From a virus (taxonomy: Duplodnaviria > Heunggongvirae > Uroviricota > Caudoviricetes): 25,606 nt of DNA. The notes beneath the pieces are model-generated. The model did not search any database. It had not been told where the DNA came from and saw only the letters and a program-made list of their open reading frames with translations. Location of the stretch: IMG/VR virus record IMGVR_UViG_648276669_000005, positions 1 to 25,606 of that record, one strand, 5' to 3'. This document shows positions 1-25,606 of the stretch, in pieces (positions within the stretch are counted from its first letter, which is position 1; each line of letters opens with the position of its first letter). Both the position numbers and the translations under genes were made by a program.

Positions 1-1053
1 TTACGGGGTAATGCCAACCGCTGCCGCCACTTTGTCGCCACTTGGCAGCGTTGCCAGAGGGTTGAAACGGAGCGCCGTTTCCAGATGATCCGGTGCCAGA
101 TGTGCGTAACGCATCGTCATTTTTATATCGTGATGCCCGAGAATTTTTTGTAAGGCCAGGATGTTTCCACCCGACATCATAAAATGCGCCGCAAACGTAT
201 GACGCAGAACGTGTGTCAGTTGACCGCGAGGGAGCACGATAGACGTTTTTTCCATCACGGATAAAAATTGAAAATAGCAGTCTTTAAAGAAATTGAACCC
301 ATCAAGTGCCATAATCTCTTCGTAAAGCTCTTTACTGATGGGAATGCTTCTGTTTTTCTTCCCCTTCGTTCTGACAAAGGTAATTCGGTATTTAGTCACC
401 TGTGAACGGGTAAGATTTATTGCTTCTCGCCAGCGTGCGCCTGTGCTTAAGCATATCTTGACTACCAGTGCCAGAATTGGGTCCTGACGTTTGCAATCAG
501 CCAGCAATTCAACAATCTGTTCATGGGTAAGCCATGCCATCTCTTTTTCTGCGATGGTGAATTTTCGCATGTTCTCCAGTGGGTTCGGATACGACCATTC
601 GCCCAGGCGGGATAGTTCGCTAAAAACACTACTTAGATAGCTTTGCTCCAGGTTAACGGTGACCGGGCTTGCTCCTTTCTTCCATTTTTCGCTGAAGTAG
701 ATCTCTCCTGTCAGGCGTTTATCTCGATAGTGGGCAAACATTTTAGAGGTGAGATCGGTTGCAATGGGATTTCCCAGAGCGTCAACCATCAACAGCAATT
801 TGTCATAGACATGCTGCCCAGCCGTCAGAGATTTACCATGTAGTTTGAACCATAGCTCAACCACGTCTTTCAGTGTTCGACGATCCACTGATTCACCCAG
901 CCAGGGTTTTGCTTCGGTTTCTTCCATCGTGTGACGCTCAAAAGCCAATGCTTCACCCTTAGTTGCAAACTGCTTACGCACACGCCGCCCATTGCGCCCG
1001 GCGGGGTAGCATTCACAAATCCATTTACCTGTGTTGAGTTTTCGTACTGCCAT
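1..1053 (-). CDS. int: P2/186-family tyrosine integrase
   Basis: 350 aa from first ATG (pos 1053, GAGGA RBS upstream); ORF-track start at 1080 is TTG. C-terminal HVLRH...HHDIKMTMRYAH fits the tyrosine recombinase R-H-R-Y catalytic pattern; resembles P2 Int as recalled. Stop at window pos 1-3, so att lies outside the window. Confidence 0.9.
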   Translation of the reverse strand: MAVRKLNTGKWICECYPAGRNGRRVRKQFATKGEALAFERHTMEETEAKPWLGESVDRRTLKDVVELWFKLHGKSLTAGQHVYDKLLLMVDALGNPIATDLTSKMFAHYRDKRLTGEIYFSEKWKKGASPVTVNLEQSYLSSVFSELSRLGEWSYPNPLENMRKFTIAEKEMAWLTHEQIVELLADCKRQDPILALVVKICLSTGARWREAINLTRSQVTKYRITFVRTKGKKNRSIPISKELYEEIMALDGFNFFKDCYFQFLSVMEKTSIVLPRGQLTHVLRHTFAAHFMMSGGNILALQKILGHHDIKMTMRYAHLAPDHLETALRFNPLATLPSGDKVAAAVGITP

Positions 1054-1135
1054 AAAAAAGTCCTCATGTCTGAGGACCAAATTTAACTGTATGTTTGAAC
1101 AGTGGTCAATGTTTAAAGATCTTCAATTAAACATT

Positions 1136-2467
1136 TCATTGGAGCAAGAAAACTTTTAAGGTGTTTTTGAATATTCTAACAGGGTCTTCTACACCTGCAT
1201 TTCCTTTTAAAATATGATAATCACTTATTTCAGCCCATCTGTTTTTTTCATCGTTTTCAGAAGGAAGTAAAGGAGAACCTTCTGGCATATATTTATAAGT
1301 TATACCAAATAATGCATAATAGTAGATGTTGATGTTATATTGATCTGTCTGATATGGGAGTCTATTAACACCGAAGAAATTGATTATTAATTGTGCATCT
1401 ATTTTATCTTCTACGTAGTTAAGGGCCAGTTCACGACCAAACGAATAAAGAATTACTGCAAGGGTTCGATAACAGCAATAGCCTGGTATAAATTTATTGC
1501 TGATTTCATTTTGAGATAAAATTTGATAAATTTCTAGATATCTTGATAAGGTTTCAACTTCCCGTAGCGACAAGCCTTTTAGTTCGATAAATTTTTGAAC
1601 TATATGAATACTACTTTCTCCAATTTCTTTTAGTCTTTCAGACTCGTTACATAGCATTCTAAAATGAGAGTTCGAAGCCAAAATTTTATCGTAATTGTTT
1701 TCAGTGAAAGTCACTGGCAGGCTGTAAGTGAATTTTATAAATTTATCAAGATATCTTTCTGAGTCAACACCTGCACCGTAAATATGATTTATTGATGCTT
1801 TCAATTGTGAGATGTTAGCAACTAACAAGAAGTTAAGATTTTCAGTGTCAAAAACATGTTTTATATTTTCGATGATAGAGATGGCAAAGCTTGGTTTACA
1901 ACGGTCAAGTTCGTCAATGATAATTGTTATTTTATTTTCGCTAGTTAGTTCAGCAAGTACTTCCTTGAGAGCAAGCAAATGTTTCTTTGCTTCAATATGA
2001 TCATCAAGCAGTGCTTCTACAGTACCATCTATAGCTGAGTTAGCCGCATCTTTAATAGCATCTTCGAATTCATCCGCAATATCATCTGCATTTTGTTTTA
2101 AAATCCACCCAGCGCCAGCTTTGAGTACAGTTTTAAGTCCAAATCTCAATGCTGGTAATGCCTTTGATATTAATTCCTTCTTTTCACTCTCTGGATATAA
2201 TGCAACTATTGCAGCCATTATAGTAAGTATGGGAGCATCATTATGATCTTCAGTAAATGCATCAATATATACTACTTTATGCCCAGATTCATTTTTTTCA
2301 ATCAATGCCGCTAATTTTTTTGAAAATTCGGTTTTACCGGTACCCCAGTCCCCATCGATAACAATAGGGGATATTTTTAAGGGGGACTCGAGTAAGCTTA
2401 TTATTTTTTCAGCAATGATTTTTCTATTATACTCATCTCTGTTTTCAAAAGTCATATCATTATTCAT
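1136..2467 (-). CDS. KAP-family-like P-loop NTPase (cargo gene)
   Basis: Walker A GDWGTGKT with the Trp typical of KAP NTPases, Walker B IIIDELDRC (KAP-type hhhhD[DE]LDR). No obvious TM insert. First ATG at 2467; 2476 is TTG. Strongly AT-rich relative to phage backbone. Confidence 0.6.
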   Translation of the reverse strand: MNNDMTFENRDEYNRKIIAEKIISLLESPLKISPIVIDGDWGTGKTEFSKKLAALIEKNESGHKVVYIDAFTEDHNDAPILTIMAAIVALYPESEKKELISKALPALRFGLKTVLKAGAGWILKQNADDIADEFEDAIKDAANSAIDGTVEALLDDHIEAKKHLLALKEVLAELTSENKITIIIDELDRCKPSFAISIIENIKHVFDTENLNFLLVANISQLKASINHIYGAGVDSERYLDKFIKFTYSLPVTFTENNYDKILASNSHFRMLCNESERLKEIGESSIHIVQKFIELKGLSLREVETLSRYLEIYQILSQNEISNKFIPGYCCYRTLAVILYSFGRELALNYVEDKIDAQLIINFFGVNRLPYQTDQYNINIYYYALFGITYKYMPEGSPLLPSENDEKNRWAEISDYHILKGNAGVEDPVRIFKNTLKVFLLQ

Positions 2468-2478
2468 ATGAAGCAACC

Positions 2479-2664
2479 TTAGTTTTTAGAACATATTTTC
2501 TTTGACTTGCTTGGCGTTCCATCATTGCAAACGAACTTCCCATCAGATGTACAATGTGAAACTCCCCCTTTCTTACCAGAACATGGATAATTTTTTGCAA
2601 AACTTGTAATAGGTAAAGTAATAAATAAACAAATAAGTAGGATATGTATAGATTTATAAAACAT
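2479..2664 (-). CDS. small secreted Cys-rich protein (signal peptide, about 38-aa mature part with 4 Cys)
   Basis: [23 protein letters not shown] looks like a Sec signal peptide; AAGGAA RBS 6 nt before the second ATG (2664). Mature part [38 protein letters not shown]. Stop 3 nt upstream of the NTPase start, so probably co-transcribed. Confidence 0.5.
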
Positions 2665-2687
2665 ATTTATTTCCTTATACATTAATT

Positions 2688-3251
2688 TTAATAATTGACG
2701 ATCGCGCTTCTAATTTTTCCTATGATATCAATTTCATCTATTTTGCATTCAAAGGAACTGCTGCCGCCATCGACATTTAGACGACGTCCCGGCAGTCTTG
2801 TCAGATTCCTGATAGCAACCTCGCCATCAATATCAACGATCCACTTACCATCACGTACATCCTCATAATCCGAATCACAGATAAACTCTGATGCGCCATC
2901 GATCACAACAAAAGGTTTTTTTAGTTTTTCAGGCAAAAAGTTGTTGTCGAAAATGTAGTAACCATCAGGAAGTAGTTTTCCGCTTGATAAAATCTTCCTT
3001 TCGATCTCTTTTGTGTTTTCTTTTTGTGAACTTTCTTTTGAACCTTGCCCAGTAGTTAGCCACTCTAGCGACGTGCCGGTTTCAAGTGCACATTGGATTA
3101 CCCATTCTGCCGGGAATGAATCACGCATATAGCGCGTGGCTAAGGTGCTTTTAGAAATGCCCAAATGATCACACAAAGCTTGTCTTGTCTTGAAACCATA
3201 GGCTTCAACCATGCGCTCTATGGCCCCACGACCGCCTTTTTCCAAATTCAT
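2688..3251 (-). CDS. cI: 186-type CI immunity repressor
   Basis: N-terminal ...VEAYGF...[16 protein letters not shown] and C-terminal ...[37 protein letters not shown] match my recollection of coliphage 186 CI. ATG at 3251 preceded by GGAG. Confidence 0.8.
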
Positions 3252-3376
3252 GGTCACTCCAAGTGAACTTTTACCTTGACGATTTCATGATGTGATCGTA
3301 TGTTTGCAGTGTTCACATAATACAAACGATCAGTATTCATCCTGATTAATCATTGCTAAAAGAGGAATGTTGCATC
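3252..3376. promoter_or_regulatory. lysis/lysogeny switch region between cI and apl (expected pR/pL promoters and CI operators)
   Basis: 125-bp divergent intergenic region between the repressor and the first early gene; contains partial inverted repeats (gatcgtatgtttg ... caaacgatcag). Operator positions not resolved. Confidence 0.4.
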
Positions 3377-3598
3377 ATGAGACCTAACATTTCAATCACT
3401 CTCATCACCCCCCACGTTACTATAGAAAGATATAGTGAACTCACTGGCTTATCTATCGACACAATTAACGACATGCTTGCAGATGGGCGTTTGCCTCGTC
3501 ATCGCCTACGTAAGGATAAAAAGCGTGAAAAAGTGATGATTAACATTGCTGCGATGACGATCGATGCCCTCTCTGATTGCAACGTGACTATCAACTAG
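3377..3598 (+). CDS. apl: Apl/Cox-like small HTH excisionase-repressor
   Basis: First gene of rightward operon opposite cI; 73 aa from ATG 3377 with AAAGAGGAA RBS; position and size match Apl (186) / Cox (P2). Confidence 0.55.
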   Translation: MRPNISITLITPHVTIERYSELTGLSIDTINDMLADGRLPRHRLRKDKKREKVMINIAAMTIDALSDCNVTIN

Positions 3599-3630
3599 TT
3601 CCATTTTGAGACTTCACGGAGCAACTGACT

Positions 3631-4140
3631 ATGTTTGACTATCGCATTTCAAAACATCCCCATTTCAATGAAGCCTGCCGGGCCTTCGCCCTACGACACA
3701 ACATGGCGAAGCTGGCAGAGCGCGCAGGTATGAACGTTCAAACCTTGCGTAACAAGCTCAACCCGGAACAACCACACCAACTTACTGCGTCAGATATCTG
3801 GCAGTTAACCGATCTCACTGAAGACCCAACACTGGTTGATGGATTTCTGGCTCAGATTCACTGCCTGCCATGTATACCGGTAAATGAGGTGGCAAAAGAG
3901 AGACTGCCACATTACGTCATGAGTGCAACCGCAGAGATCGGGCGTGTTGCTGCAGGTGCGGTTTCTGGCGATGTAAAAACCAGTGCAGGCCGTCGCGATG
4001 CGATCAGCAGCATTAATTCTGTAACACGACTGATGGCGCTGGCGGCTGTTTCATTGCAGGCCCGTTTACAGGCTAATCCTGCGATGGCGAGTGCAGTTGA
4101 TACCGTGACTGGCCTCGGTGCTTCATTCGGTTTGCTGTGA
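3631..4140 (+). CDS. cII: CII-like lysogeny establishment activator (186 type)
   Basis: 169 aa, same length as 186 CII; N-terminal MFDYRISKHPHFNEACRAFALRHNMAKLAERAGMNVQTLRNKLNPEQPHQ resembles 186 CII as recalled; second gene of early operon. Confidence 0.65.
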   Translation: MFDYRISKHPHFNEACRAFALRHNMAKLAERAGMNVQTLRNKLNPEQPHQLTASDIWQLTDLTEDPTLVDGFLAQIHCLPCIPVNEVAKERLPHYVMSATAEIGRVAAGAVSGDVKTSAGRRDAISSINSVTRLMALAAVSLQARLQANPAMASAVDTVTGLGASFGLL

Positions 4141-4147
4141 GGTGCTT

Positions 4148-4444
4148 ATGCTGACGAAAGAACCATCATTTGCATCGCTGCTGATAAAACAAAGCCCGGC
4201 AATGCACTACGGTCACGGCTGGATCATGGGTGAGGATGGTAAACGCTGGCATCCATGTCATTCACAAGATGAATTGCTGTCTGAATTGACCACGAGGAAA
4301 CGGAGAAAGTCAAAATGTATGCAGCGGAAAGTGAAATGGTTTATCAGTTTCGTTACAGAGGGGAGAGTTATTCAGTACCTGAAGATGATTTGCTCTGTTG
4401 CTATCCGTCATTGTCGGGCGATGGCAGTTACTTTTTCGCGTTAA
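4148..4444 (+). CDS. hypothetical early protein (possibly Fil-like); 3' end uncertain
   Basis: ATG 4148 after GAGGTG; N-terminal part looks protein-like, C-terminal part is Cys/Arg-rich and overlaps the next ORF in another frame. Confidence 0.35.
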   Translation: MLTKEPSFASLLIKQSPAMHYGHGWIMGEDGKRWHPCHSQDELLSELTTRKRRKSKCMQRKVKWFISFVTEGRVIQYLKMICSVAIRHCRAMAVTFSR

Positions 4445-4539
4445 AGGATGGGACGTTTTTACGGGGAGAGCAGGTTAAAGAGACGATACGAAAAAATGTA
4501 TCTCCTCTTGAGCGTTACCGTAAGAACAAAGAACGATAG
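4315..4539 (+). CDS. hypothetical early protein
   Basis: 74 aa, GGAG RBS about 10 nt upstream of ATG 4315; protein-like composition. Confidence 0.45.
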   Translation: MYAAESEMVYQFRYRGESYSVPEDDLLCCYPSLSGDGSYFFALKDGTFLRGEQVKETIRKNVSPLERYRKNKER

Positions 4540-4561
4540 CTGCGTTTGGGGGATATGAAGT

Positions 4562-4903
4562 ATGGCAATTAATGGCGCTGCAGCAACTGTTCCATTAAGC
4601 CCCGGTGAACGCCTGAATGGACTTAATCACATTGCGGAGTTAAGGGCGAAAGTTTTTGGCCTGAATATTGAGTCAGAGCTTGAGCGGTTTATTAAAGATA
4701 TGCGTGATCCACGGGATATCAATAATGAACAAAATAAACGGGCACTGGCTGCCATATTCTTTATGGCAAAAATTCCAGCTGAACGTCATAGCATCAGCAT
4801 TAATGAGCTGACCACTGACGAAAAGCGGGAGCTGATTAAAGCAATGAATCATTTTCGTGCAGTGGTGAGCTTATTTCCCAGACGGCTAACCATGCCGAAT
4901 TAA
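4562..4903 (+). CDS. hypothetical early protein
   Basis: 113-aa ORF with ATG 4562 and G-rich RBS; in the early operon. Confidence 0.5.
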   Translation: MAINGAAATVPLSPGERLNGLNHIAELRAKVFGLNIESELERFIKDMRDPRDINNEQNKRALAAIFFMAKIPAERHSISINELTTDEKRELIKAMNHFRAVVSLFPRRLTMPN

Positions 4904-4970
4904 CCAACTAATGAAATTAATGGCGTAAACCCGCCGGGCATCCCTTTATCTAAATTCAGGAGAATTGATT

Positions 4971-5204
4971 ATGCGTAATATTGAAACCCTCACGACTAAA
5001 ACCGGACCGGATGACGCAGGGCTTAATATTTTACTGACAGAGGCTCGTCTGGAAGAACGCCGGGCAAGGGCTGAAGCAATGGCAGCTCGCCTTGATAGCC
5101 TGGCGTGTCATATCTCATCCCGTCAGCTAAACCACGTGGAAGCGGCAGAACTGCTGCGTGTGACTGCTGAAGCAATCCAGAACGAAGCGCAGGAGATCCA
5201 CTAA
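4971..5204 (+). CDS. hypothetical early protein
   Basis: 77 aa from ATG 4971 with AGGAGA RBS 8 nt upstream; the TTG at 4965 is an ORF-track artefact. Confidence 0.5.
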   Translation: MRNIETLTTKTGPDDAGLNILLTEARLEERRARAEAMAARLDSLACHISSRQLNHVEAAELLRVTAEAIQNEAQEIH

Positions 5205-5431
5205 TGGCTGATGCAATGGATCTCGTACAGCAGCGCGTTGAAGAAGAACGCCAGCGCCATATCCGTGCTGCCCGTGCCAAAACGCCGGGCGTGTCCCGCG
5301 TGCTTTGCGTTGAGTGTGAAGCGCCAATTCCGCCAGCACGCCGCCGTGCCATTCCGGGTGTGCAGCTTTGCATTACCTGTCAGGAAATCGCAGAGCTGAA
5401 AGGCAAACATTACAACGGGGGTGCTGTATGA
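5204..5431 (+). CDS. TraR/DksA-family C4 zinc-finger protein
   Basis: 75 aa with CVEC...(17 aa)...CITC four-cysteine spacing typical of TraR/DksA-like phage proteins; start overlaps previous stop. Confidence 0.6.
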   Translation: MADAMDLVQQRVEEERQRHIRAARAKTPGVSRVLCVECEAPIPPARRRAIPGVQLCITCQEIAELKGKHYNGGAV

Positions 5432-6285
5432 GCACCATCCTGAAATGGGCGGGAAATAAAACCGCCGTAATGTCCGAACTGAAAAAACATCTTCCTGCTG
5501 GTCCGCGACTAGTTGAACCTTTCGCGGGTTCCTGTGCTGTGATGATGGAGACGGATTATCCCTGCTATCTGGTTGCGGATATTAATCCTGATTTAATCAA
5601 CCTCTATAAAAAGGTTGCCGCTGATTGTGAATCGTTTATATCTCGCGCCAAAGTTTTATTTGAGATCGCAAACAGGGAGGTGGCTTATTACAACATAAGG
5701 CAGGAGTTTAATTACTCAACTGAAATTACTGATTTCATGAAAGCGGTATATTTCCTGTATCTCAATCGTCACGGTTACCGTGGGTTATGTCGCTATAACA
5801 AGAGCGGGCATTTCAACATTCCCTACGGTAATTATAAAAATCCGTATTTCCCTGAAAAAGAAATTCGCGCTTTTGCAGAAAAAGCCCAGCGAGCAACGTT
5901 TATCTGCGCCAGCTTTGATGAAACGCTGGCGATGTTGAAGGCGGGGGATGTGGTGTATTGCGATCCGCCTTATGACGGTACGTTTTCCGGCTATCACGCT
6001 GACGGCTTTACTGAAGATGACCAGTATCACCTGGCATCCGTTCTTGAACATCGGTCATCAGAAGGACATCCGGCCATTGTTTCTAACAGTGACACATCCC
6101 TGATCCGTTCGCTGTATCGCAATTTTACTCACCACTATATCAAGGTAAAACGCAGCATCGGCGCAGTAGCTGGTGAGAGTAAATCAGCAACAGAAATCAT
6201 TGCTGTTTCCGGGCCGCGCTGCTGGGTGGGATTTGATTATTCGCGTGGCGTGGATAGTTCTGCCGTGTACGGAGTACGTGCATGA
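5428..6285 (+). CDS. dam: DNA N6-adenine methyltransferase (Dam-like)
   Basis: N-terminal LKWAGNK...EPFAGSCAV (AdoMet-binding motif) and catalytic DPPY motif ([10 protein letters not shown]); ATG 5428, stop overlaps A start (ATGA). Confidence 0.75.
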
Positions 6286-8696
6286 GCCATGCCGATATGA
6301 GCAACTGCTGCGGCTTTAACGAGGCTGCCGCATCGTTCTCATGGAACAGCCCGAAAAAGGCCATTAACCCTTATCTGGACCCGGCGGAAGTTGCGCCGGT
6401 TTCTGCGCTTTCAAACCTGATCACTCTGTACGCTGCCGATAACGAGCAGGAACAACTGCGCCGCGAGGCACTGAGTGATCAGGTCTGGGAGCGTTATTTC
6501 TTTAATGAATCCCGTGATCCTGTCCAACGCGAAATAGAGCAGGATAAGCTCATTAGCCGGGCAAAGTTGGCGCATGAGCAGCAGCGTTTTAACCCGGACA
6601 TGGTCATTCTGGCAGACGTCAGCGCCCAGCCCTCCCATATCAGCAAGCCGCTGATGCAACGTATTGAATACTTCAGCAGCCTGGGCAGGCCAAAGGCTTA
6701 TTCCCGCTATTTACGTGAGACGATTAAGCCATGTCTGGAACGACTGGAGCATGTACGCGACAGCCAGCTATCTGCATCTTTTCGTTTTATGGCAAGCCAT
6801 GTAGGGCTGGACGGCCTGCTGATTCTGCCTGAAATGAGTCAGGATCAGGTGAAACGCCTGTCTACCCTTGTCGCTGCGCATATGAGCATGTGCCTTGATG
6901 CAGCTTGTGGTGATTTGTATGCCACCGATGACGTTAAGCCAGAAGAAATCCGCAAGACATGGGAAAAGGTGGCAGCGGAAACCCTGCGTCTGGATGTCAT
7001 CCCGCCTGCGTTTGAGCAACTCCGCCGGAAAAGAAACCGCCGTAAACCCGTGCCCTATGAACTCATTCCGGGTTCGCTGGCGCGTATGTTGTGCGCCGAC
7101 TGGTGGTACCGGAAATTATGGAAAATGCGTTGCGAATGGCGGGAAGAGCAGTTGCGTGCTATCTGCCTGGTCAGCAAAAAAGCATCTCCCTATGTCAGCT
7201 ATGAAGCCGTGATGCATAAACGTGAGCAGCGCCGCAAGTCACTGGAGTTTTTCCGTTCTCATGAACTGGTGAACGAAGAGGGCGACACGCTGGATATGGA
7301 AGACGTGGTAAACGCCAGCAGCAGCAACCCGGCGCACCGCCGCAATGAGATGATGGCCTGTGTTAAAGGTCTGGAGCTTATCGCGGAAATGCGCGGTGAC
7401 TGCGCCGTTTTCTACACCATTACCTGTCCGTCACGTTTCCATTCCACGCTCAATAACGGCAGACCAAACCCAACCTGGACAAATGCGACGGTAAGACAAA
7501 GCAGCGATTATCTGGTCGGCATGTTTGCTGCATTTCGTAAGGCGATGCACAAAGCCGGGTTGCGCTGGTATGGCGTGCGGGTGGCTGAGCCGCATCATGA
7601 CGGTACAGTTCACTGGCACCTGTTGTGTTTCATGCGCAAAAAAGACCGCCGCGCCATTACTGCATTGTTGCGTAAGTTTGCCATCCGTGAAGACCGCGAG
7701 GAACTGGGTAATAACACTGGTCCACGCTTTAAATCTGAGCTGATAAACCCGCGCAAAGGAACGCCGACAAGCTACATCGCGAAATACATCAGTAAGAACA
7801 TTGACGGGCGTGGTCTGGCTGGCGAGATCAGCAAGGAAACGGGTAAATCCCTGCGTGATAACGCTGAATACGTTAATGCCTGGGCGTCTCTGCATCGTGT
7901 TCAGCAATTCCGCTTCTTTGGTATTCCGGGACGTCAGGCTTACCGTGAACTTCGCTTGCTGGCTGGTCAGGCGGCAAGGCAACAGGGTGACAAAAAAGCA
8001 GGTGCGCCGGTACTGGATAACCCGCGCCTTGATGCCATTCTGGCTGCTGCTGATGCTGGTTGTTTTGCCACCTACATCATGAAGCAGGGCGGCGTACTGG
8101 TTCCCCGCAAATATCACCTCATCAGAACCGCTTATGAAATCAACGAAGAGCCAACCGCCTATGGCGATCACGGTATTCGTATTTATGGCATCTGGTCACC
8201 CATTGCAGAGGGCAAGATCTGCACTCATGCAGTGAAGTGGAAAATGGTTCGTAAGGCCGTTGACGTTCAGGAGGCGGCAGCCGACCAGGGCGCTTGCGCC
8301 CCTTGGACTCGTGGCAATAACTGTCCCCTTGCTGAAAATTTGAACCAACAGGAGAAAGATAAATCAGCTGATGGGGACCCCAGAACGGACTTTACCCGCA
8401 TGGATGACAAGGAGTTGCACGATTACCTGCACAGTATGAACAAAAAGGAGCGCCGGGAACTGGCTGCAAGGTTACGCCTGGTGAAACCGAAACGGCGTAG
8501 AGACTACAAACAGCGAATTACAGATCATCAGCGACAGCAGCTCGTCTATGAACTGAAGTCCAGAGGATTTGATGGCAGCGAGAAAGAGGTCGATTTACTC
8601 CTTCGCGGTGGCAGTATTCCGTCAGGAGCAGGCCTGCGTATCTTCTATCGGAACCAGCGTTTGCAGGAAGATGATAAGTGGCGGGATCTGTATTAA
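6282..8696 (+). CDS. A: replication initiation endonuclease gpA (rolling-circle type)
   Basis: 804 aa; HUH-type metal motif (TVHWHLLCF) and tandem-tyrosine motif ([10 protein letters not shown]) characteristic of P2 A protein. Confidence 0.85.
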
Positions 8697-8788
8697 TTAC
8701 GCGGGTTAACAATTCGTGCTCTTAATAATACCAGGCATATCAGGCTGATGAACGTAAAAAAACGTTTTACATCAGTAAGATTATTATA

Positions 8789-8808
8789 TACTGTAAATAT
8801 AAACAGTG
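8789..8808 (+). promoter_or_regulatory. LexA (SOS) box overlapping a sigma70-like promoter
   Basis: tactgtaaatataaacagtg = CTGT-N8-ACAG with AT-only spacer, 17/20 to consensus TACTGTATATATATACAGTA; TTTACA -35-like hexamer upstream; about 40 nt before an AGGAGG-led ORF. Confidence 0.6.
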
Positions 8809-8849
8809 GTTATACGTACAGCATTGCGTGTGGTGTCATAGGAGGAAAG

Positions 8850-9038
8850 ATGCAGGACTATTTTTTGGAGTCTTTGAAGCTCCAGCGCATTGATTTTTTT
8901 CTTAAGCTTGTAGCGGCTAGTGAGTGTAGTGATGAAGAGAAGGGGCTGGCTCTGCAGTGGGTTTCTGAATTGACTGATGAACTCATGGCAAAAATCAGAA
9001 GCCACGAATACAACCGCTCAATGGATGTCATCAGCTGA
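8850..9038 (+). CDS. small SOS-operon protein, function unknown (possibly Tum-like antirepressor fragment)
   Basis: 62 aa from ATG 8850 with AGGAGG RBS; the longer ORF-track version (8748) would read through the LexA box and is rejected. Confidence 0.45.
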   Translation: MQDYFLESLKLQRIDFFLKLVAASECSDEEKGLALQWVSELTDELMAKIRSHEYNRSMDVIS

Positions 9039-9048
9039 GGTGACTTTT

Positions 9049-9282
9049 ATGCGCATTGAAATAATGATCGATAAAGAGCAGAAGATTAGCCAGTCTACAC
9101 TGGACGCCCTTGAATCCGAGCTTTACCGCAATCTGCGCCCCCTGTATCCCAAAACGGTAATTCGTATCCGCAAAGGTAGCTCTAACGGTGTGGAACTGAC
9201 CGGACTGCAACTGGACGAAGAAAGAAAACAAGTGATGAAAATTATGCAGAAGGTGTGGGAAGACGACAGCTGGCTGCATTAA
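9049..9282 (+). CDS. DinI-family protein
   Basis: 77 aa from ATG 9049 (GAGGTGA RBS); MRIEIMIDK...LDALESEL.R...P...VIRIRKG....ELTGL..EERKQVMKIMQKVWEDDSWL parallels E. coli DinI as recalled (MRIEV...IDALAGEL.RR...P...V.VRY....SVIG...EDKQRISEILQETWESADDWF). Confidence 0.65.
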   Translation: MRIEIMIDKEQKISQSTLDALESELYRNLRPLYPKTVIRIRKGSSNGVELTGLQLDEERKQVMKIMQKVWEDDSWLH

Positions 9283-9460
9283 GAAACGTTGCCCCCAGGA
9301 GGATTCATTCTGATGGGGGCTAGTTTGGGCAACGAGTGAAATAAGGTGTAAGGTCATTTTGATAAATGATCGTCTGCTTTGTGCAAGATGCAAACGTTTC
9401 TTCTGCTAACTTTTGTTAATTAACGAATGGCAGACTAATTCGCAACGGATAATCTGAATT

Positions 9461-9489
9461 TTGTAAGATTATGGGCATTTCTATAAAAT
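9461..9489 (+). promoter_or_regulatory. candidate sigma70 promoter for the 647-aa NTPase gene
   Basis: TTGTAA, 17-bp spacer, TAAAAT in AT-rich intergenic DNA about 100 nt upstream of ATG 9597. Confidence 0.25.
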
Positions 9490-9596
9490 TTACTAATAAT
9501 AACCTTACAATGTACACTACCGATTGAATTTTCCATAGTTGGCCTTTGGCTCTACTTACCATCTATGTTTATGTATTTTATCAAAATGGACTAAAA

Positions 9597-11489
9597 ATGA
9601 ACAATACGTACATCAAAGACTATATAGAATATTACCTTAGCCTTACAACTGAACCTCAATACGCCATTATGCTTAAAGGTGCTTGGGGATCAGGTAAAAC
9701 TTGGTTCATTGAACAAGTTCTTGAAGAATATAAGCAGAAGAATTCAGAGTTTAAATTTCTAAAAGTGAGTTTGTATGGCGTCAACTCTATTAAGCAGATT
9801 GAAGATGAGTTCTATCGTCAACTTCATCCTGTCCTATCAAACAAAGCCCTTATCTTTGGTGCAAATGTACTAAAAAATACGCTTAAGGCTACTTTCAAGA
9901 TCGATCTCAATGGCGATAATAAATCTGACGTTGATGTCAATACCAATGTTCCCACCATTAATCTTAACGATTTTAGTAGAAAACCAGATGGTTTTGTGCT
10001 GGTCTTTGATGATATCGAGAGAGCTGGTATAGATTTACCAATTTTATTTGGATATATAAACCACTTTGTAGAAGTAAACGGATACAAAGCGATCTTGGTT
10101 GCCAATGAAGAAGAAATAATCAATAGAGAAAAGCGAATAAATAATGATGATGAGAAATCTAGCAGCGAATATATGAGAACAAAAGAAAAGCTTGTTGGTA
10201 AAACATTTGAAGTAACGTCAGATTTACATAGTGCTTGTAATGTTTTTTTGGGCGTAATTAGCAGTTTACACGTTGCTAATATATTTAAAGAAGATATGCA
10301 GGCCATAGAAGACATCTATGTGTCGGCGAAATATAATAATCTAAGACACTTGAGGCAGTTCTTTCTTGATGTACAACGCATCATTTCCCTTTTGGGAAAT
10401 AAATATGTCAGCAACGACGATTTTATGAGGGTATTTTTCCAGCAGTTGTTAATTTTCTCGATAGAGTACCGGGGAGGGAACCTTAACTACGAGGATTTCG
10501 ATTCAATCAGCAATGTTAATTATGGTATGTTTTTAGGTAAAGAGCGTACCAAAACTAAGTATGACATGATCGCCGAGAAATATTCATCTCCTGTATTAAC
10601 CGAGAAGTTACTGGATGGTGCGTACTGGAGGGAGCTAATCTGTGATGGAAAGGTAACGAGTGAACTTCTCGCTCAGTTGGATATTACGCGATTTTTTAGA
10701 AGCACCGATGCCCAAGCATGGGAGTATTTGTGGAACTATCGAGAACTTAATGAAACTATGCTTAATGAGCAGTACGCCATTGCCAAGGATAATCTATTTT
10801 CAGGTAAGATCACTTCCTTAGGTGAACTCCTGATGACCGCGAGTATTTTGCTGGACATGGCGAAAGAAGGTCTAACAACAGATGATGTTCATGATCTCAT
10901 AAATGAGACAAAACAGAATATAAATAATTATTATAATAGACTTAGAGCTGAAGATATACATAAGGAATATGCGCAAACGCATTATAACGAATTAAGGGCA
11001 TGGCGTGGCTTTGGTTTTCTTGACAGGGATAGCGATGAATTCAAACTCATTATTGAGCATATTGAGATAGCGAAGAAGAAACGGTTTGATGAATCAATTC
11101 CGGAATTTGCGTTGCAGTTCAGCGATGAGTTGCAAAGGGGAAACTTATCGTTTGTATCTGAATTGAGTCATTCTAATAATAGGCAGTTAAATCTTCATAA
11201 CGTGCCTTTTTTACACTTGGTTCCTCCTGAAGTTTTCATTGAAAGCTATAGGAAACTTGACCCAGTCCTCATGAGGAAACTGGCATTTAGCTTGCGGAAT
11301 CGTTATTCTGATGGGGATGCTAGAACCAGACTGACCGAAGAATACAACTGGTTGATTAACCTAAAAGAGATAGCTGTAGATTTCACTCAAAACGCAGCCA
11401 ATAACTCCTTTCAGGTTTTTCACGTAAAGTTTTTTATTGACTATGTACTAACTAGCGCAATCAAATTCTTTACTGAGGGAACTGATTAA
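9597..11489 (+). CDS. KAP-family-like P-loop NTPase, 630 aa (hotspot cargo; candidate defence protein)
   Basis: Walker A GAWGSGKT (KAP-type Trp), Walker B VLVFDDIERAG, large C-terminal region without recognisable motifs. First ATG at 9597; track start 9546 is TTG. AT-rich. Confidence 0.6.
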   Translation: MNNTYIKDYIEYYLSLTTEPQYAIMLKGAWGSGKTWFIEQVLEEYKQKNSEFKFLKVSLYGVNSIKQIEDEFYRQLHPVLSNKALIFGANVLKNTLKATFKIDLNGDNKSDVDVNTNVPTINLNDFSRKPDGFVLVFDDIERAGIDLPILFGYINHFVEVNGYKAILVANEEEIINREKRINNDDEKSSSEYMRTKEKLVGKTFEVTSDLHSACNVFLGVISSLHVANIFKEDMQAIEDIYVSAKYNNLRHLRQFFLDVQRIISLLGNKYVSNDDFMRVFFQQLLIFSIEYRGGNLNYEDFDSISNVNYGMFLGKERTKTKYDMIAEKYSSPVLTEKLLDGAYWRELICDGKVTSELLAQLDITRFFRSTDAQAWEYLWNYRELNETMLNEQYAIAKDNLFSGKITSLGELLMTASILLDMAKEGLTTDDVHDLINETKQNINNYYNRLRAEDIHKEYAQTHYNELRAWRGFGFLDRDSDEFKLIIEHIEIAKKKRFDESIPEFALQFSDELQRGNLSFVSELSHSNNRQLNLHNVPFLHLVPPEVFIESYRKLDPVLMRKLAFSLRNRYSDGDARTRLTEEYNWLINLKEIAVDFTQNAANNSFQVFHVKFFIDYVLTSAIKFFTEGTD

Positions 11490-11553
11490 CTTTTTGTTGA
11501 TTAACATAGGCAATATTATTAGAAGTACTAGGGATAGTCAGTAAAATTATTAA

Positions 11554-11590
11554 CGTCCGCTTCGCTCAAAGCGGACTTTGTGCTTTATAA
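11554..11590 (+). terminator. rho-independent terminator after the NTPase gene
   Basis: gtccgctt-cgctca-aagcggac perfect 8-bp stem-loop followed by tttgtgcttt. Confidence 0.55.
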
Positions 11591-11774
11591 AAACGAGAGT
11601 TTTGTTTTTCAAGCGGTCATTCGGTTACGGGATTTCACTTCCCCCGTAAGTGCATGACTATGCCGCATGAGATCGCATGATCGTTTGCGGATCGTTTTTG
11701 CTAAGGCACGCCAGAACTGGTGGGATTTTGCGTAGATCATGCGCCTGCATGAAAACCGCTACATAAAGCGGGCA

Positions 11775-11793
11775 GGCGTGGCGGGGATACGAG
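11775..11793. other. candidate cos site (cohesive-end sequence of P2/186-type phage)
   Basis: ggcgtggcggggatacgag followed by cgcgcgct; closely resembles my recollection of the P2/186 19-nt cohesive ends (GGCG[A/T]GGCGGGGAAAGCA[C/T]) followed by a GCGCGC element. From memory only. Confidence 0.4.
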
Positions 11794-11919
11794 CGCGCGC
11801 TTAAGGATGAATTGAAGTTGATTTAATTTTTCGACATGGATAATCTTAACTACGTATGATTATTGATAAAAAATAAACATAAACAATTGTAGCGGATCTT
11901 AAAACTTATTAGGATTAGT

Positions 11920-12975
11920 ATGCTTAAAACAAATAAGGTATTTATTGACACACAAACGTACGTAAAGGCTGGTCTTCATTTTGAGGGGGTAGCATTTAAA
12001 GCTTTCCATGAATTATGTGCGAAAGGTGATTTAGTCTTAATTACAACTACAGTTGTAGAGAGAGAAGTAAAAGGTAAAATAGAGGAATCAATAAAGGATG
12101 CTCTGCAGGCTATAAACACAGTACAAAGAAAAGCTAGGCTTTTGAATAGTATTGATAATGGACCGCTCCATGGTTTTTTTCAGCAATTTAACGAACATGA
12201 AATTCACGAAGCAGCACAAAAAGTTTTTGATGATTTTTTGAAAGGATGTCACGCCAAATTAGCTACAATAGAAGTGATAGATCTTAATGAGGTTTTAGAT
12301 AAATACTTTGGCAAAGAACCACCATTTGGGCAAAATAAGAAAAAAAGTGAGTTTCCTGATGCAATCACTTTAGCTGCGGTAGAGCGATTTGTTAATGATG
12401 AAGATGTGTATATCATTTCTGAGGATAGTGACTTAAAAAATTATTGTGATGGTAAAAACAATCTTCATCAAATTGATTCACTTGATAAGTTTCTAGGTGA
12501 ATACAATACGCATACAAACGAATTAAGTAATAAATTGATGCAGTTTATCGAAAGCAAACGTGAAGACATAAGAGCGGACGTAATTGCCCAACTCAATGAT
12601 GCCGATGGATATAACGTTTCAACTTGGGAAGACGCTGAATTGGATTCATTTGAAGTCGTCAATATTGATGACTTTGAACCATCAATAATTAAGATTGACA
12701 ATAATTATTGTCTAGCGACCTTCTCTGTTTCTGTAGATTTTGAAGTTACTGTTTCTGGTCCAGACTTTAATAATGGGTATTGGGATAGCGAAGATAAAGT
12801 AATGATTCCAATGGAGACAACCACACGAACTGAAGTTCAAGAGATTAGTTTCGATATTGAAATTGAAGTTATGTATGAAATCGAGGATGGTGAATTAACA
12901 GATATCGCATTTGATGTGAATATTGATAAGTTATCCCGAGGGATTGAGTTCTCTATTGAAGAAAATAATTTTTAA
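11920..12975 (+). CDS. hypothetical protein with N-terminal PIN-like nuclease fold and acidic C-terminal domain (cargo)
   Basis: 351 aa; N-terminus KVFIDTQTYV (PIN motif-1-like hhhDT), VVEREV, later DAITLAAVERFVNDEDVYIISEDSDL giving the spaced acidic residues of PIN domains; C-terminal third very D/E-rich. AT-rich with own AT-rich upstream region. Confidence 0.45.
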   Translation: MLKTNKVFIDTQTYVKAGLHFEGVAFKAFHELCAKGDLVLITTTVVEREVKGKIEESIKDALQAINTVQRKARLLNSIDNGPLHGFFQQFNEHEIHEAAQKVFDDFLKGCHAKLATIEVIDLNEVLDKYFGKEPPFGQNKKKSEFPDAITLAAVERFVNDEDVYIISEDSDLKNYCDGKNNLHQIDSLDKFLGEYNTHTNELSNKLMQFIESKREDIRADVIAQLNDADGYNVSTWEDAELDSFEVVNIDDFEPSIIKIDNNYCLATFSVSVDFEVTVSGPDFNNGYWDSEDKVMIPMETTTRTEVQEISFDIEIEVMYEIEDGELTDIAFDVNIDKLSRGIEFSIEENNF

Positions 12976-12993
12976 TATTAATTCGTTCATAAC

Positions 12994-13020
12994 GGCATCA
13001 TTGTGATGCCATTGGGTTTT
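12994..13020 (+). terminator. stem-loop terminator between convergent PIN-like gene and Q
   Basis: ggcatca-ttg-tgatgcc perfect 7-bp hairpin followed by attgggtttt. Confidence 0.45.
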
Positions 13021-14044
13021 ATAATGTATATATTTCAAAATTTATAATTTCATGACCAAGCCATCTGTTTATTTCCATGAATCTTTTTTGAAGTGGTAAT
13101 AGTTCATTTCTTACGAAGACGCAGCTCGCCTTCTCCACATCACCAAAACCCCCAACATTATTCGGCAAAATTCCCATCATCTGAGGCGGTACGCGGTGTG
13201 CCGCCATCATGTCATCACGGCTGACGTTCTTGATGTTCAGAAATTCATCCTTCGCCGCGACTTCTGACAACGGGATGATCTGAAGCCCGTCCTTTTTGCC
13301 GTTAGGCGAGTACATAAACAGGTTGCGGAAGTTGCCAGGGCCTTTGGCGCTTTTCATCGCATTGCGGAGGTTGTTCACATCCTCCTGGTTCTGCGCGGCA
13401 TCGGTCATGTACATGATGAAGCCTGCATGGCTGCCGTTAATGTAATACTTCCGGCGGAACAGCGTGGCGGACTCGTTGAGCAGGGCTGACGGAATGGCAG
13501 AAAGATAACCTGGTAGGCCGTAGATCTCCTGGTTGATGTCAGGTTCCATCAGATGAAAAATGCTGCCTTTCGTGAACTGATACGGCTGGGTTGTCATACC
13601 GTATTGCACAAACCAGTAGGTATCCAGGTCTAACCCGCGTCGGGTGTATTTTGCCAGCGCAGGCTCAAGGGCGATAACTTCACCGAAGCGGTTCGTGCGT
13701 TTCTCCAGGTAGGCGTTACCAAATACCAGGTAGTCCTGCACAAAACGTGAAAAAGCCTGCTGACTGAGCAGCGGGTGAGGGATATAGGTACTGGTCAGAA
13801 TGTTGCACTTTACTGCAATCGGGGAACTGTGATGCACGGCAGCGCGGAAGGTGCGCGCCAGTCCGTCAAAGCTGACGGGCGGCTCATACCAACGGTCCAT
13901 CTGTACGCATTCCACATAGTCCAGTAATTCTCGGCGGTCCAGAACAGGAACGGGATCGCCGAAGCTGAATGCTTCGGCTGTAGTTTGACTTTTAAGCTGG
14001 ATCTGATTCGTCGCCGCAGCGCGGTTCTTCTTACTCTTTCCCAT
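13019..14044 (-). CDS. Q: portal protein gpQ
   Basis: 341 aa, matching P2 Q (about 344 aa) in size and position, convergent with hotspot and upstream of terminase; ATG 14044 overlaps P stop. Confidence 0.85.
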   Translation of the reverse strand: MGKSKKNRAAATNQIQLKSQTTAEAFSFGDPVPVLDRRELLDYVECVQMDRWYEPPVSFDGLARTFRAAVHHSSPIAVKCNILTSTYIPHPLLSQQAFSRFVQDYLVFGNAYLEKRTNRFGEVIALEPALAKYTRRGLDLDTYWFVQYGMTTQPYQFTKGSIFHLMEPDINQEIYGLPGYLSAIPSALLNESATLFRRKYYINGSHAGFIMYMTDAAQNQEDVNNLRNAMKSAKGPGNFRNLFMYSPNGKKDGLQIIPLSEVAAKDEFLNIKNVSRDDMMAAHRVPPQMMGILPNNVGGFGDVEKASCVFVRNELLPLQKRFMEINRWLGHEIINFEIYTL

Positions 14045-15808
14045 CAAAAAATCTCCACAATATTGCTGGCATTGGCGGATTCGCCCTGCAGCGGTTCGTT
14101 AAACAGTGCGTGCATCGTTGCCCAGGCCAGATCGGCGTGGCTGGCTTCTTCGCTGCGGCTGGCTTCATAGGTCGGGCGGTTGCCGCTGGCGGTGGTAGCG
14201 CGACGGATTGCCATAAATGATTGCGCAATGTCGGTGTGCCCGGCGTCAAACTCCAGACGGCGGTGGCTGATAATGTCGTAGGCCTTGAGCACCAGGGCGT
14301 TTTTAACGTTGGGGTTGTAGACAAACTCCCGGACGGCAGGAAAGAATGCTTTCACGTTCTCGTAAACCCCGTGACCAACGCCGGTTGAGTCGATACCGAT
14401 ATAAGTCACGTTGTACTGTTCGGTCAGTTTTTTGATGGCGTCAGCCTGAGCGCGGAAGTCCATCCCGCGCCACTGGTGACGCTCAAGAATGCGGAATTTA
14501 CCGCCCGGTACGGCTGGCGGTGCCACCACCACGCATCCGGCACTGTCGCCGTTCTGAGTACCTTTTGCGGGGTCATAACCGATCCATACTTCGCGCCAGC
14601 CAAACGGGCGCAGGGCCAGTGCATGAAAGTCGGTCCAGACTTCCCAACTGTCCACCATGCACGCCTGCAGTTCGCTGAGCGGGAACACGGACGCGAGATC
14701 GTCCACGAACTCACACATCAGCAGGTTCTGGTATTCGTCCGGGCTGTATTCCATGCGCAACTGGTCAAGGTCGAACAGGTTACAGCCGCCGCGCACCGCA
14801 TCTTCCACGGTGACTATCTGGCGGTATTGTCCGTCTGCGCACAGCAGGCCGGGGGCCAGATTGCTGTGGGACAGGTCGATGTCCACCTTATCGGCTTTGT
14901 TGCGCCCACGGTTGAACAGCGCACCGGACCAGAACGGATAAGCACTGTGTGTCAGGCTGGATGGCGTGGAAAAATAGGTCTGTCGCCATTTTTTGTGAAT
15001 AGCCATACCGGAAGCCACTTTGCGCAGCTCCTGGAATTTCGGTATCCAGAAATATTCATCCAGATACAGGTTGCCGTGATAACTCTGGGCCGTGCGGGCA
15101 TTGGTGCCGAGGAAGTAAAGCGTGGCCCCGTTAGGAAGCACCATCGGATCGCCTTTCAGCTCCACCTCCACTTCTTTAGCGAAGTCGATGATGTACTGCT
15201 TAAAGACGTGGGCCTGTGCCTTGCTGGCGGAAAGGAAAATCTGGTTACGTCCGGTAAGCAGAGCGTCAATCAGGGCTTCACGGGCAAAGTAAAAGGTCGC
15301 GCCGATCTGGCGTGACTTCAGCAGGTTGCGGATGCGGTTGGTTTTTCCGGCTTCCCACCAGTGGCGCTGGTAGTTGAACATGGAGGAATGGAAGATTTCT
15401 TCCAGCTTCTCAATCTGCTCATCGGTGAAAACATTCTTTTCCGGCTGACGGCGCGGGCCTTTGTTGCGGTTGGCGACGTTAGGGTTTAAGTCGGCTTCGT
15501 TGCCGCCATTGTTAAACTTGCCGATCCGCGCGTGGCGTTCCGACTGGCGCGCCAGCAGGTCAATCTCTTTGAAATCTTTCCCTTCTTTGTGCTCCTTCAT
15601 AATGAGCTGGCAGTAGCGTGCGGCGGTGGTGAGCTGCATCTGATCCAGCGGCCCATAGTCACCCCACTGCGCGTTTTTTCCAGCTGTGAACGGTTGCAAC
15701 TTTCTCGCCCAGCATTTCAGCAATGCGGGCTACGCGGTATCCCTGAAAGTACAGCAGCATGGCCTGCCGACGGGGATCGAGATCTGCGGGTGTCAGTGTG
15801 GTGTTCAT
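14044..15808 (-). pseudogene. P: terminase large (ATPase) subunit gpP with apparent +1 frameshift near 15674-15679
   Basis: Frame A from ATG 15808 encodes MNTTLTPADLDPRRQAMLLYFQGYRVARIAEMLGEKVATVHSWKKR, matching recalled P2 gpP N-terminus, then stops; frame B (ORF 14044-15723) carries the remaining 559 aa. Frames switch at an A6 run (T6 on plus strand). Could be a sequencing error. Confidence 0.8.
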
Positions 15809-15854
15809 GGAACAAACCTACAGCCTTGAATGAAGGCTTTCCCCGCCTGCGGTT

Positions 15855-15872
15855 TGTGTGGTTGTCGGTACA
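15855..15872 (+). promoter_or_regulatory. late-promoter activator (Ogr/Delta-type) site, TGT-N12-ACA, upstream of O
   Basis: tgtgtggttgtcggtaca in the P/O divergent intergenic region, centre about 85 nt upstream of O ATG, as expected for a site centred near -55. Confidence 0.45.
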
Positions 15873-15950
15873 AATACCGCGCATTGTTTCACTGCCCCTA
15901 TCACCGCAACCATAAGGCTCCAGTAAGTTTTTTCTAACGGAGCACGGCTC

Positions 15951-16784
15951 ATGACAGTGAAAGCAAAGCGTTTTCGCATCGGGGTGGAAGGTGCCACCAC
16001 CGACGGACGCGAAATCCAGCGTGAATGGCTGGAACAGATGGCAGCCAGCTACAACCCGGCGGTGTATACCGCGCTGATTAACCTTGAGCACATCAAGTCT
16101 TATCTTCCGGACAGCACCTTTAACCGCTACGGCAAGGTGACGGCGCTGTTTGCTGAAGAAATCACGGAAGGTCCGCTGGCAGGCAAGATGGCGCTGTATG
16201 CCGACGTTGAGCCAACGGAGTCCCTGGTGGAACTGGTGAAAAAAGGCCAGAAATTATTCACCTCTATGGAAGTCAGCCCGAAGTTTGCTGATACGGGCAA
16301 AGCCTACCTGGTCGGCCTGGCTGCCACTGATGACCCTGCCAGTCTGGGCACTGAAATGCTGACATTCAGCGCCAGTGCAGCCCATAACCCGCTGGCAAAC
16401 CGCAAGCAGAATCCCGCCAATCTTTTTACCGCTGCAGAGGAAACGGTGATCGAACTGGAAGAAATCCAGGATGACAAACCGTCCCTGTTTGCCCGTGTCA
16501 CGGCGCTGTTCACCAAAAAAGAGCAGTCCGATGACGCCCGGTTCTCTGATGTGCATAAGGCCGTGGAACTGGTCGCCACTGAGCAGCAGAACCTGAGTGC
16601 GCGCACCGAAAAATCCCTGTCTGAGCAGGAAGAACGCCTGTCTGAGCTGGAGACTGCCCTGCAGGCACAGCAGACCGCCTTTAACGAACTGGTGGACAAG
16701 CTGAGCCATGAAGACAGCCGCCAGGACTACCGCCAGCGTGCAACAGGCGGTAACGCCCCCGCTGACACTCTGACCAATTGCTGA
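15951..16784 (+). CDS. O: capsid scaffolding protein gpO
   Basis: 277 aa; RFRIGVEG.T.DGR, INLEH, TSMEV.P.FA.TGK.YLVGLA.TDDPASLGTE, NPL, SDDARF.DVH and C-terminal ATGG...TNC all parallel P2 gpO as recalled. Confidence 0.9.
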   Translation: MTVKAKRFRIGVEGATTDGREIQREWLEQMAASYNPAVYTALINLEHIKSYLPDSTFNRYGKVTALFAEEITEGPLAGKMALYADVEPTESLVELVKKGQKLFTSMEVSPKFADTGKAYLVGLAATDDPASLGTEMLTFSASAAHNPLANRKQNPANLFTAAEETVIELEEIQDDKPSLFARVTALFTKKEQSDDARFSDVHKAVELVATEQQNLSARTEKSLSEQEERLSELETALQAQQTAFNELVDKLSHEDSRQDYRQRATGGNAPADTLTNC

Positions 16785-16800
16785 TGGAGCACAAAACCTG

Positions 16801-17859
16801 ATGAAGAAGAATACCCGCTTTGCTTTTAACGCTTACCTGCAGCAACTGGCGCGTCTGAACGGTGTGGCAGTTGAAGAACTGTCCAGCAAGTTCACCGTAG
16901 AGCCGTCCGTGCAGCAGACATTGGAAGACCAGATCCAGCAGTCCGCCGCTTTCCTGACGCTGATTAACGTCACGCCAGTGACTGAGCAGTCCGGTCAGCT
17001 GCTGGGGTTGGGAGTTGGCAGCACCATTGCCGGAACCACTGATACCACCGCGAAAGAGCGTGAACCTGTCGATCCGACGCTGATGGTCGATGTGGAATAT
17101 AAATGCGAGCAGACCAACTTTGACACGGTACTGACCTACGCGAAGCTGGACCTGTGGGCGAAGTTTCAGGATTTTCAGGTGCGTATCCGTGACGCCATCG
17201 TGAAACGTCAGGCACTGGACCGCATCATGATCGGCTTTAACGGCGTGAAGCGTGCGAAAACCTCCAACCGTAGCGAAAACCCGCTACTGCAGGATGTGAA
17301 TAAAGGCTGGCTGCAGAAAATCCGTGAGGATGCACCGGATCACGTCATGGGCAGCACCACCACGGGCGGTGAAACCACACCGGGTGCGGTGAAAGTCGGG
17401 AAAGGTGGCGAATATGCCAACCTGGACGCCGTAGTGATGGATGCCGTCAATGAGCTTATCGATGTGGTCTACCAGGACGATGACGATCTGGTGGTGATTT
17501 GCGGTCGTGAACTGCTGTCTGACAAGTATTTCCCGCTGGTCAACAAAGAGCAGGAAAACAGTGAAAAACTGGCTGCCGATATGATCATCAGTCAGAAACG
17601 CATGGGTGGCCTGCAGGCCGTACGTGCGCCGTTCTTCCCGCCGAATGCGCTGCTGATCACCCGTCTGGATAACCTGTCCATCTACTGGCAGGAAGACACC
17701 CGCCGCCGTTCGGTTATCGACAACCCGAAACGTGACCGGATTGAAAATTTTGAATCCGTTAACGAAGCCTACGTGGTTGAGGACTACCGCTGCGCCGCAC
17801 TGGTGGAAAACATCCAGATTGGCGACTTCAGCGCCGCCGCAGCAGAAGCCGGAGCGTAA
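16801..17859 (+). CDS. N: major capsid protein gpN
   Basis: 352 aa (P2 N about 357 aa), directly after O in canonical order. Confidence 0.85.
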   Translation: MKKNTRFAFNAYLQQLARLNGVAVEELSSKFTVEPSVQQTLEDQIQQSAAFLTLINVTPVTEQSGQLLGLGVGSTIAGTTDTTAKEREPVDPTLMVDVEYKCEQTNFDTVLTYAKLDLWAKFQDFQVRIRDAIVKRQALDRIMIGFNGVKRAKTSNRSENPLLQDVNKGWLQKIREDAPDHVMGSTTTGGETTPGAVKVGKGGEYANLDAVVMDAVNELIDVVYQDDDDLVVICGRELLSDKYFPLVNKEQENSEKLAADMIISQKRMGGLQAVRAPFFPPNALLITRLDNLSIYWQEDTRRRSVIDNPKRDRIENFESVNEAYVVEDYRCAALVENIQIGDFSAAAAEAGA

Positions 17860-17862
17860 ACC

Positions 17863-18513
17863 ATGAGCCTGAGTCCCGCACGGCAGCATCGCCTGCGCGT
17901 TCAGGCTGAACAGGCCGCCCGCGAGGGCGGCAGCGTTCGCCACGCGTCGGGCTATGACCTGATGCTGCTGCAACTGGCGGAAGACCGCCGCCGTCTCAAG
18001 GGCGTTCAGTCCACGGTCAAAAAAGCGGAAATCAAGGTGGAGCTGCTGCCGAAGTACGCTGCCTGGGCGGAGGGTGTCCTGGCTGCCGGAGGCGCTCAAC
18101 AGGATGACGTGCTGATGTACGTGATGCTGTGGCGCATTGATGCCGGAGATTATGCCGGGGCGCTGGAGATCGGGCGTCATGCCCTGCGTCATGGCTGGGT
18201 GATGCCGCTGGGTAACCGCAACGTGCAGACCGTGCTGGCAGAGGAAATGGCAGACGCCGCGCAGAGCGCAATGCTTGCCGCCATCGGCTTTGATGCCGAT
18301 CTGTTGCTGCAGACACTGGAGCTGACAGACGGTCTGGATATGCCGGACCAGTCACGGGCGCGTCTGCATAAAGCGATTGGCGCTGTCCTGAGTGAAAGCA
18401 ATCCGGCTTCCGCCCTTAATCATCTCAACCATGCGTTACAGCTCGATCCCCGCTGTGGCGTGAAAAAAGACAAACAGCAGCTGGAGCGCAGACTGCGCAA
18501 TGACAGCCGCTGA
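17863..18513 (+). CDS. M: terminase small (endonuclease) subunit gpM
   Basis: 216 aa, Arg-rich N-terminus, follows N as in P2. Confidence 0.8.
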   Translation: MSLSPARQHRLRVQAEQAAREGGSVRHASGYDLMLLQLAEDRRRLKGVQSTVKKAEIKVELLPKYAAWAEGVLAAGGAQQDDVLMYVMLWRIDAGDYAGALEIGRHALRHGWVMPLGNRNVQTVLAEEMADAAQSAMLAAIGFDADLLLQTLELTDGLDMPDQSRARLHKAIGAVLSESNPASALNHLNHALQLDPRCGVKKDKQQLERRLRNDSR

Positions 18514-18608
18514 CAGAACGTGCCCCCGCGCACGGGCGGCACGGGGTGGCGAAAGGCATAGCCACATCAAAACCCCGTCCACCGCCCTCTATTTCAGGAG
18601 GAAGCAGC

Positions 18609-19073
18609 ATGAAGTTTGTTGCGCCAGAACAGGCACCGGAACAGGCGGAAATCATCAGAAATACGCCGTTCTGGCCTGATGTGGACCTGTCGGAGTTTCG
18701 CAGCGTGATGCGCACTGACGGCACGGTGACGCAGCCGCGTTTAAAGCAGGTTGCGCTGTCGGCAATTTCGGAGGTCAACGCAGAGCTGTATGAGTTTCGC
18801 AGACGCCAGCAGATGCTGGGGTATGTCTCGCTGGCAGAGGTTCCTGCAGAACAGCTGGACGGGAAAAGTGAGCGCATTCAGCACTATTTCAACGCGGTTT
18901 ACTGCTGGGCACGCGCCATGCTCAACGAACGTTACCAGGACTATGACGCCACGGCATCCGGTGTGAAGCGGGGCGAGGAACTGGCGGAAGCCAGCGGTGA
19001 TTTATGGCGTGACGCCCGCTGGGCCATCAGCCGGGTGCAGGACGCGCCGCACTGCACAGTGGAGCTTATCTGA
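18609..19073 (+). CDS. L: head completion/stabilisation protein gpL
   Basis: 154 aa from ATG 18609 with AGGAGG RBS; position after M as in P2. Confidence 0.75.
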   Translation: MKFVAPEQAPEQAEIIRNTPFWPDVDLSEFRSVMRTDGTVTQPRLKQVALSAISEVNAELYEFRRRQQMLGYVSLAEVPAEQLDGKSERIQHYFNAVYCWARAMLNERYQDYDATASGVKRGEELAEASGDLWRDARWAISRVQDAPHCTVELI

Positions 19074-19276
19074 TGAAAGTGCGTGCGCATCAGTATGACA
19101 CGGTGGACGCGCTTTGCTGGCGTCATTACGGGCGCACGCAGGGTGTCACGGAGCAGGTACTGAAGGCAAATCCGGGGCTTGCCGAATACGGCCCCTTTTT
19201 ACCTCACGGGCTGCAGGTGGAGCTGCCGGACATTCCGACCACCACCACCGTGCAGACCGTCCAGCTATGGGACTGA
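19073..19276 (+). CDS. X: tail protein gpX
   Basis: 67 aa, same length and position as P2 gpX; overlaps L stop. Confidence 0.75.
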   Translation: MKVRAHQYDTVDALCWRHYGRTQGVTEQVLKANPGLAEYGPFLPHGLQVELPDIPTTTTVQTVQLWD

Positions 19277-19279
19277 ATT

Positions 19280-19495
19280 ATGACGCTTGAGCGAATCAGC
19301 GCCTTTATCACGTATTGCATCGCCGTCGTGCTGGCCTGGCTGGGCGATTTGTCCATCAAGGATGCCTCAACGCTGGGCGGCCTGATGATCGGTGTGCTGA
19401 TGCTGGCTATCAACTGGTACTACAAACACAAAGCCTACCAGCTTCTGCGCGACGGGCAGATCACGCGGGAGGACTATGAATCCATCAATCGTTAA
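19280..19495 (+). CDS. Y: holin
   Basis: 71 aa with two hydrophobic segments and charged C-terminus, immediately upstream of the endolysin. Confidence 0.65.
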   Translation: MTLERISAFITYCIAVVLAWLGDLSIKDASTLGGLMIGVLMLAINWYYKHKAYQLLRDGQITREDYESINR

Positions 19496-19988
19496 ACGCT
19501 GCCTTGTCGGGACCGTGCTGGCTATTGCTGCCACGCTGCCGGGTTTTCAGCAGCTTCACACCTCCGTGGAGGGGCTGAAACTGATTGCCGATTACGAAGG
19601 CTGTCGTCTGCAGCCGTATCAGTGCAGCGCGGGTGTCTGGACCGACGGCATTGGTAATACGTCGGGCGTCATTCCCGGCAAAACCATTACGGAGCGACAG
19701 GCAGCGGAAGGGCTGATCTCCAACGTGCTGCGTGTGGAGCGGGCGCTGGAAAGGTGTGTGAAGCAACAGCCGCCGCAGAAGGTGTATGACGCGGTGGTGT
19801 CGTTTGCCTTCAACGTGGGAACGGGCAATGCCTGCAGTTCCACGCTGGTGAAATTACTCAATCAGCGGCGCTGGGCGGATGCGTGCCGACAGTTGCCGCG
19901 CTGGGTTTATGTAAAAGGTGTGTTTAATCAGGGGCTGGATAACCGCCGTGCGCGGGAGATGGCCTGGTGTTTACAGGGAGCAAACTGA
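19476..19988 (+). CDS. K: SAR-endolysin (T4-lysozyme-like, GH24)
   Basis: N-terminal weakly hydrophobic Gly/Ala-rich segment (LVGTVLAIAATLPGF) then EGCRLQPYQCSAGVWTDGIGNT, the E-D-T catalytic triad spacing of lysozyme-like endolysins. Confidence 0.75.
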   Translation: MNPSIVKRCLVGTVLAIAATLPGFQQLHTSVEGLKLIADYEGCRLQPYQCSAGVWTDGIGNTSGVIPGKTITERQAAEGLISNVLRVERALERCVKQQPPQKVYDAVVSFAFNVGTGNACSSTLVKLLNQRRWADACRQLPRWVYVKGVFNQGLDNRRAREMAWCLQGAN

Positions 19989-19989
19989 A

Positions 19990-20367
19990 ATGAAAAAGAA
20001 ATTAATCAGCGGACTGTTTCTGATGTTATGGATGGCGCTGTTAATCGCAGCAATGGTGTATCCGCAGGGGATTTTTCCGGTACTGGCAGCGTCCGGCGTT
20101 TGGGTAGCCTGTTTGCTGACATGGGCGGTAATTCCGGTAGCACTGGCTGCGTTAATTAAGAATGGCCCGCTCTGGCAGGAGTTAAGGGCATCTTTGCTGA
20201 AGACAATTACCCGAAAAGAAAACGTATTTATCAGTTGGGTGATGCGATTGCTGATTGTCGTCAGTCTCGCCTGGACGGGGTGGGCTATTACCCTGGTCTT
20301 TTATCTACTGACCGTTATTGCCTTCTGGATCACCCGTAATCAGATGGCGCAACAGGTAGCAGCATGA
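19990..20367 (+). CDS. lysA: LysA-like multi-pass membrane protein (lysis timing)
   Basis: 125 aa from ATG 19990, several hydrophobic helices; position as in P2 between K and lysB. Confidence 0.6.
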   Translation: MKKKLISGLFLMLWMALLIAAMVYPQGIFPVLAASGVWVACLLTWAVIPVALAALIKNGPLWQELRASLLKTITRKENVFISWVMRLLIVVSLAWTGWAITLVFYLLTVIAFWITRNQMAQQVAA

Positions 20368-20792
20368 ACCGGTTGCTGCTGGTTGTGCTGGCGTTATTAC
20401 TGGCGGCGCTGGGCTGGCAGACGTGGCGGCTGGCTGATGCCAGCCAGACCATTAGCACGCAGGCAGACGAGCTGCAGAGCAAAAGTCAGGCACTGGCAAA
20501 GAGCAACAGCCAGCTTATTAGCCTGTCCATTCTGACTGAAACCACTAACCGGGAGCAGGCGCGGCTCTATGCCGAAGCAGAACAGACCAGCGCGCTGCTG
20601 AGACAACGACAACACCGGATCGAGGAACTGAAACGTGAGAACGAGGATTTACGCCGTTGGGCTGATACTCCTTTGCCTGCTGACATTATCCGGCTGCGGG
20701 AACGTTCGGCACTCACCGGAGGTGCAGCTTATCGTCAGTGGTTGTCCGCGAGTGACACCGTGTCGGCTGGATCAGGCAGCGCCGCGCACTAA
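20364..20792 (+). CDS. lysB: LysB, Rz-like inner-membrane spanin
   Basis: 142 aa, N-terminal TM segment then coiled-coil-like region (EELKRENEDLRRW); P2 LysB is similar in size. Confidence 0.7.
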   Translation: MNRLLLVVLALLLAALGWQTWRLADASQTISTQADELQSKSQALAKSNSQLISLSILTETTNREQARLYAEAEQTSALLRQRQHRIEELKRENEDLRRWADTPLPADIIRLRERSALTGGAAYRQWLSASDTVSAGSGSAAH

Positions 20793-20925
20793 CGGTGATC
20801 TAAACGCGTTGTTGGATGAAACGGAGGCCGCCTGGGCGGTCTGTGCAGACAAAGTGGACATGATTATTGCGTGTCAGGAGCGAAACAGTGAACAAACCAC
20901 AATCCCTGCGCCACGCCCTCAATAA
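20635..20925 (+). CDS. lysC: LysC, Rz1-like outer-membrane lipoprotein spanin
   Basis: +1-frame ORF starting inside lysB and extending past it; signal peptide with lipobox LTLSGC; 96 aa. Apparent GTG start, uncertain. Confidence 0.55.
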   Translation: MRTRIYAVGLILLCLLTLSGCGNVRHSPEVQLIVSGCPRVTPCRLDQAAPRTNGDLNALLDETEAAWAVCADKVDMIIACQERNSEQTTIPAPRPQ

Positions 20926-21319
20926 AGCGGTTCCTTATGTCCGCAATAACCCGGACAAACTGCATCTGTTTGTGGATAACGGTTCGCTGGTTGCCACGGG
21001 GGCCAGCTCCATGTCATGGGAGTACCGTTACACCCTGAACGTGGTGATAGAGGATTTCAGCGGCGACCAGAATCTGCTGATGGCCCCGGTTTTACTGTGG
21101 CTTCGGGATAACCAGCCCGATGCCATCAATAACCCGGCGTTACGGGAAAAGCTATTCACCTTTGATGTGGATATTTTGCGCAACGATGTCTGTGATATCA
21201 GCCTTAACCTGCAACTGACGGAACGTGTGCTGGTCAGCACTGACGGCAGTGTGTCGAGCGTTGAAGCTGTAGCAGAACCCGATGAACCTGAAGAAATGTG
21301 GACGGTGAAACGTGGCTGA
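20888..21319 (+). CDS. R: tail completion protein gpR
   Basis: ORF in P2 R position; likely GTG start at 20888 preceded by AGGAG (track start 20867 is TTG). Confidence 0.65.
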   Translation: MNKPQSLRHALNKAVPYVRNNPDKLHLFVDNGSLVATGASSMSWEYRYTLNVVIEDFSGDQNLLMAPVLLWLRDNQPDAINNPALREKLFTFDVDILRNDVCDISLNLQLTERVLVSTDGSVSSVEAVAEPDEPEEMWTVKRG

Positions 21320-21758
21320 ACTGCAGAAGGTGGACGACTGGCTGAGTGCCTTGCTGGCGAATCTGGAACCAGCCACGAGAAGCCGCATGATGCGCCAGCT
21401 GGCGCAGGAACTGCGCCGGACACAGCAGCAGAATATCAGGATGCAGCGCAATCCAGATGGCAGCAGTTATGAACCGCGCAGGGTAACAGCACGTAGCAAG
21501 AAGGGGCGCATCAAACGTCAGATGTTTGCAAAGCTGCGCACCACAAAATACCTGAAAACTGCCGCCAGCGCCGACTCTGCCAGCGTACAGTTTGAAGGCA
21601 AGGTGCAGCGTATTGCCCGTGTTCACCATTACGGCCTGCGAGATCGCGTCAGTCGTAAGGGACCGGAGGTGCGTTACGCAGAGCGTCGCCTTCTGGGTGT
21701 AAATGATGATGTTGAGGCAATGACCCGTGACATGATTCTGCAATGGCTGGCGGGGTGA
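21312..21758 (+). CDS. S: tail completion protein gpS
   Basis: 148 aa (P2 S about 150), overlaps R stop; GTG start. Confidence 0.7.
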   Translation: MAELQKVDDWLSALLANLEPATRSRMMRQLAQELRRTQQQNIRMQRNPDGSSYEPRRVTARSKKGRIKRQMFAKLRTTKYLKTAASADSASVQFEGKVQRIARVHHYGLRDRVSRKGPEVRYAERRLLGVNDDVEAMTRDMILQWLAG

Positions 21759-21762
21759 TCTT

Positions 21763-21780
21763 TGTATCAGCACTGATACA
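21763..21780 (+). promoter_or_regulatory. late-promoter activator site TGT-N12-ACA upstream of V
   Basis: tgtatcagcactgataca, near-perfect dyad, centre about 55 nt upstream of V ATG (21827). Confidence 0.5.
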
Positions 21781-21826
21781 AGTTGCAGCACTGCCGCCTT
21801 TCTTCCCCTGATGGCAACCTTTCCCT

Positions 21827-22405
21827 ATGAACGCACAATTAACCGAAATCATGCGCCTTATCACCAACCTGATCCGCACAGGGGTAGTCACCGAAGTGGA
21901 CAGGGAAAACTGGCTTTGTCGGGTGAAAACGGGCGAGCTTGAAACCAACTGGATCAGCTGGCTGACGCTGCGTGCCGGGAATGCCCGTACATGGTGGCGA
22001 CCATCGGAAGGTGAGCAGGTGGTGCTGCTGAGTCTGGGCGGCAATCTGGAAACCGCCTTTGCGCTGCCCGCTGTCTATTCGAATCAGTTCGCACCACCGT
22101 CGACGTCGGCGGACGCCTGCGTGACAGAACATCCTGACGGTGGCTGGTTTGAATACGAACCCGCCACCGGGCGCTGGTATGTCAGGGGCATCAAATCAAT
22201 GGTCATTGAGGCTGCTGACAACATCACCATGAAAACCAGTGAGTTTGTACTGGAGGCTGACCGCACGCGCATTAACAGCGAAGTGGTGATCAATGGTGGC
22301 GTTACCCAGGGCGGCGGAGCGATGAGTTCTAACGGGATCGTGGTTGATGCGCATCAGCATACTGGCGTCCTGAAAGGCGGCGATACAACCGGAGGCCCGG
22401 TATGA
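21827..22405 (+). CDS. V: baseplate spike/assembly protein gpV
   Basis: 192 aa, first gene after the late promoter site, followed by W-J-I as in P2. Confidence 0.8.
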   Translation: MNAQLTEIMRLITNLIRTGVVTEVDRENWLCRVKTGELETNWISWLTLRAGNARTWWRPSEGEQVVLLSLGGNLETAFALPAVYSNQFAPPSTSADACVTEHPDGGWFEYEPATGRWYVRGIKSMVIEAADNITMKTSEFVLEADRTRINSEVVINGGVTQGGGAMSSNGIVVDAHQHTGVLKGGDTTGGPV

Positions 22406-22761
22406 CGCTTTATAGCGGGATGAACAATACCAGCGGCAAAGTCATTACTGATATTGATCATCTGCGCCAGTCGGTGCGGGACATTCTGCTGACACCGCAG
22501 GGTAGCCGTATTGCCCGCCGGGAATATGGTTCCCTCCTGTCGGTTTTAATAGATCAGCCACAAAATCCGGCATTACGCCTGCAGGTCATGTCGGCAGTGT
22601 ATGTGGCGCTGAGTCGCTGGGAGCCACGGCTGACGCTGGATTCCATCACCATCAACAGCAACTTTGACGGTTCTATGGTGGTGGAGCTGACCGGGCGGTG
22701 GAATAACGGTGTGCCTGTGTCCCTTTCCGTATCAACAGGAGCAGAGAATGGCAGTGATTGA
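22402..22761 (+). CDS. W: baseplate wedge protein gpW
   Basis: 119 aa (P2 W about 115), overlapping V stop. Confidence 0.8.
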   Translation: MTLYSGMNNTSGKVITDIDHLRQSVRDILLTPQGSRIARREYGSLLSVLIDQPQNPALRLQVMSAVYVALSRWEPRLTLDSITINSNFDGSMVVELTGRWNNGVPVSLSVSTGAENGSD

Positions 22762-23656
22762 CCTTTCGCAGTTGCCTGCACCGCAGATTGTGGATGTGCC
22801 GGACTTTGAGACGCTGCTTGCCGAACGCAAGGCAGAATTTGTGGCGCTTCATCCGAAAGATGAGCAGGAAGCCGTGATCCGAACGCTGGAACTGGAATCT
22901 GAACCCGTCACTAAATTGTTGCAGGAGAACGCTTACCGTGAGTTACTTCTGCGCCAGCGCATTAACGAAGCCGCGCAGGCGGTGATGGTGGCTTACGCGA
23001 TGGGCGGCGATCTTGACCAGCTCGCTGCCAACTACAACGTGACACGCCTGACGGTGACGCCTGCTGATAATGATGCTGTGCCGCCCGTTGCAGCTGTGAT
23101 GGAAAGCGATGAAGCGTTACGCCTGCGTGTGCCTGCAGCCTTTGAAGGGCTTTCTGTTGCGGGGCCAACTGCAGCTTATGAATTTCATGCCCGAAGCGCC
23201 GACGGTCGGGTGGCGGATGCCAGTGCAACCAGCCCGGCACCTGCAGAGGTGGTGCTGACTGTCCTTAGCCGCGAAGGCGATGGAACTGCAGAAAAAGACC
23301 TGCTGGACGTGGTGGAAAAAGCTCTGAACAGTGAGAACGTCCGCCCGGTGGCTGACCGTCTGACGGTTCGCAGCGCAGAAATCATCCCGTATCGCGTGGA
23401 AGCCACCATTCTTCTCTATCCGGGACCGGAAGCAGAGCCGGTAATGGCAGCGGCAAAAGCCAGCCTGCAGAAGTACATCGCCAGTCAGACGCGTCTTGGT
23501 CGGGATATTCGCCGTAGCGCCATCTTTGCCGCCCTGCATGTTGAGGGTGTGCAGCGTGTGGAGCTGGCTTCTCCTCTGGCGGATGTGGTCCTGAACAAAA
23601 CACAGGCGGCATCATGTACGCAGTGGAGCGTAACCAACGGAGGAACGGATGAATAG
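22748..23656 (+). CDS. J: baseplate protein gpJ
   Basis: 302 aa from ATG 22748 with AGGAG RBS, same length as P2 J. Confidence 0.8.
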   Translation: MAVIDLSQLPAPQIVDVPDFETLLAERKAEFVALHPKDEQEAVIRTLELESEPVTKLLQENAYRELLLRQRINEAAQAVMVAYAMGGDLDQLAANYNVTRLTVTPADNDAVPPVAAVMESDEALRLRVPAAFEGLSVAGPTAAYEFHARSADGRVADASATSPAPAEVVLTVLSREGDGTAEKDLLDVVEKALNSENVRPVADRLTVRSAEIIPYRVEATILLYPGPEAEPVMAAAKASLQKYIASQTRLGRDIRRSAIFAALHVEGVQRVELASPLADVVLNKTQAASCTQWSVTNGGTDE

Positions 23657-24254
23657 TCTGCTGCCACCGGGTTCAACTTCACTGGAGCGCCGACTGGCGC
23701 AAACCTGTAGCGGGATTTCTGATCTGCAGGTGCCGCTGCGTGACTTGTGGAATCCGGCTACCTGCCCGGTCAGCTTCCTGCCTTATCTCGCCTGGGCGTT
23801 CTCTGTGGATCGCTGGGACGAGGGCTGGACAGAAAGCGTCAAACGCCAGGTAGTGAAGGATGCTTTTTATATTCATCAGCATAAAGGAACCACCAGTGCC
23901 GTGCGGCGGGTGGTGGAACCGTTCGGATTCCTGATCCGCATTATTGAGTGGTGGCAGACCGGAGAGGCTCCGGGCACGTTTCGCCTGGATATCGGCGTGC
24001 AGGACCAGGGCATCACTGAAGATACCTATCTGGAACTTGAGCGACTGATAAGCGATGCCAAACCATGTAGCCGCCACATGATCGGCATGTCCATCAATCT
24101 GCAGACCAGCGGCCCGCATTGGGTGGGAGCCGCCAGCTATCTTGGCGAAGAAATCACGATCTATCCGTATATCAACGAAACAATTATTTCTGGCGGCACC
24201 GCGCATGAAGGCGGGGCGGTCCATGTTATTGACACAATGAGAGTGAATCCATGA
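23649..24254 (+). CDS. I: baseplate protein gpI
   Basis: 201 aa after J, overlapping stop/start. Confidence 0.75.
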   Translation: MNSLLPPGSTSLERRLAQTCSGISDLQVPLRDLWNPATCPVSFLPYLAWAFSVDRWDEGWTESVKRQVVKDAFYIHQHKGTTSAVRRVVEPFGFLIRIIEWWQTGEAPGTFRLDIGVQDQGITEDTYLELERLISDAKPCSRHMIGMSINLQTSGPHWVGAASYLGEEITIYPYINETIISGGTAHEGGAVHVIDTMRVNP

Positions 24255-25606
24255 GCACAAAATTTTATACCCTGCTGACGGATATTGGCGCGGCGAAACT
24301 TGCCAGCGCCGCCGCGCTCGGTGTGCCGCTAAAAATTACCCATATGGCGGTCGGCGATGGCGGCGGAGTATTGCCAACGCCAGACTCAAAGCAGACTGCA
24401 CTGGTAAATGAGAAACGCCGGGCTGCGCTGAATATGCTTTATATCGACCCGCAGAACAGCAGCCAGATTATTGCCGAACAGGTGATCCCTGAAAACGAGG
24501 GCGGTTGGTGGATTCGTGAAGTGGGCCTGTTTGATGAGTCCGGGGCATTGATTGCCGTGGGCAACTGCCCGGAAAGCTATAAGCCGCAACTGGCTGAAGG
24601 TAGCGGGCGCACTCAGACCGTGCGCATGGTGCTGATTACCAGCAGCACGGACAATATCACCCTGAAAATCGACCCTGCTGTAGTGCTGGCAACCCGTAAA
24701 TACGTGGATGATGAAGTCCTGGAATTAAAGCTGTATGTGGATGACCAGATGAGAAACCACATTGCCGCACAAGATCCTCATACCCAGTATGCGCAGAAAC
24801 ATAATCCGACATTTACCGGAGAACCAAAAGCGCCGACGCCTGCAGCAGGAAATAACACCACGCGGATTGCGACCACTGAGTTTGTTCAGGCCGCTATTAC
24901 TGCTCTGATTAACGGTGCGCCAGCCACGCTGGACACACTGAAAGAAATTGCCGCAGCCATTAACAATGACCCGAAATTCAGTACCACCATTAACAATGCG
25001 CTGGCACTAAAAGCGCCGCTGTCGAGTCCGGCACTCACCGGAACGCCAACAGCACCTACTGCGGCGCAGTCGGTCAACAATACACAGATTGCCACTACGG
25101 CTTTTGTGAAATCGGCGATTGCAGGAATGGTGGGTTCTGCACCTGCGGCACTGGATACACTGAACGAACTGGCGGCGGCACTGGGGAATGATCCGAACTT
25201 TGCCACGACAATGCTTAATGCGCTGGCAGGTAAACAACCGCTGGACAATACGCTTACCAATTTGAGTGGAAAGGATGTAGCTGGTCTTCTCACATACCTT
25301 GGTTTGGGAGAATTATCTCTGGCTGGCACTGCATCGGGTGTCATTGGTCTGAATGGGTATGTAACGATTCCGTTAATTATTTCAGGTTCCCGGAGAACAC
25401 TGATTATTCAGTGGGGGCAGGCGAGATTTGGTGGGTCTGGTGGTGAAGATGCCGGATATCTTAATGATTTTCCTTTTGCCTTTCCGTCAGCATGTTATGG
25501 GGTGATAGTTAGTCATGTGGGGTATACACCTTCAGGCGCAGGAATCCTGTCGGCTTCTGCAATTACATCAAATCAGTTCCGCGGTTTTCTAAGCGATAGC
25601 GACTGC
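24251..25606 (+). CDS. H: tail fibre protein gpH (3' partial, runs off window end)
   Basis: Open frame from ATG 24251 to window end; MSTKFYTLLTDIGAAKLA... with repeated ...ATTEFV/ATTAFV... and ...LDTLKEIAAA/LDTLNELAAA... segments typical of P2-type tail fibres. Confidence 0.8.
   Translation, partial: MSTKFYTLLTDIGAAKLASAAALGVPLKITHMAVGDGGGVLPTPDSKQTALVNEKRRAALNMLYIDPQNSSQIIAEQVIPENEGGWWIREVGLFDESGALIAVGNCPESYKPQLAEGSGRTQTVRMVLITSSTDNITLKIDPAVVLATRKYVDDEVLELKLYVDDQMRNHIAAQDPHTQYAQKHNPTFTGEPKAPTPAAGNNTTRIATTEFVQAAITALINGAPATLDTLKEIAAAINNDPKFSTTINNALALKAPLSSPALTGTPTAPTAAQSVNNTQIATTAFVKSAIAGMVGSAPAALDTLNELAAALGNDPNFATTMLNALAGKQPLDNTLTNLSGKDVAGLLTYLGLGELSLAGTASGVIGLNGYVTIPLIISGSRRTLIIQWGQARFGGSGGEDAGYLNDFPFAFPSACYGVIVSHVGYTPSGAGILSASAITSNQFRGFLSDSDC

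What the first reader, a model, noticed from the sequence alone, without database searches (positions are those of the whole stretch)
1136..2687. Two-gene AT-rich insertion between cI and int: second KAP-type NTPase plus small secreted Cys-rich peptide
In 186-type phages as I recall them, cI and int are adjacent and co-transcribed in the lysogen. Here two same-strand genes are wedged between them: a 61-aa signal-peptide protein with a 4-Cys mature part, then 3 nt later a 443-aa NTPase (GDWGTGKT, IIIDELDRC). Placement downstream of cI suggests expression during lysogeny, typical of superinfection-exclusion or defence cargo. Pairing a cytoplasmic NTPase with a secreted mini-protein is unusual.
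Basis: partly seen in the sequence, partly recalled or inferred. Interest (0 to 1): 0.8.

Follow-up and report, generated by a model that had tools for sequence, protein, structure and literature searches.

The report
Two independent prophage cargo genes
Between the repressor and integrase genes of a 186-like prophage sit two separable passenger genes, a common secreted cysteine-rich peptide of unknown function and a rarer candidate anti-phage NTPase, in a slot that related prophages fill with many different defence genes, so this is a fairly ordinary example of a known pattern.

Summary
A low-GC block (32.5% against about 48-50% in the flanks) lies between cI and int on the same strand. It holds a 61-aa signal-peptide protein with four cysteines and a 443-aa KAP P-loop NTPase.

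The two genes are not an obligate pair. The peptide is a YdcA-family member. It sits alone directly after cI in 595 of 5426 complete E. coli genomes, and unannotated in Haemophilus phages HP2 and S2. The NTPase matches PADLOC candidate PDC-S20 over its full length (E 1e-171). It occurs in the same slot without the peptide, and also in lambdoid prophages between Q and the lysis genes. The exact pair is in 9 of 5426 genomes.

In related prophages the slot holds PD-Lambda-1, AbiU, HEC-01, OLD-like and other cargo, so it is a defence hotspot. Such hotspots are already described for P2-related phages.

Most likely reading: two independent genes expressed in the lysogen from the repressor operon. 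The NTPase would be a single-gene STAND-like sensor and switch whose C-terminal third varies between relatives. The peptide would be a periplasmic, disulfide-bonded factor acting on the cell envelope. It resembles one lobe of Legionella Dis2.

Function is untested for both genes. Novelty: new member of a known kind.

The parts
2688..3257 (-). cI immunity repressor (186 type), first gene of the presumed lysogenic operon; left anchor of the cargo slot
   Evidence: Pfam Phage_CI_repr 3.1e-33 and Phage_CI_C 6.2e-29. This cI allele is found in the same 9 E. coli genomes as the cargo.
2479..2664 (-). YdcA-family gene, 61 aa precursor. Signal peptide is aa 1-23 (nt 2664-2596), mature 38-aa four-Cys basic peptide is nt 2595-2482, stop is 2481-2479
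   Evidence: phrog_6000 6e-26. NCBIfam PRK10040/YdcA NF007463 scores 86.8 bits, below the 93 cut-off. The identical protein P0121 carries a precomputed PF27300 YdcA hit. RefSeq names it 'YdcA family protein'. SD AAGGAA lies before the ATG. Variable N-terminus with invariant Ala at -1, and a conserved mature part. dN/dS 0.02-0.07.
1136..2467 (-). KAP-family P-loop NTPase, 443 aa, cytosolic, PADLOC candidate family PDC-S20
2330..2353 (-). Walker A motif GDWGTGKT (aa 39-46)
   Evidence: Sequence. G39, W41, G42, G44 and K45 are invariant in 65 homologues.
1898..1924 (-). Walker B and KAP signature IIIDELDRC (aa 182-190)
   Evidence: Sequence. D185, E186, L187, D188, R189 and C190 are invariant in 65 homologues.
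2000..2140 (-). Conserved but low-confidence insertion between Walker A and B (aa 110-156), at the position where membrane-bound KAP NTPases carry a transmembrane hairpin
   Evidence: pLDDT below 50 for residues 110-156. Conservation there is as high as in the core (0.66). Not hydrophobic enough for a membrane span.
1139..1507 (-). Variable helical C-terminal domain of the NTPase (aa 321-443), proposed sensor or specificity part
   Evidence: Mean pairwise identity is 0.22 here against 0.53 for aa 1-320 among 65 homologues. All-helical and confidently modelled.
1054..1155 (-). int-proximal anchor of the slot: spacer conserved across prophages with different cargo. It contains the hairpin GGTCCTCA-GACA-TGAGGACT (1078-1059) followed by T6, directly before the int ATG and covering int's GAGGA ribosome-binding site
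   Evidence: Homology with prophages carrying other cargo resumes at 1112-1155. Terminator-like site. Fold z-score -3.6. Sequence.
1..1053 (-). Integrase (350 aa), right anchor of the slot
   Evidence: Pfam Int_N 1.8e-32 and Phage_integrase 5e-22. 92-94% DNA identity to integrases of prophages with other cargo.
3258..3352 (.). cI-apl intergenic switch region, the presumed site of the face-to-face pR and pL promoters that would drive the cargo in the lysogen (inferred by analogy with 186)
   Evidence: Layout of 186. A pR-like hexamer pair lies at 3276-3304 on the plus strand. pL itself was not detected by the consensus scan.

Best explanation
The block consists of two separable passenger genes. 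[quoted passage not shown]

Expression (inferred). Both are most likely transcribed with cI from the lysogenic promoter, so they would be made in every lysogen.

Gene 1, the peptide. It is a YdcA-family precursor that is exported by the Sec pathway. Cleavage after SFA gives a 38-residue, lysine-rich peptide with two probable disulfides. It is the common resident of this slot. Its place right after cI is old within P2-related phages. It resembles one lobe of Dis2, a disulfide-pinned protein that sits under the outer membrane on the Legionella Dot/Icm secretion machine. I propose that it acts in the envelope, most plausibly by hindering entry of competing phages. Other lysogenic-conversion roles are not excluded.

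Gene 2, the NTPase. It is a soluble KAP-family NTPase of the PADLOC candidate family PDC-S20 and is a rarer addition next to the peptide gene. I propose that it is a self-sufficient anti-phage protein of the STAND or RdrA type. Its variable C-terminal helical domain would recognise a phage product. The conserved NTPase core would then switch or oligomerise and use ATP to stop the infection, by remodelling a phage or host complex or by draining ATP.

Shown: gene structure, family membership, separability, the hotspot and purifying selection. Inferred: co-transcription, export, defence activity and mechanism.
For: Separability.
- The peptide is alone after cI in L092-L099, in 73 of 80 viral contigs and in 595 of 5426 E. 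coli genomes.
- The NTPase is in the slot without the peptide in L006-L008, L019-L023, L148 and L130.
- The NTPase appears with a different upstream gene in Yersinia.
- Homologues at about 45% identity lie between antiterminator Q and the holin in lambdoid prophages.
- The NTPase ORF is exactly the extra DNA relative to a peptide-only prophage.

Hotspot.
- 31 species-level loci carry 399-3311 nt of low-GC cargo between cI and int, nearly all on the cI strand.
- This cargo includes PD-Lambda-1 (5e-118), AbiU (5.8e-127), HEC-01A and B, PDC-M11A, PDC-M18A, an OLD/AriA-like protein and PDC-S20.
- Rousset 2022 describes a cI-int hotspot in K139-like phages (PMC9122126).
- A 2026 survey places 8% of P2 defence systems between integrase and primase (PMC13586616).

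NTPase.
- Full-length PDC-S20 match. PDC families are candidates found embedded in BREX, DISARM or type I RM loci (bioRxiv 10.1101/2024.01.29.577857).
- The catalytic motifs are invariant.
- The C-terminal third is far more variable than the core.
- The nearest solved folds are RdrA of RADAR and BrxC of BREX.
- Other KAP NTPases have been shown to block phages and need Walker B and their C-terminal region to do so (PMC13552941). The P4-borne KAP gene 'Reve' is another tested example.

Peptide.
- Variable hydrophobic N-terminus with invariant Ala at -1, and a nearly invariant mature part.
- dN/dS 0.02-0.07.
- An unannotated copy in HP2 and S2 has its start overlapping the cI stop.
- The only PDB sequence hit is Dis2 (E 8.6e-6). 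Dis2 is also the top, though weak, structural hit. Its location and disulfides come from PMC8486379.

Operon. Phage 186 has pL-cI-int in one transcript, and K139 has PL-cI-orf2-glo-int. Here the spacers are 23, 11 and 82 nt, with no terminator-like site before the end of the NTPase gene.
Against: - Nothing has been tested experimentally for this NTPase family. PDC systems are explicitly untested candidates, and no paper in the library mentions PDC-S20.
- No effector domain is recognisable in the 443-aa protein, so the step that kills or blocks is a guess.
- Transcription from pL is inferred by analogy. The consensus scan did not find pL, and promoter-like sites in the region are no more frequent than in shuffled sequence.
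- The peptide's function is unknown. E. coli YdcA itself has no described role in the papers found.
- The similarity to Dis2 is weak, and Dis2 is dispensable for its own machine.
- In my samples the peptide was seen next to three divergent NTPase subclades (L012-L018, L024). Among enterobacterial loci it was never seen next to other cargo types. That leaves room for some link between the two genes.
Confidence: 0.62

Rival explanations
1. The two genes form one functional system. The secreted peptide, or its unexported precursor, works with the cytosolic NTPase, for example as an envelope sensor, a guarded decoy or an antitoxin-like partner.
For: They are adjacent on the same strand with only 11 nt between them. 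The pair is kept in Escherichia, Enterobacter, Buttiauxella and other hosts while the NTPase diverges to 68-88% identity. The peptide gene is also found next to NTPases of the 71% and 56% subclades. The cI allele, peptide and NTPase occur in the same 9 E. coli genomes.
Against: Each gene occurs alone in the same slot, and the peptide does so far more often than the pair: 595 against 9 genomes and 73 against 5 viral contigs. NTPase-only prophages exist in several genera, and homologues occur in lambdoid prophages. PADLOC models PDC-S20 as a single-gene candidate. The NTPase has no membrane segment, so mature peptide and NTPase would be in different compartments. In HP2 the peptide is followed by an unrelated secreted protein. 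The L016 peptide has the signal peptide of the peptide-only allele, which suggests reassortment.
Confidence: 0.1
2. The NTPase is not a defence gene. It serves the prophage itself, for example in lysogeny maintenance, replication control or an addiction function, or it is a selfish passenger with no benefit to the host.
For: No member of PDC-S20 has been tested. The fold is also close to the replication initiators Cdc6/Orc and DnaA and to the transposition regulator TnsC. No effector domain is present.
Against: It is absent from most relatives of this prophage, which instead carry known defence systems in the same slot. The family also sits in the classical lambdoid moron site and was picked up embedded in BREX, DISARM and RM loci. 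The C-terminal third evolves fast, as expected for a sensor in an arms race. Several other KAP NTPases have been shown to block phages.
Confidence: 0.12
3. The peptide is not an exclusion factor. It is a lysogenic-conversion factor that acts on the host envelope, on other bacteria or on an animal host, such as a defensin-like antimicrobial peptide, an outer-membrane stabiliser or a colonisation factor.
For: It is small, basic (8 Lys, 2 acidic residues) and has four Cys. Family members occur as core chromosomal genes (E. coli ydcA; NCBIfam PRK10040), on small mobilizable Acinetobacter plasmids of about 4 kb, and in Moraxella, Acinetobacter and Pseudomonas phages at other positions. The family has 412 representative clusters, including two- and three-repeat forms. 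Its solved relative Dis2 is a structural accessory protein, not an exclusion protein.
Against: Its fixed place directly after the immunity repressor in two distant branches of P2-related phages is the place where K139 carries its periplasmic exclusion protein Glo. The slot otherwise holds anti-phage genes. None of this is decisive.
Confidence: 0.35

Closest known systems
PADLOC candidate family PDC-S20 (single-gene KAP NTPase; 'guilt-by-embedding' candidates of Payne et al., bioRxiv 10.1101/2024.01.29.577857)
   Same: Full-length HMM match (E 1.1e-171, aa 4-444 of 446). About 440-450 aa with one KAP NTPase domain. Occurs as a stand-alone gene.
   Different: The family was defined from genes embedded in BREX, DISARM and type I RM loci. 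Here it is prophage cargo in the lysogenic operon. No member has been tested.
Tested KAP-NTPase defence proteins: EF_KAP and relatives (PMC13552941), Tmn (bioRxiv 10.1101/2022.08.21.504612), 'Reve' from P4 satellites (PMC13586616), PifA of the F plasmid
   Same: KAP P-loop core with Walker A and B, followed by a C-terminal region without known domains. All are carried on mobile elements. Weak PifA model hit (2e-15).
   Different: EF_KAP and Tmn have transmembrane helices, and this protein has none. PifA is 720 aa and matches only over the NTPase core. This protein is much shorter, with a C-terminal region of only about 125 aa. Sequence relatedness to Reve could not be checked.
RdrA of the RADAR system (PDB 8fnt, 8fnu) and BrxC of BREX (9zll)
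   Different: Sequence identity is only 9-15%. RdrA is about 790 aa and works with the deaminase RdrB, and BrxC works within BREX. No such partners are encoded here.
Defence hotspots of P2-related prophages (Rousset et al. 2022, PMC9122126; NAR 2026, PMC13586616)
   Same: Variable, low-GC, defence-rich cargo between conserved phage genes. A cI-int hotspot is described for K139-like Vibrio phages, and an integrase-to-primase hotspot for P2-like prophages. This window also carries cargo in the classical GpA-GpQ hotspot.
   Different: The published main hotspots in E. coli P2-like phages are GpA-GpQ and the tail region. The cI-int slot of the enterobacterial 186-like lineage is only covered as a minor class (8%). 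Its frequent occupant, the YdcA-family peptide, is not discussed in the passages I read.
Vibrio phage K139 lysogenic operon: cI, orf2 (BRCT), glo, int
   Same: Same slot, same strand, one cytoplasmic and one periplasmic product. Glo is annotated as a periplasmic protein involved in phage exclusion.
   Different: No sequence similarity between Glo and the YdcA-family peptide (hhalign probability 2.4%). orf2 is a BRCT protein, not a KAP NTPase.
YdcA family (Pfam PF27300, NCBIfam PRK10040) and Legionella Dis2 (Lpg0823, PDB 7muc chain AN)
   Same: Signal peptide plus the motif [20 protein letters not shown]. The identical protein carries a PF27300 hit. The profile hits Dis2 at E 8.6e-6, with both Dis2 lobes aligned. 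Dis2 is also the top structural match (37% identity over 35 columns).
   Different: It scores below the NCBIfam equivalog cut-offs (86.8 against 93, and 60 against 118), so it is a paralogue of E. coli YdcA. Dis2 has two lobes and five disulfides and belongs to a type IVB secretion machine. This peptide has one lobe, and no secretion system is nearby.

Membership tests
KAP family P-loop NTPase (Pfam PF07693) | Match to the family HMM above the gathering score | tested here: met
   174.5 bits against a cut-off of 20, E 3.8e-51, profile positions 2-290 of 293.
KAP family P-loop NTPase (Pfam PF07693) | Walker A GxxGxGK[ST] and Walker B hhhhDE followed by LDRC | tested here: met
   GDWGTGKT at aa 39-46 and IIIDELDRC at aa 182-190. 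Both are invariant in 65 homologues.
KAP family P-loop NTPase (Pfam PF07693) | Transmembrane helices inserted in the NTPase domain (present in many members but not all; my recollection of Aravind et al. 2004) | tested here: not met
   The highest 19-residue Kyte-Doolittle mean is 1.1. The insertion at aa 110-156 is conserved but polar or amphipathic. Soluble members are accepted in the family, so this does not exclude membership.
PADLOC PDC-S20 | Full-length match to a PDC-S20 model | tested here: met
   PDLC04956 E 1.1e-171, aa 4-444 against model positions 1-447 of 450.
PADLOC PDC-S20 | Works as a single gene and protects against phages | not testable with these tools
   It occurs alone in the slot in several lineages, which is consistent with a single-gene system. 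PDC systems are untested candidates.
QatABCD (QatA) | QatA equivalog score and neighbouring qatB, qatC and qatD | tested here: not met
   NCBIfam QatA scores 42.9 bits against a cut-off of 600. The neighbours are the peptide gene and int.
RADAR (RdrA) | RdrA-type ATPase next to the RdrB adenosine deaminase | tested here: not met
   [not shown]
PifA (F plasmid) | Full-length similarity to the 720-aa PifA | tested here: not met
   The PADLOC PifA model is matched only at positions 11-255 of 720, E 2e-15.
YdcA family (PF27300 / NCBIfam PRK10040) | Match to the family models | tested here: inconclusive
   A precomputed PF27300 hit exists for the identical protein P0121, and RefSeq names it 'YdcA family protein'. 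The NCBIfam equivalog models are matched below cut-off: 86.8 against 93, 60 against 118 and 45.8 against 168. The local Pfam copy lacks PF27300. It is a family member but not an equivalog of E. coli YdcA.
YdcA family (PF27300 / NCBIfam PRK10040) | Cleavable Sec signal peptide and conserved four-Cys mature part | tested here: met
   The hydrophobic core has a Kyte-Doolittle 15-residue mean of 2.5, followed by SFA|KN. Ala at -1 and the Cys columns are invariant or nearly so. Export itself was not measured.
Dis2 (Legionella Dot/Icm outer-membrane cap) | Two similar lobes with five disulfides, as part of a type IVB secretion system | tested here: not met
   There is only one lobe-like unit, the similarity is weak (E 8.6e-6; Foldseek E 0.45), and no secretion genes are nearby. 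It is a distant relative of the domain, not a Dis2 orthologue.
Prophage defence hotspot | Conserved flanks with many alternative, low-GC, defence-enriched inserts at the same position | tested here: met
   31 species-level loci fall into more than 25 cargo clusters. GC is 0.28-0.41 against 0.38-0.51 in the flanks. Hits to known and candidate systems. The int-side anchor at 1112-1155 is shared.
Periplasmic superinfection-exclusion proteins (e.g. K139 Glo) | Blocks infection by a superinfecting phage at the envelope | not testable with these tools
   Only the position and the predicted location are shared. There is no homology to Glo.

The most novel reading that the evidence does not exclude
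The YdcA-family peptide may be a widespread but overlooked product of lysogens. It would be a one-lobe relative of the secretion-system protein Dis2 that P2-related prophages place directly behind their repressor, from E. coli to Haemophilus. It would work in the periplasm as a new class of superinfection-exclusion or envelope-gating factor. The NTPase next to it would be a separate cytosolic second line of defence.
Probability: 0.25. Interest if true: 0.65.

Novelty: new member of a known kind. Interest (0 to 1): 0.38.

Why it matters
This adds one more documented defence hotspot, inside the lysogenic operon of enterobacterial 186-like prophages. It also gives independent genomic support to PDC-S20, an untested candidate, as prophage-borne defence cargo that recurs in two unrelated phage families.

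The more useful by-product is the peptide. It is a 38-residue secreted product under very strong purifying selection and is present in about one in nine complete E. coli genomes. It sits right after the repressor, is unannotated in the reference Haemophilus phages HP2 and S2, and has no known function. Both genes are small and easy to test alone.

Tried and rejected
- Literature search for 'PDC-S20': no paper.
- Search for a role of E. coli YdcA: only incidental mentions.
- Profile of the NTPase against PDB sequences: no hit at E 0.01, so the fold comparison was needed.
- Supplementary files of the 2026 P2/P4 survey, to compare with the KAP system 'Reve': not held.
- Transmembrane segments in the NTPase, which could have linked it physically to a periplasmic peptide: none.
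- Own promoter for the cargo: promoter-like sites are no more frequent than in shuffles (12 against 9.1 +/- 3.1), and none lies in the 23-nt gap after cI.
- Homology between the peptide and K139 Glo: none.
- Lipoprotein reading of the peptide: rejected, because the first Cys is at +5 rather than +1 of the mature part.
- Link of the YdcA family to conjugative transfer regions, prompted by the Dis2 hit and a 'Conjugal t...' source name: only 3 of 46 plasmid records are conjugative, and most are small mobilizable or non-mobilizable Acinetobacter plasmids.
- The idea that the two KAP NTPases of the window are duplicates: rejected, since they are similar only around the P-loop.
- The AlphaFold model of the peptide has only moderate confidence (pLDDT 69.5). 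The structural match to Dis2 (E 0.45) is therefore supportive at best.
Full report
WHAT IS THERE

The window is a 186/P2-like prophage of the Peduoviridae. Four genes run in a row on the minus strand. They are cI (2688-3257), a small ORF (2479-2682), a large ORF (1136-2476) and int (1-1080). On the other side of cI lie apl/cox and cII on the plus strand.

With the start codons that have a ribosome-binding site, the small gene is 2479-2664: 61 aa, with AAGGAA before the ATG. The large gene is 1136-2467: 443 aa, with TAAGGT before the ATG. int starts at 1053. RefSeq makes the same calls in identical prophages.

The spacers are 23 nt (cI to peptide), 11 nt (peptide to NTPase) and 82 nt (NTPase to int). 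GC is 0.325 in the block, 0.479 in int and 0.497 downstream.

The quoted motifs are present: GDWGTGKT at aa 39-46 and IIIDELDRC at aa 182-190. In phage 186 itself, cI and int overlap by one base and share the pL operon.

THE LARGE GENE

It is a KAP-family P-loop NTPase (Pfam 3.8e-51). It matches the PADLOC candidate family PDC-S20 over its whole length (E 1.1e-171). It gives only partial, weak matches to PifA and QatA.

PDC families are untested candidates. They were found because they are embedded in BREX, DISARM or type I RM loci (bioRxiv 10.1101/2024.01.29.577857). No paper in the library names PDC-S20.

The protein has no membrane segment. This sets it apart from the tested membrane KAP proteins EF_KAP and Tmn.

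An AlphaFold model built from 65 homologues is good (pLDDT 81.7, pTM 0.78). The exception is residues 110-156, an insertion between Walker A and B that is nevertheless well conserved.

Among homologues, the catalytic residues are invariant. The last 123 residues are much more variable than the first 320, with mean pairwise identity 0.22 against 0.53. That pattern is expected for a conserved switch joined to a fast-evolving recognition domain.

THE SMALL GENE

It belongs to the YdcA family. The evidence is phrog_6000 at 6e-26, NCBIfam PRK10040 models matched below their equivalog cut-offs, a precomputed PF27300 hit on the identical protein, and the RefSeq name 'YdcA family protein'.

The alignment shows a variable hydrophobic N-terminus that ends in an invariant alanine. 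A nearly invariant mature part follows: [34 protein letters not shown]. The mature part has dN/dS of 0.02-0.07 with synonymous sites near or at saturation, so this is a real gene under strong constraint. It is not a lipoprotein, because the first Cys is at +5.

A profile of the family hits one solved protein, Legionella Dis2 (Lpg0823, PDB 7muc chain AN), at E 8.6e-6. Both Dis2 lobes align to the motif. The same chain is the top, though weak, structural match of a moderate-confidence model.

Dis2 sits under the outer membrane on the Dot/Icm cap. It has two similar lobes pinned by five disulfides and had no structural relatives (PMC8486379). It is dispensable for the machine (PMC12716638).

The YdcA domain family has 412 representative clusters, including forms with two and three repeats. 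No function for E. coli YdcA turned up.

ARE THE TWO GENES A PAIR?

No, or at least not an obligate one. All of the following arrangements occur in the cI-to-int slot, on the same strand.

- Peptide plus NTPase: the window; Enterobacter ludwigii with the NTPase at 80% identity; Buttiauxella at 68%, where the small gene was not called but is present; and viral contigs L012-L018, L024 and L035.
- NTPase directly after cI with no small gene: E. coli, the 55% clade, and also Serratia and Citrobacter loci.
- A 160-aa BRCT-like protein, then the NTPase: Yersinia, Hafnia and Brenneria.
- Peptide alone: L092-L099.

Counts in 5426 complete E. coli genomes:

| Arrangement | Genomes |
|---|---|
| Exact pair | 9 |
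| Peptide-only cassette | 595 |
| 55%-clade NTPase | 15 |

Of 80 viral contigs with the peptide gene, 78 have it right after cI. In 73 of them int follows about 200 nt later, and 5 carry the NTPase.

Against a peptide-only prophage, homology runs from apl through the peptide gene (3700-2481) and resumes at 1145. The NTPase ORF is therefore exactly the extra DNA.

Homologues at about 45% identity sit in lambdoid prophages between antiterminator Q and the holin, the classical moron site.

In the Haemophilus P2-related phages HP2 and S2, an unannotated 60-aa family member starts on the cI stop codon. An unrelated secreted 254-aa protein follows it, and then int.

Family members also occur in Moraxella, Acinetobacter and Pseudomonas phages and on Acinetobacter plasmids of about 4 kb.

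One caveat remains. In my enterobacterial samples the peptide was seen alone or with an NTPase, with three divergent NTPase subclades, and never with other cargo. A loose association therefore cannot be excluded without a proper census.

THE SLOT IS A HOTSPOT

A scan of one genome per species with a cI profile gave 65 loci. In 31 of them, 399-3311 nt of low-GC DNA lie between cI and an int related to this one, and nearly all cargo is on the cI strand. In 13 loci with a more distant int (about 53% identity), the two genes abut as in 186.

The cargo falls into more than 25 clusters. They include:
- PD-Lambda-1, in 7 loci and also in phage vB_EcoM-813R9;
- PDC-S20 NTPases, in 5 loci;
- HEC-01A and B;
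- AbiU;
- PDC-M11A;
- PDC-M18A;
- an OLD/AriA-like ATPase.

The int-side boundary is shared at 1112-1155.

This agrees with the literature. Rousset et al. describe a cI-int hotspot in K139-like Vibrio phages (PMC9122126). A 2026 survey places 8% of P2 defence systems between integrase and primase, and it validates a KAP single-gene system, Reve, from P4 satellites (PMC13586616).

K139 carries cI, orf2 (BRCT), glo (periplasmic, phage exclusion) and int in one lysogenic operon. A cytoplasmic protein next to a periplasmic one in this slot is therefore not new. Glo is not homologous to the peptide.

HOW IT MOST LIKELY WORKS

Shown: two real genes under selection, family membership, separability, and location in a defence hotspot.

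Inferred, step 1. Both genes are read from the lysogenic promoter with cI. This rests on the 186 and K139 operon layouts, the tight spacing, and the absence of a terminator-like site before the end of the NTPase gene. The consensus scan did not identify pL, and promoter-like sites are not enriched, so this needs RNA data.

Inferred, step 2. The NTPase acts alone as a STAND/RdrA-like switch. Its variable C-terminal domain binds a phage product. The core then oligomerises or hydrolyses ATP to abort or block infection. Other KAP NTPases need Walker B and their C-terminal region to protect (PMC13552941). The effector step is unknown, because no effector domain is visible.

Inferred, step 3. The peptide is exported, disulfide-bonded and acts in the envelope. 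Superinfection exclusion is the most plausible role given its position. Another conversion function is nearly as likely.

VERDICT

The defence-cargo reading is reasonable. The 'unusual pair' reading is not supported.

The NTPase is a new prophage-borne member of a catalogued candidate family, in a kind of hotspot already known. The most interesting loose end is the very common, strongly conserved YdcA-family peptide placed behind the repressor.

Interest is 0.38. Novelty: new member of a known kind.

Noticed in passing
window 9546-12975: A second low-GC cargo block (GC 0.33-0.40) lies between the replication gene A (6282-8696) and the portal gene (13019-14047), which is the classical P2 GpA-GpQ hotspot. 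It holds a 647-aa KAP NTPase matching PADLOC PDC-S49 (2e-160) and a 351-aa PIN_12-domain protein (1.6e-25) with no PADLOC hit. This one prophage therefore carries two unrelated KAP NTPases.
   Followed up: partly
window 1054-1135 (minus strand): The spacer before int folds strongly (z -3.6). The 8-bp hairpin GGTCCTCA-GACA-TGAGGACT, followed by six T, ends 5 nt before the int ATG and contains int's GAGGA ribosome-binding site. It could terminate the lysogenic transcript or mask int translation. It lies in the stretch conserved among prophages with different cargo.
   Followed up: partly
[not shown]
   Followed up: yes
L009 4494-4976, L109 6574-7059, L117 6575-7057: In Yersinia, Hafnia and Brenneria prophages the slot NTPase is preceded by a 160-aa protein. 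Its C-terminus matches the end of PADLOC PDC-S48 (4e-10) and looks like a BRCT domain. K139 also has a BRCT protein (orf2) right after cI.
   Followed up: no
L001 (E. coli ST131 strain 4224, NZ_CP103592.1) 3843-5973: In this genome the same prophage's int lies 73 nt from an ompF gene annotated as a pseudogene missing its N-terminus. The prophage may therefore have integrated into or next to the 5' end of the porin gene. Relatives with 92-97% identical int sit next to rcdA/ybjJ instead.
   Followed up: no
window 2688-3257: The cI allele of this prophage occurs in exactly the same 9 of 5426 E. coli genomes as the peptide-NTPase block, and its GC (0.42) is intermediate. Immunity region and cargo seem to travel as one module.
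   Followed up: partly
L252 (Acinetobacter pittii plasmid pApiMCR53a, 3916 bp) 728-904: A YdcA-family gene is one of only five genes on a 3.9-kb MOBQ mobilizable plasmid, and similar small plasmids exist in other Acinetobacter species. This suggests that the peptide is beneficial on its own.
   Followed up: no
proteins P0163-P0166, P0175, P0185: Some YdcA-domain proteins carry two or three tandem copies of the Cys-rich unit (127-197 aa), like the two-lobed Dis2. The 61-aa phage form is therefore the minimal one-unit version of a repeat-forming module.
   Followed up: no

Follow-up and report, generated by a model that had tools for sequence, protein, structure and literature searches.

PifA of the F plasmid, a 720-aa protein that mediates T7 exclusion, is a soluble KAP NTPase that works as a single-gene exclusion factor. 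Transmembrane (TM) helices are typical of many KAP NTPases, but PifA lacks them and they are therefore not strictly defining for the family. In the RADAR system, RdrA (∼800 aa) is a ring-forming sensor ATPase with a partner deaminase, RdrB, and the PDB entry for the S. suis chain 8fnu_A names it a "KAP NTPase domain-containing protein"; QatA is also a KAP NTPase. KAP NTPases with uncharacterised C-terminal regions give protection against phages, and this protection requires both the Walker B motif and the C terminus (PMC13552941). EF_KAP and related KAP fusions (PLoS Biol 2026, PMC13552941) and Reve, a KAP single-gene system of P4 satellites (PMC13586616), consist of a KAP domain followed by a C-terminal region without a known domain, and act as single genes that were protective by experiment; Reve is likened to the proteins studied here by its description only. 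The defence hotspots of P2-like prophages have been published (Rousset et al. 2022, PMC9122126; NAR 2026, PMC13586616), and the passages concerned place a main hotspot between gpA and the portal gene and a minor one, holding 8% of P2 systems, between integrase and primase, with a cI-int hotspot also known in K139-like Vibrio phages. Systems in more than one hotspot are given there for 10% of defended P2-like prophages (PMC13586616).

The window analyzed here, the whole 25,606-nucleotide stretch, is an Escherichia coli 186/P2-like (Peduoviridae) prophage integrated next to rcdA. We identified the backbone genes int, 186-type cI, apl/cox, cII, fil, dam, gpA, DinI/tum-like, portal, terminase, and capsid, and the principal features are collected in Table 1. 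The window begins at the stop codon of int, the final gene of the leftward lysogenic operon. An original prediction had proposed two KAP-like ORFs of 443 and 630 aa in two different cargo slots of one prophage; both were recovered at these lengths and positions (the 443 aa being counted from the ATG), and the RefSeq start sites are identical for both ORFs in E. coli H2 and SFE8. The first, KAP-A, lies between int and cI within the lysogenic operon (slot 1), and the second, KAP-B, lies between the tum-like gene and cos, a place taken by orf97 in phage 186 (slot 2). The two genes are ∼7 kb apart, on opposite strands, and in different transcription units.

Table 1. Features of the prophage around the two KAP genes (window coordinates).
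Feature	Position	Strand	Basis
Integrase (P2/186 type)	1..1053	-	ORF; 350-aa phage integrase annotated in L001, L002; Pfam Phage_integrase in homologues
KAP-A, 443 aa, PDC-S20	1136..2467	-	Pfam KAP_NTPase, PADLOC
KAP-A cassette	1146..2480		blastn breakpoints vs L019, L013, L021, L241
YdcA-like small secreted protein, 61-67 aa, signal peptide	2479..2682	-	NCBIfam PRK10040, PHROG 6000
186-type CI repressor	2688..3257	-	Pfam Phage_CI_repr + Phage_CI_C
Replication initiator gpA; left boundary of hotspot 2	6282..8696	+	Pfam Phage_GPA E 1.7e-127
LexA-box-like palindrome CTGTAAATATAAACAG	8791..8806	+	pattern match
DinI/Tum-like protein, 77 aa	9049..9282	+	Pfam DinI E 1.2e-22; DinI-like annotation in L001, L002
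KAP-B cassette: AT-rich leader, gene, terminator	9293..11648		blastn breakpoints vs L005, L261, L277, L001, L010
KAP-B, 630 aa, PDC-S49	9597..11489	+	Pfam KAP_NTPase, PADLOC
Intrinsic-terminator-like hairpin + T-run, 3' of KAP-B	11555..11576	+	top-ranked terminator-like site
cos, 19-nt cohesive end GGCGTGGCGGGGATACGAG	11775..11793	+	alignment to joined ends of phage 186
PIN_12-domain protein, 351 aa	11920..12975	+	Pfam PIN_12 E 1.6e-25
Portal (P2 Q / 186 W); right boundary of hotspot 2	13019..14044	-	ORF; Pfam Phage_portal in homologous loci

Both proteins carry the KAP-family motif pair GxWGxGK[ST] and hhhD[DE]x[DE]R, which bears out the earlier reading of a Trp-containing Walker A and a D[DE][LI][DE]R Walker B in each. 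KAP-A has Walker A GDWGTGKT at residue 39 and Walker B IIIDELDR at 182, KAP-B has GAWGSGKT at residue 28 and VLVFDDIER at 134, and these residues are invariant within each family alignment (30 sequences). Against Pfam PF07693 (KAP_NTPase; 293 positions, gathering score 20 bits), KAP-A scored 174.6 bits (E 3.7e-51) and KAP-B 79.3 bits (E 3.8e-22), both over model positions 2-290; a chance coincidence of motifs is excluded by matches so far above the cut-off and over nearly the whole model. In PADLOC, KAP-A matched PDC-S20 (PDLC04956; E 1.1e-171) over residues 1-441 of 443, and KAP-B matched PDC-S49 (PDLC05031; E 2.5e-160) over residues 2-623 of 630, with no detectable difference from these families, both of which have the status of candidates. 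The two are single-gene models, and a conserved partner is absent from the neighbourhoods of either family: KAP-A neighbours vary between loci, and PDC-S49 occurs as a lone gene in Pseudomonas, Paraburkholderia, and Lysobacter. No TM segment was found in either protein (maximum Kyte-Doolittle 19-residue mean of 1.10 for KAP-A and 1.47 for KAP-B), and the insert between Walker A and Walker B was modelled as low-confidence soluble helices. The AF2 model of KAP-A (pLDDT 79) had RdrA as its best PDB fold match (Foldseek E 1e-5, TM-score 0.42-0.45); RdrA was also among the structural matches of KAP-B, and Cdc6/Orc, TnsC, BrxC, and NLR ATPases completed the fold matches of the KAP proteins, for which no PDB chain gave a sequence-level match. 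The C-terminal region of KAP-B is long and all-helical, the C termini are the least conserved part of both proteins, and Pfam and fold searches did not reveal an effector domain of a recognisable kind (such as a nuclease, TIR, or pore) in either. Both genes are under purifying selection, with dN/dS values of 0.11-0.16 for KAP-A and 0.11-0.30 across both genes.

When the two proteins were compared with each other, BLASTP aligned only the Walker A stretch (E 0.009), and hhalign paired KAP-A residues 35-250 with KAP-B residues 24-206 (E 1.9e-9, 172 columns, ∼22% identity) and left the C-terminal regions unaligned; DNA-level similarity was not found. KAP-A scores higher on the PADLOC models of PifA and QatA than on PDC-S49, and KAP-B barely matches PifA. 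Judged from these alignments, the two are remote superfamily homologues whose common part is the KAP NTPase core only, and the term "paralogous" used previously holds in this remote sense only. Full-length similarity to PifA is missing, and membership was rejected for both proteins: KAP-A matched the PifA profile in the NTPase half only (positions 14-255, E 3e-15), the alignment being limited to ∼250 N-terminal residues, and KAP-B gave E 0.0028. A true PifA-like KAP gene (E 7e-65) is the slot 2 cargo in a sister prophage (L286) and offers a contrast for PifA membership. RADAR was rejected because the likeness to RdrA is one of fold only and an RdrB-like deaminase gene is absent from either slot. 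QatABCD was rejected on the weakness of the KAP-A match to QatA (PADLOC E 2e-10; NCBIfam score 42.9 bits where 600 are required) and the absence of adjacent QatB, QatC, and QatD genes, the KAP-A neighbours being int, ydcA, and cI. EF_KAP has TM helices and is of Firmicutes origin (PMC13552941), whereas KAP-A and KAP-B are without TM helices.

Both KAP genes are cargo at variable positions of atypical composition that correspond to P2/186-like hotspots, in keeping with the two cargo slots of the original prediction. The GC contents of the two KAP islands are 33% and 37%, compared to 48-53% for int, gpA, and portal; gene content at exactly both positions varies among related prophages; and blastn against these relatives placed the cassette breakpoints at 1146/2480, 9293/11648, and 11801/13027-13085. 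The KAP-A cassette stretch is missing from otherwise homologous prophages in which the YdcA-like gene alone separates int from cI, the int-cI gap in related prophages measures 10-60, about 405, 1072-1117, 1465, 1638, 1787, or 1905 bp, and the PDC-S20 family occupies this slot in 38 prophage loci. The YdcA-like gene (Kyte-Doolittle hydrophobicity of the product 2.09; Pfam YdcA also matched) lies between cI and KAP-A, 5 nt from the former and 11 nt from the latter, and persists without KAP-A, as a 67%-identical copy in two relatives (L002 and L019). In slot 2, the DinI/Tum-like gene is the final backbone gene ahead of a KAP-B cassette that is swapped for other cargo or missing in related prophages; "empty" prophages have only ∼412 bp from tum to portal, and the 11649-11800 block around cos is 94% conserved in them. 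The cos site, located by aligning 64 nt with the joined 186 ends (81% identity, E 1e-13), lies between KAP-B and the PIN gene, which are at the right and left ends, respectively, of the virion DNA. PIN_12 is a third, independent cargo cassette, from cos to portal and outside either KAP module: it is accompanied by HEPN_LA2681 in place of KAP-B in one relative (L001), and elsewhere KAP-B is accompanied by ParA+SIR2, DprA-like, or DUF4145 genes in place of PIN. The main hotspot in the 186-like lineage thus comprises two sub-slots that are divided by cos and vary independently. KAP-B and PIN fall in the main published P2 hotspot and KAP-A in the minor one; the positions are the same, and the cos-split sub-slots are not spelled out in the relevant passages of the two papers (PMC9122126, PMC13586616). 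Both hotspots and the occupancy of several hotspots by defence genes have thus been published already, and both KAP families are catalogued candidates.

Synteny with 186 suggests how the two genes may be expressed. The lysogenic operon has the order cI-ydcA-KAP-A-int, with cI first, and pL transcribes cI and then int in the 186 annotation; KAP-A, lying within this operon, would be expressed from pL and is probably produced constitutively in the lysogen. The palindrome CTGTAAATATAAACAG lies upstream of orf62 and tum as the counterpart of the 186 SOS promoter p95. By analogy with the p95/LexA/tum organisation, which is taken from the 186 annotation, it may have an SOS role and govern tum, and KAP-B could be expressed from p95. 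The hairpin downstream of KAP-B occupies the position of 186 t95b (186 annotation). Shuffled sequence gave promoter-like matches at least as often as this region did.

KAP-A and KAP-B assort independently and have different histories. Among 5426 complete E. coli genomes, KAP-A was present in 9 and KAP-B in 46, all annotated as intact proteins, and none had both. In a cargo-blind sample of 67 prophages, collected via gpA irrespective of cargo, 3 prophages had a KAP gene in slot 1, 5 had one in slot 2, 0 in both slots, and 59 in neither; no double-KAP prophage was thus observed against 0.23 expected, numbers too small to exclude a weak positive association or modest enrichment. The conditional KAP frequencies (1/24 and 2/17; Fisher p 1.0 and 0.27) were equal to baseline. 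The KAP-A + KAP-B pair is essentially one prophage genotype, that of the window (L022) and a few identical contigs, with a single assembly, identical to the window, having the pair, and three different combinations make up the double-KAP prophages (L022, L111, and L158). Beside a near-identical KAP-A, slot 2 may hold HEPN_LA2681+AAA_22 or PIN, AIPR+HNH, an RVT_1 reverse transcriptase, AAA_13, SieB, or unknown genes, and beside a near-identical KAP-B, slot 1 may be empty or contain SNIPE/T5orf172, DUF4747 plus a 201-aa protein, or KAP-A. KAP-A and cI vary together in identity (rho 0.91), with int and gpA remaining at ∼97%, KAP-B alleles at least 99.5% identical accompany cI of 39-100% identity, and the window itself is a mosaic, L001-like on the left and L020-like on the right. 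The co-occurrence and co-inheritance of a paired system were thus not found (0/5426 genomes, Fisher p 0.27-1.0, discordant histories).

We consider it likely that the two genes are separate single-protein anti-phage KAP modules, in a prophage with three cargo cassettes, that met by chance recombination. The core-only similarity, the separate PADLOC families, and the independent assortment argue for two independent modules over a split sensor/effector arrangement, the other interpretation raised at the outset. That the pair might form one system, with sensor and effector split between them or a mixed ring built through the homologous ATPase cores, is highly improbable in our view, even though both share the same oligomerising core, neither has a recognisable effector domain, and double-KAP prophages have arisen repeatedly, with three combinations of lineages. 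Each gene is far commoner alone, both families are solitary in unrelated contexts, PADLOC treats each as a single-gene candidate, and the two genes are separated in position, strand, transcription, and history. The co-occurrence analysis proposed with the original prediction returned chance level for the pair, and the coupled reading essentially falls: the similarity is that of the family-defining domain and the co-occurrence that of one identical prophage. Selection for the combination of two independent systems, through synergy or complementary phage range as for Tmn with Gabija, is quite unlikely; NTPase-based defences are documented to act in synergy with others (PMC13001434), the 10% of defended P2-like prophages with systems in several hotspots (in the passages of PMC13586616) and the third cargo gene, PIN_12, are in line with it, but the pair is not enriched over chance in any sample and amounts essentially to a single genotype.

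Whether both genes are defensive was also weighed. Anti-phage activity of the two candidates is suggested by association: the KAP-A family has defence-type neighbourhoods, with type I R-M genes in 20 of 80 species-level loci (mostly hsdM/S-KAP-hsdR), and 186 orf97, at the KAP-B position, blocks 186 infection when expressed (186 annotation). A full-text literature search found PDC-S20 and PDC-S49 named in no paper and direct defence data for neither family. One or both proteins could instead serve the prophage in lysogeny or induction control, or act against other mobile elements, as the placement of KAP-A in the cI-int operon, its covariation with cI, and the position of KAP-B after tum and downstream of a LexA box might suggest. 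We regard this as unlikely: many close relatives are without either gene or have known defence genes instead, which marks both as dispensable for this phage type, KAP-A relatives are embedded in type I R-M operons well away from any prophage, and co-divergence with cI is expected from tight linkage to a hyper-divergent immunity gene. Decay to functionless remnants is extremely improbable given the full-length ORFs, the intact catalytic motifs, the dN/dS values, and the 46 + 9 intact E. coli copies; nothing specific favours it beyond a frameshifted KAP-B copy (L116) and a KAP gene beside cI that is cut short at a contig end with 233 aa readable (L111).

For the separate modules that we prefer, the three low-GC cassettes (KAP-A, KAP-B, and PIN_12) would each have been horizontally acquired separately at known variable positions. 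KAP-A and KAP-B would have entered the phage lineage separately and been reassorted through homologous recombination within conserved flanking sequence, their meeting in one prophage being due to chance. Each KAP protein most likely works on its own, as a one-protein switch against phages: a soluble NTPase of the AAA+/STAND-like type. Its helical C-terminal region, which is poorly conserved, may recognise a phage cue, upon which the protein would oligomerise in an NTP-dependent manner, like the ring of RdrA, and so stop the phage from multiplying. There is a slim chance that KAP NTPases of different lineages cooperate when they meet, by forming mixed rings through their homologous cores, for example, or by each closing off the routes by which phages escape the other. 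If so, the strict slot preference, with PDC-S20 always in the cI-int operon and PDC-S49-like or PifA-like proteins always in the SOS/tum-cos slot, would represent two expression regimes that jointly provide layered immunity.

Both cargo NTPases had the lengths and motifs given in the original prediction: KAP-A, of 443 residues, carries GDWGTGKT and IIIDELDR, and KAP-B, of 630 residues, carries GAWGSGKT and VFDDIER. In both proteins, the Pfam KAP_NTPase model was matched from position 2 to 290 of its 293 positions (E values of 3.7e-51 for KAP-A and 3.8e-22 for KAP-B), with scores far over the gathering score. Direct comparison by BLASTP aligned only 29 residues round Walker A (E 0.009), so profile-profile comparison was needed to reveal the homology of the core. 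When family alignments of 30 sequences each, drawn from a search of 5.8 billion proteins, were compared with hhalign, 172 columns matched with 96% probability and an E value of 1.9e-9. The matched span (residues 35-250 of KAP-A and 24-206 of KAP-B) runs from Walker A to a little past sensor 1 and comprises the NTPase core, and no alignment was returned in residues 251-443 of KAP-A or 207-630 of KAP-B. PADLOC assigned the full-length proteins to different single-gene candidate families, PDC-S20 for KAP-A (E 1e-171) and PDC-S49 for KAP-B (E 2.5e-160), and none of the PDC-S49 models scored as well with KAP-A as did PifA (3e-15) and QatA (2e-10). The core-only alignment and the separate families indicate remote relatives within one superfamily. 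The description of the pair as paralogous holds as remote kinship through the core and fails for a recent duplicate pair. When the two cargo regions were searched for shared repeats, short chance matches were all that appeared, with no common DNA. The GC contents of the KAP-A and KAP-B islands were 0.33 and 0.37, compared to 0.48-0.53 for int, gpA, and the portal gene.

We read the 25.6-kb window as a 186/P2-like (Peduoviridae) prophage, its left edge being the integrase stop codon. L022, a contig of assembly GCA_021725975.1, was 99.986% identical to the window over 21.5 kb; there the prophage adjoins rcdA, the same site being used by sister prophages of complete Escherichia coli genomes, and a tRNA gene search of the window found none. 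No record in the phage-record collection contained the KAP-A or KAP-B gene at a coverage of at least 80%, the matches being to the backbone alone. The methyltransferase gene lies directly 5' of gpA and overlaps it, at a place where phage 186 has other non-essential genes.

Features of the 186/P2-like prophage and of related KAP-A-family loci
Feature	Coordinates	Strand	Remarks
int	1-1053	-	
KAP-A ORF	1136-2467	-	443 aa
KAP-A cassette	~1146-2480		blastn breakpoints versus relatives
YdcA-like small protein	2479-2682	-	Cys-rich, signal peptide, 29% GC; within lysogenic operon
186-type cI	2688-3257	-	
apl/cox, cII, fil-region genes, DksA-like gene	between cI and gpA		
dam (Dam-type N6-adenine methyltransferase)	5368-6285	+	MethyltransfD12, E 4e-74
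gpA	6282-8696		
LexA-box-like perfect palindrome	8791-8806		CTGTAAATATAAACAG (CTGT-N8-ACAG); 5' of orf62 and tum-like gene; counterpart of 186 SOS promoter p95
orf62 (62-aa ORF)	before DinI/Tum-like gene		
DinI/Tum-like gene	9049-9282		
KAP-B cassette	9293-11648		blastn breakpoints versus relatives
KAP-B ORF	9597-11489	+	630 aa
Strong terminator-like hairpin	11555-11576		3' of KAP-B
186-type cos	11775-11793		versus joined 186 ends: 81% over 64 nt, E 1e-13
PIN_12 cassette	~11801-13027/13085		blastn breakpoints versus relatives
PIN_12 ORF	11920-12975	+	351 aa
Portal, terminase, scaffold, capsid, late genes	after PIN_12 ORF		
R-M-embedded KAP-A-family loci (L028, L030, L031, L033, L036, L038, L042, L047, L048, L061, L063, others)	KAP ~10001-11300 of full-flank loci		outside phages

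KAP-A occupies the interval between int and cI (slot 1). According to the 186 annotation, these two genes abut in phage 186 and together form the pL lysogenic operon. In the window, cI, ydcA, KAP-A, and int all point the same way and are spaced by 5, 11, and 82 nt, which places KAP-A inside the lysogenic operon; by analogy with 186, KAP-A is probably made together with cI in the lysogen. A copy of the YdcA-like protein that is ∼67% identical occurs in prophages without KAP-A, so the YdcA-like gene is a separate small cargo gene and a YdcA-like/KAP-A pair was ruled out. The same slot holds a gene for a 558-aa SNIPE/T5orf172/MUG113 protein in one sister prophage (L013:1393-3069) and a two-gene module of DUF4747 plus 201 aa in another (L021:1092-2748).

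KAP-B and the PIN_12 gene lie in the gpA-to-portal interval (slot 2). The annotated order in phage 186 is the LexA-controlled p95 leading into tum, a partial terminator, orf97, terminator t95b, and cos; expressed orf97 blocks 186 infection, per the annotation. The LexA-like box 5' of tum suggests that SOS-dependent read-through may reach cargo 3' of tum, and KAP-B may be driven by its own promoter, by read-through from the tum promoter, or by both; a promoter consensus scan returned 31 sites compared with 28.7 expected. The cos site was located by reading the sequence and then aligning the joined ends of 186, and a search with the P2 cos sequence, allowing at most 3 mismatches, gave no match in the window. 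A 152-bp block containing cos (11649-11800) kept 94% identity even where the slot of a relative is empty, tum and portal being only ∼412 bp apart in such prophages. From the position of cos, the PIN_12 gene lies beyond it from KAP-B, and the gpA-to-portal "hotspot" consists of two sub-slots, tum-to-cos and cos-to-portal, which sit one at each end of the virion DNA and vary independently among relatives. Conserved backbone, including the cos block, separates the three cassettes. A two-gene operon of KAP-B and PIN_12 was ruled out by the intervening terminator and cos and by the occurrence of each gene without the other. The PIN_12 protein, the third cargo product, has a C-terminal region without an assigned fold and no PADLOC match; in sister prophages, the cos-to-portal sub-slot contains ParA and SIR2 genes, genes for a 191-aa protein and a DprA-like protein, DUF4145, or an AAA_22 protein.

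The original prediction offered two readings of the pair, as independent defence modules or as a split sensor/effector arrangement, and co-occurrence favored the former. Among 5426 complete E. coli genomes searched at the megablast level, KAP-A was found in 9 and KAP-B in 46; the two fully listed sets shared no genome (0.08 expected if independent). Near-identical KAP-A genes were accompanied in slot 2 by HEPN_LA2681 with AAA_22 or PIN, HNH with AIPR, DUF8087 with reverse transcriptase, AAA_13, SieB, or unknown genes. Near-identical KAP-B genes were accompanied in slot 1 by the YdcA-like gene only (an otherwise "empty" slot), SNIPE/T5orf172, or DUF4747 with the 201-aa gene, and by KAP-A in L022 only. 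A family-level survey drew 232 loci from IMG/VR and the GTDB genomes and placed KAP-A-family genes in the int-cI slot of 38 loci, and only L022 had a KAP-B-family gene among the 36 in which slot 2 was assessable. As a cargo-blind sample, 80 IMG/VR contigs were chosen by gpA (at least 97% identity), with both slots visible in 67 under loose visibility rules; KAP-type genes occupied slot 1 in 3 of these, slot 2 in 5, both in 0, and neither in 59. The frequency of a slot-2 KAP given a slot-1 KAP (1/24 loci; Fisher p 1.0) and that of a slot-1 KAP given a slot-2 KAP (2/17; Fisher p 0.27) did not differ from this baseline. Two further double-KAP prophages were encountered: L111 has a PDC-S20-type fragment by cI (1-699, -) and KAP-B at 91% identity (7866-9824, +), and L158 has KAP-A at 71% identity (10001-11329, +) and a distant PDC-S49-like KAP after tum (1-1347, -). 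Both are compatible with chance, since such pairs are expected when two cargo classes of moderate frequency assort independently. The KAP lineages of 186-like prophages were slot-specific: all PDC-S20 types observed lay in the int-cI interval (L241, L284, L309), and the tum-to-cos interval was the sole location observed for PDC-S49-like proteins of 565-630 aa and for a PifA-like KAP (L242, L251, L255, L286, L293), the latter being a 716-aa protein (L286:8214-10361; PADLOC PifA, E 7e-65).

The two genes also have different histories. Across 42 loci (e.g., L157, L158, L161, and L168), KAP-A identity tracked cI identity with a Spearman coefficient of 0.91, at KAP-A/cI levels of 100/100, 88/86, 71/64, 63/55, and 55/54, while int and gpA stayed at ∼97%; the one outlier was L166 (KAP-A 56%, cI 89%). 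This pattern assigns the PDC-S20 family to the hyper-divergent immunity block, and from these identities, the family looks like a long-standing occupant of the cI-int operon. KAP-B alleles of at least 99.5% identity occur with cI of 39-100% and int of 54-100% identity. Positions 1-9380 of the window were 97.7% identical to the E. coli H2 prophage, which has a HEPN gene in the place of KAP-B, and position 4562 onward was 99.2% identical to a relative (L020) without KAP-A. Judged from these alignments, the window is itself a mosaic, and the double-KAP combination probably came about by chance. Two independent modules are well supported by the genome counts, the varied partners, and the baseline pair frequencies; the split arrangement, with no pairing beyond chance and different histories, is not supported and need not be pursued.

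KAP-A and KAP-B are candidate defence genes by association. Both slots are defence hotspots of P2-like phages in two published accounts, which place the main P2 hotspot at gpA-to-portal and 8% of systems in the integrase-to-primase interval, describe a cI-int hotspot in K139-like phages, and report systems in more than one hotspot for 10% of defended P2 (PMC13586616, PMC9122126). Genes of known defence type are among the other occupants of the same slots (AIPR, SieB, reverse transcriptase, SIR2, SNIPE, HEPN, and a KAP that is truly PifA-like). Of 80 species-level loci of the KAP-A family outside phages, 20 had type I R-M genes, the KAP gene lying mostly between hsdM/hsdS and hsdR, a classic place for embedded defence genes. 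This embedding backs a defence role for the PDC-S20 family, which may also be linked to restriction. Purifying selection acts on both genes (dN/dS 0.11-0.30), and the C-terminal regions are the least conserved part of both proteins, as expected of a specificity domain. Protection has been demonstrated for other KAP NTPases whose C-terminal region is uncharacterised, with Walker B and that region both required (PMC13552941), and Reve is described as a protective KAP single-gene system of P4 satellites (PMC13586616).

In AlphaFold2 models of KAP-A and KAP-B (pLDDT 79 and 82), an all-helical region comes after an AAA+/STAND-like ATPase, with no recognised effector-type domain and no transmembrane segment in either protein. 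Structural inference depends on these models, since a PDB sequence search with both family profiles detected no chain. With Foldseek, the best PDB match of the KAP-A model was RdrA, the ATPase that forms the ring of RADAR (E 1e-5). Each protein is probably a soluble single-chain NTPase switch, in which a phage product would be sensed by the variable C-terminal helices and NTP-dependent oligomerisation in the style of RdrA or STAND proteins would then trigger a block of phage growth. The modes known or proposed for related NTPases are membrane leakage, as with PifA, and ATP turnover with export of ions, as with Tmn (PMC13001434).

With PADLOC models for both families and with the slots and multi-hotspot occupancy already published, the finding is known in kind; a full-text literature search found no paper naming or testing PDC-S20 or PDC-S49. 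Its practical value is modest and lies in a clean map of three 186-like cargo slots, namely tum-to-cos, cos-to-portal, and the one within the lysogenic operon. As a defence class, KAP NTPases have received little study, with the effector mechanism remaining the point of interest, and KAP-A and KAP-B, being soluble single-gene E. coli proteins with natural promoters in the well-understood framework of 186, would be convenient and tractable models.

What the first reader, a model, noticed from the sequence alone, without database searches (positions are those of the whole stretch)
8760..9282. LexA-box-controlled operon with a DinI-like gene, analogous to the 186 SOS/tum operon
A near-consensus LexA box (CTGT-N8-ACAG, AT-only spacer) overlaps a promoter just upstream of a 62-aa ORF and a DinI-family gene, placed like the SOS-inducible antirepressor operon at the right end of phage 186. 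Together with the 186-type CI this predicts LexA-dependent, RecA-cleavage-independent induction. The two ORFs are in different frames and overlap, so they could be a split version of a longer Tum-like protein.
Basis: partly seen in the sequence, partly recalled or inferred. Interest (0 to 1): 0.5.

Follow-up and report, generated by a model that had tools for sequence, protein, structure and literature searches.

The report
LexA-controlled split Tum antirepressor operon
This is the DNA-damage switch of a Fels-2/186-type prophage: host LexA keeps a 62-aa antirepressor gene and a DinI-like gene silent until DNA damage, and the identical gene has already been shown by others to be required for induction, so the finding is correct but ordinary.

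Summary
A 17/20 match to the LexA consensus lies at 8789-8808, overlapping the -10 of a promoter 153 nt downstream of the replication gene A. It precedes a 62-aa ORF (8850-9038) and a 77-aa DinI-family gene (9049-9282). No shuffle of the window reaches 17/20, and the box sits at the same place in ten related phages.

The 62-aa protein is 100% identical to ECHS_RS04495 of E. coli HS prophage DuoHS. The promoter and operator through box 1 are also identical. Deleting that gene ('tum'), or making lexA non-cleavable, abolishes mitomycin C induction (PMC12055606). PsP3 annotates the same pair as tumA/tumB, and the split of tum in Fels-2 and PSP3 is published (PMC3121763). A profile comparison links the 62-aa ORF to residues 3-44 of 186 Tum (96%, E 6e-9). 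The DinI gene aligns with Tum 71-145.

Corrections:
- The genes do not overlap; ATG 9049 leaves a 10-nt gap.
- There are two LexA boxes overlapping by 1 nt, as in colicin operators, where 186 has one.

I also note that near-identical TumA proteins travel with very different CI repressors that share one conserved N-terminal patch.

The parts
8766..8771 (+). -35 hexamer TTTACA of the tum promoter (equivalent of 186 p95)
   Evidence: Read from the sequence. TTTACA or TTCACA lies 17-18 nt upstream of TACTGT in 8 relatives with the same layout, although their spacers differ.
8789..8794 (+). -10 hexamer TACTGT, which is also the first 6 nt of LexA box 1
   Evidence: It lies 17 nt after the -35. The same hexamer is annotated as the -10 of p95 in phage 186.
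8789..8808 (.). LexA box 1, TACTGTAAATATAAACAGTG (core CTGT-N8-ACAG at 8791-8806)
   Evidence: 17/20 to consensus; 0/200 shuffles reach that. It is present at the same place in DuoHS, Fels-2, MLG42, SopEphi, ST437phi4.1, ESSI-2, ev015, 186 and PsP3.
8804..8823 (.). LexA box 2 with a degenerate left half (core GTGG-N8-ACAG at 8806-8821), overlapping the box 1 core by 1 nt
   Evidence: GTGG-N8-ACAG is conserved in all six Fels-2-type relatives while the spacer and downstream leader vary. Window 8784-8825 is 85.7% identical to the promoter of colicin-like bacteriocin operons on hundreds of small plasmids. Colicin operators of this form bind two LexA dimers (PMC2994835). The 20-mer scores only 13/20 to the consensus on its own.
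8840..8845 (+). Ribosome-binding site AGGAGG of the 62-aa gene
   Evidence: Read from the sequence. It is conserved in the alignment.
8850..9038 (+). tumA-type antirepressor gene, 62 aa, predicted two-helix hairpin
   Evidence: 100% identical to ECHS_RS04495, the 'tum' of DuoHS. phrog_698, E 6e-38. hhalign to 186 Tum residues 3-44, probability 95.9%. AlphaFold2 pLDDT 90, helices 2-23 and 28-61.
9037..9042 (+). Ribosome-binding site GAGGTG of the DinI-like gene, overlapping the tumA stop codon
   Evidence: Read from the sequence. It lies 6 nt before ATG 9049.
9049..9282 (+). tumB, a DinI-like gene of 77 aa
   Evidence: PF06183, 81.3 bits against a cut-off of 24.2. phrog_189. 41% identical to 186 Tum 71-145. 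Matches E. coli DinI structure 1GHH/7YWA, E 2.7e-6.
9291..9320 (+). Hairpin GCCCCCA...TGGGGGC followed by TAGTTT; possible weak or partial terminator of the operon
   Evidence: Fold of -24.5 kcal/mol with z = -1.5 only. It was not called by the terminator scan. Low confidence. Homology with DuoHS and Fels-2 ends at the stop codon just upstream.
2688..3257 (-). 186-type CI immunity repressor, the presumed target of the 62-aa protein (likely start ATG 3251)
   Evidence: Pfam Phage_CI_repr plus Phage_CI_C. 37% identical to 186 CI, 71% to DuoHS CI and 41% to Fels-2 CI.

Best explanation
This is the SOS-induction module of a Fels-2-type (Peduoviridae, 186-like) prophage.

In the lysogen, host LexA occupies a double operator (8789-8823) that covers the -10 hexamer, the likely transcription start and the first ~20 nt of the leader of the tum promoter. 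The two-gene operon is therefore silent.

DNA damage activates RecA, LexA cleaves itself, and the operon is transcribed. The 62-aa two-helix protein (TumA type) binds the 186-type CI repressor and stops it holding the lytic promoter. The prophage thus switches to lytic growth without any cleavage of CI. The co-transcribed 77-aa DinI-like protein binds RecA filaments and modulates the SOS signal. It is an accessory, not the trigger.

Shown here: the anatomy, the homologies, the conservation, and identity to the tested DuoHS gene.
Shown by others on the identical gene: tum and cleavable LexA are both required for induction.
Inferred: LexA occupancy of both boxes, direct TumA-CI binding in this phage, and the role of the DinI-like protein.
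For: - The LexA box is far better than chance and conserved in position across 10 phages whose flanks have diverged.
- The layout matches the annotated p95/LexA site of 186.
- The 62-aa protein is 100% identical to ECHS_RS04495, and the promoter and operator are identical through box 1.
- That locus tag is the 'tum' deleted in PMC12055606. Both delta-tum and lexA(Ind-) abolish MMC-induced lysis and virion foci.
- PsP3 annotates tumA ('UV induction of prophage') and tumB.
- PMC3121763 states that Fels-2 and PSP3 have tum split in two and that the upstream half is the antirepressor in PSP3.
- hhalign links the ORF62 family to 186 Tum residues 3-44 (95.9%, E 6e-9).
- The DinI half aligns with Tum 71-145.
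- CI is 186-type, with no S24 peptidase hit.
- ESSI-2 and ev015 phages carry the TumA homologue behind a LexA box with no DinI gene, so TumA is the self-sufficient unit.
Against: - Nothing was tested on this exact prophage.
- Its CI is only 71% identical to DuoHS CI; the C-terminal part is 57% identical.
- Box 2 alone is a weak match (13/20), and four substitutions separate this window from DuoHS between 8816 and 8828.
- BLASTP finds no similarity between ORF62 and 186 Tum. The link needs profiles.
- The DuoHS deletion could in principle be polar on the DinI-like gene.
- Bunny et al. 2002, the primary Fels-2 paper, could not be read.
Confidence: 0.9

Rival explanations
1. The DinI-like protein, not the 62-aa protein, drives induction. 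It might do so by stabilising RecA filaments or acting on CI. On this view the 62-aa ORF is a leader or coupling ORF.
For: The annotation of 186 says that truncated, DinI-only Tum products 'modulate SOS induction'. The DuoHS deletion of the upstream gene could be polar.
Against: - In PSP3 the antirepressor activity maps to the upstream gene.
- ESSI-2 and ev015 keep the LexA box and the TumA homologue but have no DinI gene.
- The 62-aa family is conserved as a confidently folded helical hairpin.
- The DuoHS deletion was in-frame, from start codon to stop codon.
Confidence: 0.04
2. The LexA-like sequence is a fortuitous AT-rich palindrome. On this view the two genes are a constitutively expressed moron whose DinI homologue serves the host.
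For: No LexA binding data exist for this window. CTGT-N8-ACAG occurs twice in the window, and 4 of 100 shuffles give at least 2 matches.
Against: - 17/20 to the consensus was never reached in 200 shuffles.
- The box is retained at the same promoter position in 10 phages down to 14-16% TumA identity.
- lexA(Ind-) blocks induction of the phage carrying the identical box-1 operator.
Confidence: 0.02
3. The real genes are the longer ORFs: a 96-aa protein from ATG 8748 and a 101-aa overlapping protein from ATG 8977. The pair would then be a frameshifted pseudogene of a single Tum.
For: Both long ORFs exist. Some gene callers emit 84-109-aa versions of the first one.
Against: - ATG 8748 lies upstream of the promoter and operator.
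- Both short starts have strong Shine-Dalgarno sequences.
- 43 of the 120 closest database homologues are exactly 62 aa. Among the 87 cluster representatives found in 1.84 billion proteins, none has a DinI-sized extension after the TumA match.
- The Pfam DinI match and the DinI structure alignment start at the MRIEI start.
- The pair is conserved at 97-98% DNA identity in E. coli, Klebsiella and Salmonella phages, and matches are found in 1125 of 5426 complete E. coli genomes.
Confidence: 0.02

Closest known systems
tum of E. coli HS prophage DuoHS (ECHS_RS04495 plus DinI-like ECHS_RS04500), PMC12055606
   Same: The 62-aa protein is 100% identical. The -35, -10 and LexA box 1 are identical. 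Gene order is the same, after the replication endonuclease gene. The requirement for tum and for cleavable LexA has been shown experimentally.
   Different: - Four substitutions lie in or next to box 2 (8816, 8822, 8826, 8828).
- CI is 71% identical: the first 62 residues are the same and the rest is 57% identical.
- The cargo downstream of the DinI-like stop codon is unrelated.
Fels-2 STM2728 / STM2726.1 and PsP3 tumA / tumB
   Same: These are split Tum arrangements behind a LexA box. Fels-2 TumA is 97% identical and has the same double box. PsP3 explicitly annotates tumA as 'similar to 5' end 186 tum; UV induction' and tumB as similar to dinI. The split is discussed in PMC3121763.
   Different: PsP3 TumA belongs to the 186-type sequence family (14% identical to the window's) and has a single LexA box. 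Fels-2 CI is only 41% identical to the window's.
Phage 186 SOS operon (p95, LexA site, tum, orf97)
   Same: - It holds the same genomic position after gene A.
- The -10 TACTGT is embedded in the LexA box.
- The N-terminal antirepressor part and the C-terminal DinI-like part are homologous to the two ORFs here.
- CI is of the same family.
- 186 also makes a DinI-only product, from an internal GTG that aligns with Met1 of the window's DinI-like protein.
   Different: 186 Tum is one 146-aa polypeptide with a ~25-residue linker. It has a single LexA box. orf97 follows in the operon, whereas this window has unrelated cargo with its own promoter-like site.
Colicin / klebicin SOS operators (two overlapping LexA boxes)
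   Same: The operator sequence is nearly the same: TACTGTAAATATAAACAGTGGTTATACGTACAG here against TACTGTATATAAAACCAGTGGTTATATGTACAG. In both, the two 16-mers share one base. Such operators bind two LexA dimers and give very tight repression with no basal expression (PMC2994835).
   Different: In the colicin-like operon examined, the boxes lie just downstream of a separate -10. Here box 1 contains the -10. The downstream genes are unrelated.
Gifsy-1/2 dinI-gfoA/gftA operons of Salmonella
   Same: These are LexA-repressed operons that pair a DinI homologue with a small antirepressor, which inactivates a non-cleavable repressor by binding (PMC3121763).
   Different: The gene order is reversed (dinI first). 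The antirepressors and repressors belong to other families, and the phages are lambdoid.

Membership tests
186-type SOS (tum) operon of P2-like phages | LexA box overlapping the promoter of the operon | tested here: met
   17/20 to the consensus at 8789-8808; the -10 TACTGT lies inside the box, as annotated for p95. This is tested by sequence only; LexA binding was not tested.
186-type SOS (tum) operon of P2-like phages | Located between replication gene A and the right-end or late region | tested here: met
   Gene A ends at 8696 and the operon spans 8766-9282. The same order holds in 186, PsP3, Fels-2 and DuoHS.
186-type SOS (tum) operon of P2-like phages | Protein homologous to the N-terminal (antirepressor) part of Tum | tested here: met
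   hhalign probability 95.9%, E 6e-9, columns 3-44 against 3-44; reversed control 0.2%. BLASTP alone finds nothing.
186-type SOS (tum) operon of P2-like phages | DinI-like C-terminal part of Tum | tested here: met
   41% identity to Tum 71-145, E 3e-24.
186-type SOS (tum) operon of P2-like phages | Both parts in one 146-aa polypeptide | tested here: not met
   There are two genes in different frames with a 10-nt gap. This matches the known split variant (PsP3 tumA/tumB, Fels-2). Among the 87 cluster representatives of the ORF62 family, none has a DinI-sized extension after the match.
186-type SOS (tum) operon of P2-like phages | Cognate 186-type CI without a self-cleavage (S24) domain | tested here: met
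   Pfam Phage_CI_repr plus Phage_CI_C only. 37% identical to 186 CI.
186-type SOS (tum) operon of P2-like phages | Antirepressor binds CI and blocks operator binding; induction needs LexA cleavage | not testable with these tools
   The genetic requirement has been shown for the identical gene in DuoHS. Direct binding has been shown only for 186 Tum (Shearwin 1998, as cited).
DinI family (Pfam PF06183) | Score above the Pfam gathering threshold over the whole domain | tested here: met
   81.3 bits against 24.2; profile positions 1-63 of 63. Aligns with the solved DinI structures 1GHH/7YWA.
Chromosomal DinI (NCBIfam NF007893, equivalog) | Score above the equivalog cut-off | tested here: not met
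   42.7 bits against a cut-off of 111. It is a phage DinI-like paralogue, not the host dinI.
Colicin-type double SOS operator | Two 16-nt LexA cores overlapping by one base | tested here: met
   Cores are 8791-8806 and 8806-8821. The region is 85.7% identical over 42 nt to the operator upstream of a colicin-like bacteriocin gene.
Colicin-type double SOS operator | Binding of two LexA dimers | not testable with these tools
   Needs a footprint or gel shift with box 1 and box 2 mutants.

The most novel reading that the evidence does not exclude
The Fels-2 subgroup has replaced the single LexA box of 186 with a colicin-type double operator. This would set a higher, later and more all-or-none threshold for induction.

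Separately, the almost invariant 62-aa TumA (84-100% identical) may recognise one conserved patch of the CI N-terminal domain ([24 protein letters not shown], 76-100% identical). The rest of CI has diverged to 27-58% identity. If so, one prophage's TumA could induce heteroimmune Fels-2-like prophages in the same cell, as the Gifsy antirepressors do.

I found neither point described in the papers I could search.
Probability: 0.4. Interest if true: 0.35.

Novelty: already known. Interest (0 to 1): 0.15.

Why it matters
The result predicts that this prophage is inducible by DNA damage through LexA and an antirepressor, not through repressor cleavage. The same module matches in 1125 of 5426 complete E. 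coli genomes.

There is a practical gap in annotation. The 62-aa gene that carries the function has no Pfam or NCBIfam family. RefSeq labels it 'hypothetical protein', and some records call it 'levan regulatory protein'. Automated annotation therefore misses the induction switch.

The double operator and the TumA/CI covariation are small, testable additions to a well-understood system.

Tried and rejected
- BLASTP of ORF62 against 186 Tum gave no alignment. A first hhalign with shallow families gave only 57.6%. Adding the diverse representatives raised this to 95.9%.
- Pfam and NCBIfam have no family for ORF62.
- A Foldseek search of the ORF62 model against the PDB gave no hit below E 0.9, only generic helical hairpins.
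- An Rfam scan of 8600-9700 found nothing.
- The generic promoter/terminator scan missed the tum promoter. It called only a doubtful hairpin across the tumA stop codon (9027-9044) and promoter-like sites at 9461-9500.
- MAFFT of the ten promoter regions aligned the single box of 186, PsP3, ESSI-2 and ev015 with box 2 of the Fels-2 group. That alignment should therefore not be read column by column.
- Bunny et al. 2002 (PMC151935) is not held in the library.
- The Salmonella SOS-regulon paper used a strain without Fels-2.
- The 96-aa and 101-aa ORF readings were rejected; see the rival explanations.

Full report
**What is in the sequence.** The 804-aa replication gene A ends at 8696. The portal gene lies further on, on the minus strand, so the finding sits where phage 186 has its SOS operon. 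The 153-nt intergenic region contains -35 TTTACA (8766-8771), a 17-nt spacer and -10 TACTGT (8789-8794). The -10 is the first half of TACTGTAAATATAAACAGTG (8789-8808), which matches the LexA consensus at 17/20. CTGT-N8-ACAG occurs twice in the window against 0.30 expected. The 17/20 site is unique: the next best is 14/20, and no dinucleotide shuffle out of 200 reaches 17/20. A strong RBS (AGGAGG, 8840-8845) precedes ATG 8850 and a 62-aa ORF ending at 9038. A second RBS (GAGGTG, 9037-9042) precedes ATG 9049 and a 77-aa ORF ending at 9282.

**The two proteins.** The 77-aa protein is a DinI-family member:
- Pfam PF06183, 81.3 bits against a cut-off of 24.2.
- It aligns end to end with the solved E. 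coli DinI, 1GHH/7YWA.
- It falls below the NCBIfam equivalog cut-off for chromosomal DinI, so it is a phage paralogue.
- It is 41% identical to residues 71-145 of 186 Tum (E 3e-24).

The 62-aa protein has no Pfam or NCBIfam family but belongs to phrog_698 (E 6e-38). AlphaFold2 predicts a two-helix hairpin with mean pLDDT 90. Its PDB matches are non-specific. BLASTP does not connect it to 186 Tum. A profile built from its family does, once it includes the diverse representatives found among 1.84 billion proteins. That profile aligns with the 186 Tum N-terminal family over columns 3-44 of both, with probability 95.9% and E 6e-9. A reversed-sequence control gives 0.2%. Both halves of Tum are therefore present, as two genes.

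**Overlap and frames.** The two genes are in different frames. Only the longest ORF (from ATG 8977) overlaps the first gene. The start at 9049 is supported by its RBS, by the MRIEI N-terminus shared with DinI, and by the annotation of every relative. The genes are separated by 10 nt.

**Already known and already tested.**
- The region is 97-98% identical to Fels-2, RE2010 and many Klebsiella and E. coli P2-like phages. Matches are found in 1125 of 5426 complete E. coli genomes.
- Fels-2 annotates the DinI gene as 'similar to TumB of PsP3'.
- PsP3 annotates tumA ('similar to 5' end 186 tum; UV induction of prophage') and tumB.
- Lemire et al. 2011 state that Fels-2 and PSP3 have tum split in two. 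[quoted passage not shown] 2002.
- The most direct evidence is from E. coli HS. The 62-aa protein is 100% identical to ECHS_RS04495 of its prophage DuoHS, and the promoter and box 1 are identical.
- That locus tag is the 'tum' deleted in the Phollow study. There, both delta-tum and lexA(Ind-) abolished mitomycin-C-induced lysis and virion formation, while the SOS reporter still fired in delta-tum.

**The repressor.** The window's CI (2688-3257, minus strand) has the 186-type HTH and C-terminal domains. It has no other Pfam hit at E <= 0.001, so no S24 peptidase domain. It is 37% identical to 186 CI. This supports induction by antirepression rather than by RecA-stimulated cleavage.

Immediately after box 1 lies GTGGTTATACGTACAG (8806-8821), a second 16-mer sharing one base with the first. 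Alone it is a weak site (13/20). It is nevertheless conserved as GTGG-N8-ACAG in all six Fels-2-type relatives, while its spacer and the downstream leader vary. Window 8784-8825 matches the promoter of colicin-like bacteriocin operons on hundreds of small plasmids at 85.7% identity. In the one plasmid examined, the match lies 43 nt upstream of the bacteriocin gene, and the two operators are almost superimposable. [quoted passage not shown] 186, PsP3, ESSI-2 and ev015 have one box. I infer that the Fels-2 group is repressed more tightly and induced later than 186. I did not find this described, but I could not read the primary Fels-2 paper.

**TumA works without DinI, and with many CIs.** Cronobacter phage ESSI-2 and Escherichia phage ev015 have a LexA box and a TumA homologue (37-43% identical in the alignment) with no DinI gene. 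Converging genes follow directly. Across ten phages, TumA identity tracks one segment of the CI N-terminal domain, window residues 34-62 ([29 protein letters not shown]):
- Phages whose TumA is at least 84% identical keep this segment at 76-100%. The first 31 residues compared are only 48-58% identical, and the linker plus C-terminal domain 27-39% (DuoHS: 100% and 57%).
- Phages with diverged TumA have a diverged segment.

This is consistent with TumA contacting that patch, and with possible cross-induction between heteroimmune relatives. It is correlation from ten genomes, not proof.

**End of the operon.** A GC-rich hairpin (9291-9320) followed by TAGTTT may act as a weak terminator. Homology with DuoHS and Fels-2 stops exactly at the DinI-like stop codon. 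Downstream there is different cargo with its own promoter-like site, instead of the orf97 of 186.

**Verdict.** This is a textbook 186/Fels-2-type LexA-antirepressor module, and its key gene has been tested experimentally in an identical copy. Novelty is nil for the main claim. The double operator and the TumA/CI covariation are minor, testable refinements.

Noticed in passing
window 1083-1111 (minus strand), upstream of the integrase ATG at about 1052: The second CTGT-N8-ACAG of the window (1087-1102) fills the 17-nt spacer of a good promoter-like site, TTGACC-N17-TTAAAT. About 30 nt further on is the integrase start. In between lies a GTCCTCA...TGAGGAC hairpin followed by a T-run, whose 3' arm holds the int RBS. 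It could be a LexA-controlled int promoter, or chance (14/20 to the consensus). The junction occurs in only 9 complete E. coli genomes, which are too similar to test conservation. DuoHS and Fels-2 have no such box.
   Followed up: partly
window 1136-2476 (minus strand): A KAP-family P-loop NTPase gene sits between int and cI. It matches the PADLOC defence candidate PDC-S20 (E 1e-171; Pfam KAP_NTPase E 4e-51). DuoHS and Fels-2 have no such gene at this spot.
   Followed up: partly
window 9597-11489 and 11920-12975 (plus strand): The cargo directly after the DinI-like gene is a second KAP NTPase (PADLOC PDC-S49, E 2.5e-160) and a PIN_12-domain protein that has no PADLOC match. They occupy the variable locus where 186 has orf97 and where relatives carry other genes. 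A promoter-like site lies at 9461-9489.
   Followed up: partly
window 2688-3257 (minus strand) compared with L003 13701-14270: CI is mosaic relative to DuoHS. The first 62 residues are identical and the remainder is 57% identical. This suggests recombination within cI between the DNA-binding and oligomerisation domains.
   Followed up: partly
L004 / L015 (Cronobacter phage ESSI-2) and L005 / L016 (Escherichia phage ev015): These phages have the LexA box and a TumA homologue but no DinI-like gene. In ESSI-2 the TumA ORF is not annotated at all.
   Followed up: partly
L011 (K. pneumoniae p1878-9k, NZ_CP072999.1) 2501-2549: A 9.1-kb 'plasmid' record carries the P2-like methylase and A genes and the tum promoter up to the end of LexA box 1 (window 8760-8808, 98% identical). 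The match stops there, and a group II intron reverse transcriptase gene follows about 360 nt later. This may be an intron insertion at the operator or an assembly artefact.
   Followed up: no
window 8850-9038 and its database relatives: The experimentally supported antirepressor is named 'hypothetical protein' in RefSeq and 'levan regulatory (domain) protein' in UniRef and some phage records. Gene callers often extend it to 84-109 aa from upstream starts that lie outside the promoter.
   Followed up: yes

What the first reader, a model, noticed from the sequence alone, without database searches (positions are those of the whole stretch)
9283..11590. KAP-type P-loop NTPase (630 aa) in the A-Q cargo hotspot, where P2 carries tin/old
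Between replication gene A and portal Q, the locus where P2-like phages swap anti-phage cargo, sits an AT-rich gene with a KAP-style Walker A (GAWGSGKT) and Walker B (VLVFDDIERAG), a roughly 450-aa C-terminal region with no motif I recognise, its own candidate promoter and a clean terminator. KAP NTPases recur in defence islands, but I know of no well-characterised defence system with this soluble single-gene architecture. Strongest candidate for an undescribed anti-phage or abortive-infection effector.
Basis: partly seen in the sequence, partly recalled or inferred. Interest (0 to 1): 0.85.

Follow-up and report, generated by a model that had tools for sequence, protein, structure and literature searches.

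The report
Prophage-borne KAP ATPase defence candidate
A P2/186-like prophage carries, in the slot where phage P2 keeps its anti-phage genes tin and old, a self-contained single gene for a soluble KAP-type ATPase; its family is already listed as an untested defence candidate (PADLOC PDC-S49), so it is a good but not new lead.

Summary
[quoted passage not shown] It also has a 367-aa all-helical C-terminal domain with no Pfam or PDB match. It lies between the DinI-like gene and the cos site (11775-11793), the slot where P2 carries tin and old.

Comparison with other prophages delimits a swappable cassette, 9293-11648. The core 9376-11577 (upstream region, gene and terminator) recurs in a Serratia lambdoid prophage.

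The gene works alone. The same gene sits beside five different cos-to-Q cargos, and distant homologues have no conserved neighbour.

It is not undescribed. It matches PADLOC candidate PDC-S49 over its full length (E=2.5e-160). Family members recur in at least three P2-family variable slots and in P4-like satellites. Other KAP-plus-unknown-domain single genes were shown to defend in 2025-26, and PifA is a classical KAP protein without transmembrane helices.

I found no experimental test of this family, and its mechanism is unknown. The best lead is a 50-aa insert with a basic stripe and an acidic loop. It is as conserved as the Walker motifs and replaces the usual KAP transmembrane hairpin.

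Verdict: new member of a known kind, moderate interest.

The parts
9293..11648 (+). Variable cassette (slot 1: DinI-like gene to the cos-proximal backbone)
   Evidence: Backbone homology to P2/186-like prophages carrying other cargo (L015 HNH, L016 DUF2971, SEN8) ends at 9292 and resumes at 11649-11652.
9376..11577 (+). Core mobile unit: about 220 nt of 5' region, the CDS and the terminator hairpin
   Evidence: 83.5% DNA identity over exactly this span to a copy beside the integrase of a lambdoid prophage at icd in a Serratia-type contig (L012).
9291..9320 (+). Strong hairpin just after the DinI-like stop, possibly a terminator that insulates the cassette from early-operon read-through
   Evidence: RNA fold of 9283-9345 gives -20.4 kcal/mol, z=-2.2. 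The hairpin is conserved in the 92-94% alleles. Its function is inferred.
9461..9511 (+). Candidate promoter region (TTGTAA-17-TAAAAT at 9461-9489; conserved TA(C/T)AAT at 9506-9511)
   Evidence: Consensus scan was not above chance. The TACAAT/TATAAT hexamer is conserved between the E. coli and Serratia copies. Unproven.
9597..11489 (+). KAP NTPase gene, 630 aa, PADLOC PDC-S49 family
   Evidence: RefSeq calls it 'P-loop NTPase fold protein' in 46 complete E. coli genomes.
9678..9701 (+). Walker A GAWGSGKT (aa 28-35)
   Evidence: W30, G31, G33 and K34 are invariant in 40 homologues.
9825..9974 (+). Conserved 50-aa insert (aa 77-126) between Walker A and Walker B: a Lys-stripe helix (K83, K90, K93, K97, K101), an acidic D103-x-N-x-D107-N-K-x-D111 loop and P119
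   Evidence: Column statistics on 89 homologues below 50% identity plus the query. Entropy is as low as in the Walker motifs. AF2 pLDDT is below 50. Not transmembrane.
9996..10022 (+). Walker B VLVFDDIER (aa 134-142)
   Evidence: D138, D139, E141 and R142 are invariant.
10338..10358 (+). NLRHLRQ motif (aa 248-254); N248, L249 and R250 are invariant. I read it as the KAP C-terminal signature, a candidate sensor or arginine finger
   Evidence: Alignment A1. The functional assignment is inferred.
10386..11486 (+). Family-specific all-alpha C-terminal domain (aa 264-630)
11555..11586 (+). Intrinsic terminator of the KAP gene
   Evidence: The homology with the Serratia copy ends exactly here.
11649..11800 (.). 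Conserved cos-proximal backbone, with the 19-nt cos GGCGTGGCGGGGATACGAG at 11775-11793
   Evidence: Shared with more than 1200 E. coli genomes and with Klebsiella, Salmonella and Yersinia P2-like phages. Identical to the annotated cos of SEN8.
11920..12975 (+). Neighbour, not part of the system: PIN_12-domain protein (351 aa) in the separate cos-to-Q slot
   Evidence: Pfam PF16289 E=1.6e-25. It occurs in 36 complete E. coli genomes, never together with this KAP gene. In the two examined it sits beside other DinI-to-cos cargo.

Best explanation
This is an autonomous, horizontally mobile single-gene cassette (own 5' region, gene and terminator). It sits at the right end of a P2/186-like prophage genome, in the tin/old slot. 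It encodes a soluble KAP-family P-loop NTPase of the PADLOC candidate family PDC-S49.

Most likely it is expressed from the prophage and protects the lysogen against other phages, as a one-protein sensor-switch.

Steps that are shown:
- A catalytically intact KAP/AAA+-like NTPase core.
- A fast-evolving, family-specific helical C-terminal domain.
- A very conserved non-membrane insert where other KAPs have transmembrane helices.
- No conserved partner gene.
- Recurrent residence in phage and satellite variable slots.

Steps that are inferred:
- The variable C-terminal domain recognises a phage-made cue.
- This licenses NTP-dependent assembly of the NTPase into a ring or filament, as in QatA, RdrA, Cdc6/ORC and TnsC.
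- The output is delivered by the protein itself through the conserved insert (a one-sided lysine stripe followed by a DxDxDG-like acidic loop).

My preferred reading is that the insert lines the oligomer and clamps a polyanion, namely phage DNA or RNA, blocking replication or packaging. A PifA-like action on the anionic inner membrane is nearly as likely.
For: Family and fold:
- Pfam KAP_NTPase E=3.8e-22; all 40 aligned homologues match it.
- Walker A, Walker B, the ANE motif and the NLR motif are invariant.

Candidate-defence family:
- PADLOC PDC-S49 E=2.5e-160, full length.

Single-gene autonomy:
- The same gene (92-99.9% identical) follows the DinI-like gene in 46 of 5426 complete E. coli genomes.
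- In the window and the four E. coli prophages inspected, the cos-to-Q cargo differs each time: PIN_12, three hypothetical proteins, DUF4145, RES NAD+ phosphorylase, a 223-aa hypothetical protein.
- The cassette limits are 9293-11648, and the core 9376-11577 is reused in a lambdoid prophage.
- Six homologues in other genera (29-78% identical) have no shared neighbour.

Phage-slot recurrence:
- Of 80 IMG/VR loci, 8 are in the DinI|cos slot.
- 9 are in the S|V (P2 orf30) slot.
- About 22 are beside a P2-like integrase, mostly at the contig end and two between cI and int.
- 1 lies between Q and A, and 2 are in P4-like satellites.
- All 12 sampled relatives hit the PDC-S49 models at E=1e-114 to 1e-280.

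Sensor/engine split:
- Column entropy is 1.1-1.4 bits for the Walker motifs and the insert, against 2.0-3.3 bits for the C-terminal domain.
- dN/dS is 0.15-0.22 for the N-terminal part and 0.21-0.42 for the C-terminal part.

Precedents from the literature:
- EF_KAP needs its Walker B motif and its C-terminal region for defence (PMC13552941).
- QatA binds DNA and forms 7-8-mers (PMC13279940).
- PifA lacks transmembrane helices and aborts T7 infection at the membrane (PMC13001434).
Against: - I found no experiment on this family in the searchable literature. PDC-S49 is only a computational candidate.
- The protein is acidic overall (pI 5.3; C-terminal domain 5.15), which does not favour extensive DNA binding outside the lysine stripe.
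- The insert is modelled with pLDDT below 50. Its amphipathic moment is only moderate (0.35-0.46).
- Several distant homologues sit alone among housekeeping genes, with no mobile-element or defence context.
- None of 50,697 deposited phage genomes carries a full-length relative. The only two tblastn matches are partial, at 30-33% identity.
- Expression in the lysogen is not shown, and the promoter scan is not above chance.
Confidence: 0.55

Rival explanations
1. PifA-like abortive infection at the membrane. After sensing a phage protein, the oligomerised protein uses the cationic amphipathic insert (the degenerate counterpart of the KAP transmembrane hairpin) to bind and perturb the inner membrane. 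This causes depolarisation or leakage and the death or arrest of the infected cell.
For: - The insert occupies the position where canonical KAPs have transmembrane helices.
- It has a one-sided Lys stripe with small and hydrophobic residues opposite, and net charge +4 in the family consensus.
- PifA, a KAP without transmembrane helices, acts by membrane depolarisation and nucleotide leakage (PMC13001434).
- Tmn, another P-loop NTPase, exports Mg2+. A DxDxDG-like acidic loop follows the helix here.
Against: - The hydrophobic moment is only 0.35-0.46 and several other helices in the protein score higher.
- The PifA HMM matches only the Walker A region (E=0.0028).
- EF_KAP, the only KAP-plus-unknown-domain protein tested for this, was not abortive.
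- The best fold matches are DNA-bound AAA+ assemblies.
Confidence: 0.2
2. The gene serves conflicts other than defence against heterologous phages. Possibilities are exclusion of plasmids or of P4-type satellites, prophage maintenance (an addiction-like toxin), or control of the prophage's own replication or packaging near cos.
For: - One homologue lies in a plasmid leading-region-like context with ArdA, PsiA and RadC.
- Family members also ride on P4-like satellites.
- The gene abuts cos.
- The fold resembles replication initiators and transposition ATPases.
Against: - The slot is the one from which P2 Tin and Old act against T-even phages and lambda. Published surveys report it is dominated by defence systems (PMC9122126, PMC13586616).
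- The gene is dispensable for the phage backbone: most related prophages lack it.
- Lone chromosomal copies exist without any mobile element to maintain.
Confidence: 0.15
3. The output is nucleotide depletion. The activated oligomer becomes a runaway ATPase/NTPase, and the C-terminal domain and insert are only regulatory.
For: - The NTPase motifs are intact and strongly conserved.
- No separate effector fold was found.
- Tmn raises ATP turnover on activation (PMC13001434).
Against: - This does not explain why a 50-aa non-catalytic insert is as conserved as the Walker motifs.
- AAA+-type switches usually have low turnover.
- There is no direct evidence.
Confidence: 0.07
4. The KAP gene and the downstream PIN_12 gene form a two-gene system, with an NTPase sensor and a PIN RNase effector.
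For: - They are adjacent, on the same strand and both AT-rich, between A and Q.
Against: - They are separated by a terminator, 430 nt and the cos site, so they lie at opposite ends of the packaged genome.
- No complete E. coli genome carries both: 0 of 1276 matching records cover 80% or more of the pair.
- KAP occurs with four other cos-to-Q cargos.
- In the two PIN_12 carriers examined, the DinI-to-cos cargo is HNH or DUF2971.
Confidence: 0.03

Closest known systems
PADLOC 'phage defence candidate' PDC-S49 (PADLOC-DB v2.0.0)
   Same: Full-length match to all three PDC-S49 HMMs (best E=2.5e-160, aa 2-623 against profile positions 5-614 of 624). It is a single gene. All 12 sampled relatives in phage contigs hit the same models.
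   Different: Nothing in the sequence is different: this gene is a member. PDC-S49 itself is only a computational candidate. I found no phenotype, structure or mechanism for it.
PifA (F plasmid, T7 exclusion), founding prokaryotic KAP NTPase
   Same: KAP NTPase without transmembrane helices. It is carried by a mobile element, and one protein does both sensing and killing. It is a good model for how this gene might work.
   Different: There is no family-level similarity beyond Walker A (PADLOC PifA HMM E=0.0028 over 34 aa). The C-terminal region is different. PifA's triggers (T7 gp1.2 and gp10; my own recollection, not checked in the papers read here) and its membrane phenotype are not known to apply here.
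EF_KAP and three metagenomic 'KAP NTPase + region of unknown function' defence proteins (PMC13552941)
   Same: Same architecture class: an N-terminal KAP NTPase plus about 320-370 aa of unknown fold, acting as single genes. Defence requires the Walker B motif and the C-terminal region.
   Different: EF_KAP has two transmembrane helices, while this protein has none. Those proteins come from Firmicutes and were found beside serine recombinases. Their sequence relationship to this protein was not tested because the sequences are not held here.
Reve (single-gene KAP P-loop system from P4 hotspots; PMC13586616)
   Same: A single-gene KAP/ATPase system on the P2/P4 mobile-element pair, experimentally protective. 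PDC-S49 relatives do occur in P4-like satellites (L049, L050).
   Different: Identity with this family is unknown.
QatA of QatABCD and RdrA of RADAR (KAP-type ATPases in multi-gene defence systems)
   Different: The QatA HMMs do not match. No QatBCD or RdrB partners are present, and the gene acts alone.
P2 Old and Tin (cargo of the same slot)
   Same: Same genomic slot between A and cosR. Both are lysogenic-conversion genes that block other phages, and old also encodes an ATPase.
   Different: Unrelated proteins (Old is an ABC-type ATPase with a Toprim nuclease, from my own knowledge). They are transcribed leftwards from near cos, whereas this gene is transcribed rightwards toward cos.

Membership tests
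KAP family P-loop NTPase (Pfam PF07693) | Profile match above Pfam's gathering score | tested here: met
   79.3 bits against a cut-off of 20, E=3.8e-22, aa 3-263 against profile positions 2-290 of 293. 40 of 40 homologues match.
KAP family P-loop NTPase (Pfam PF07693) | Intact Walker A (GxxGxGK[ST]) and Walker B (hhhhDDxxR) | tested here: met
   GAWGSGKT at aa 28-35 and VLVFDDIER at aa 134-142. G31, G33, K34, D138, D139, E141 and R142 are invariant.
KAP family P-loop NTPase (Pfam PF07693) | P-loop ASCE/AAA+-like alpha/beta fold | tested here: met
KAP family P-loop NTPase (Pfam PF07693) | Transmembrane helices inserted in or next to the NTPase domain (typical of the family, but absent in PifA) | tested here: not met
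   The best 19-aa hydropathy mean is 1.47, and 0.79 within the insert. A conserved 50-aa non-transmembrane insert occupies the Walker A to Walker B connection.
PADLOC PDC-S49 | Full-length match to the PDC-S49 HMMs | tested here: met
   PDLC05031 E=2.5e-160, PDLC05029 E=6.9e-153, PDLC05030 E=1e-88.
PADLOC PDC-S49 | Stand-alone gene with no obligatory partner | tested here: met
   Five different downstream cargos with the same gene. No shared neighbour in six homologues from other genera.
Anti-phage defence system (functional class) | Reduces phage infection when expressed | not testable with these tools
   The only evidence is context: the tin/old slot and recurrence in P2/P4 variable slots. 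I found no published test.
PifA | Match to the PifA profile over the protein | tested here: not met
   E=0.0028, 14.3 bits, aa 19-52 only.
QatABCD (QatA) | QatA profile match and neighbouring qatB, qatC and qatD genes | tested here: not met
   No QatA hit at E<=1. The neighbours are the DinI-like gene, cos and the PIN_12 gene.
RADAR (RdrA) | Adjacent RdrB adenosine deaminase | tested here: not met
   No such gene in the hotspot. The resemblance is at fold level only.
STAND NTPases (Avs/NLR-like) | NB-ARC, NACHT or nSTAND profile match above threshold | tested here: not met
   NB-ARC scores 14.2 bits against 23.5. nSTAND6 scores 17.4 bits against 27.7.
Tmn / YobI-type NTPases | Two transmembrane helices inside the P-loop domain | tested here: not met
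   No transmembrane segment and no PADLOC Tmn hit.

The most novel reading that the evidence does not exclude
The 50-aa insert between Walker A and Walker B is the built-in effector of a one-protein immune machine. It consists of a one-sided lysine stripe followed by a DxDxDG-like acidic loop. It is as conserved as the catalytic motifs, is unmodelled by AlphaFold2 and sits where other KAPs have transmembrane helices. On NTP-driven ring assembly, triggered through the fast-evolving C-terminal sensor, the stripes would converge to clamp phage nucleic acid or to breach or gate the membrane in a cation-dependent way. That would be a defence output that needs no nuclease, protease, NADase or pore-forming domain.
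Probability: 0.15. Interest if true: 0.75.

Novelty: new member of a known kind. Interest (0 to 1): 0.45.

Why it matters
If the phenotype is confirmed, PDC-S49 would move from a computational candidate to a defence family. It has at least 662 clusters at 50% identity and homologues in Proteobacteria, Bacteroidota, Cyanobacteria and candidate phyla.

It would add a soluble, partner-less KAP ATPase to the few KAP proteins with a known phenotype.

It offers a compact model for how an AAA+-like switch without a recognisable effector domain stops a phage: 630 aa, no partner, E. coli host, natural alleles at 92-100% identity, and homologues at 20-30% identity in other slots of near-identical phages.

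It also documents that the P2 A-to-Q hotspot is really two independently swapping slots separated by cos. One P2-like prophage can carry three cargo genes at once, two of them unrelated KAP ATPases.

Tried and rejected
- Two-gene KAP + PIN_12 system: rejected on comparative grounds.
- Known named systems: PADLOC gave only PDC-S49 and a Walker-A-only PifA hit. NCBIfam gave nothing meaningful. PHROGs gave phrog_4740 of unknown function.
- Transmembrane or strongly amphipathic insert: hydropathy rules out a transmembrane segment, and the hydrophobic moment is only moderate.
- Promoter by consensus: not above the shuffle expectation.
- Rfam: no RNA family anywhere in the window.
- Reve sequence: no supplementary files are held for PMC13586616 or its preprint, so identity with PDC-S49 could not be checked.
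- Literature searches for PDC-S49 or KAP defence in P2 found no characterisation. Searches for PIN_12/DUF4935 in defence found nothing useful.
- Deposited phage genomes: no full-length relative among 50,697 records. The only two tblastn matches are partial, at 30-33% identity.
Full report
THE OBSERVATION

Window 9597-11489 (+) is an open reading frame of 630 codons. An in-frame TTG at 9546 would extend it. RefSeq annotates the 630-aa form in identical prophages, and 39 homologues align from M1. The gene has GC 0.368, against 0.531 for replication gene A and 0.493 for the whole window.

Pfam places a KAP family P-loop domain on aa 3-263 (E=3.8e-22, 79.3 bits, cut-off 20). No segment is hydrophobic enough to span a membrane.

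An intrinsic terminator follows at 11555-11576. The promoter is the weak point. Consensus matches at 9461-9500 are no more frequent than in shuffled sequence. Alleles of the gene differ with dN/dS of 0.21-0.31, so it is a functional coding gene.

WHERE IT SITS

The window is a P2/186-like prophage. In order it carries the integrase, CI, CII, a Dam methylase, replication endonuclease A (6282-8696), a small phrog_698 ORF and a DinI-like gene (9049-9282). Then come the KAP gene, a PIN_12 gene, and portal Q (13019-14047, minus strand) with the late genes.

A 170-bp element at 11649-11821 is shared with more than 1200 E. coli genomes and with Klebsiella, Salmonella and Yersinia P2-like phages. Window 11775-11793 (GGCGTGGCGGGGATACGAG) is identical to the annotated cos of Salmonella phage SEN8, whose record ends exactly at the base before it.

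So the A-to-Q hotspot is two slots separated by cos. The KAP gene is on the A side, at the right end of the packaged genome.

A SELF-CONTAINED, MOBILE, SINGLE-GENE CASSETTE

Backbone homology to prophages with other cargo ends at 9292 and resumes at 11649. This delimits a 2.36-kb cassette.

The same gene (92-99.9% DNA identity) occurs once per genome in 46 of 5426 complete E. coli genomes. In the four prophages I inspected it directly follows the DinI-like gene. The cargo on the other side of cos differs each time:
- PIN_12 in the window;
- three hypothetical proteins in strain 14EC007;
- DUF4145 in H22;
- a RES NAD+ phosphorylase in NRZ14408;
- a 223-aa hypothetical protein in NC101.

Conversely, the PIN_12 gene occurs in 36 complete genomes, none of which also carries the KAP gene. 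In the two I examined, the DinI-to-cos cargo was HNH or DUF2971.

A 78%-identical copy lies beside the integrase of a lambdoid prophage at icd in a Serratia-type contig. It shares 83.5% DNA identity over exactly 9376-11577, which is 220 nt of upstream sequence, the gene and the terminator hairpin. That is the best evidence that the gene carries its own expression signals. It includes a conserved TA(C/T)AAT at 9506-9511.

Homologues in Pantoea, Pseudomonas, Burkholderia, Psychrobacter and Flavobacterium have no shared neighbour. Some lie in mobile contexts (ArdA/PsiA/RadC; a serine recombinase). Others are lone inserts among housekeeping genes.

WHAT FAMILY IT IS

The protein matches all three HMMs of PADLOC's candidate PDC-S49 over its full length (best E=2.5e-160). 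No named system matches apart from a Walker-A-only hit to PifA.

The word-indexed protein search found 377 relatives. Full-length homologues at about 30% identity occur in Proteobacteria, Bacteroidota, Cyanobacteria and a candidate-phylum bacterium. A search with the C-terminal 367 aa alone found 662 clusters at 50% identity. In the full-length hits the domain sits at about residue 255-600; shorter hits look like fragments. The whole architecture is therefore one family.

In IMG/VR, 103 relatives were found and 80 loci were kept. Marker searches sort them as follows:
- 8 in the DinI|cos slot;
- 9 at 27-30% identity, inserted on the opposite strand between homologues of window ORFs 21312-21758 and 21827-22405. 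By my recollection of the P2 map this is the S|V site, where P2 has orf30. Five of these phages have major capsid proteins 100% identical, and scaffold proteins 99% identical, to the window's;
- about 22 at 21-25% identity beside a P2-like integrase, mostly at the prophage end, and two between cI and int;
- 1 between Q and A of a diverged P2-like phage;
- 2 in P4-like satellites next to the alpha primase.

All 12 sampled relatives hit PDC-S49 at E=1e-114 to 1e-280. One caveat applies: IMG/VR is viral by construction.

STRUCTURE AND CONSERVATION

- ORC subunits;
- TnsC (12.8);
- BrxC of BREX (12.1);
- MuB (11.9);
- the ZAR1 resistosome (11.3);
- RdrA of RADAR (10.9).

These are ATP-dependent ring or filament formers, and many of them assemble on DNA. 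Foldseek gave the same picture more weakly.

THE UNEXPECTED PART: THE INSERT AT AA 77-126

Between helix 65-76 and the Walker B strand lies a 50-aa insert, where canonical KAPs have transmembrane helices.

Across 89 homologues below 50% identity it is as conserved as the Walker motifs. Mean column entropy is 1.24-1.38 bits, against 1.08-1.11 for the Walker windows and 2.0-3.3 for the C-terminal domain. Yet its pLDDT is 30-49.

It contains H77 and P78, then five conserved lysines at positions 83, 90, 93, 97 and 101. On a helix these fall within an 80-degree arc, which is arithmetic on the positions. A D103-x-[DN]-x-D107-G-K-x-D111 loop follows, of the DxDxDG type known from calcium-binding loops (my own knowledge), and then P119.

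The helix is only moderately amphipathic. The protein is acidic overall (pI 5.3). The C-terminal domain evolves faster than the N-terminal part (dN/dS 0.21-0.42 against 0.15-0.22).

HOW IT MOST LIKELY WORKS

Shown: an intact NTPase of the KAP/AAA+-like kind, a constant insert, a variable helical domain, no partner gene, and residence in anti-phage cargo slots.

Inferred, by analogy with STAND and KAP immune proteins:
- The variable C-terminal domain senses a phage product.
- Nucleotide-dependent oligomerisation follows. QatA forms 7-8-mers and binds DNA (PMC13279940). RdrA forms heptamers.
- The conserved insert delivers the output.

My estimates are as follows. The gene is an anti-phage defence of this general switch type: about 0.55. 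Within that, the insert clamps nucleic acid, like the initiator-specific motif in the same beta2-beta3 connection of Cdc6/Orc/DnaA (my own knowledge): about 0.25. It acts on the membrane like PifA (PMC13001434): about 0.2. Nucleotide depletion: under 0.1.

A non-defence conflict role, such as plasmid or satellite exclusion or prophage maintenance, remains possible at about 0.15. A KAP + PIN_12 pair is essentially excluded.

COMPARISON WITH WHAT IS KNOWN, AND NOVELTY

The gene is a member of the KAP family and of PDC-S49. The defining features were tested and met, except for the typical transmembrane helices, which PifA also lacks. It is not a member of the PifA, QatA, RdrA, STAND or Tmn families; each failed a profile or context test.

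- PifA is a KAP exclusion protein without transmembrane helices.
- Four 'KAP NTPase + region of unknown function' single genes defend Enterococcus, and EF_KAP needs its Walker B motif and its C-terminal region (PMC13552941).
- A KAP single-gene system, Reve, from P4 hotspots is protective (PMC13586616).

Whether Reve belongs to PDC-S49 could not be checked. It was chosen from loci not annotated by PADLOC 2.0.0, which argues against it. PDC-S49 relatives do occur in P4-like satellites.

The P2 A-to-Q hotspot and its defence cargo are established (PMC9122126, PMC13586616). I found no experimental work on PDC-S49 itself.

The verdict is a new member of a known kind. It is a sound, already catalogued candidate. 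Its family-level function and mechanism are untested, and it has one intriguing feature, the insert. Interest is 0.45.

Noticed in passing
window 1136-2476 (-): A second, unrelated soluble KAP NTPase (446-aa ORF, GC about 0.31-0.35) lies between the integrase and the CI repressor. Pfam KAP_NTPase scores E=3.8e-51 and PADLOC PDC-S20 scores E=1.1e-171, with weaker PifA and QatA hits. Only the Walker A region aligns with the 630-aa protein. It has no transmembrane segment. It is present in only 9 of 5426 complete E. coli genomes. One prophage therefore carries two different KAP candidate defence genes.
   Followed up: partly
window 11920-12975 (+): A PIN_12 (PF16289, E=1.6e-25) protein of 351 aa with an acidic C-terminal half is the sole cargo of the separate cos-to-Q slot. 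It has a promoter-like site at 11831-11860 and a terminator at 12994-13010. PADLOC has no hit for it. It occurs in 36 complete E. coli genomes at 99% identity or more, and sits in the cos-to-Q slot in the two examined. A 41%-identical copy is in Enterobacter phage ENT4. It is a possible uncatalogued single-gene RNase-type defence.
   Followed up: partly
window 11649-11821; cos at 11775-11793: The A-to-Q 'hotspot' is two independently swapping slots separated by a conserved cos-proximal element. The 19-nt cos is identical to the annotated cos of Salmonella phage SEN8. SEN8 also has different cargo on each side of cos.
   Followed up: yes
L032 5956-7824 (also L028, L029, L033-L035, L037, L038, L052): P2-like phages carry a 27-30%-identical PDC-S49 homologue in a different slot. 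It is on the opposite strand, between the homologues of window ORFs 21312-21758 and 21827-22405 (the P2 S|V / orf30 site, by my recollection of the P2 map). In five of them the major capsid proteins are 100% identical, and the scaffold proteins 99% identical, to the window's.
   Followed up: partly
L054-L089 (about 22 loci); L049 and L050: PDC-S49 homologues (21-25% identity) sit immediately beside a P2-like integrase in about 30-kb contigs, mostly at the prophage or contig end. In L082 and L084 they lie between cI and int. Two homologues are in P4-like satellites next to an alpha primase that is 83-84% identical to P4's.
   Followed up: partly
window 9291-9320 (+): A 7-bp G/C-rich hairpin directly follows the DinI-like stop codon (the fold of 9283-9345 gives -20.4 kcal/mol). 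It belongs to the cassette, not the backbone. It may terminate early-operon transcription before the KAP gene.
   Followed up: no
L012 6794-7693 and 8001-9893: In the Serratia-type lambdoid prophage, the KAP cassette sits between icd and int, next to an HNH_2 protein. HNH genes also occupy the DinI-to-cos slot in E. coli strain 2452, and the cos-to-Q slot in SEN8.
   Followed up: no

Follow-up and report, generated by a model that had tools for sequence, protein, structure and literature searches.

A PIN_12-family gene between cos and the portal gene of a P2/186-like prophage: a candidate stand-alone anti-phage nuclease

The prophage, its cos site and the PIN gene

The window analysed here, a 25,606-nt stretch (IMG/VR record IMGVR_UViG_648276669_000005, positions 1–25,606), is a P2/186-like prophage. 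It opens with an integrase gene (1–1080, minus strand), followed by the cI repressor, CII and Fil genes, replication gene A (6282–8696) and DinI (8977–9282); further along comes the portal gene Q, beyond which lie the terminase gene P and then the capsid, lysis and tail genes. The interval between DinI and Q holds two AT-rich plus-strand genes, one for a 647-aa KAP-family NTPase and one, starting with ATG, for the 351-aa protein that is the subject of this report. The region singled out in an initial annotation of this DNA (11775–13020) runs from cos through the end of Q. Feature coordinates are collected in Table 1.

Table 1. Features of the interval around the PIN gene
Feature	Position	Strand	Remarks
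KAP-family NTPase gene (context)	9546–11489	+	Cargo on the other side of cos, in the DinI–cos half of the hotspot; PADLOC PDC-S49 (single-gene candidate), E = 2e-160
cos region	11746–11801		19-nt cohesive-end sequence at 11775–11793; cargo starts directly past 11800
Sigma-70-like promoter candidate, TCGACA-18-TATGAT	11831–11860	+	10/12 consensus match, pattern match only
Shine-Dalgarno-like AGGA	11911–11914	+	5 nt ahead of the ATG; read from sequence
CDS, 351 aa, PIN_12/DUF4935 family protein	11920–12975	+	RefSeq WP_000920990.1-like "PIN domain-containing protein"
VapC-type PIN domain with helical inserts, residues 1–185	11920–12474	+	Putative catalytic D10, E49, D147, D169 (plus D171)
Two long helices joining the domains, residues 186–228	12475–12603	+	AlphaFold secondary structure H188–212, H214–227
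Very acidic all-beta family-specific C-terminal domain, residues 229–351	12604–12972	+	Motifs STWEDAE, GPDFNNGxxDxED, GIEFSxEE
Terminator candidate between the convergent PIN and Q genes	12994–13010	+	Hairpin GGCATCA-TTG-TGATGCC, then ATTGGGTTTT
Portal gene Q (context)	13019–14047	-	Pfam Phage_portal; right-hand limit of the cargo slot falls in its final ~30 nt

Elsewhere in the window, a second KAP-family NTPase gene (1136–2476, minus strand; 446 aa, 33% GC) lies between the integrase and cI repressor genes and matches the PADLOC candidate PDC-S20 (E = 1e-171). Three separate AT-rich cargo modules are therefore present in the prophage: the PIN gene and the genes of the two NTPases, PDC-S49 and PDC-S20. 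The terminase large-subunit gene P (14044–15900, minus strand) is apparently disrupted at its 5' end, where stop codons stand ahead of a 559-aa ORF; P has 588 aa in relatives, and the matching assembly (L092) calls pieces of 531, 49 and 31 aa. Judging from this disruption, the prophage may be defective.

The initial annotation had proposed 11775–11793 as cos, an assignment that agrees with the known sites and with conservation in related contigs. The 19-mer reads GGCGTGGCGGGGATACGAG, compared with GGCGAGGCGGGGAAAGCAC in P2 and GGCGTGGCGGGGAAAGCAT in 186, and is identical to these at 14/19 and 15/19 positions, respectively. Over the 56 nt from 11746 to 11801 the identity to the P2 cos region is 79%, and the conserved flanks extend ~29 nt on the A side and 7–8 nt (CGCGCGC) on the Q side. 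Among 15 related viral contigs whose flanks were compared, the 19-mer and the adjoining CGCGCGC are essentially invariant (isolated substitutions only), after which the sequences diverge. The cos core motif occurs once in each of 77 related phage contigs.

As the initial annotation observed, the PIN gene is AT-rich (33.8% GC, versus 50% in Q, 56% in P and 53% in A) and converges on Q. It had also been credited with its own promoter and a hairpin terminator. Both are present, but as consensus-level matches only: promoter-like sites are no more numerous in the region than in shuffled sequence, and the hairpin is unexceptional by the same comparison (folding z-score -1.0). The identical 351-aa protein appears in 975 blocks of the assembly collection; among 5426 complete E. 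coli genomes, 36 encode it. The window protein ends ...EENNF; some ~99%-identical copies (L093, L094 and L096, compared at 12970–12975) end ...EENNFEY and are thus two codons longer (353 aa).

Cargo on the two sides of cos

The gap between cos and Q is 167 bp in P2, where it holds only the terminator tQ, and 176 bp in 186. This is the short, non-coding spot that the initial annotation described for P2, and from which it concluded that a gene here would occupy an unusual cargo site. That conclusion did not survive the comparison across P2-like phages which the annotation itself had proposed. We collected 80 viral contigs (IMG/VR, L093–L172) with a portal protein at least 94% identical to that of the window; 77 of them extend to cos and were used to measure the gap. 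Cargo is present between cos and Q in 75 of these loci and absent from two, with gaps of 180 to 3521 bp; the loci show ~50 distinct arrangements, and their cargo proteins fall into 64 clusters. The interval is, moreover, part of the gpA–gpQ hotspot of P2-like phages described by Rousset et al. 2022 (PMC9122126). The site is therefore a known and busy one, empty in P2 and 186 themselves.

Nearly all cos–Q cargo genes are oriented toward Q, as is the PIN gene, and comparison of the flanks of related loci indicates that each cargo carries its own hairpin. Identity between relatives ends 7–8 nt past the cos 19-mer (after CGCGCGC; 11794–11801) on one side and within the last ~30 nt of Q (13019–13050) on the other. 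These sharp boundaries mean that cos splits the gpA–gpQ hotspot into two slots, which appear to assort independently. Because the Q-side slot begins 7–8 nt from the cos cleavage site, its cargo would lie at the very tip of the DNA that is packaged.

The Q-side slot is dominated by known defence families. We found AbiU/AIPR, retron RT-Toprim, TIR, AAA_13, DprA, GmrSD, Cap4 nuclease and SieB, as well as Schlafen-like, S8 peptidase plus AAA, SEFIR and OLD-Toprim cargo. Three of the 64 clusters are PIN_12: that of the window protein, seen in 4 loci, and two variants of 367 and 376 aa. At L168:2583–4239 (minus strand) the gene for the 376-aa variant, a diverged member, is followed by one for a 170-aa protein that neither Pfam nor PADLOC matches, and together they may be a two-gene form of the system. 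Only 25 Pfam families are recognised at E up to 1e-5, none of them in more than three of the 64 clusters. Most clusters are therefore unmatched, including the multi-gene cassettes C15–C17, C40–C42 and C56–C58, and they make a compact list of defence candidates.

The window gene has the features of hotspot cargo: it lies between A and Q, adjoins cos and varies among near-identical phages, occurring in only 4 of the 77 with a portal at least 94% identical. In this it resembles the P2 gpA–gpQ cargo already described (old, tin, retrons, DprA-PRTase), which belongs to the same locus class, is likewise AT-rich and is swapped between near-identical phages (PMC9122126), although old and tin are on the A side of cos and the PIN gene is on the Q side. 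The initial annotation was thus right to regard the gene as cargo, that is, as horizontally acquired and not as a conserved structural component of related phages. We reject a structural or packaging role in view of its presence in 4 of 77 relatives.

Rousset et al. list PIN_12 arrangements, including WP_000920990, in their Table S5, and PIN_12 is absent from the systems they cloned (PMC9122126). The same study reports that hotspots also hold non-defence genes, such as partition systems and toxins, a point against the defence reading, as well as anti-defence genes. Anti-defence cargo, and the position of the gene in a phage genome beside the late genes, would suit a protein that helps the phage itself, in its lytic cycle or in counter-defence; once the prophage is induced, it could for instance break down nucleic acids of the host or of competitors. 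We regard this as very unlikely: near-identical phages mostly do without the gene, which comes with a promoter-like site of its own and runs against the late operon, and its relatives are common outside any phage context, on plasmids, ICEs, integrons and chromosomes.

The initial annotation allowed for a PIN nuclease working either alone or with the upstream NTPase. In the second case the PIN protein would be the effector of a two-gene system and the KAP-family NTPase its sensor or motor. The two genes are adjacent in the window, on the same strand and both AT-rich, and a "KAP_NTPase + PIN_12" arrangement appears in Table S5A of Rousset et al. (PMC9122126). Yet cos separates them, and the NTPase gene has a terminator-like hairpin of its own (11555–11576). 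The identical PIN protein adjoins the portal gene in every place read. Opposite it, the DinI–cos interval contains nothing (13 places, the commonest state), a 239-aa HNH-like gene, either of two pairs of unknown genes (387 + 178 aa and 71 + 203 aa) or the KAP NTPase. The NTPase is found in only one of six distinct arrangements holding the identical PIN protein and is absent in NZ_AP022650, so that the two genes do not consistently co-occur. This variable content, the match of the NTPase to a single-gene PADLOC candidate and its own terminator together indicate that the PIN gene and the NTPase are separate modules. The two-gene system is largely refuted by the co-occurrence data, and we reject it as extremely improbable. 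Of the two options first offered, "alone" stands, whereas partnership with the NTPase falls to the finding of the same protein with five different contents across cos.

A two-domain protein family and its relatives

Pfam PIN_12 (PF16289, the former DUF4935) matches residues 7–171 of the window protein with 90.9 bits, against a gathering cut-off of 32 (E = 1.6e-25), and the match covers profile positions 1–171 of 172. The initial annotation had recognised a PIN-like N-terminal domain and had suggested a DUF4935-like profile search and structure prediction as a check. The profile it named proved to be the exact family, and the predicted structure is a VapC-group PIN fold with four to five conserved acidic residues. 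According to Matelska et al. 2017 (PMC5499597), DUF4935 proteins belong to the VapC group of PIN domains, have a long helical insert after strand 2, are ~350 residues long with an uncharacterised alpha/beta C-terminal region, and are encoded by monocistronic genes. All of these features are seen in the window protein, whose gene stands alone among varied neighbours; the 2017 account assigns the family no function and no mobile-element or defence context. Relative to the VapC toxins of VapBC systems, the window protein is ~2.5 times longer, has an extra C-terminal domain, shows 9%–16% sequence identity and has no VapB-type antitoxin gene.

A database search returned 160 homologues; among those listed, nearly all are 343–389 aa and align to 93%–100% of the query, which places both halves of the protein within the family. 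In an alignment of 34 sequences the invariant positions include D10, E49, KKKxEFPD147A, D169 and D171 in the N-terminal half, and N232, W236, G280-P281-D282, D289, E291, E314 and E348 in the C-terminal half. D10, E49, D147 and D169 are invariant even in relatives only 16%–24% identical, which argues for selection on the active site. PADLOC-DB 2.0.0 has no family that matches the PIN protein at E up to 1, and Cosus (see below) and other PIN_12 variants are unmatched there as well. NCBIfam and PHROGs gave no functional match, a PDB sequence search with the family profile gave chance-level matches only (E ~0.5), and a BFVD search yielded one full-length viral look-alike and nothing further.

The C-terminal domain is very acidic, as the initial annotation had described it: residues 229–351 contain 32 D+E and 5 K+R, with a pI of 4.05. 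We searched a profile of this domain against 1.84 billion representative proteins. The search found 277 clusters, nearly all of them proteins of ~345–385 aa with the domain at ~187–355, or pieces of these. Only one protein, of 494 aa, clearly departs from this pattern: it has a HEPN N-terminus (RiboL-PSP/MAE_28990), and its residues 376–482 match the C-terminal domain (hhalign probability 95%, E = 2e-8). Its gene lies 15 nt downstream of a GmrSD_N (DUF262) gene (metagenomic locus L180:132–2818), and the fusion is represented by this single protein on a 3-kb metagenomic contig. The same domain is thus attached to two unrelated RNase-type effector folds, a pairing that, on the strength of one metagenomic protein, is consistent with a regulatory or sensing role. 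A bolder reading, which we consider less likely than not, is that the domain is a dedicated infection-sensing or auto-inhibitory module coupled to unrelated PIN_12 and HEPN RNase effectors, together with a hotspot split by cos into two independent slots. Were this true, immune proteins that combine "sensor plus RNase" in a single chain would form a class of their own.

The relative most informative about function is Cosus (Brc24), a single "PIN12"-domain protein from an integron cassette that confers complete resistance to T7 (bioRxiv preprint 10.1101/2024.07.02.601719). The preprint's Brc24 sequence is machine-read and rich in frameshifts, and its N-terminus served only to find a clean copy, ALG87191.1 (382 aa), on the IncC plasmid pKAZ2. 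This copy is a PIN_12 protein (E = 2.4e-36) and shares 30% identity with the window protein across the N-terminal 235 aa (BLASTP E = 2e-18). The family HMM aligns to residues 10–360 of Cosus (E = 3.5e-30 in a two-sequence search), so Cosus includes the C-terminal domain, and the homology is full-length, extending over both domains. The two proteins share PF16289, a two-domain layout of ~350–380 aa, the KKxEFPDA motif, equivalents of D10, E49, D147 and D169, and an existence as single genes on mobile elements. The mutagenesis primers of the preprint likewise encode the family signature motif, ...GKDKKNEFPDA.... The two proteins differ in that the C-terminal domain of Cosus is much more diverged, a G takes the place of D171, and the carrier is a class 1 integron on a plasmid as opposed to the cos–Q slot of a prophage.

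Of 11 Cosus mutants reported, which include those at the EFPD aspartate and at the equivalent of D169, strong impairment is reported only for T12A, D14A and D96A, where protection falls from >10^5-fold to ~100-fold, a loss of ~1000-fold (10.1101/2024.07.02.601719). Cosus D14 aligns with D10 of the window protein, the aspartate of its FIDTQ motif. Escape from Cosus D14A was mapped to the T7 tail protein gp12 (10.1101/2024.07.02.601719). With only three strong mutants and escape in gp12, the case for canonical catalysis by four PIN acids is unproven even in Cosus.

Members of the window protein's own subfamily are ~40%–56% identical to it. Relatives occur in 230 of ~185,000 species genomes, spread over many phyla. 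A P2-like prophage of Pantoea has a 54%-identical PIN_12 copy in the same cos–Q slot. In Pantoea sp. RIT-PI-b (L179, 3073–6065) the slot contains a 197-aa gene, a 367-aa HTH_3/Peptidase_M78 gene and the PIN_12 gene, and the M78/HTH gene ends 58 nt before the PIN gene; its product could be a regulator or a separate system. A Salmonella relative, carried in an ICE, adjoins AAA_15/21 and HNH genes, and a P. aeruginosa relative adjoins an AbiTii gene. The only match in deposited phage genomes, from Enterobacter phage ENT4 (41% identity), was set aside because its surroundings differ and include no P2-type portal.

On IncX4, IncC and other enterobacterial plasmids, a distant branch of the family occurs in a pair with AbiH (WP_011264072 and WP_011264071). 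On pEC111 (L083:4914–7056) a gene for a 393-aa PIN_12 protein is followed 1 nt downstream by an AbiH-family gene; the pair is conserved on many resistance plasmids, lies beside mcr-1 in pEC111, and looks like a two-gene defence candidate. Its PIN_12 member has the same C-terminal domain as the window protein (family profile E = 5e-58) and a defence context, but is only 25% identical to the window protein and is paired, whereas the window gene is solitary.

Function and implications

The initial annotation saw in the PIN nuclease a plausible toxin or defence effector, and the protein might act in prophage maintenance or addiction, or as a selfish toxin, kept neutral by its own C-terminal domain or an unrecognised factor and with no anti-phage role. 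The VapC-like fold with its intact acidic tetrad would fit such a protein, as would the 11% fitness cost of strongly expressed Cosus (10.1101/2024.07.02.601719). The surroundings of the gene point the other way. There is no same-strand ORF of at least 20 aa between cos and the ATG, there are no tandem or direct repeat arrays in 11480–13120, and the locus has no Rfam match, so no antitoxin-like partner is visible. A VapBC module would show an adjacent small antitoxin gene, and here the upstream neighbours differ between genomes; a type III (ToxIN-like) module would show tandem RNA repeats beside the nuclease gene, which are likewise missing. Since the slot is dominated by defence genes and a homologue gives phage resistance, we judge a role purely as a toxin to be distinctly improbable.

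Protection might also be exerted by means other than nuclease chemistry, with the acidic C-terminal domain binding a structural or injection component of the phage and blocking genome entry, and the PIN fold serving as a scaffold. The gp12 escape from Cosus D14A and the several acidic-residue mutants with no reported defect (10.1101/2024.07.02.601719) lend themselves to this explanation, and the C-terminal domain is both strongly conserved and highly charged. We nevertheless think it unlikely in view of the invariance of the four canonical PIN acidic residues across very divergent members; a cytoplasmic protein with no predicted membrane segment would, moreover, be an odd injection blocker.

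The explanation we favour, at somewhat better than an even chance, is that the PIN gene encodes an anti-phage nuclease of the PIN_12/Cosus family that acts on its own and is exchanged as cargo in the Q-side half of the P2-type hotspot. It draws on what is established here: family membership, fold, the intact acidic tetrad, independence of neighbours, the defence-rich slot and full-length homology to Cosus. Partnership with the KAP NTPase, addiction, protection without catalysis and service to the phage itself all have less support than a stand-alone defence nuclease. The initial annotation's proposal of a PIN nuclease as a plausible defence effector thus holds up as plausible, with a slot occupied mainly by known defence genes and a homologue, Cosus, that blocks T7.

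A stand-alone defence nuclease of this kind would be a self-contained, horizontally swapped module that most likely protects the lysogen against other phages. Its N-terminal VapC-type PIN domain would be an endonuclease that depends on metal ions and most probably cuts RNA. The acidic C-terminal beta domain may keep the nuclease inert or set its target, and an infecting phage would then supply the trigger that releases it.

None of this overturns current understanding, as both the hotspot and the PIN_12 family have already been described. If the protein does defend its host, however, the known range of the Cosus/PIN_12 family would grow beyond integron cassettes to include a prophage family that is among the most widespread in E. 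coli, and the protein would offer a compact, single-chain model for a PIN nuclease restrained without an antitoxin. The gap between cos and the portal gene, empty in textbook P2 and 186, is rich in defence candidates that are easy to mine, and many of its 64 clusters lack annotation.

What the first reader, a model, noticed from the sequence alone, without database searches (positions are those of the whole stretch)
15660..15810. Terminase large-subunit gene split by a +1 frameshift in a T6/A6 homopolymer
The conserved terminase N-terminus (MNTTLTPADLDPRRQAMLLYFQGYRVARIAEMLGEK...) is in a different frame from the rest of the gene. The frames switch at the A6 run around 15674-15679 on the coding strand; with five A the reading would be continuous. 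Either a sequencing error or a real inactivating mutation, in which case the prophage cannot package DNA and is a domesticated element kept for its cargo.
Basis: seen in the sequence. Interest (0 to 1): 0.55.

Follow-up and report, generated by a model that had tools for sequence, protein, structure and literature searches.

The report
Two-base gap splitting a prophage terminase
The DNA-packaging (terminase) gene of a P2-like prophage in the 2010-era draft genome of E. coli TA206 is broken by two missing bases found in no other genome, so it is most likely a sequencing error, or at most a very recent mutation, and is ordinary either way.

Summary
The split is real in the deposited sequence. 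A 49-aa stub (15659-15808, minus strand) ends at TGA, and the rest of the large-terminase gene gpP (14044-15639/15723) continues in the +1 frame. The cause is mis-assigned. The A6/T6 run (15674-15679) is the wild-type state (W-K-K-R) in intact relatives. The lesion is the loss of two single T's (A's on the coding strand) flanking a G at 15668/15669: relatives have CGCGACAAGTGG, the window has CGCGCAGTGG. Restoring those two bases gives a 588-aa protein identical to an allele seen on at least 1,000 public contigs. The lesion junction occurs only in the source, E. coli TA206 draft GCA_000176595.2, where GenBank already lists two CDS. A second assembly carries the same prophage with an intact gene. 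It is 99.986% identical over 21.5 kb, and the window's only private differences from it are these two deletions. The same draft has two other private homopolymer indels that truncate host genes within 10 kb. An independent assembly that probably comes from the same strain's reads breaks at 6-base homopolymers. Best reading: sequencing or consensus artefact (about 0.62). Rival: a genuine, very recent inactivating mutation (about 0.33). "Domesticated prophage kept for cargo" is not supported, because everything else in the window is intact. Interest is low.

The parts
15667..15670 (-). The lesion. Two single-base losses flank a G: the coding strand reads CGCG-CAG-TGG where relatives read CGCG-ACAAG-TGG, and the + strand reads ACTGCGCG where relatives read ACTTGTCGCG.
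   Evidence: Alignment A1. blastn and megablast gap lists. Restoring the two bases recreates the common 588-aa allele exactly.
15674..15679 (-). The A6 (T6 on +) homopolymer encoding K44-K45. This is the wild-type state, not the lesion, though it may be a nearby trigger for a pyrosequencing miscall.
   Evidence: The same A6 run is present in the intact genes of Cartapus, 813R9 and L021. The noisy NCTC assembly L008 has A5 here.
15659..15808 (-). 49-aa N-terminal stub (GenBank EGI27144.1): 46 native residues followed by A-V-G and TGA. It holds positions 1-36 of the 58-position Terminase_5 HTH domain.
14044..15639 (-). 531-aa remainder (GenBank EGI27143.1), starting at the first in-frame ATG 19 nt after the stub's stop. 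It holds the Terminase_6N ATPase and Terminase_6C nuclease domains. The open frame extends upstream to a TTG at 15723 (559 aa).
13019..14047 (-). Portal gene (gpQ), whose start overlaps the terminase stop. It lies downstream in the same operon and is intact.
15951..18513 (+). The divergently transcribed genes gpO (scaffold), gpN (major capsid) and gpM (small terminase), all intact. They define the P2-type packaging and head module.

Best explanation
The split terminase is most likely an artefact of the deposited draft assembly of E. coli TA206 (GCA_000176595.2). On this reading, two adjacent single-base under-calls of the same nucleotide (A on the coding strand) occurred 5-9 nt after an A6 homopolymer and entered the consensus. 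The real prophage would then carry an intact 588-aa gpP-type large terminase, identical to the allele common across Enterobacteriaceae, and would be an ordinary, probably functional, P2-like (Peduoviridae) prophage. Shown: the lesion is private to one assembly; the prophage is otherwise pristine; the same draft has other private homopolymer indels. Inferred: the sequencing platform was pyrosequencing, and the miscall arose from signal-phasing problems after the homopolymer.
For: (1) Private to one assembly. The 49-aa stub is on record on one contig only, out of 153 billion gene positions. The 42-nt lesion junction has 0 hits in genome contigs, viral contigs and metagenome contigs. None of 1,122 places in 1,084 complete E. 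coli genomes or 58 phage records lacks the two bases. (2) The repaired protein is identical to an allele seen on at least 1,000 contigs. (3) L021 (GCA_021725975.1) carries the same prophage at 99.986% over 21,487 nt with an intact gene. The only substitution between them is private to L021. So TA206 has 0 private substitutions but 2 private single-base deletions, and they lie 2 nt apart. (4) The draft is demonstrably prone to indels. In 10 kb of host flank there are two more private frameshifts, both homopolymer-length changes (A6 where 5 other genomes have A5, and A6 where they have A7). They truncate a Peptidase_S11 gene and a GST gene. (5) The Logan contig from SRR024341, 100.000% identical to TA206 including host DNA, ends inside an A6 run at one end and 21 nt from a T6 run at the other. 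With about 1.8 such runs per kb, I estimate the chance of both at roughly 1%. This fits homopolymer-noisy reads. (6) 454 errors are mostly insertions and deletions, are not randomly placed, and can exceed 50% at particular positions (PMC3116506). (7) Among all relatives inspected, the only other disruption by single-base indels is in an assembly with obvious scattered 1-nt noise (L008). The disruptions that look genuine are an IS insertion or kb-scale deletions.
Against: The lesion is not itself a long-homopolymer length change: it is TT to T plus the loss of a lone T. It also lies in the interior of a contig: the window has no N, the nearest gap found is about 9.9 kb to the right, and no gap lies in the roughly 33 kb checked to the left. 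By contrast, the other two private indels sit 93 and 233 nt from a gap. Away from gaps, about 33 kb of this draft shows no other private indel, so the interior error rate is not obviously high. The sequencing platform was not verified with the tools; that the Broad collection was 454-sequenced is my recollection. The absence of the stub from the SRR024341 assembly is weak evidence, because that assembly probably breaks at the adjacent A6 run anyway. No reads were inspected.
Confidence: 0.62

Rival explanations
1. The 2-nt loss is a genuine, very recent mutation in the TA206 lineage (one complex event or two adjacent -1 events). It truncates gpP inside its N-terminal Terminase_5 HTH domain and separates that domain from the ATPase-nuclease core. 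Because gpP is a core packaging enzyme of P2-like phages, the prophage would be newly defective for packaging DNA. It would be a first step of decay, not a long-domesticated element.
For: The lesion is in the deposited sequence, in a contig interior and not in a long homopolymer. The break falls at profile position 36 of 58 of the Terminase_5 domain. gpP is one of the seven hallmark proteins of Peduoviridae (PMC13100340). Loss or disruption of this gene does happen in relatives, through an IS insertion (L009) and kb-scale deletions (L020, L022, L024, L025, L046-L050). Silent prophage genes are not under selection in a lysogen (general knowledge).
Against: There are no private substitutions in 21.5 kb, so divergence time is close to zero and very few real indels are expected. 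Two separate deletions of the same base 2 nt apart is an unusual spontaneous event. The lesion is seen in no other genome or metagenome. The same draft has other private frameshifts of a type typical of sequencing error.
Confidence: 0.33
2. The break is real but leaky or tolerated. One route is a +1 ribosomal slip at the stub's terminal GGG-UGA-C, which gives ...WKKRAVGDYGPL..., 587 aa. The other is termination followed by reinitiation at the ATG 19 nt downstream, which gives a 531-aa core plus a free HTH stub. Either way some terminase activity would remain, so the gene would work as a recoded or two-piece enzyme.
For: The frame arithmetic works. A +1 shift at GGG_UGA_C rejoins the native frame after replacing only DKWG with AVG. 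UGA-C is a weak stop context, and prfB uses CUU-UGA-C (my own knowledge). An in-frame ATG follows the stop by 19 nt, with a weak GGA upstream.
Against: It cannot be an evolved feature, because the arrangement exists in one assembly only while the unsplit gene is on at least 1,000 contigs. No Shine-Dalgarno-like stimulator precedes the GGG, where the upstream sequence is AAACGCGCAGTG. The restart product would lack residues 1-57, and the conserved HTH domain would be cut at position 36 of 58. There is no experimental support.
Confidence: 0.03
3. This is a domesticated prophage: the terminase was inactivated and the element is kept by selection for its cargo genes.
For: The window carries candidate defence cargo: KAP NTPases that match PADLOC PDC-S20 and PDC-S49, plus a PIN_12 protein. 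Relatives that have lost their head and tail genes do keep this cargo.
Against: All other genes in the window are intact. The prophage is 99.986% identical to an intact copy in a divergent host, which points to recent transfer as a working phage. The lesion is not shared by any other genome, so there is no sign that it is fixed or maintained.
Confidence: 0.02

Closest known systems
Bacteriophage P2 gpP-type large terminase subunit (Peduoviridae hallmark PeduoPF0005), e.g. YP_010663975.1 of Escherichia phage Cartapus
   Same: 97.5% DNA identity over the whole gene. Same domain order (Terminase_5 HTH, Terminase_6N ATPase, Terminase_6C nuclease). Same context: the gene runs into the portal gene (stop and start overlap) and lies divergent from gpO-gpN-gpM.
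   Different: The window copy lacks 2 nt at codons 47-48, so it reads as a 49-aa stub plus a 531-aa remainder instead of 588 aa.
The same prophage in GCA_021725975.1 (contig JAKJUU010000008.1, locus L021)
   Same: 99.986% identical over window 1-21487. Same integrase, cargo and attachment region next to rcdA.
   Different: Its terminase is intact at 588 aa. It has one private substitution (at the position matching window 8832). Its host flank is only 96.7% identical to TA206.
Homopolymer-associated indel errors in pyrosequencing (454) draft assemblies
   Same: Single-base indels private to one older draft. The same draft has A5/A6/A7 length discrepancies. The lesion lies next to an A6 run and removes two bases of the same nucleotide (PMC3116506).
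   Different: The two lost bases are not inside a long homopolymer, and the site is not at a contig end. The platform was not verified here.
Decayed P2-like prophage remnants in E. coli (ogr, truncated terminase, portal, PIN_12, DUF6236; loci L046-L050, L020-L025)
   Same: Same phage lineage and same cargo neighbourhood, with terminase function lost.
   Different: Those remnants carry kb-scale deletions of head and tail genes and recur in many genomes. The window has a single private 2-nt lesion and is otherwise complete.
Programmed +1 frameshifting of prfB (RF2), CUU-UGA-C
   Same: A P-site codon is followed by UGA-C, and a +1 shift would rejoin the productive frame.
   Different: It is not conserved in any homologue and has no upstream Shine-Dalgarno-like stimulator. 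The site was created by the lesion itself.

Membership tests
P2 gpP-type large terminase (Terminase_5 + Terminase_6N + Terminase_6C) | N-terminal Terminase_5 (gpP-like HTH) domain | tested here: met
   PF06056 matches at 9.4e-19 in the stub, but only profile positions 1-36 of 58. The full 1-58 is present in the intact relative.
P2 gpP-type large terminase (Terminase_5 + Terminase_6N + Terminase_6C) | T4-type ATPase domain and RNaseH-like nuclease domain | tested here: met
   PF03237 at 2.8e-65 and PF17289 at 1.6e-49 in the 559-aa frame. A P-loop-like SRQIGAT motif is visible in the translation.
P2 gpP-type large terminase (Terminase_5 + Terminase_6N + Terminase_6C) | One uninterrupted reading frame of about 588 aa | tested here: not met
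   The frame is broken after codon 46 by a net 2-nt loss. It is intact in every relative compared across the site, except one visibly noisy assembly (L008) and one with an IS insertion (L009); the kb-scale deletion remnants no longer contain the site.
P2 gpP-type large terminase (Terminase_5 + Terminase_6N + Terminase_6C) | P2-type module context: gpP runs into portal gpQ, divergent from gpO-gpN-gpM-gpL | tested here: met
   ORF map and the annotated relatives.
Sequencing or assembly artefact (pyrosequencing-type indel) | Variant confined to a single assembly and absent from near-identical sequences | tested here: met
Sequencing or assembly artefact (pyrosequencing-type indel) | The same assembly shows other private homopolymer-length indels | tested here: met
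   A6 against A5 and A6 against A7 in the host flank, each private when compared with 5 genomes.
Sequencing or assembly artefact (pyrosequencing-type indel) | The lesion is itself a homopolymer-length miscall | tested here: inconclusive
   One lost base is TT to T (a 2-mer) and the other is a lone T. Both are the same nucleotide and lie 5-9 nt from an A6 run.
Sequencing or assembly artefact (pyrosequencing-type indel) | Raw reads or an independent resequencing contradict the consensus | not testable with these tools
Programmed ribosomal frameshift | The split-frame arrangement is conserved among homologues | tested here: not met
   The unsplit gene is on at least 1,000 contigs and the split is on one.
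Programmed ribosomal frameshift | A shift-prone site with a stimulatory element | tested here: inconclusive
   GGG-UGA-C is present, but no Shine-Dalgarno-like stimulator lies upstream. Downstream structure was not examined.
Domesticated or cryptic prophage | Several inactivating lesions or deletions of lytic genes | tested here: not met
   This is the only frame-breaking indel in about 23 kb, and the window is identical to the intact L021 elsewhere.
Domesticated or cryptic prophage | The lesion is shared across a host lineage (vertical retention) | tested here: not met
   The lesion is found in one assembly only.

The most novel reading that the evidence does not exclude
If the 2-nt loss is real, it happens to create a GGG-UGA-C stop, where a +1 slip would rejoin the native frame with only DKWG replaced by AVG. 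There is also a restart ATG 19 nt downstream. The prophage could then still make a little working terminase, which would make it a natural example of a leaky, newly arisen recoding site in an essential phage gene.
Probability: 0.03. Interest if true: 0.35.

Novelty: not a real feature. Interest (0 to 1): 0.07.

Why it matters
It matters little biologically. Whether artefact or fresh mutation, this is a single private lesion in an otherwise standard P2-like prophage, and GenBank already lists the gene as two CDS (EGI27143.1 and EGI27144.1). The practical points concern method. (1) A homopolymer next to a frame break is not necessarily the site of the break, and one alignment to an intact relative moved the lesion and changed the predicted resequencing result. 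(2) Frameshifts in older draft assemblies should not be read as prophage domestication unless they are shared across genomes or come with further decay. (3) Truly decayed relatives of this phage, which keep the same KAP-NTPase and PIN cargo, do exist and would be better material for studying domestication.

Tried and rejected
(a) Exact 42-nt lesion junction searched in genome contigs, viral contigs and metagenome contigs: 0 hits each. (b) I tried to reach the independent Logan assembly of SRR024341, probably the same strain, across the lesion. gpO is in 17,188 blocks and the portal in 1,687, so only the longest contigs were read and the short SRR024341 contigs were never reached. The question stays open. 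(c) Absence of the stub and of the 531-aa product from SRR024341 contigs: I first took this as evidence for an intact gene, then gave it less weight. That assembly breaks at 6-base homopolymers, and one lies 5 nt from the lesion. (d) Literature search for the assembly accession found nothing. Papers that mention TA206 give its origin (an Australian animal isolate from the Broad collection, PMC4422515) but not the platform. (e) Collapse of two P2-like prophages into a chimeric consensus: rejected, because the window is 99.986% identical to a single intact relative over 21.5 kb. (f) A templated (quasi-palindrome) mutation: by eye the new sequence does not pair noticeably better with nearby inverted sequence, so I did not pursue it. 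(g) PDB sequence search with the intact protein: no meaningful homologue. (h) My first scan for restart codons used the wrong frame offset and was redone.

Full report
What is there. Window 13019-18513 is the packaging and head module of a P2-like (Peduoviridae) prophage. It holds the portal gpQ (13019-14047, minus strand), the large terminase gpP (14044-15808, minus strand), and the divergent gpO, gpN and gpM genes (15951-18513, plus strand). The best phage match for gpP is Escherichia phage Cartapus, at 97.5% identity over the whole gene. The gene is broken in the window. A 49-aa ORF (15659-15808) ends at TGA, and the rest of the protein continues in the +1 frame. Pfam places Terminase_5 (a helix-turn-helix domain) at residues 11-68 of an intact relative, Terminase_6N (ATPase) at 162-382 and Terminase_6C (nuclease) at 410-571. 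The stub keeps only profile positions 1-36 of the 58 in Terminase_5, so the break falls inside that domain.

Where the lesion really is. The run is there, and removing one base from it does fuse the frames into a 587-aa ORF. But intact relatives span 1767 nt against 1765 in the window, and the alignment shows they carry the same A6 run (TGG AAA AAA CGC = W-K-K-R). The window instead reads CGCG-CAG-TGG where they read CGCG-ACAAG-TGG. Megablast places this as two separate single-T gaps on the + strand at 15668 and 15669 (ACT-G-CGCG against ACTTGTCGCG), with no mismatch. Restoring the two bases gives a 588-aa protein identical to that of locus L021. That exact sequence is on at least 1,000 contigs, the counter's cap, and is named a MULTISPECIES Enterobacteriaceae terminase.

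How widespread the lesion is. The 42-nt junction has no exact match in the species-representative genomes, IMG/VR or the JGI metagenomes. A 101-nt query centred on it hits 1,122 places in 1,084 complete E. coli genomes and 58 phage records. Every listed hit spans 103 nt, and no record reaches 99% identity, so none lacks the two bases. The 49-aa stub is on record on a single contig: NCBI GCA_000176595.2, scaffold GL884168.1. The record names it EGI27144.1, 'terminase, ATPase subunit [Escherichia coli TA206]', and names the 531-aa remainder EGI27143.1. So the source is the TA206 draft, and the split was already annotated there. TA206 is an Australian animal isolate from the Broad Institute E. 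coli collection (PMC4422515).

The rest of the prophage. Against the 97%-identical prophage of E. coli H2, and against phage 813R9, the only frame-breaking indel inside a gene across about 23 kb is this one. The rare 630-aa KAP NTPase cargo gene served as a marker and led to L021 (GCA_021725975.1). L021 is 99.986% identical to window 1-21487: one substitution plus the two T gaps, with an intact 588-aa terminase. The substitution (window 8832) is private to L021, because the window shares its G with eight other relatives. The TA206 prophage therefore has no private substitutions in 21.5 kb. Its only private differences are two deletions of the same nucleotide, 2 nt apart. The host flank of L021 is only 96.7% identical to that of TA206, so the phage moved between lineages very recently and must have been packaging-competent until then. 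This rules out a long-domesticated element.

Quality of the source draft. The scaffold has an N-gap 3 nt beyond the window's end and another in the left host flank. Next to the left gap are two further indels that are private when compared with five other genomes. Both are homopolymer-length changes (A6 for A5 and A6 for A7). They shorten a Peptidase_S11 gene from 400 to 392 aa and a GST gene from 208 to 192 aa. A Logan assembly of the early SRA run SRR024341 yields a 3,831-nt contig that is 100.000% identical to TA206, including host DNA where other strains differ by 0.25-1%. It is therefore very probably the same strain. One of its ends lies inside an A6 run and the other lies 21 nt from a T6 run. 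With 1.8 such runs per kb, I estimate the chance of both at about 1%. This is what homopolymer-noisy (pyrosequencing-type) reads would do to a k-mer assembly. Published work on 454 Titanium reads shows that errors are mostly insertions and deletions, are not randomly placed, are linked to homopolymers and to carry-forward and incomplete extension, and can exceed 50% at particular positions (PMC3116506). That the Broad E. coli drafts of that period were 454-based is my recollection, not a tool result.

Disruptions of the same gene elsewhere. Two other contigs encode the same 531-aa product, and both have independent causes. L008 (an NCTC assembly) has about ten scattered 1-nt indels in 5.5 kb, including an A5 version of this very run. 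L009 (Logan SRR24337957) has an IS inserted near codon 38, ending TTTGCAACAGTGCC, which I recognise as the IS26 terminal repeat. Both keep the native GACAAG. Other relatives with the same cargo have lost their head and tail genes through kb-scale deletions (L020, L022, L024, L025). A remnant made of ogr, a truncated terminase, the portal, PIN_12 and DUF6236 recurs in many genomes (L046-L050). So decay that looks genuine in this lineage involves IS insertions and large deletions. Single-base frameshifts appear only in the two assemblies that show other signs of indel noise.

Weighing the explanations. Artefact (0.62). With essentially no divergence from an intact twin, very few real indels are expected in the window, whereas a draft of this kind plausibly has an indel error every few tens of kb. 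The draft shows such errors nearby. Both lost bases are the same nucleotide and follow an A6 run closely. Real recent mutation (0.33). The site is in a contig interior and is not a long homopolymer, about 33 kb of non-gap sequence is otherwise free of private indels, and silent prophage genes do acquire lesions. If the mutation is real, the consequence is loss of a hallmark packaging enzyme (PMC13100340), and hence a newly defective prophage, because the HTH domain is cut and detached from the motor. Leaky recoding or a two-piece enzyme (0.03). A +1 slip at the stub's GGG-UGA-C would rejoin the frame with DKWG replaced by AVG, and an ATG lies 19 nt after the stop. But nothing is conserved and no stimulator is present. 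Domestication for cargo (0.02) is contradicted as described above. Sanger sequencing of one PCR product, or mapping the original reads, would decide it. The informative outcome is the presence or absence of two extra T's at 15668/15669, not the length of the T6 run.

Verdict. This is an ordinary finding, most likely not a biological feature at all, and interest is low.

Noticed in passing
window 1145-2476 (-), 9597-11489 (+), 11920-12975 (+): Cargo genes sit between the integrase and cI, and between the DinI-like gene and the portal (I recall these as the known variable cargo sites of P2-like phages). A 443-aa KAP P-loop NTPase matches the PADLOC candidate system PDC-S20 (1.9e-171). A 630-aa KAP NTPase matches PDC-S49 (2.5e-160). 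A PIN_12 protein has no PADLOC hit.
   Followed up: partly
window 24251-25606 and just beyond (L007 74-200 = window-equivalent 25609-25735): A scaffold N-gap starts 3 nt after the window's end. The tail-fibre gene (452 aa as called) runs right up to it, so its 3' end is probably cut by the gap rather than genuine.
   Followed up: no
L029 18338 and 18954 (TA206 host flank, either side of the N-gap at 18572-18861): Two private homopolymer indels (A6 against A5, A6 against A7) truncate a Peptidase_S11 (dacC-like) gene to 392 aa and a GST gene to 192 aa. All five other genomes compared have 400 and 208 aa.
   Followed up: yes
L020, L022, L024, L025; L046-L050: Relatives with the same cargo have lost their head and tail genes through kb-scale deletions. 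A remnant of ogr, truncated terminase, portal, PIN_12 and DUF6236 recurs in many E. coli genomes (20 or more similar places not shown). These are the truly decayed, possibly domesticated, forms of this phage lineage.
   Followed up: partly
L009 about 9185-9960 (Logan SRR24337957): An IS with a DDE transposase (234 aa), ending TTTGCAACAGTGCC (which I recognise as the IS26 terminal repeat), is inserted in the same terminase gene at about codon 38. It is an independent, real disruption a few codons from the window's lesion.
   Followed up: partly
That is assembly noise, not biology.
   Followed up: yes
L021/L026 against the window and L029: The same prophage (99.986% identical) sits at the same site next to rcdA in a host whose flanking DNA is only 96.7% identical. 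This implies very recent horizontal spread of this phage between divergent E. coli lineages.
   Followed up: partly
cluster of the 49-aa stub: Thirty N-terminal fragments of this terminase, 42-56 aa long, are on record, and most of those listed are labelled 'partial' at contig ends. Many short-read assemblies seem to break 40-55 codons into this gene. Possibly co-resident P2-like prophages share the conserved 5' end and then diverge.
   Followed up: no
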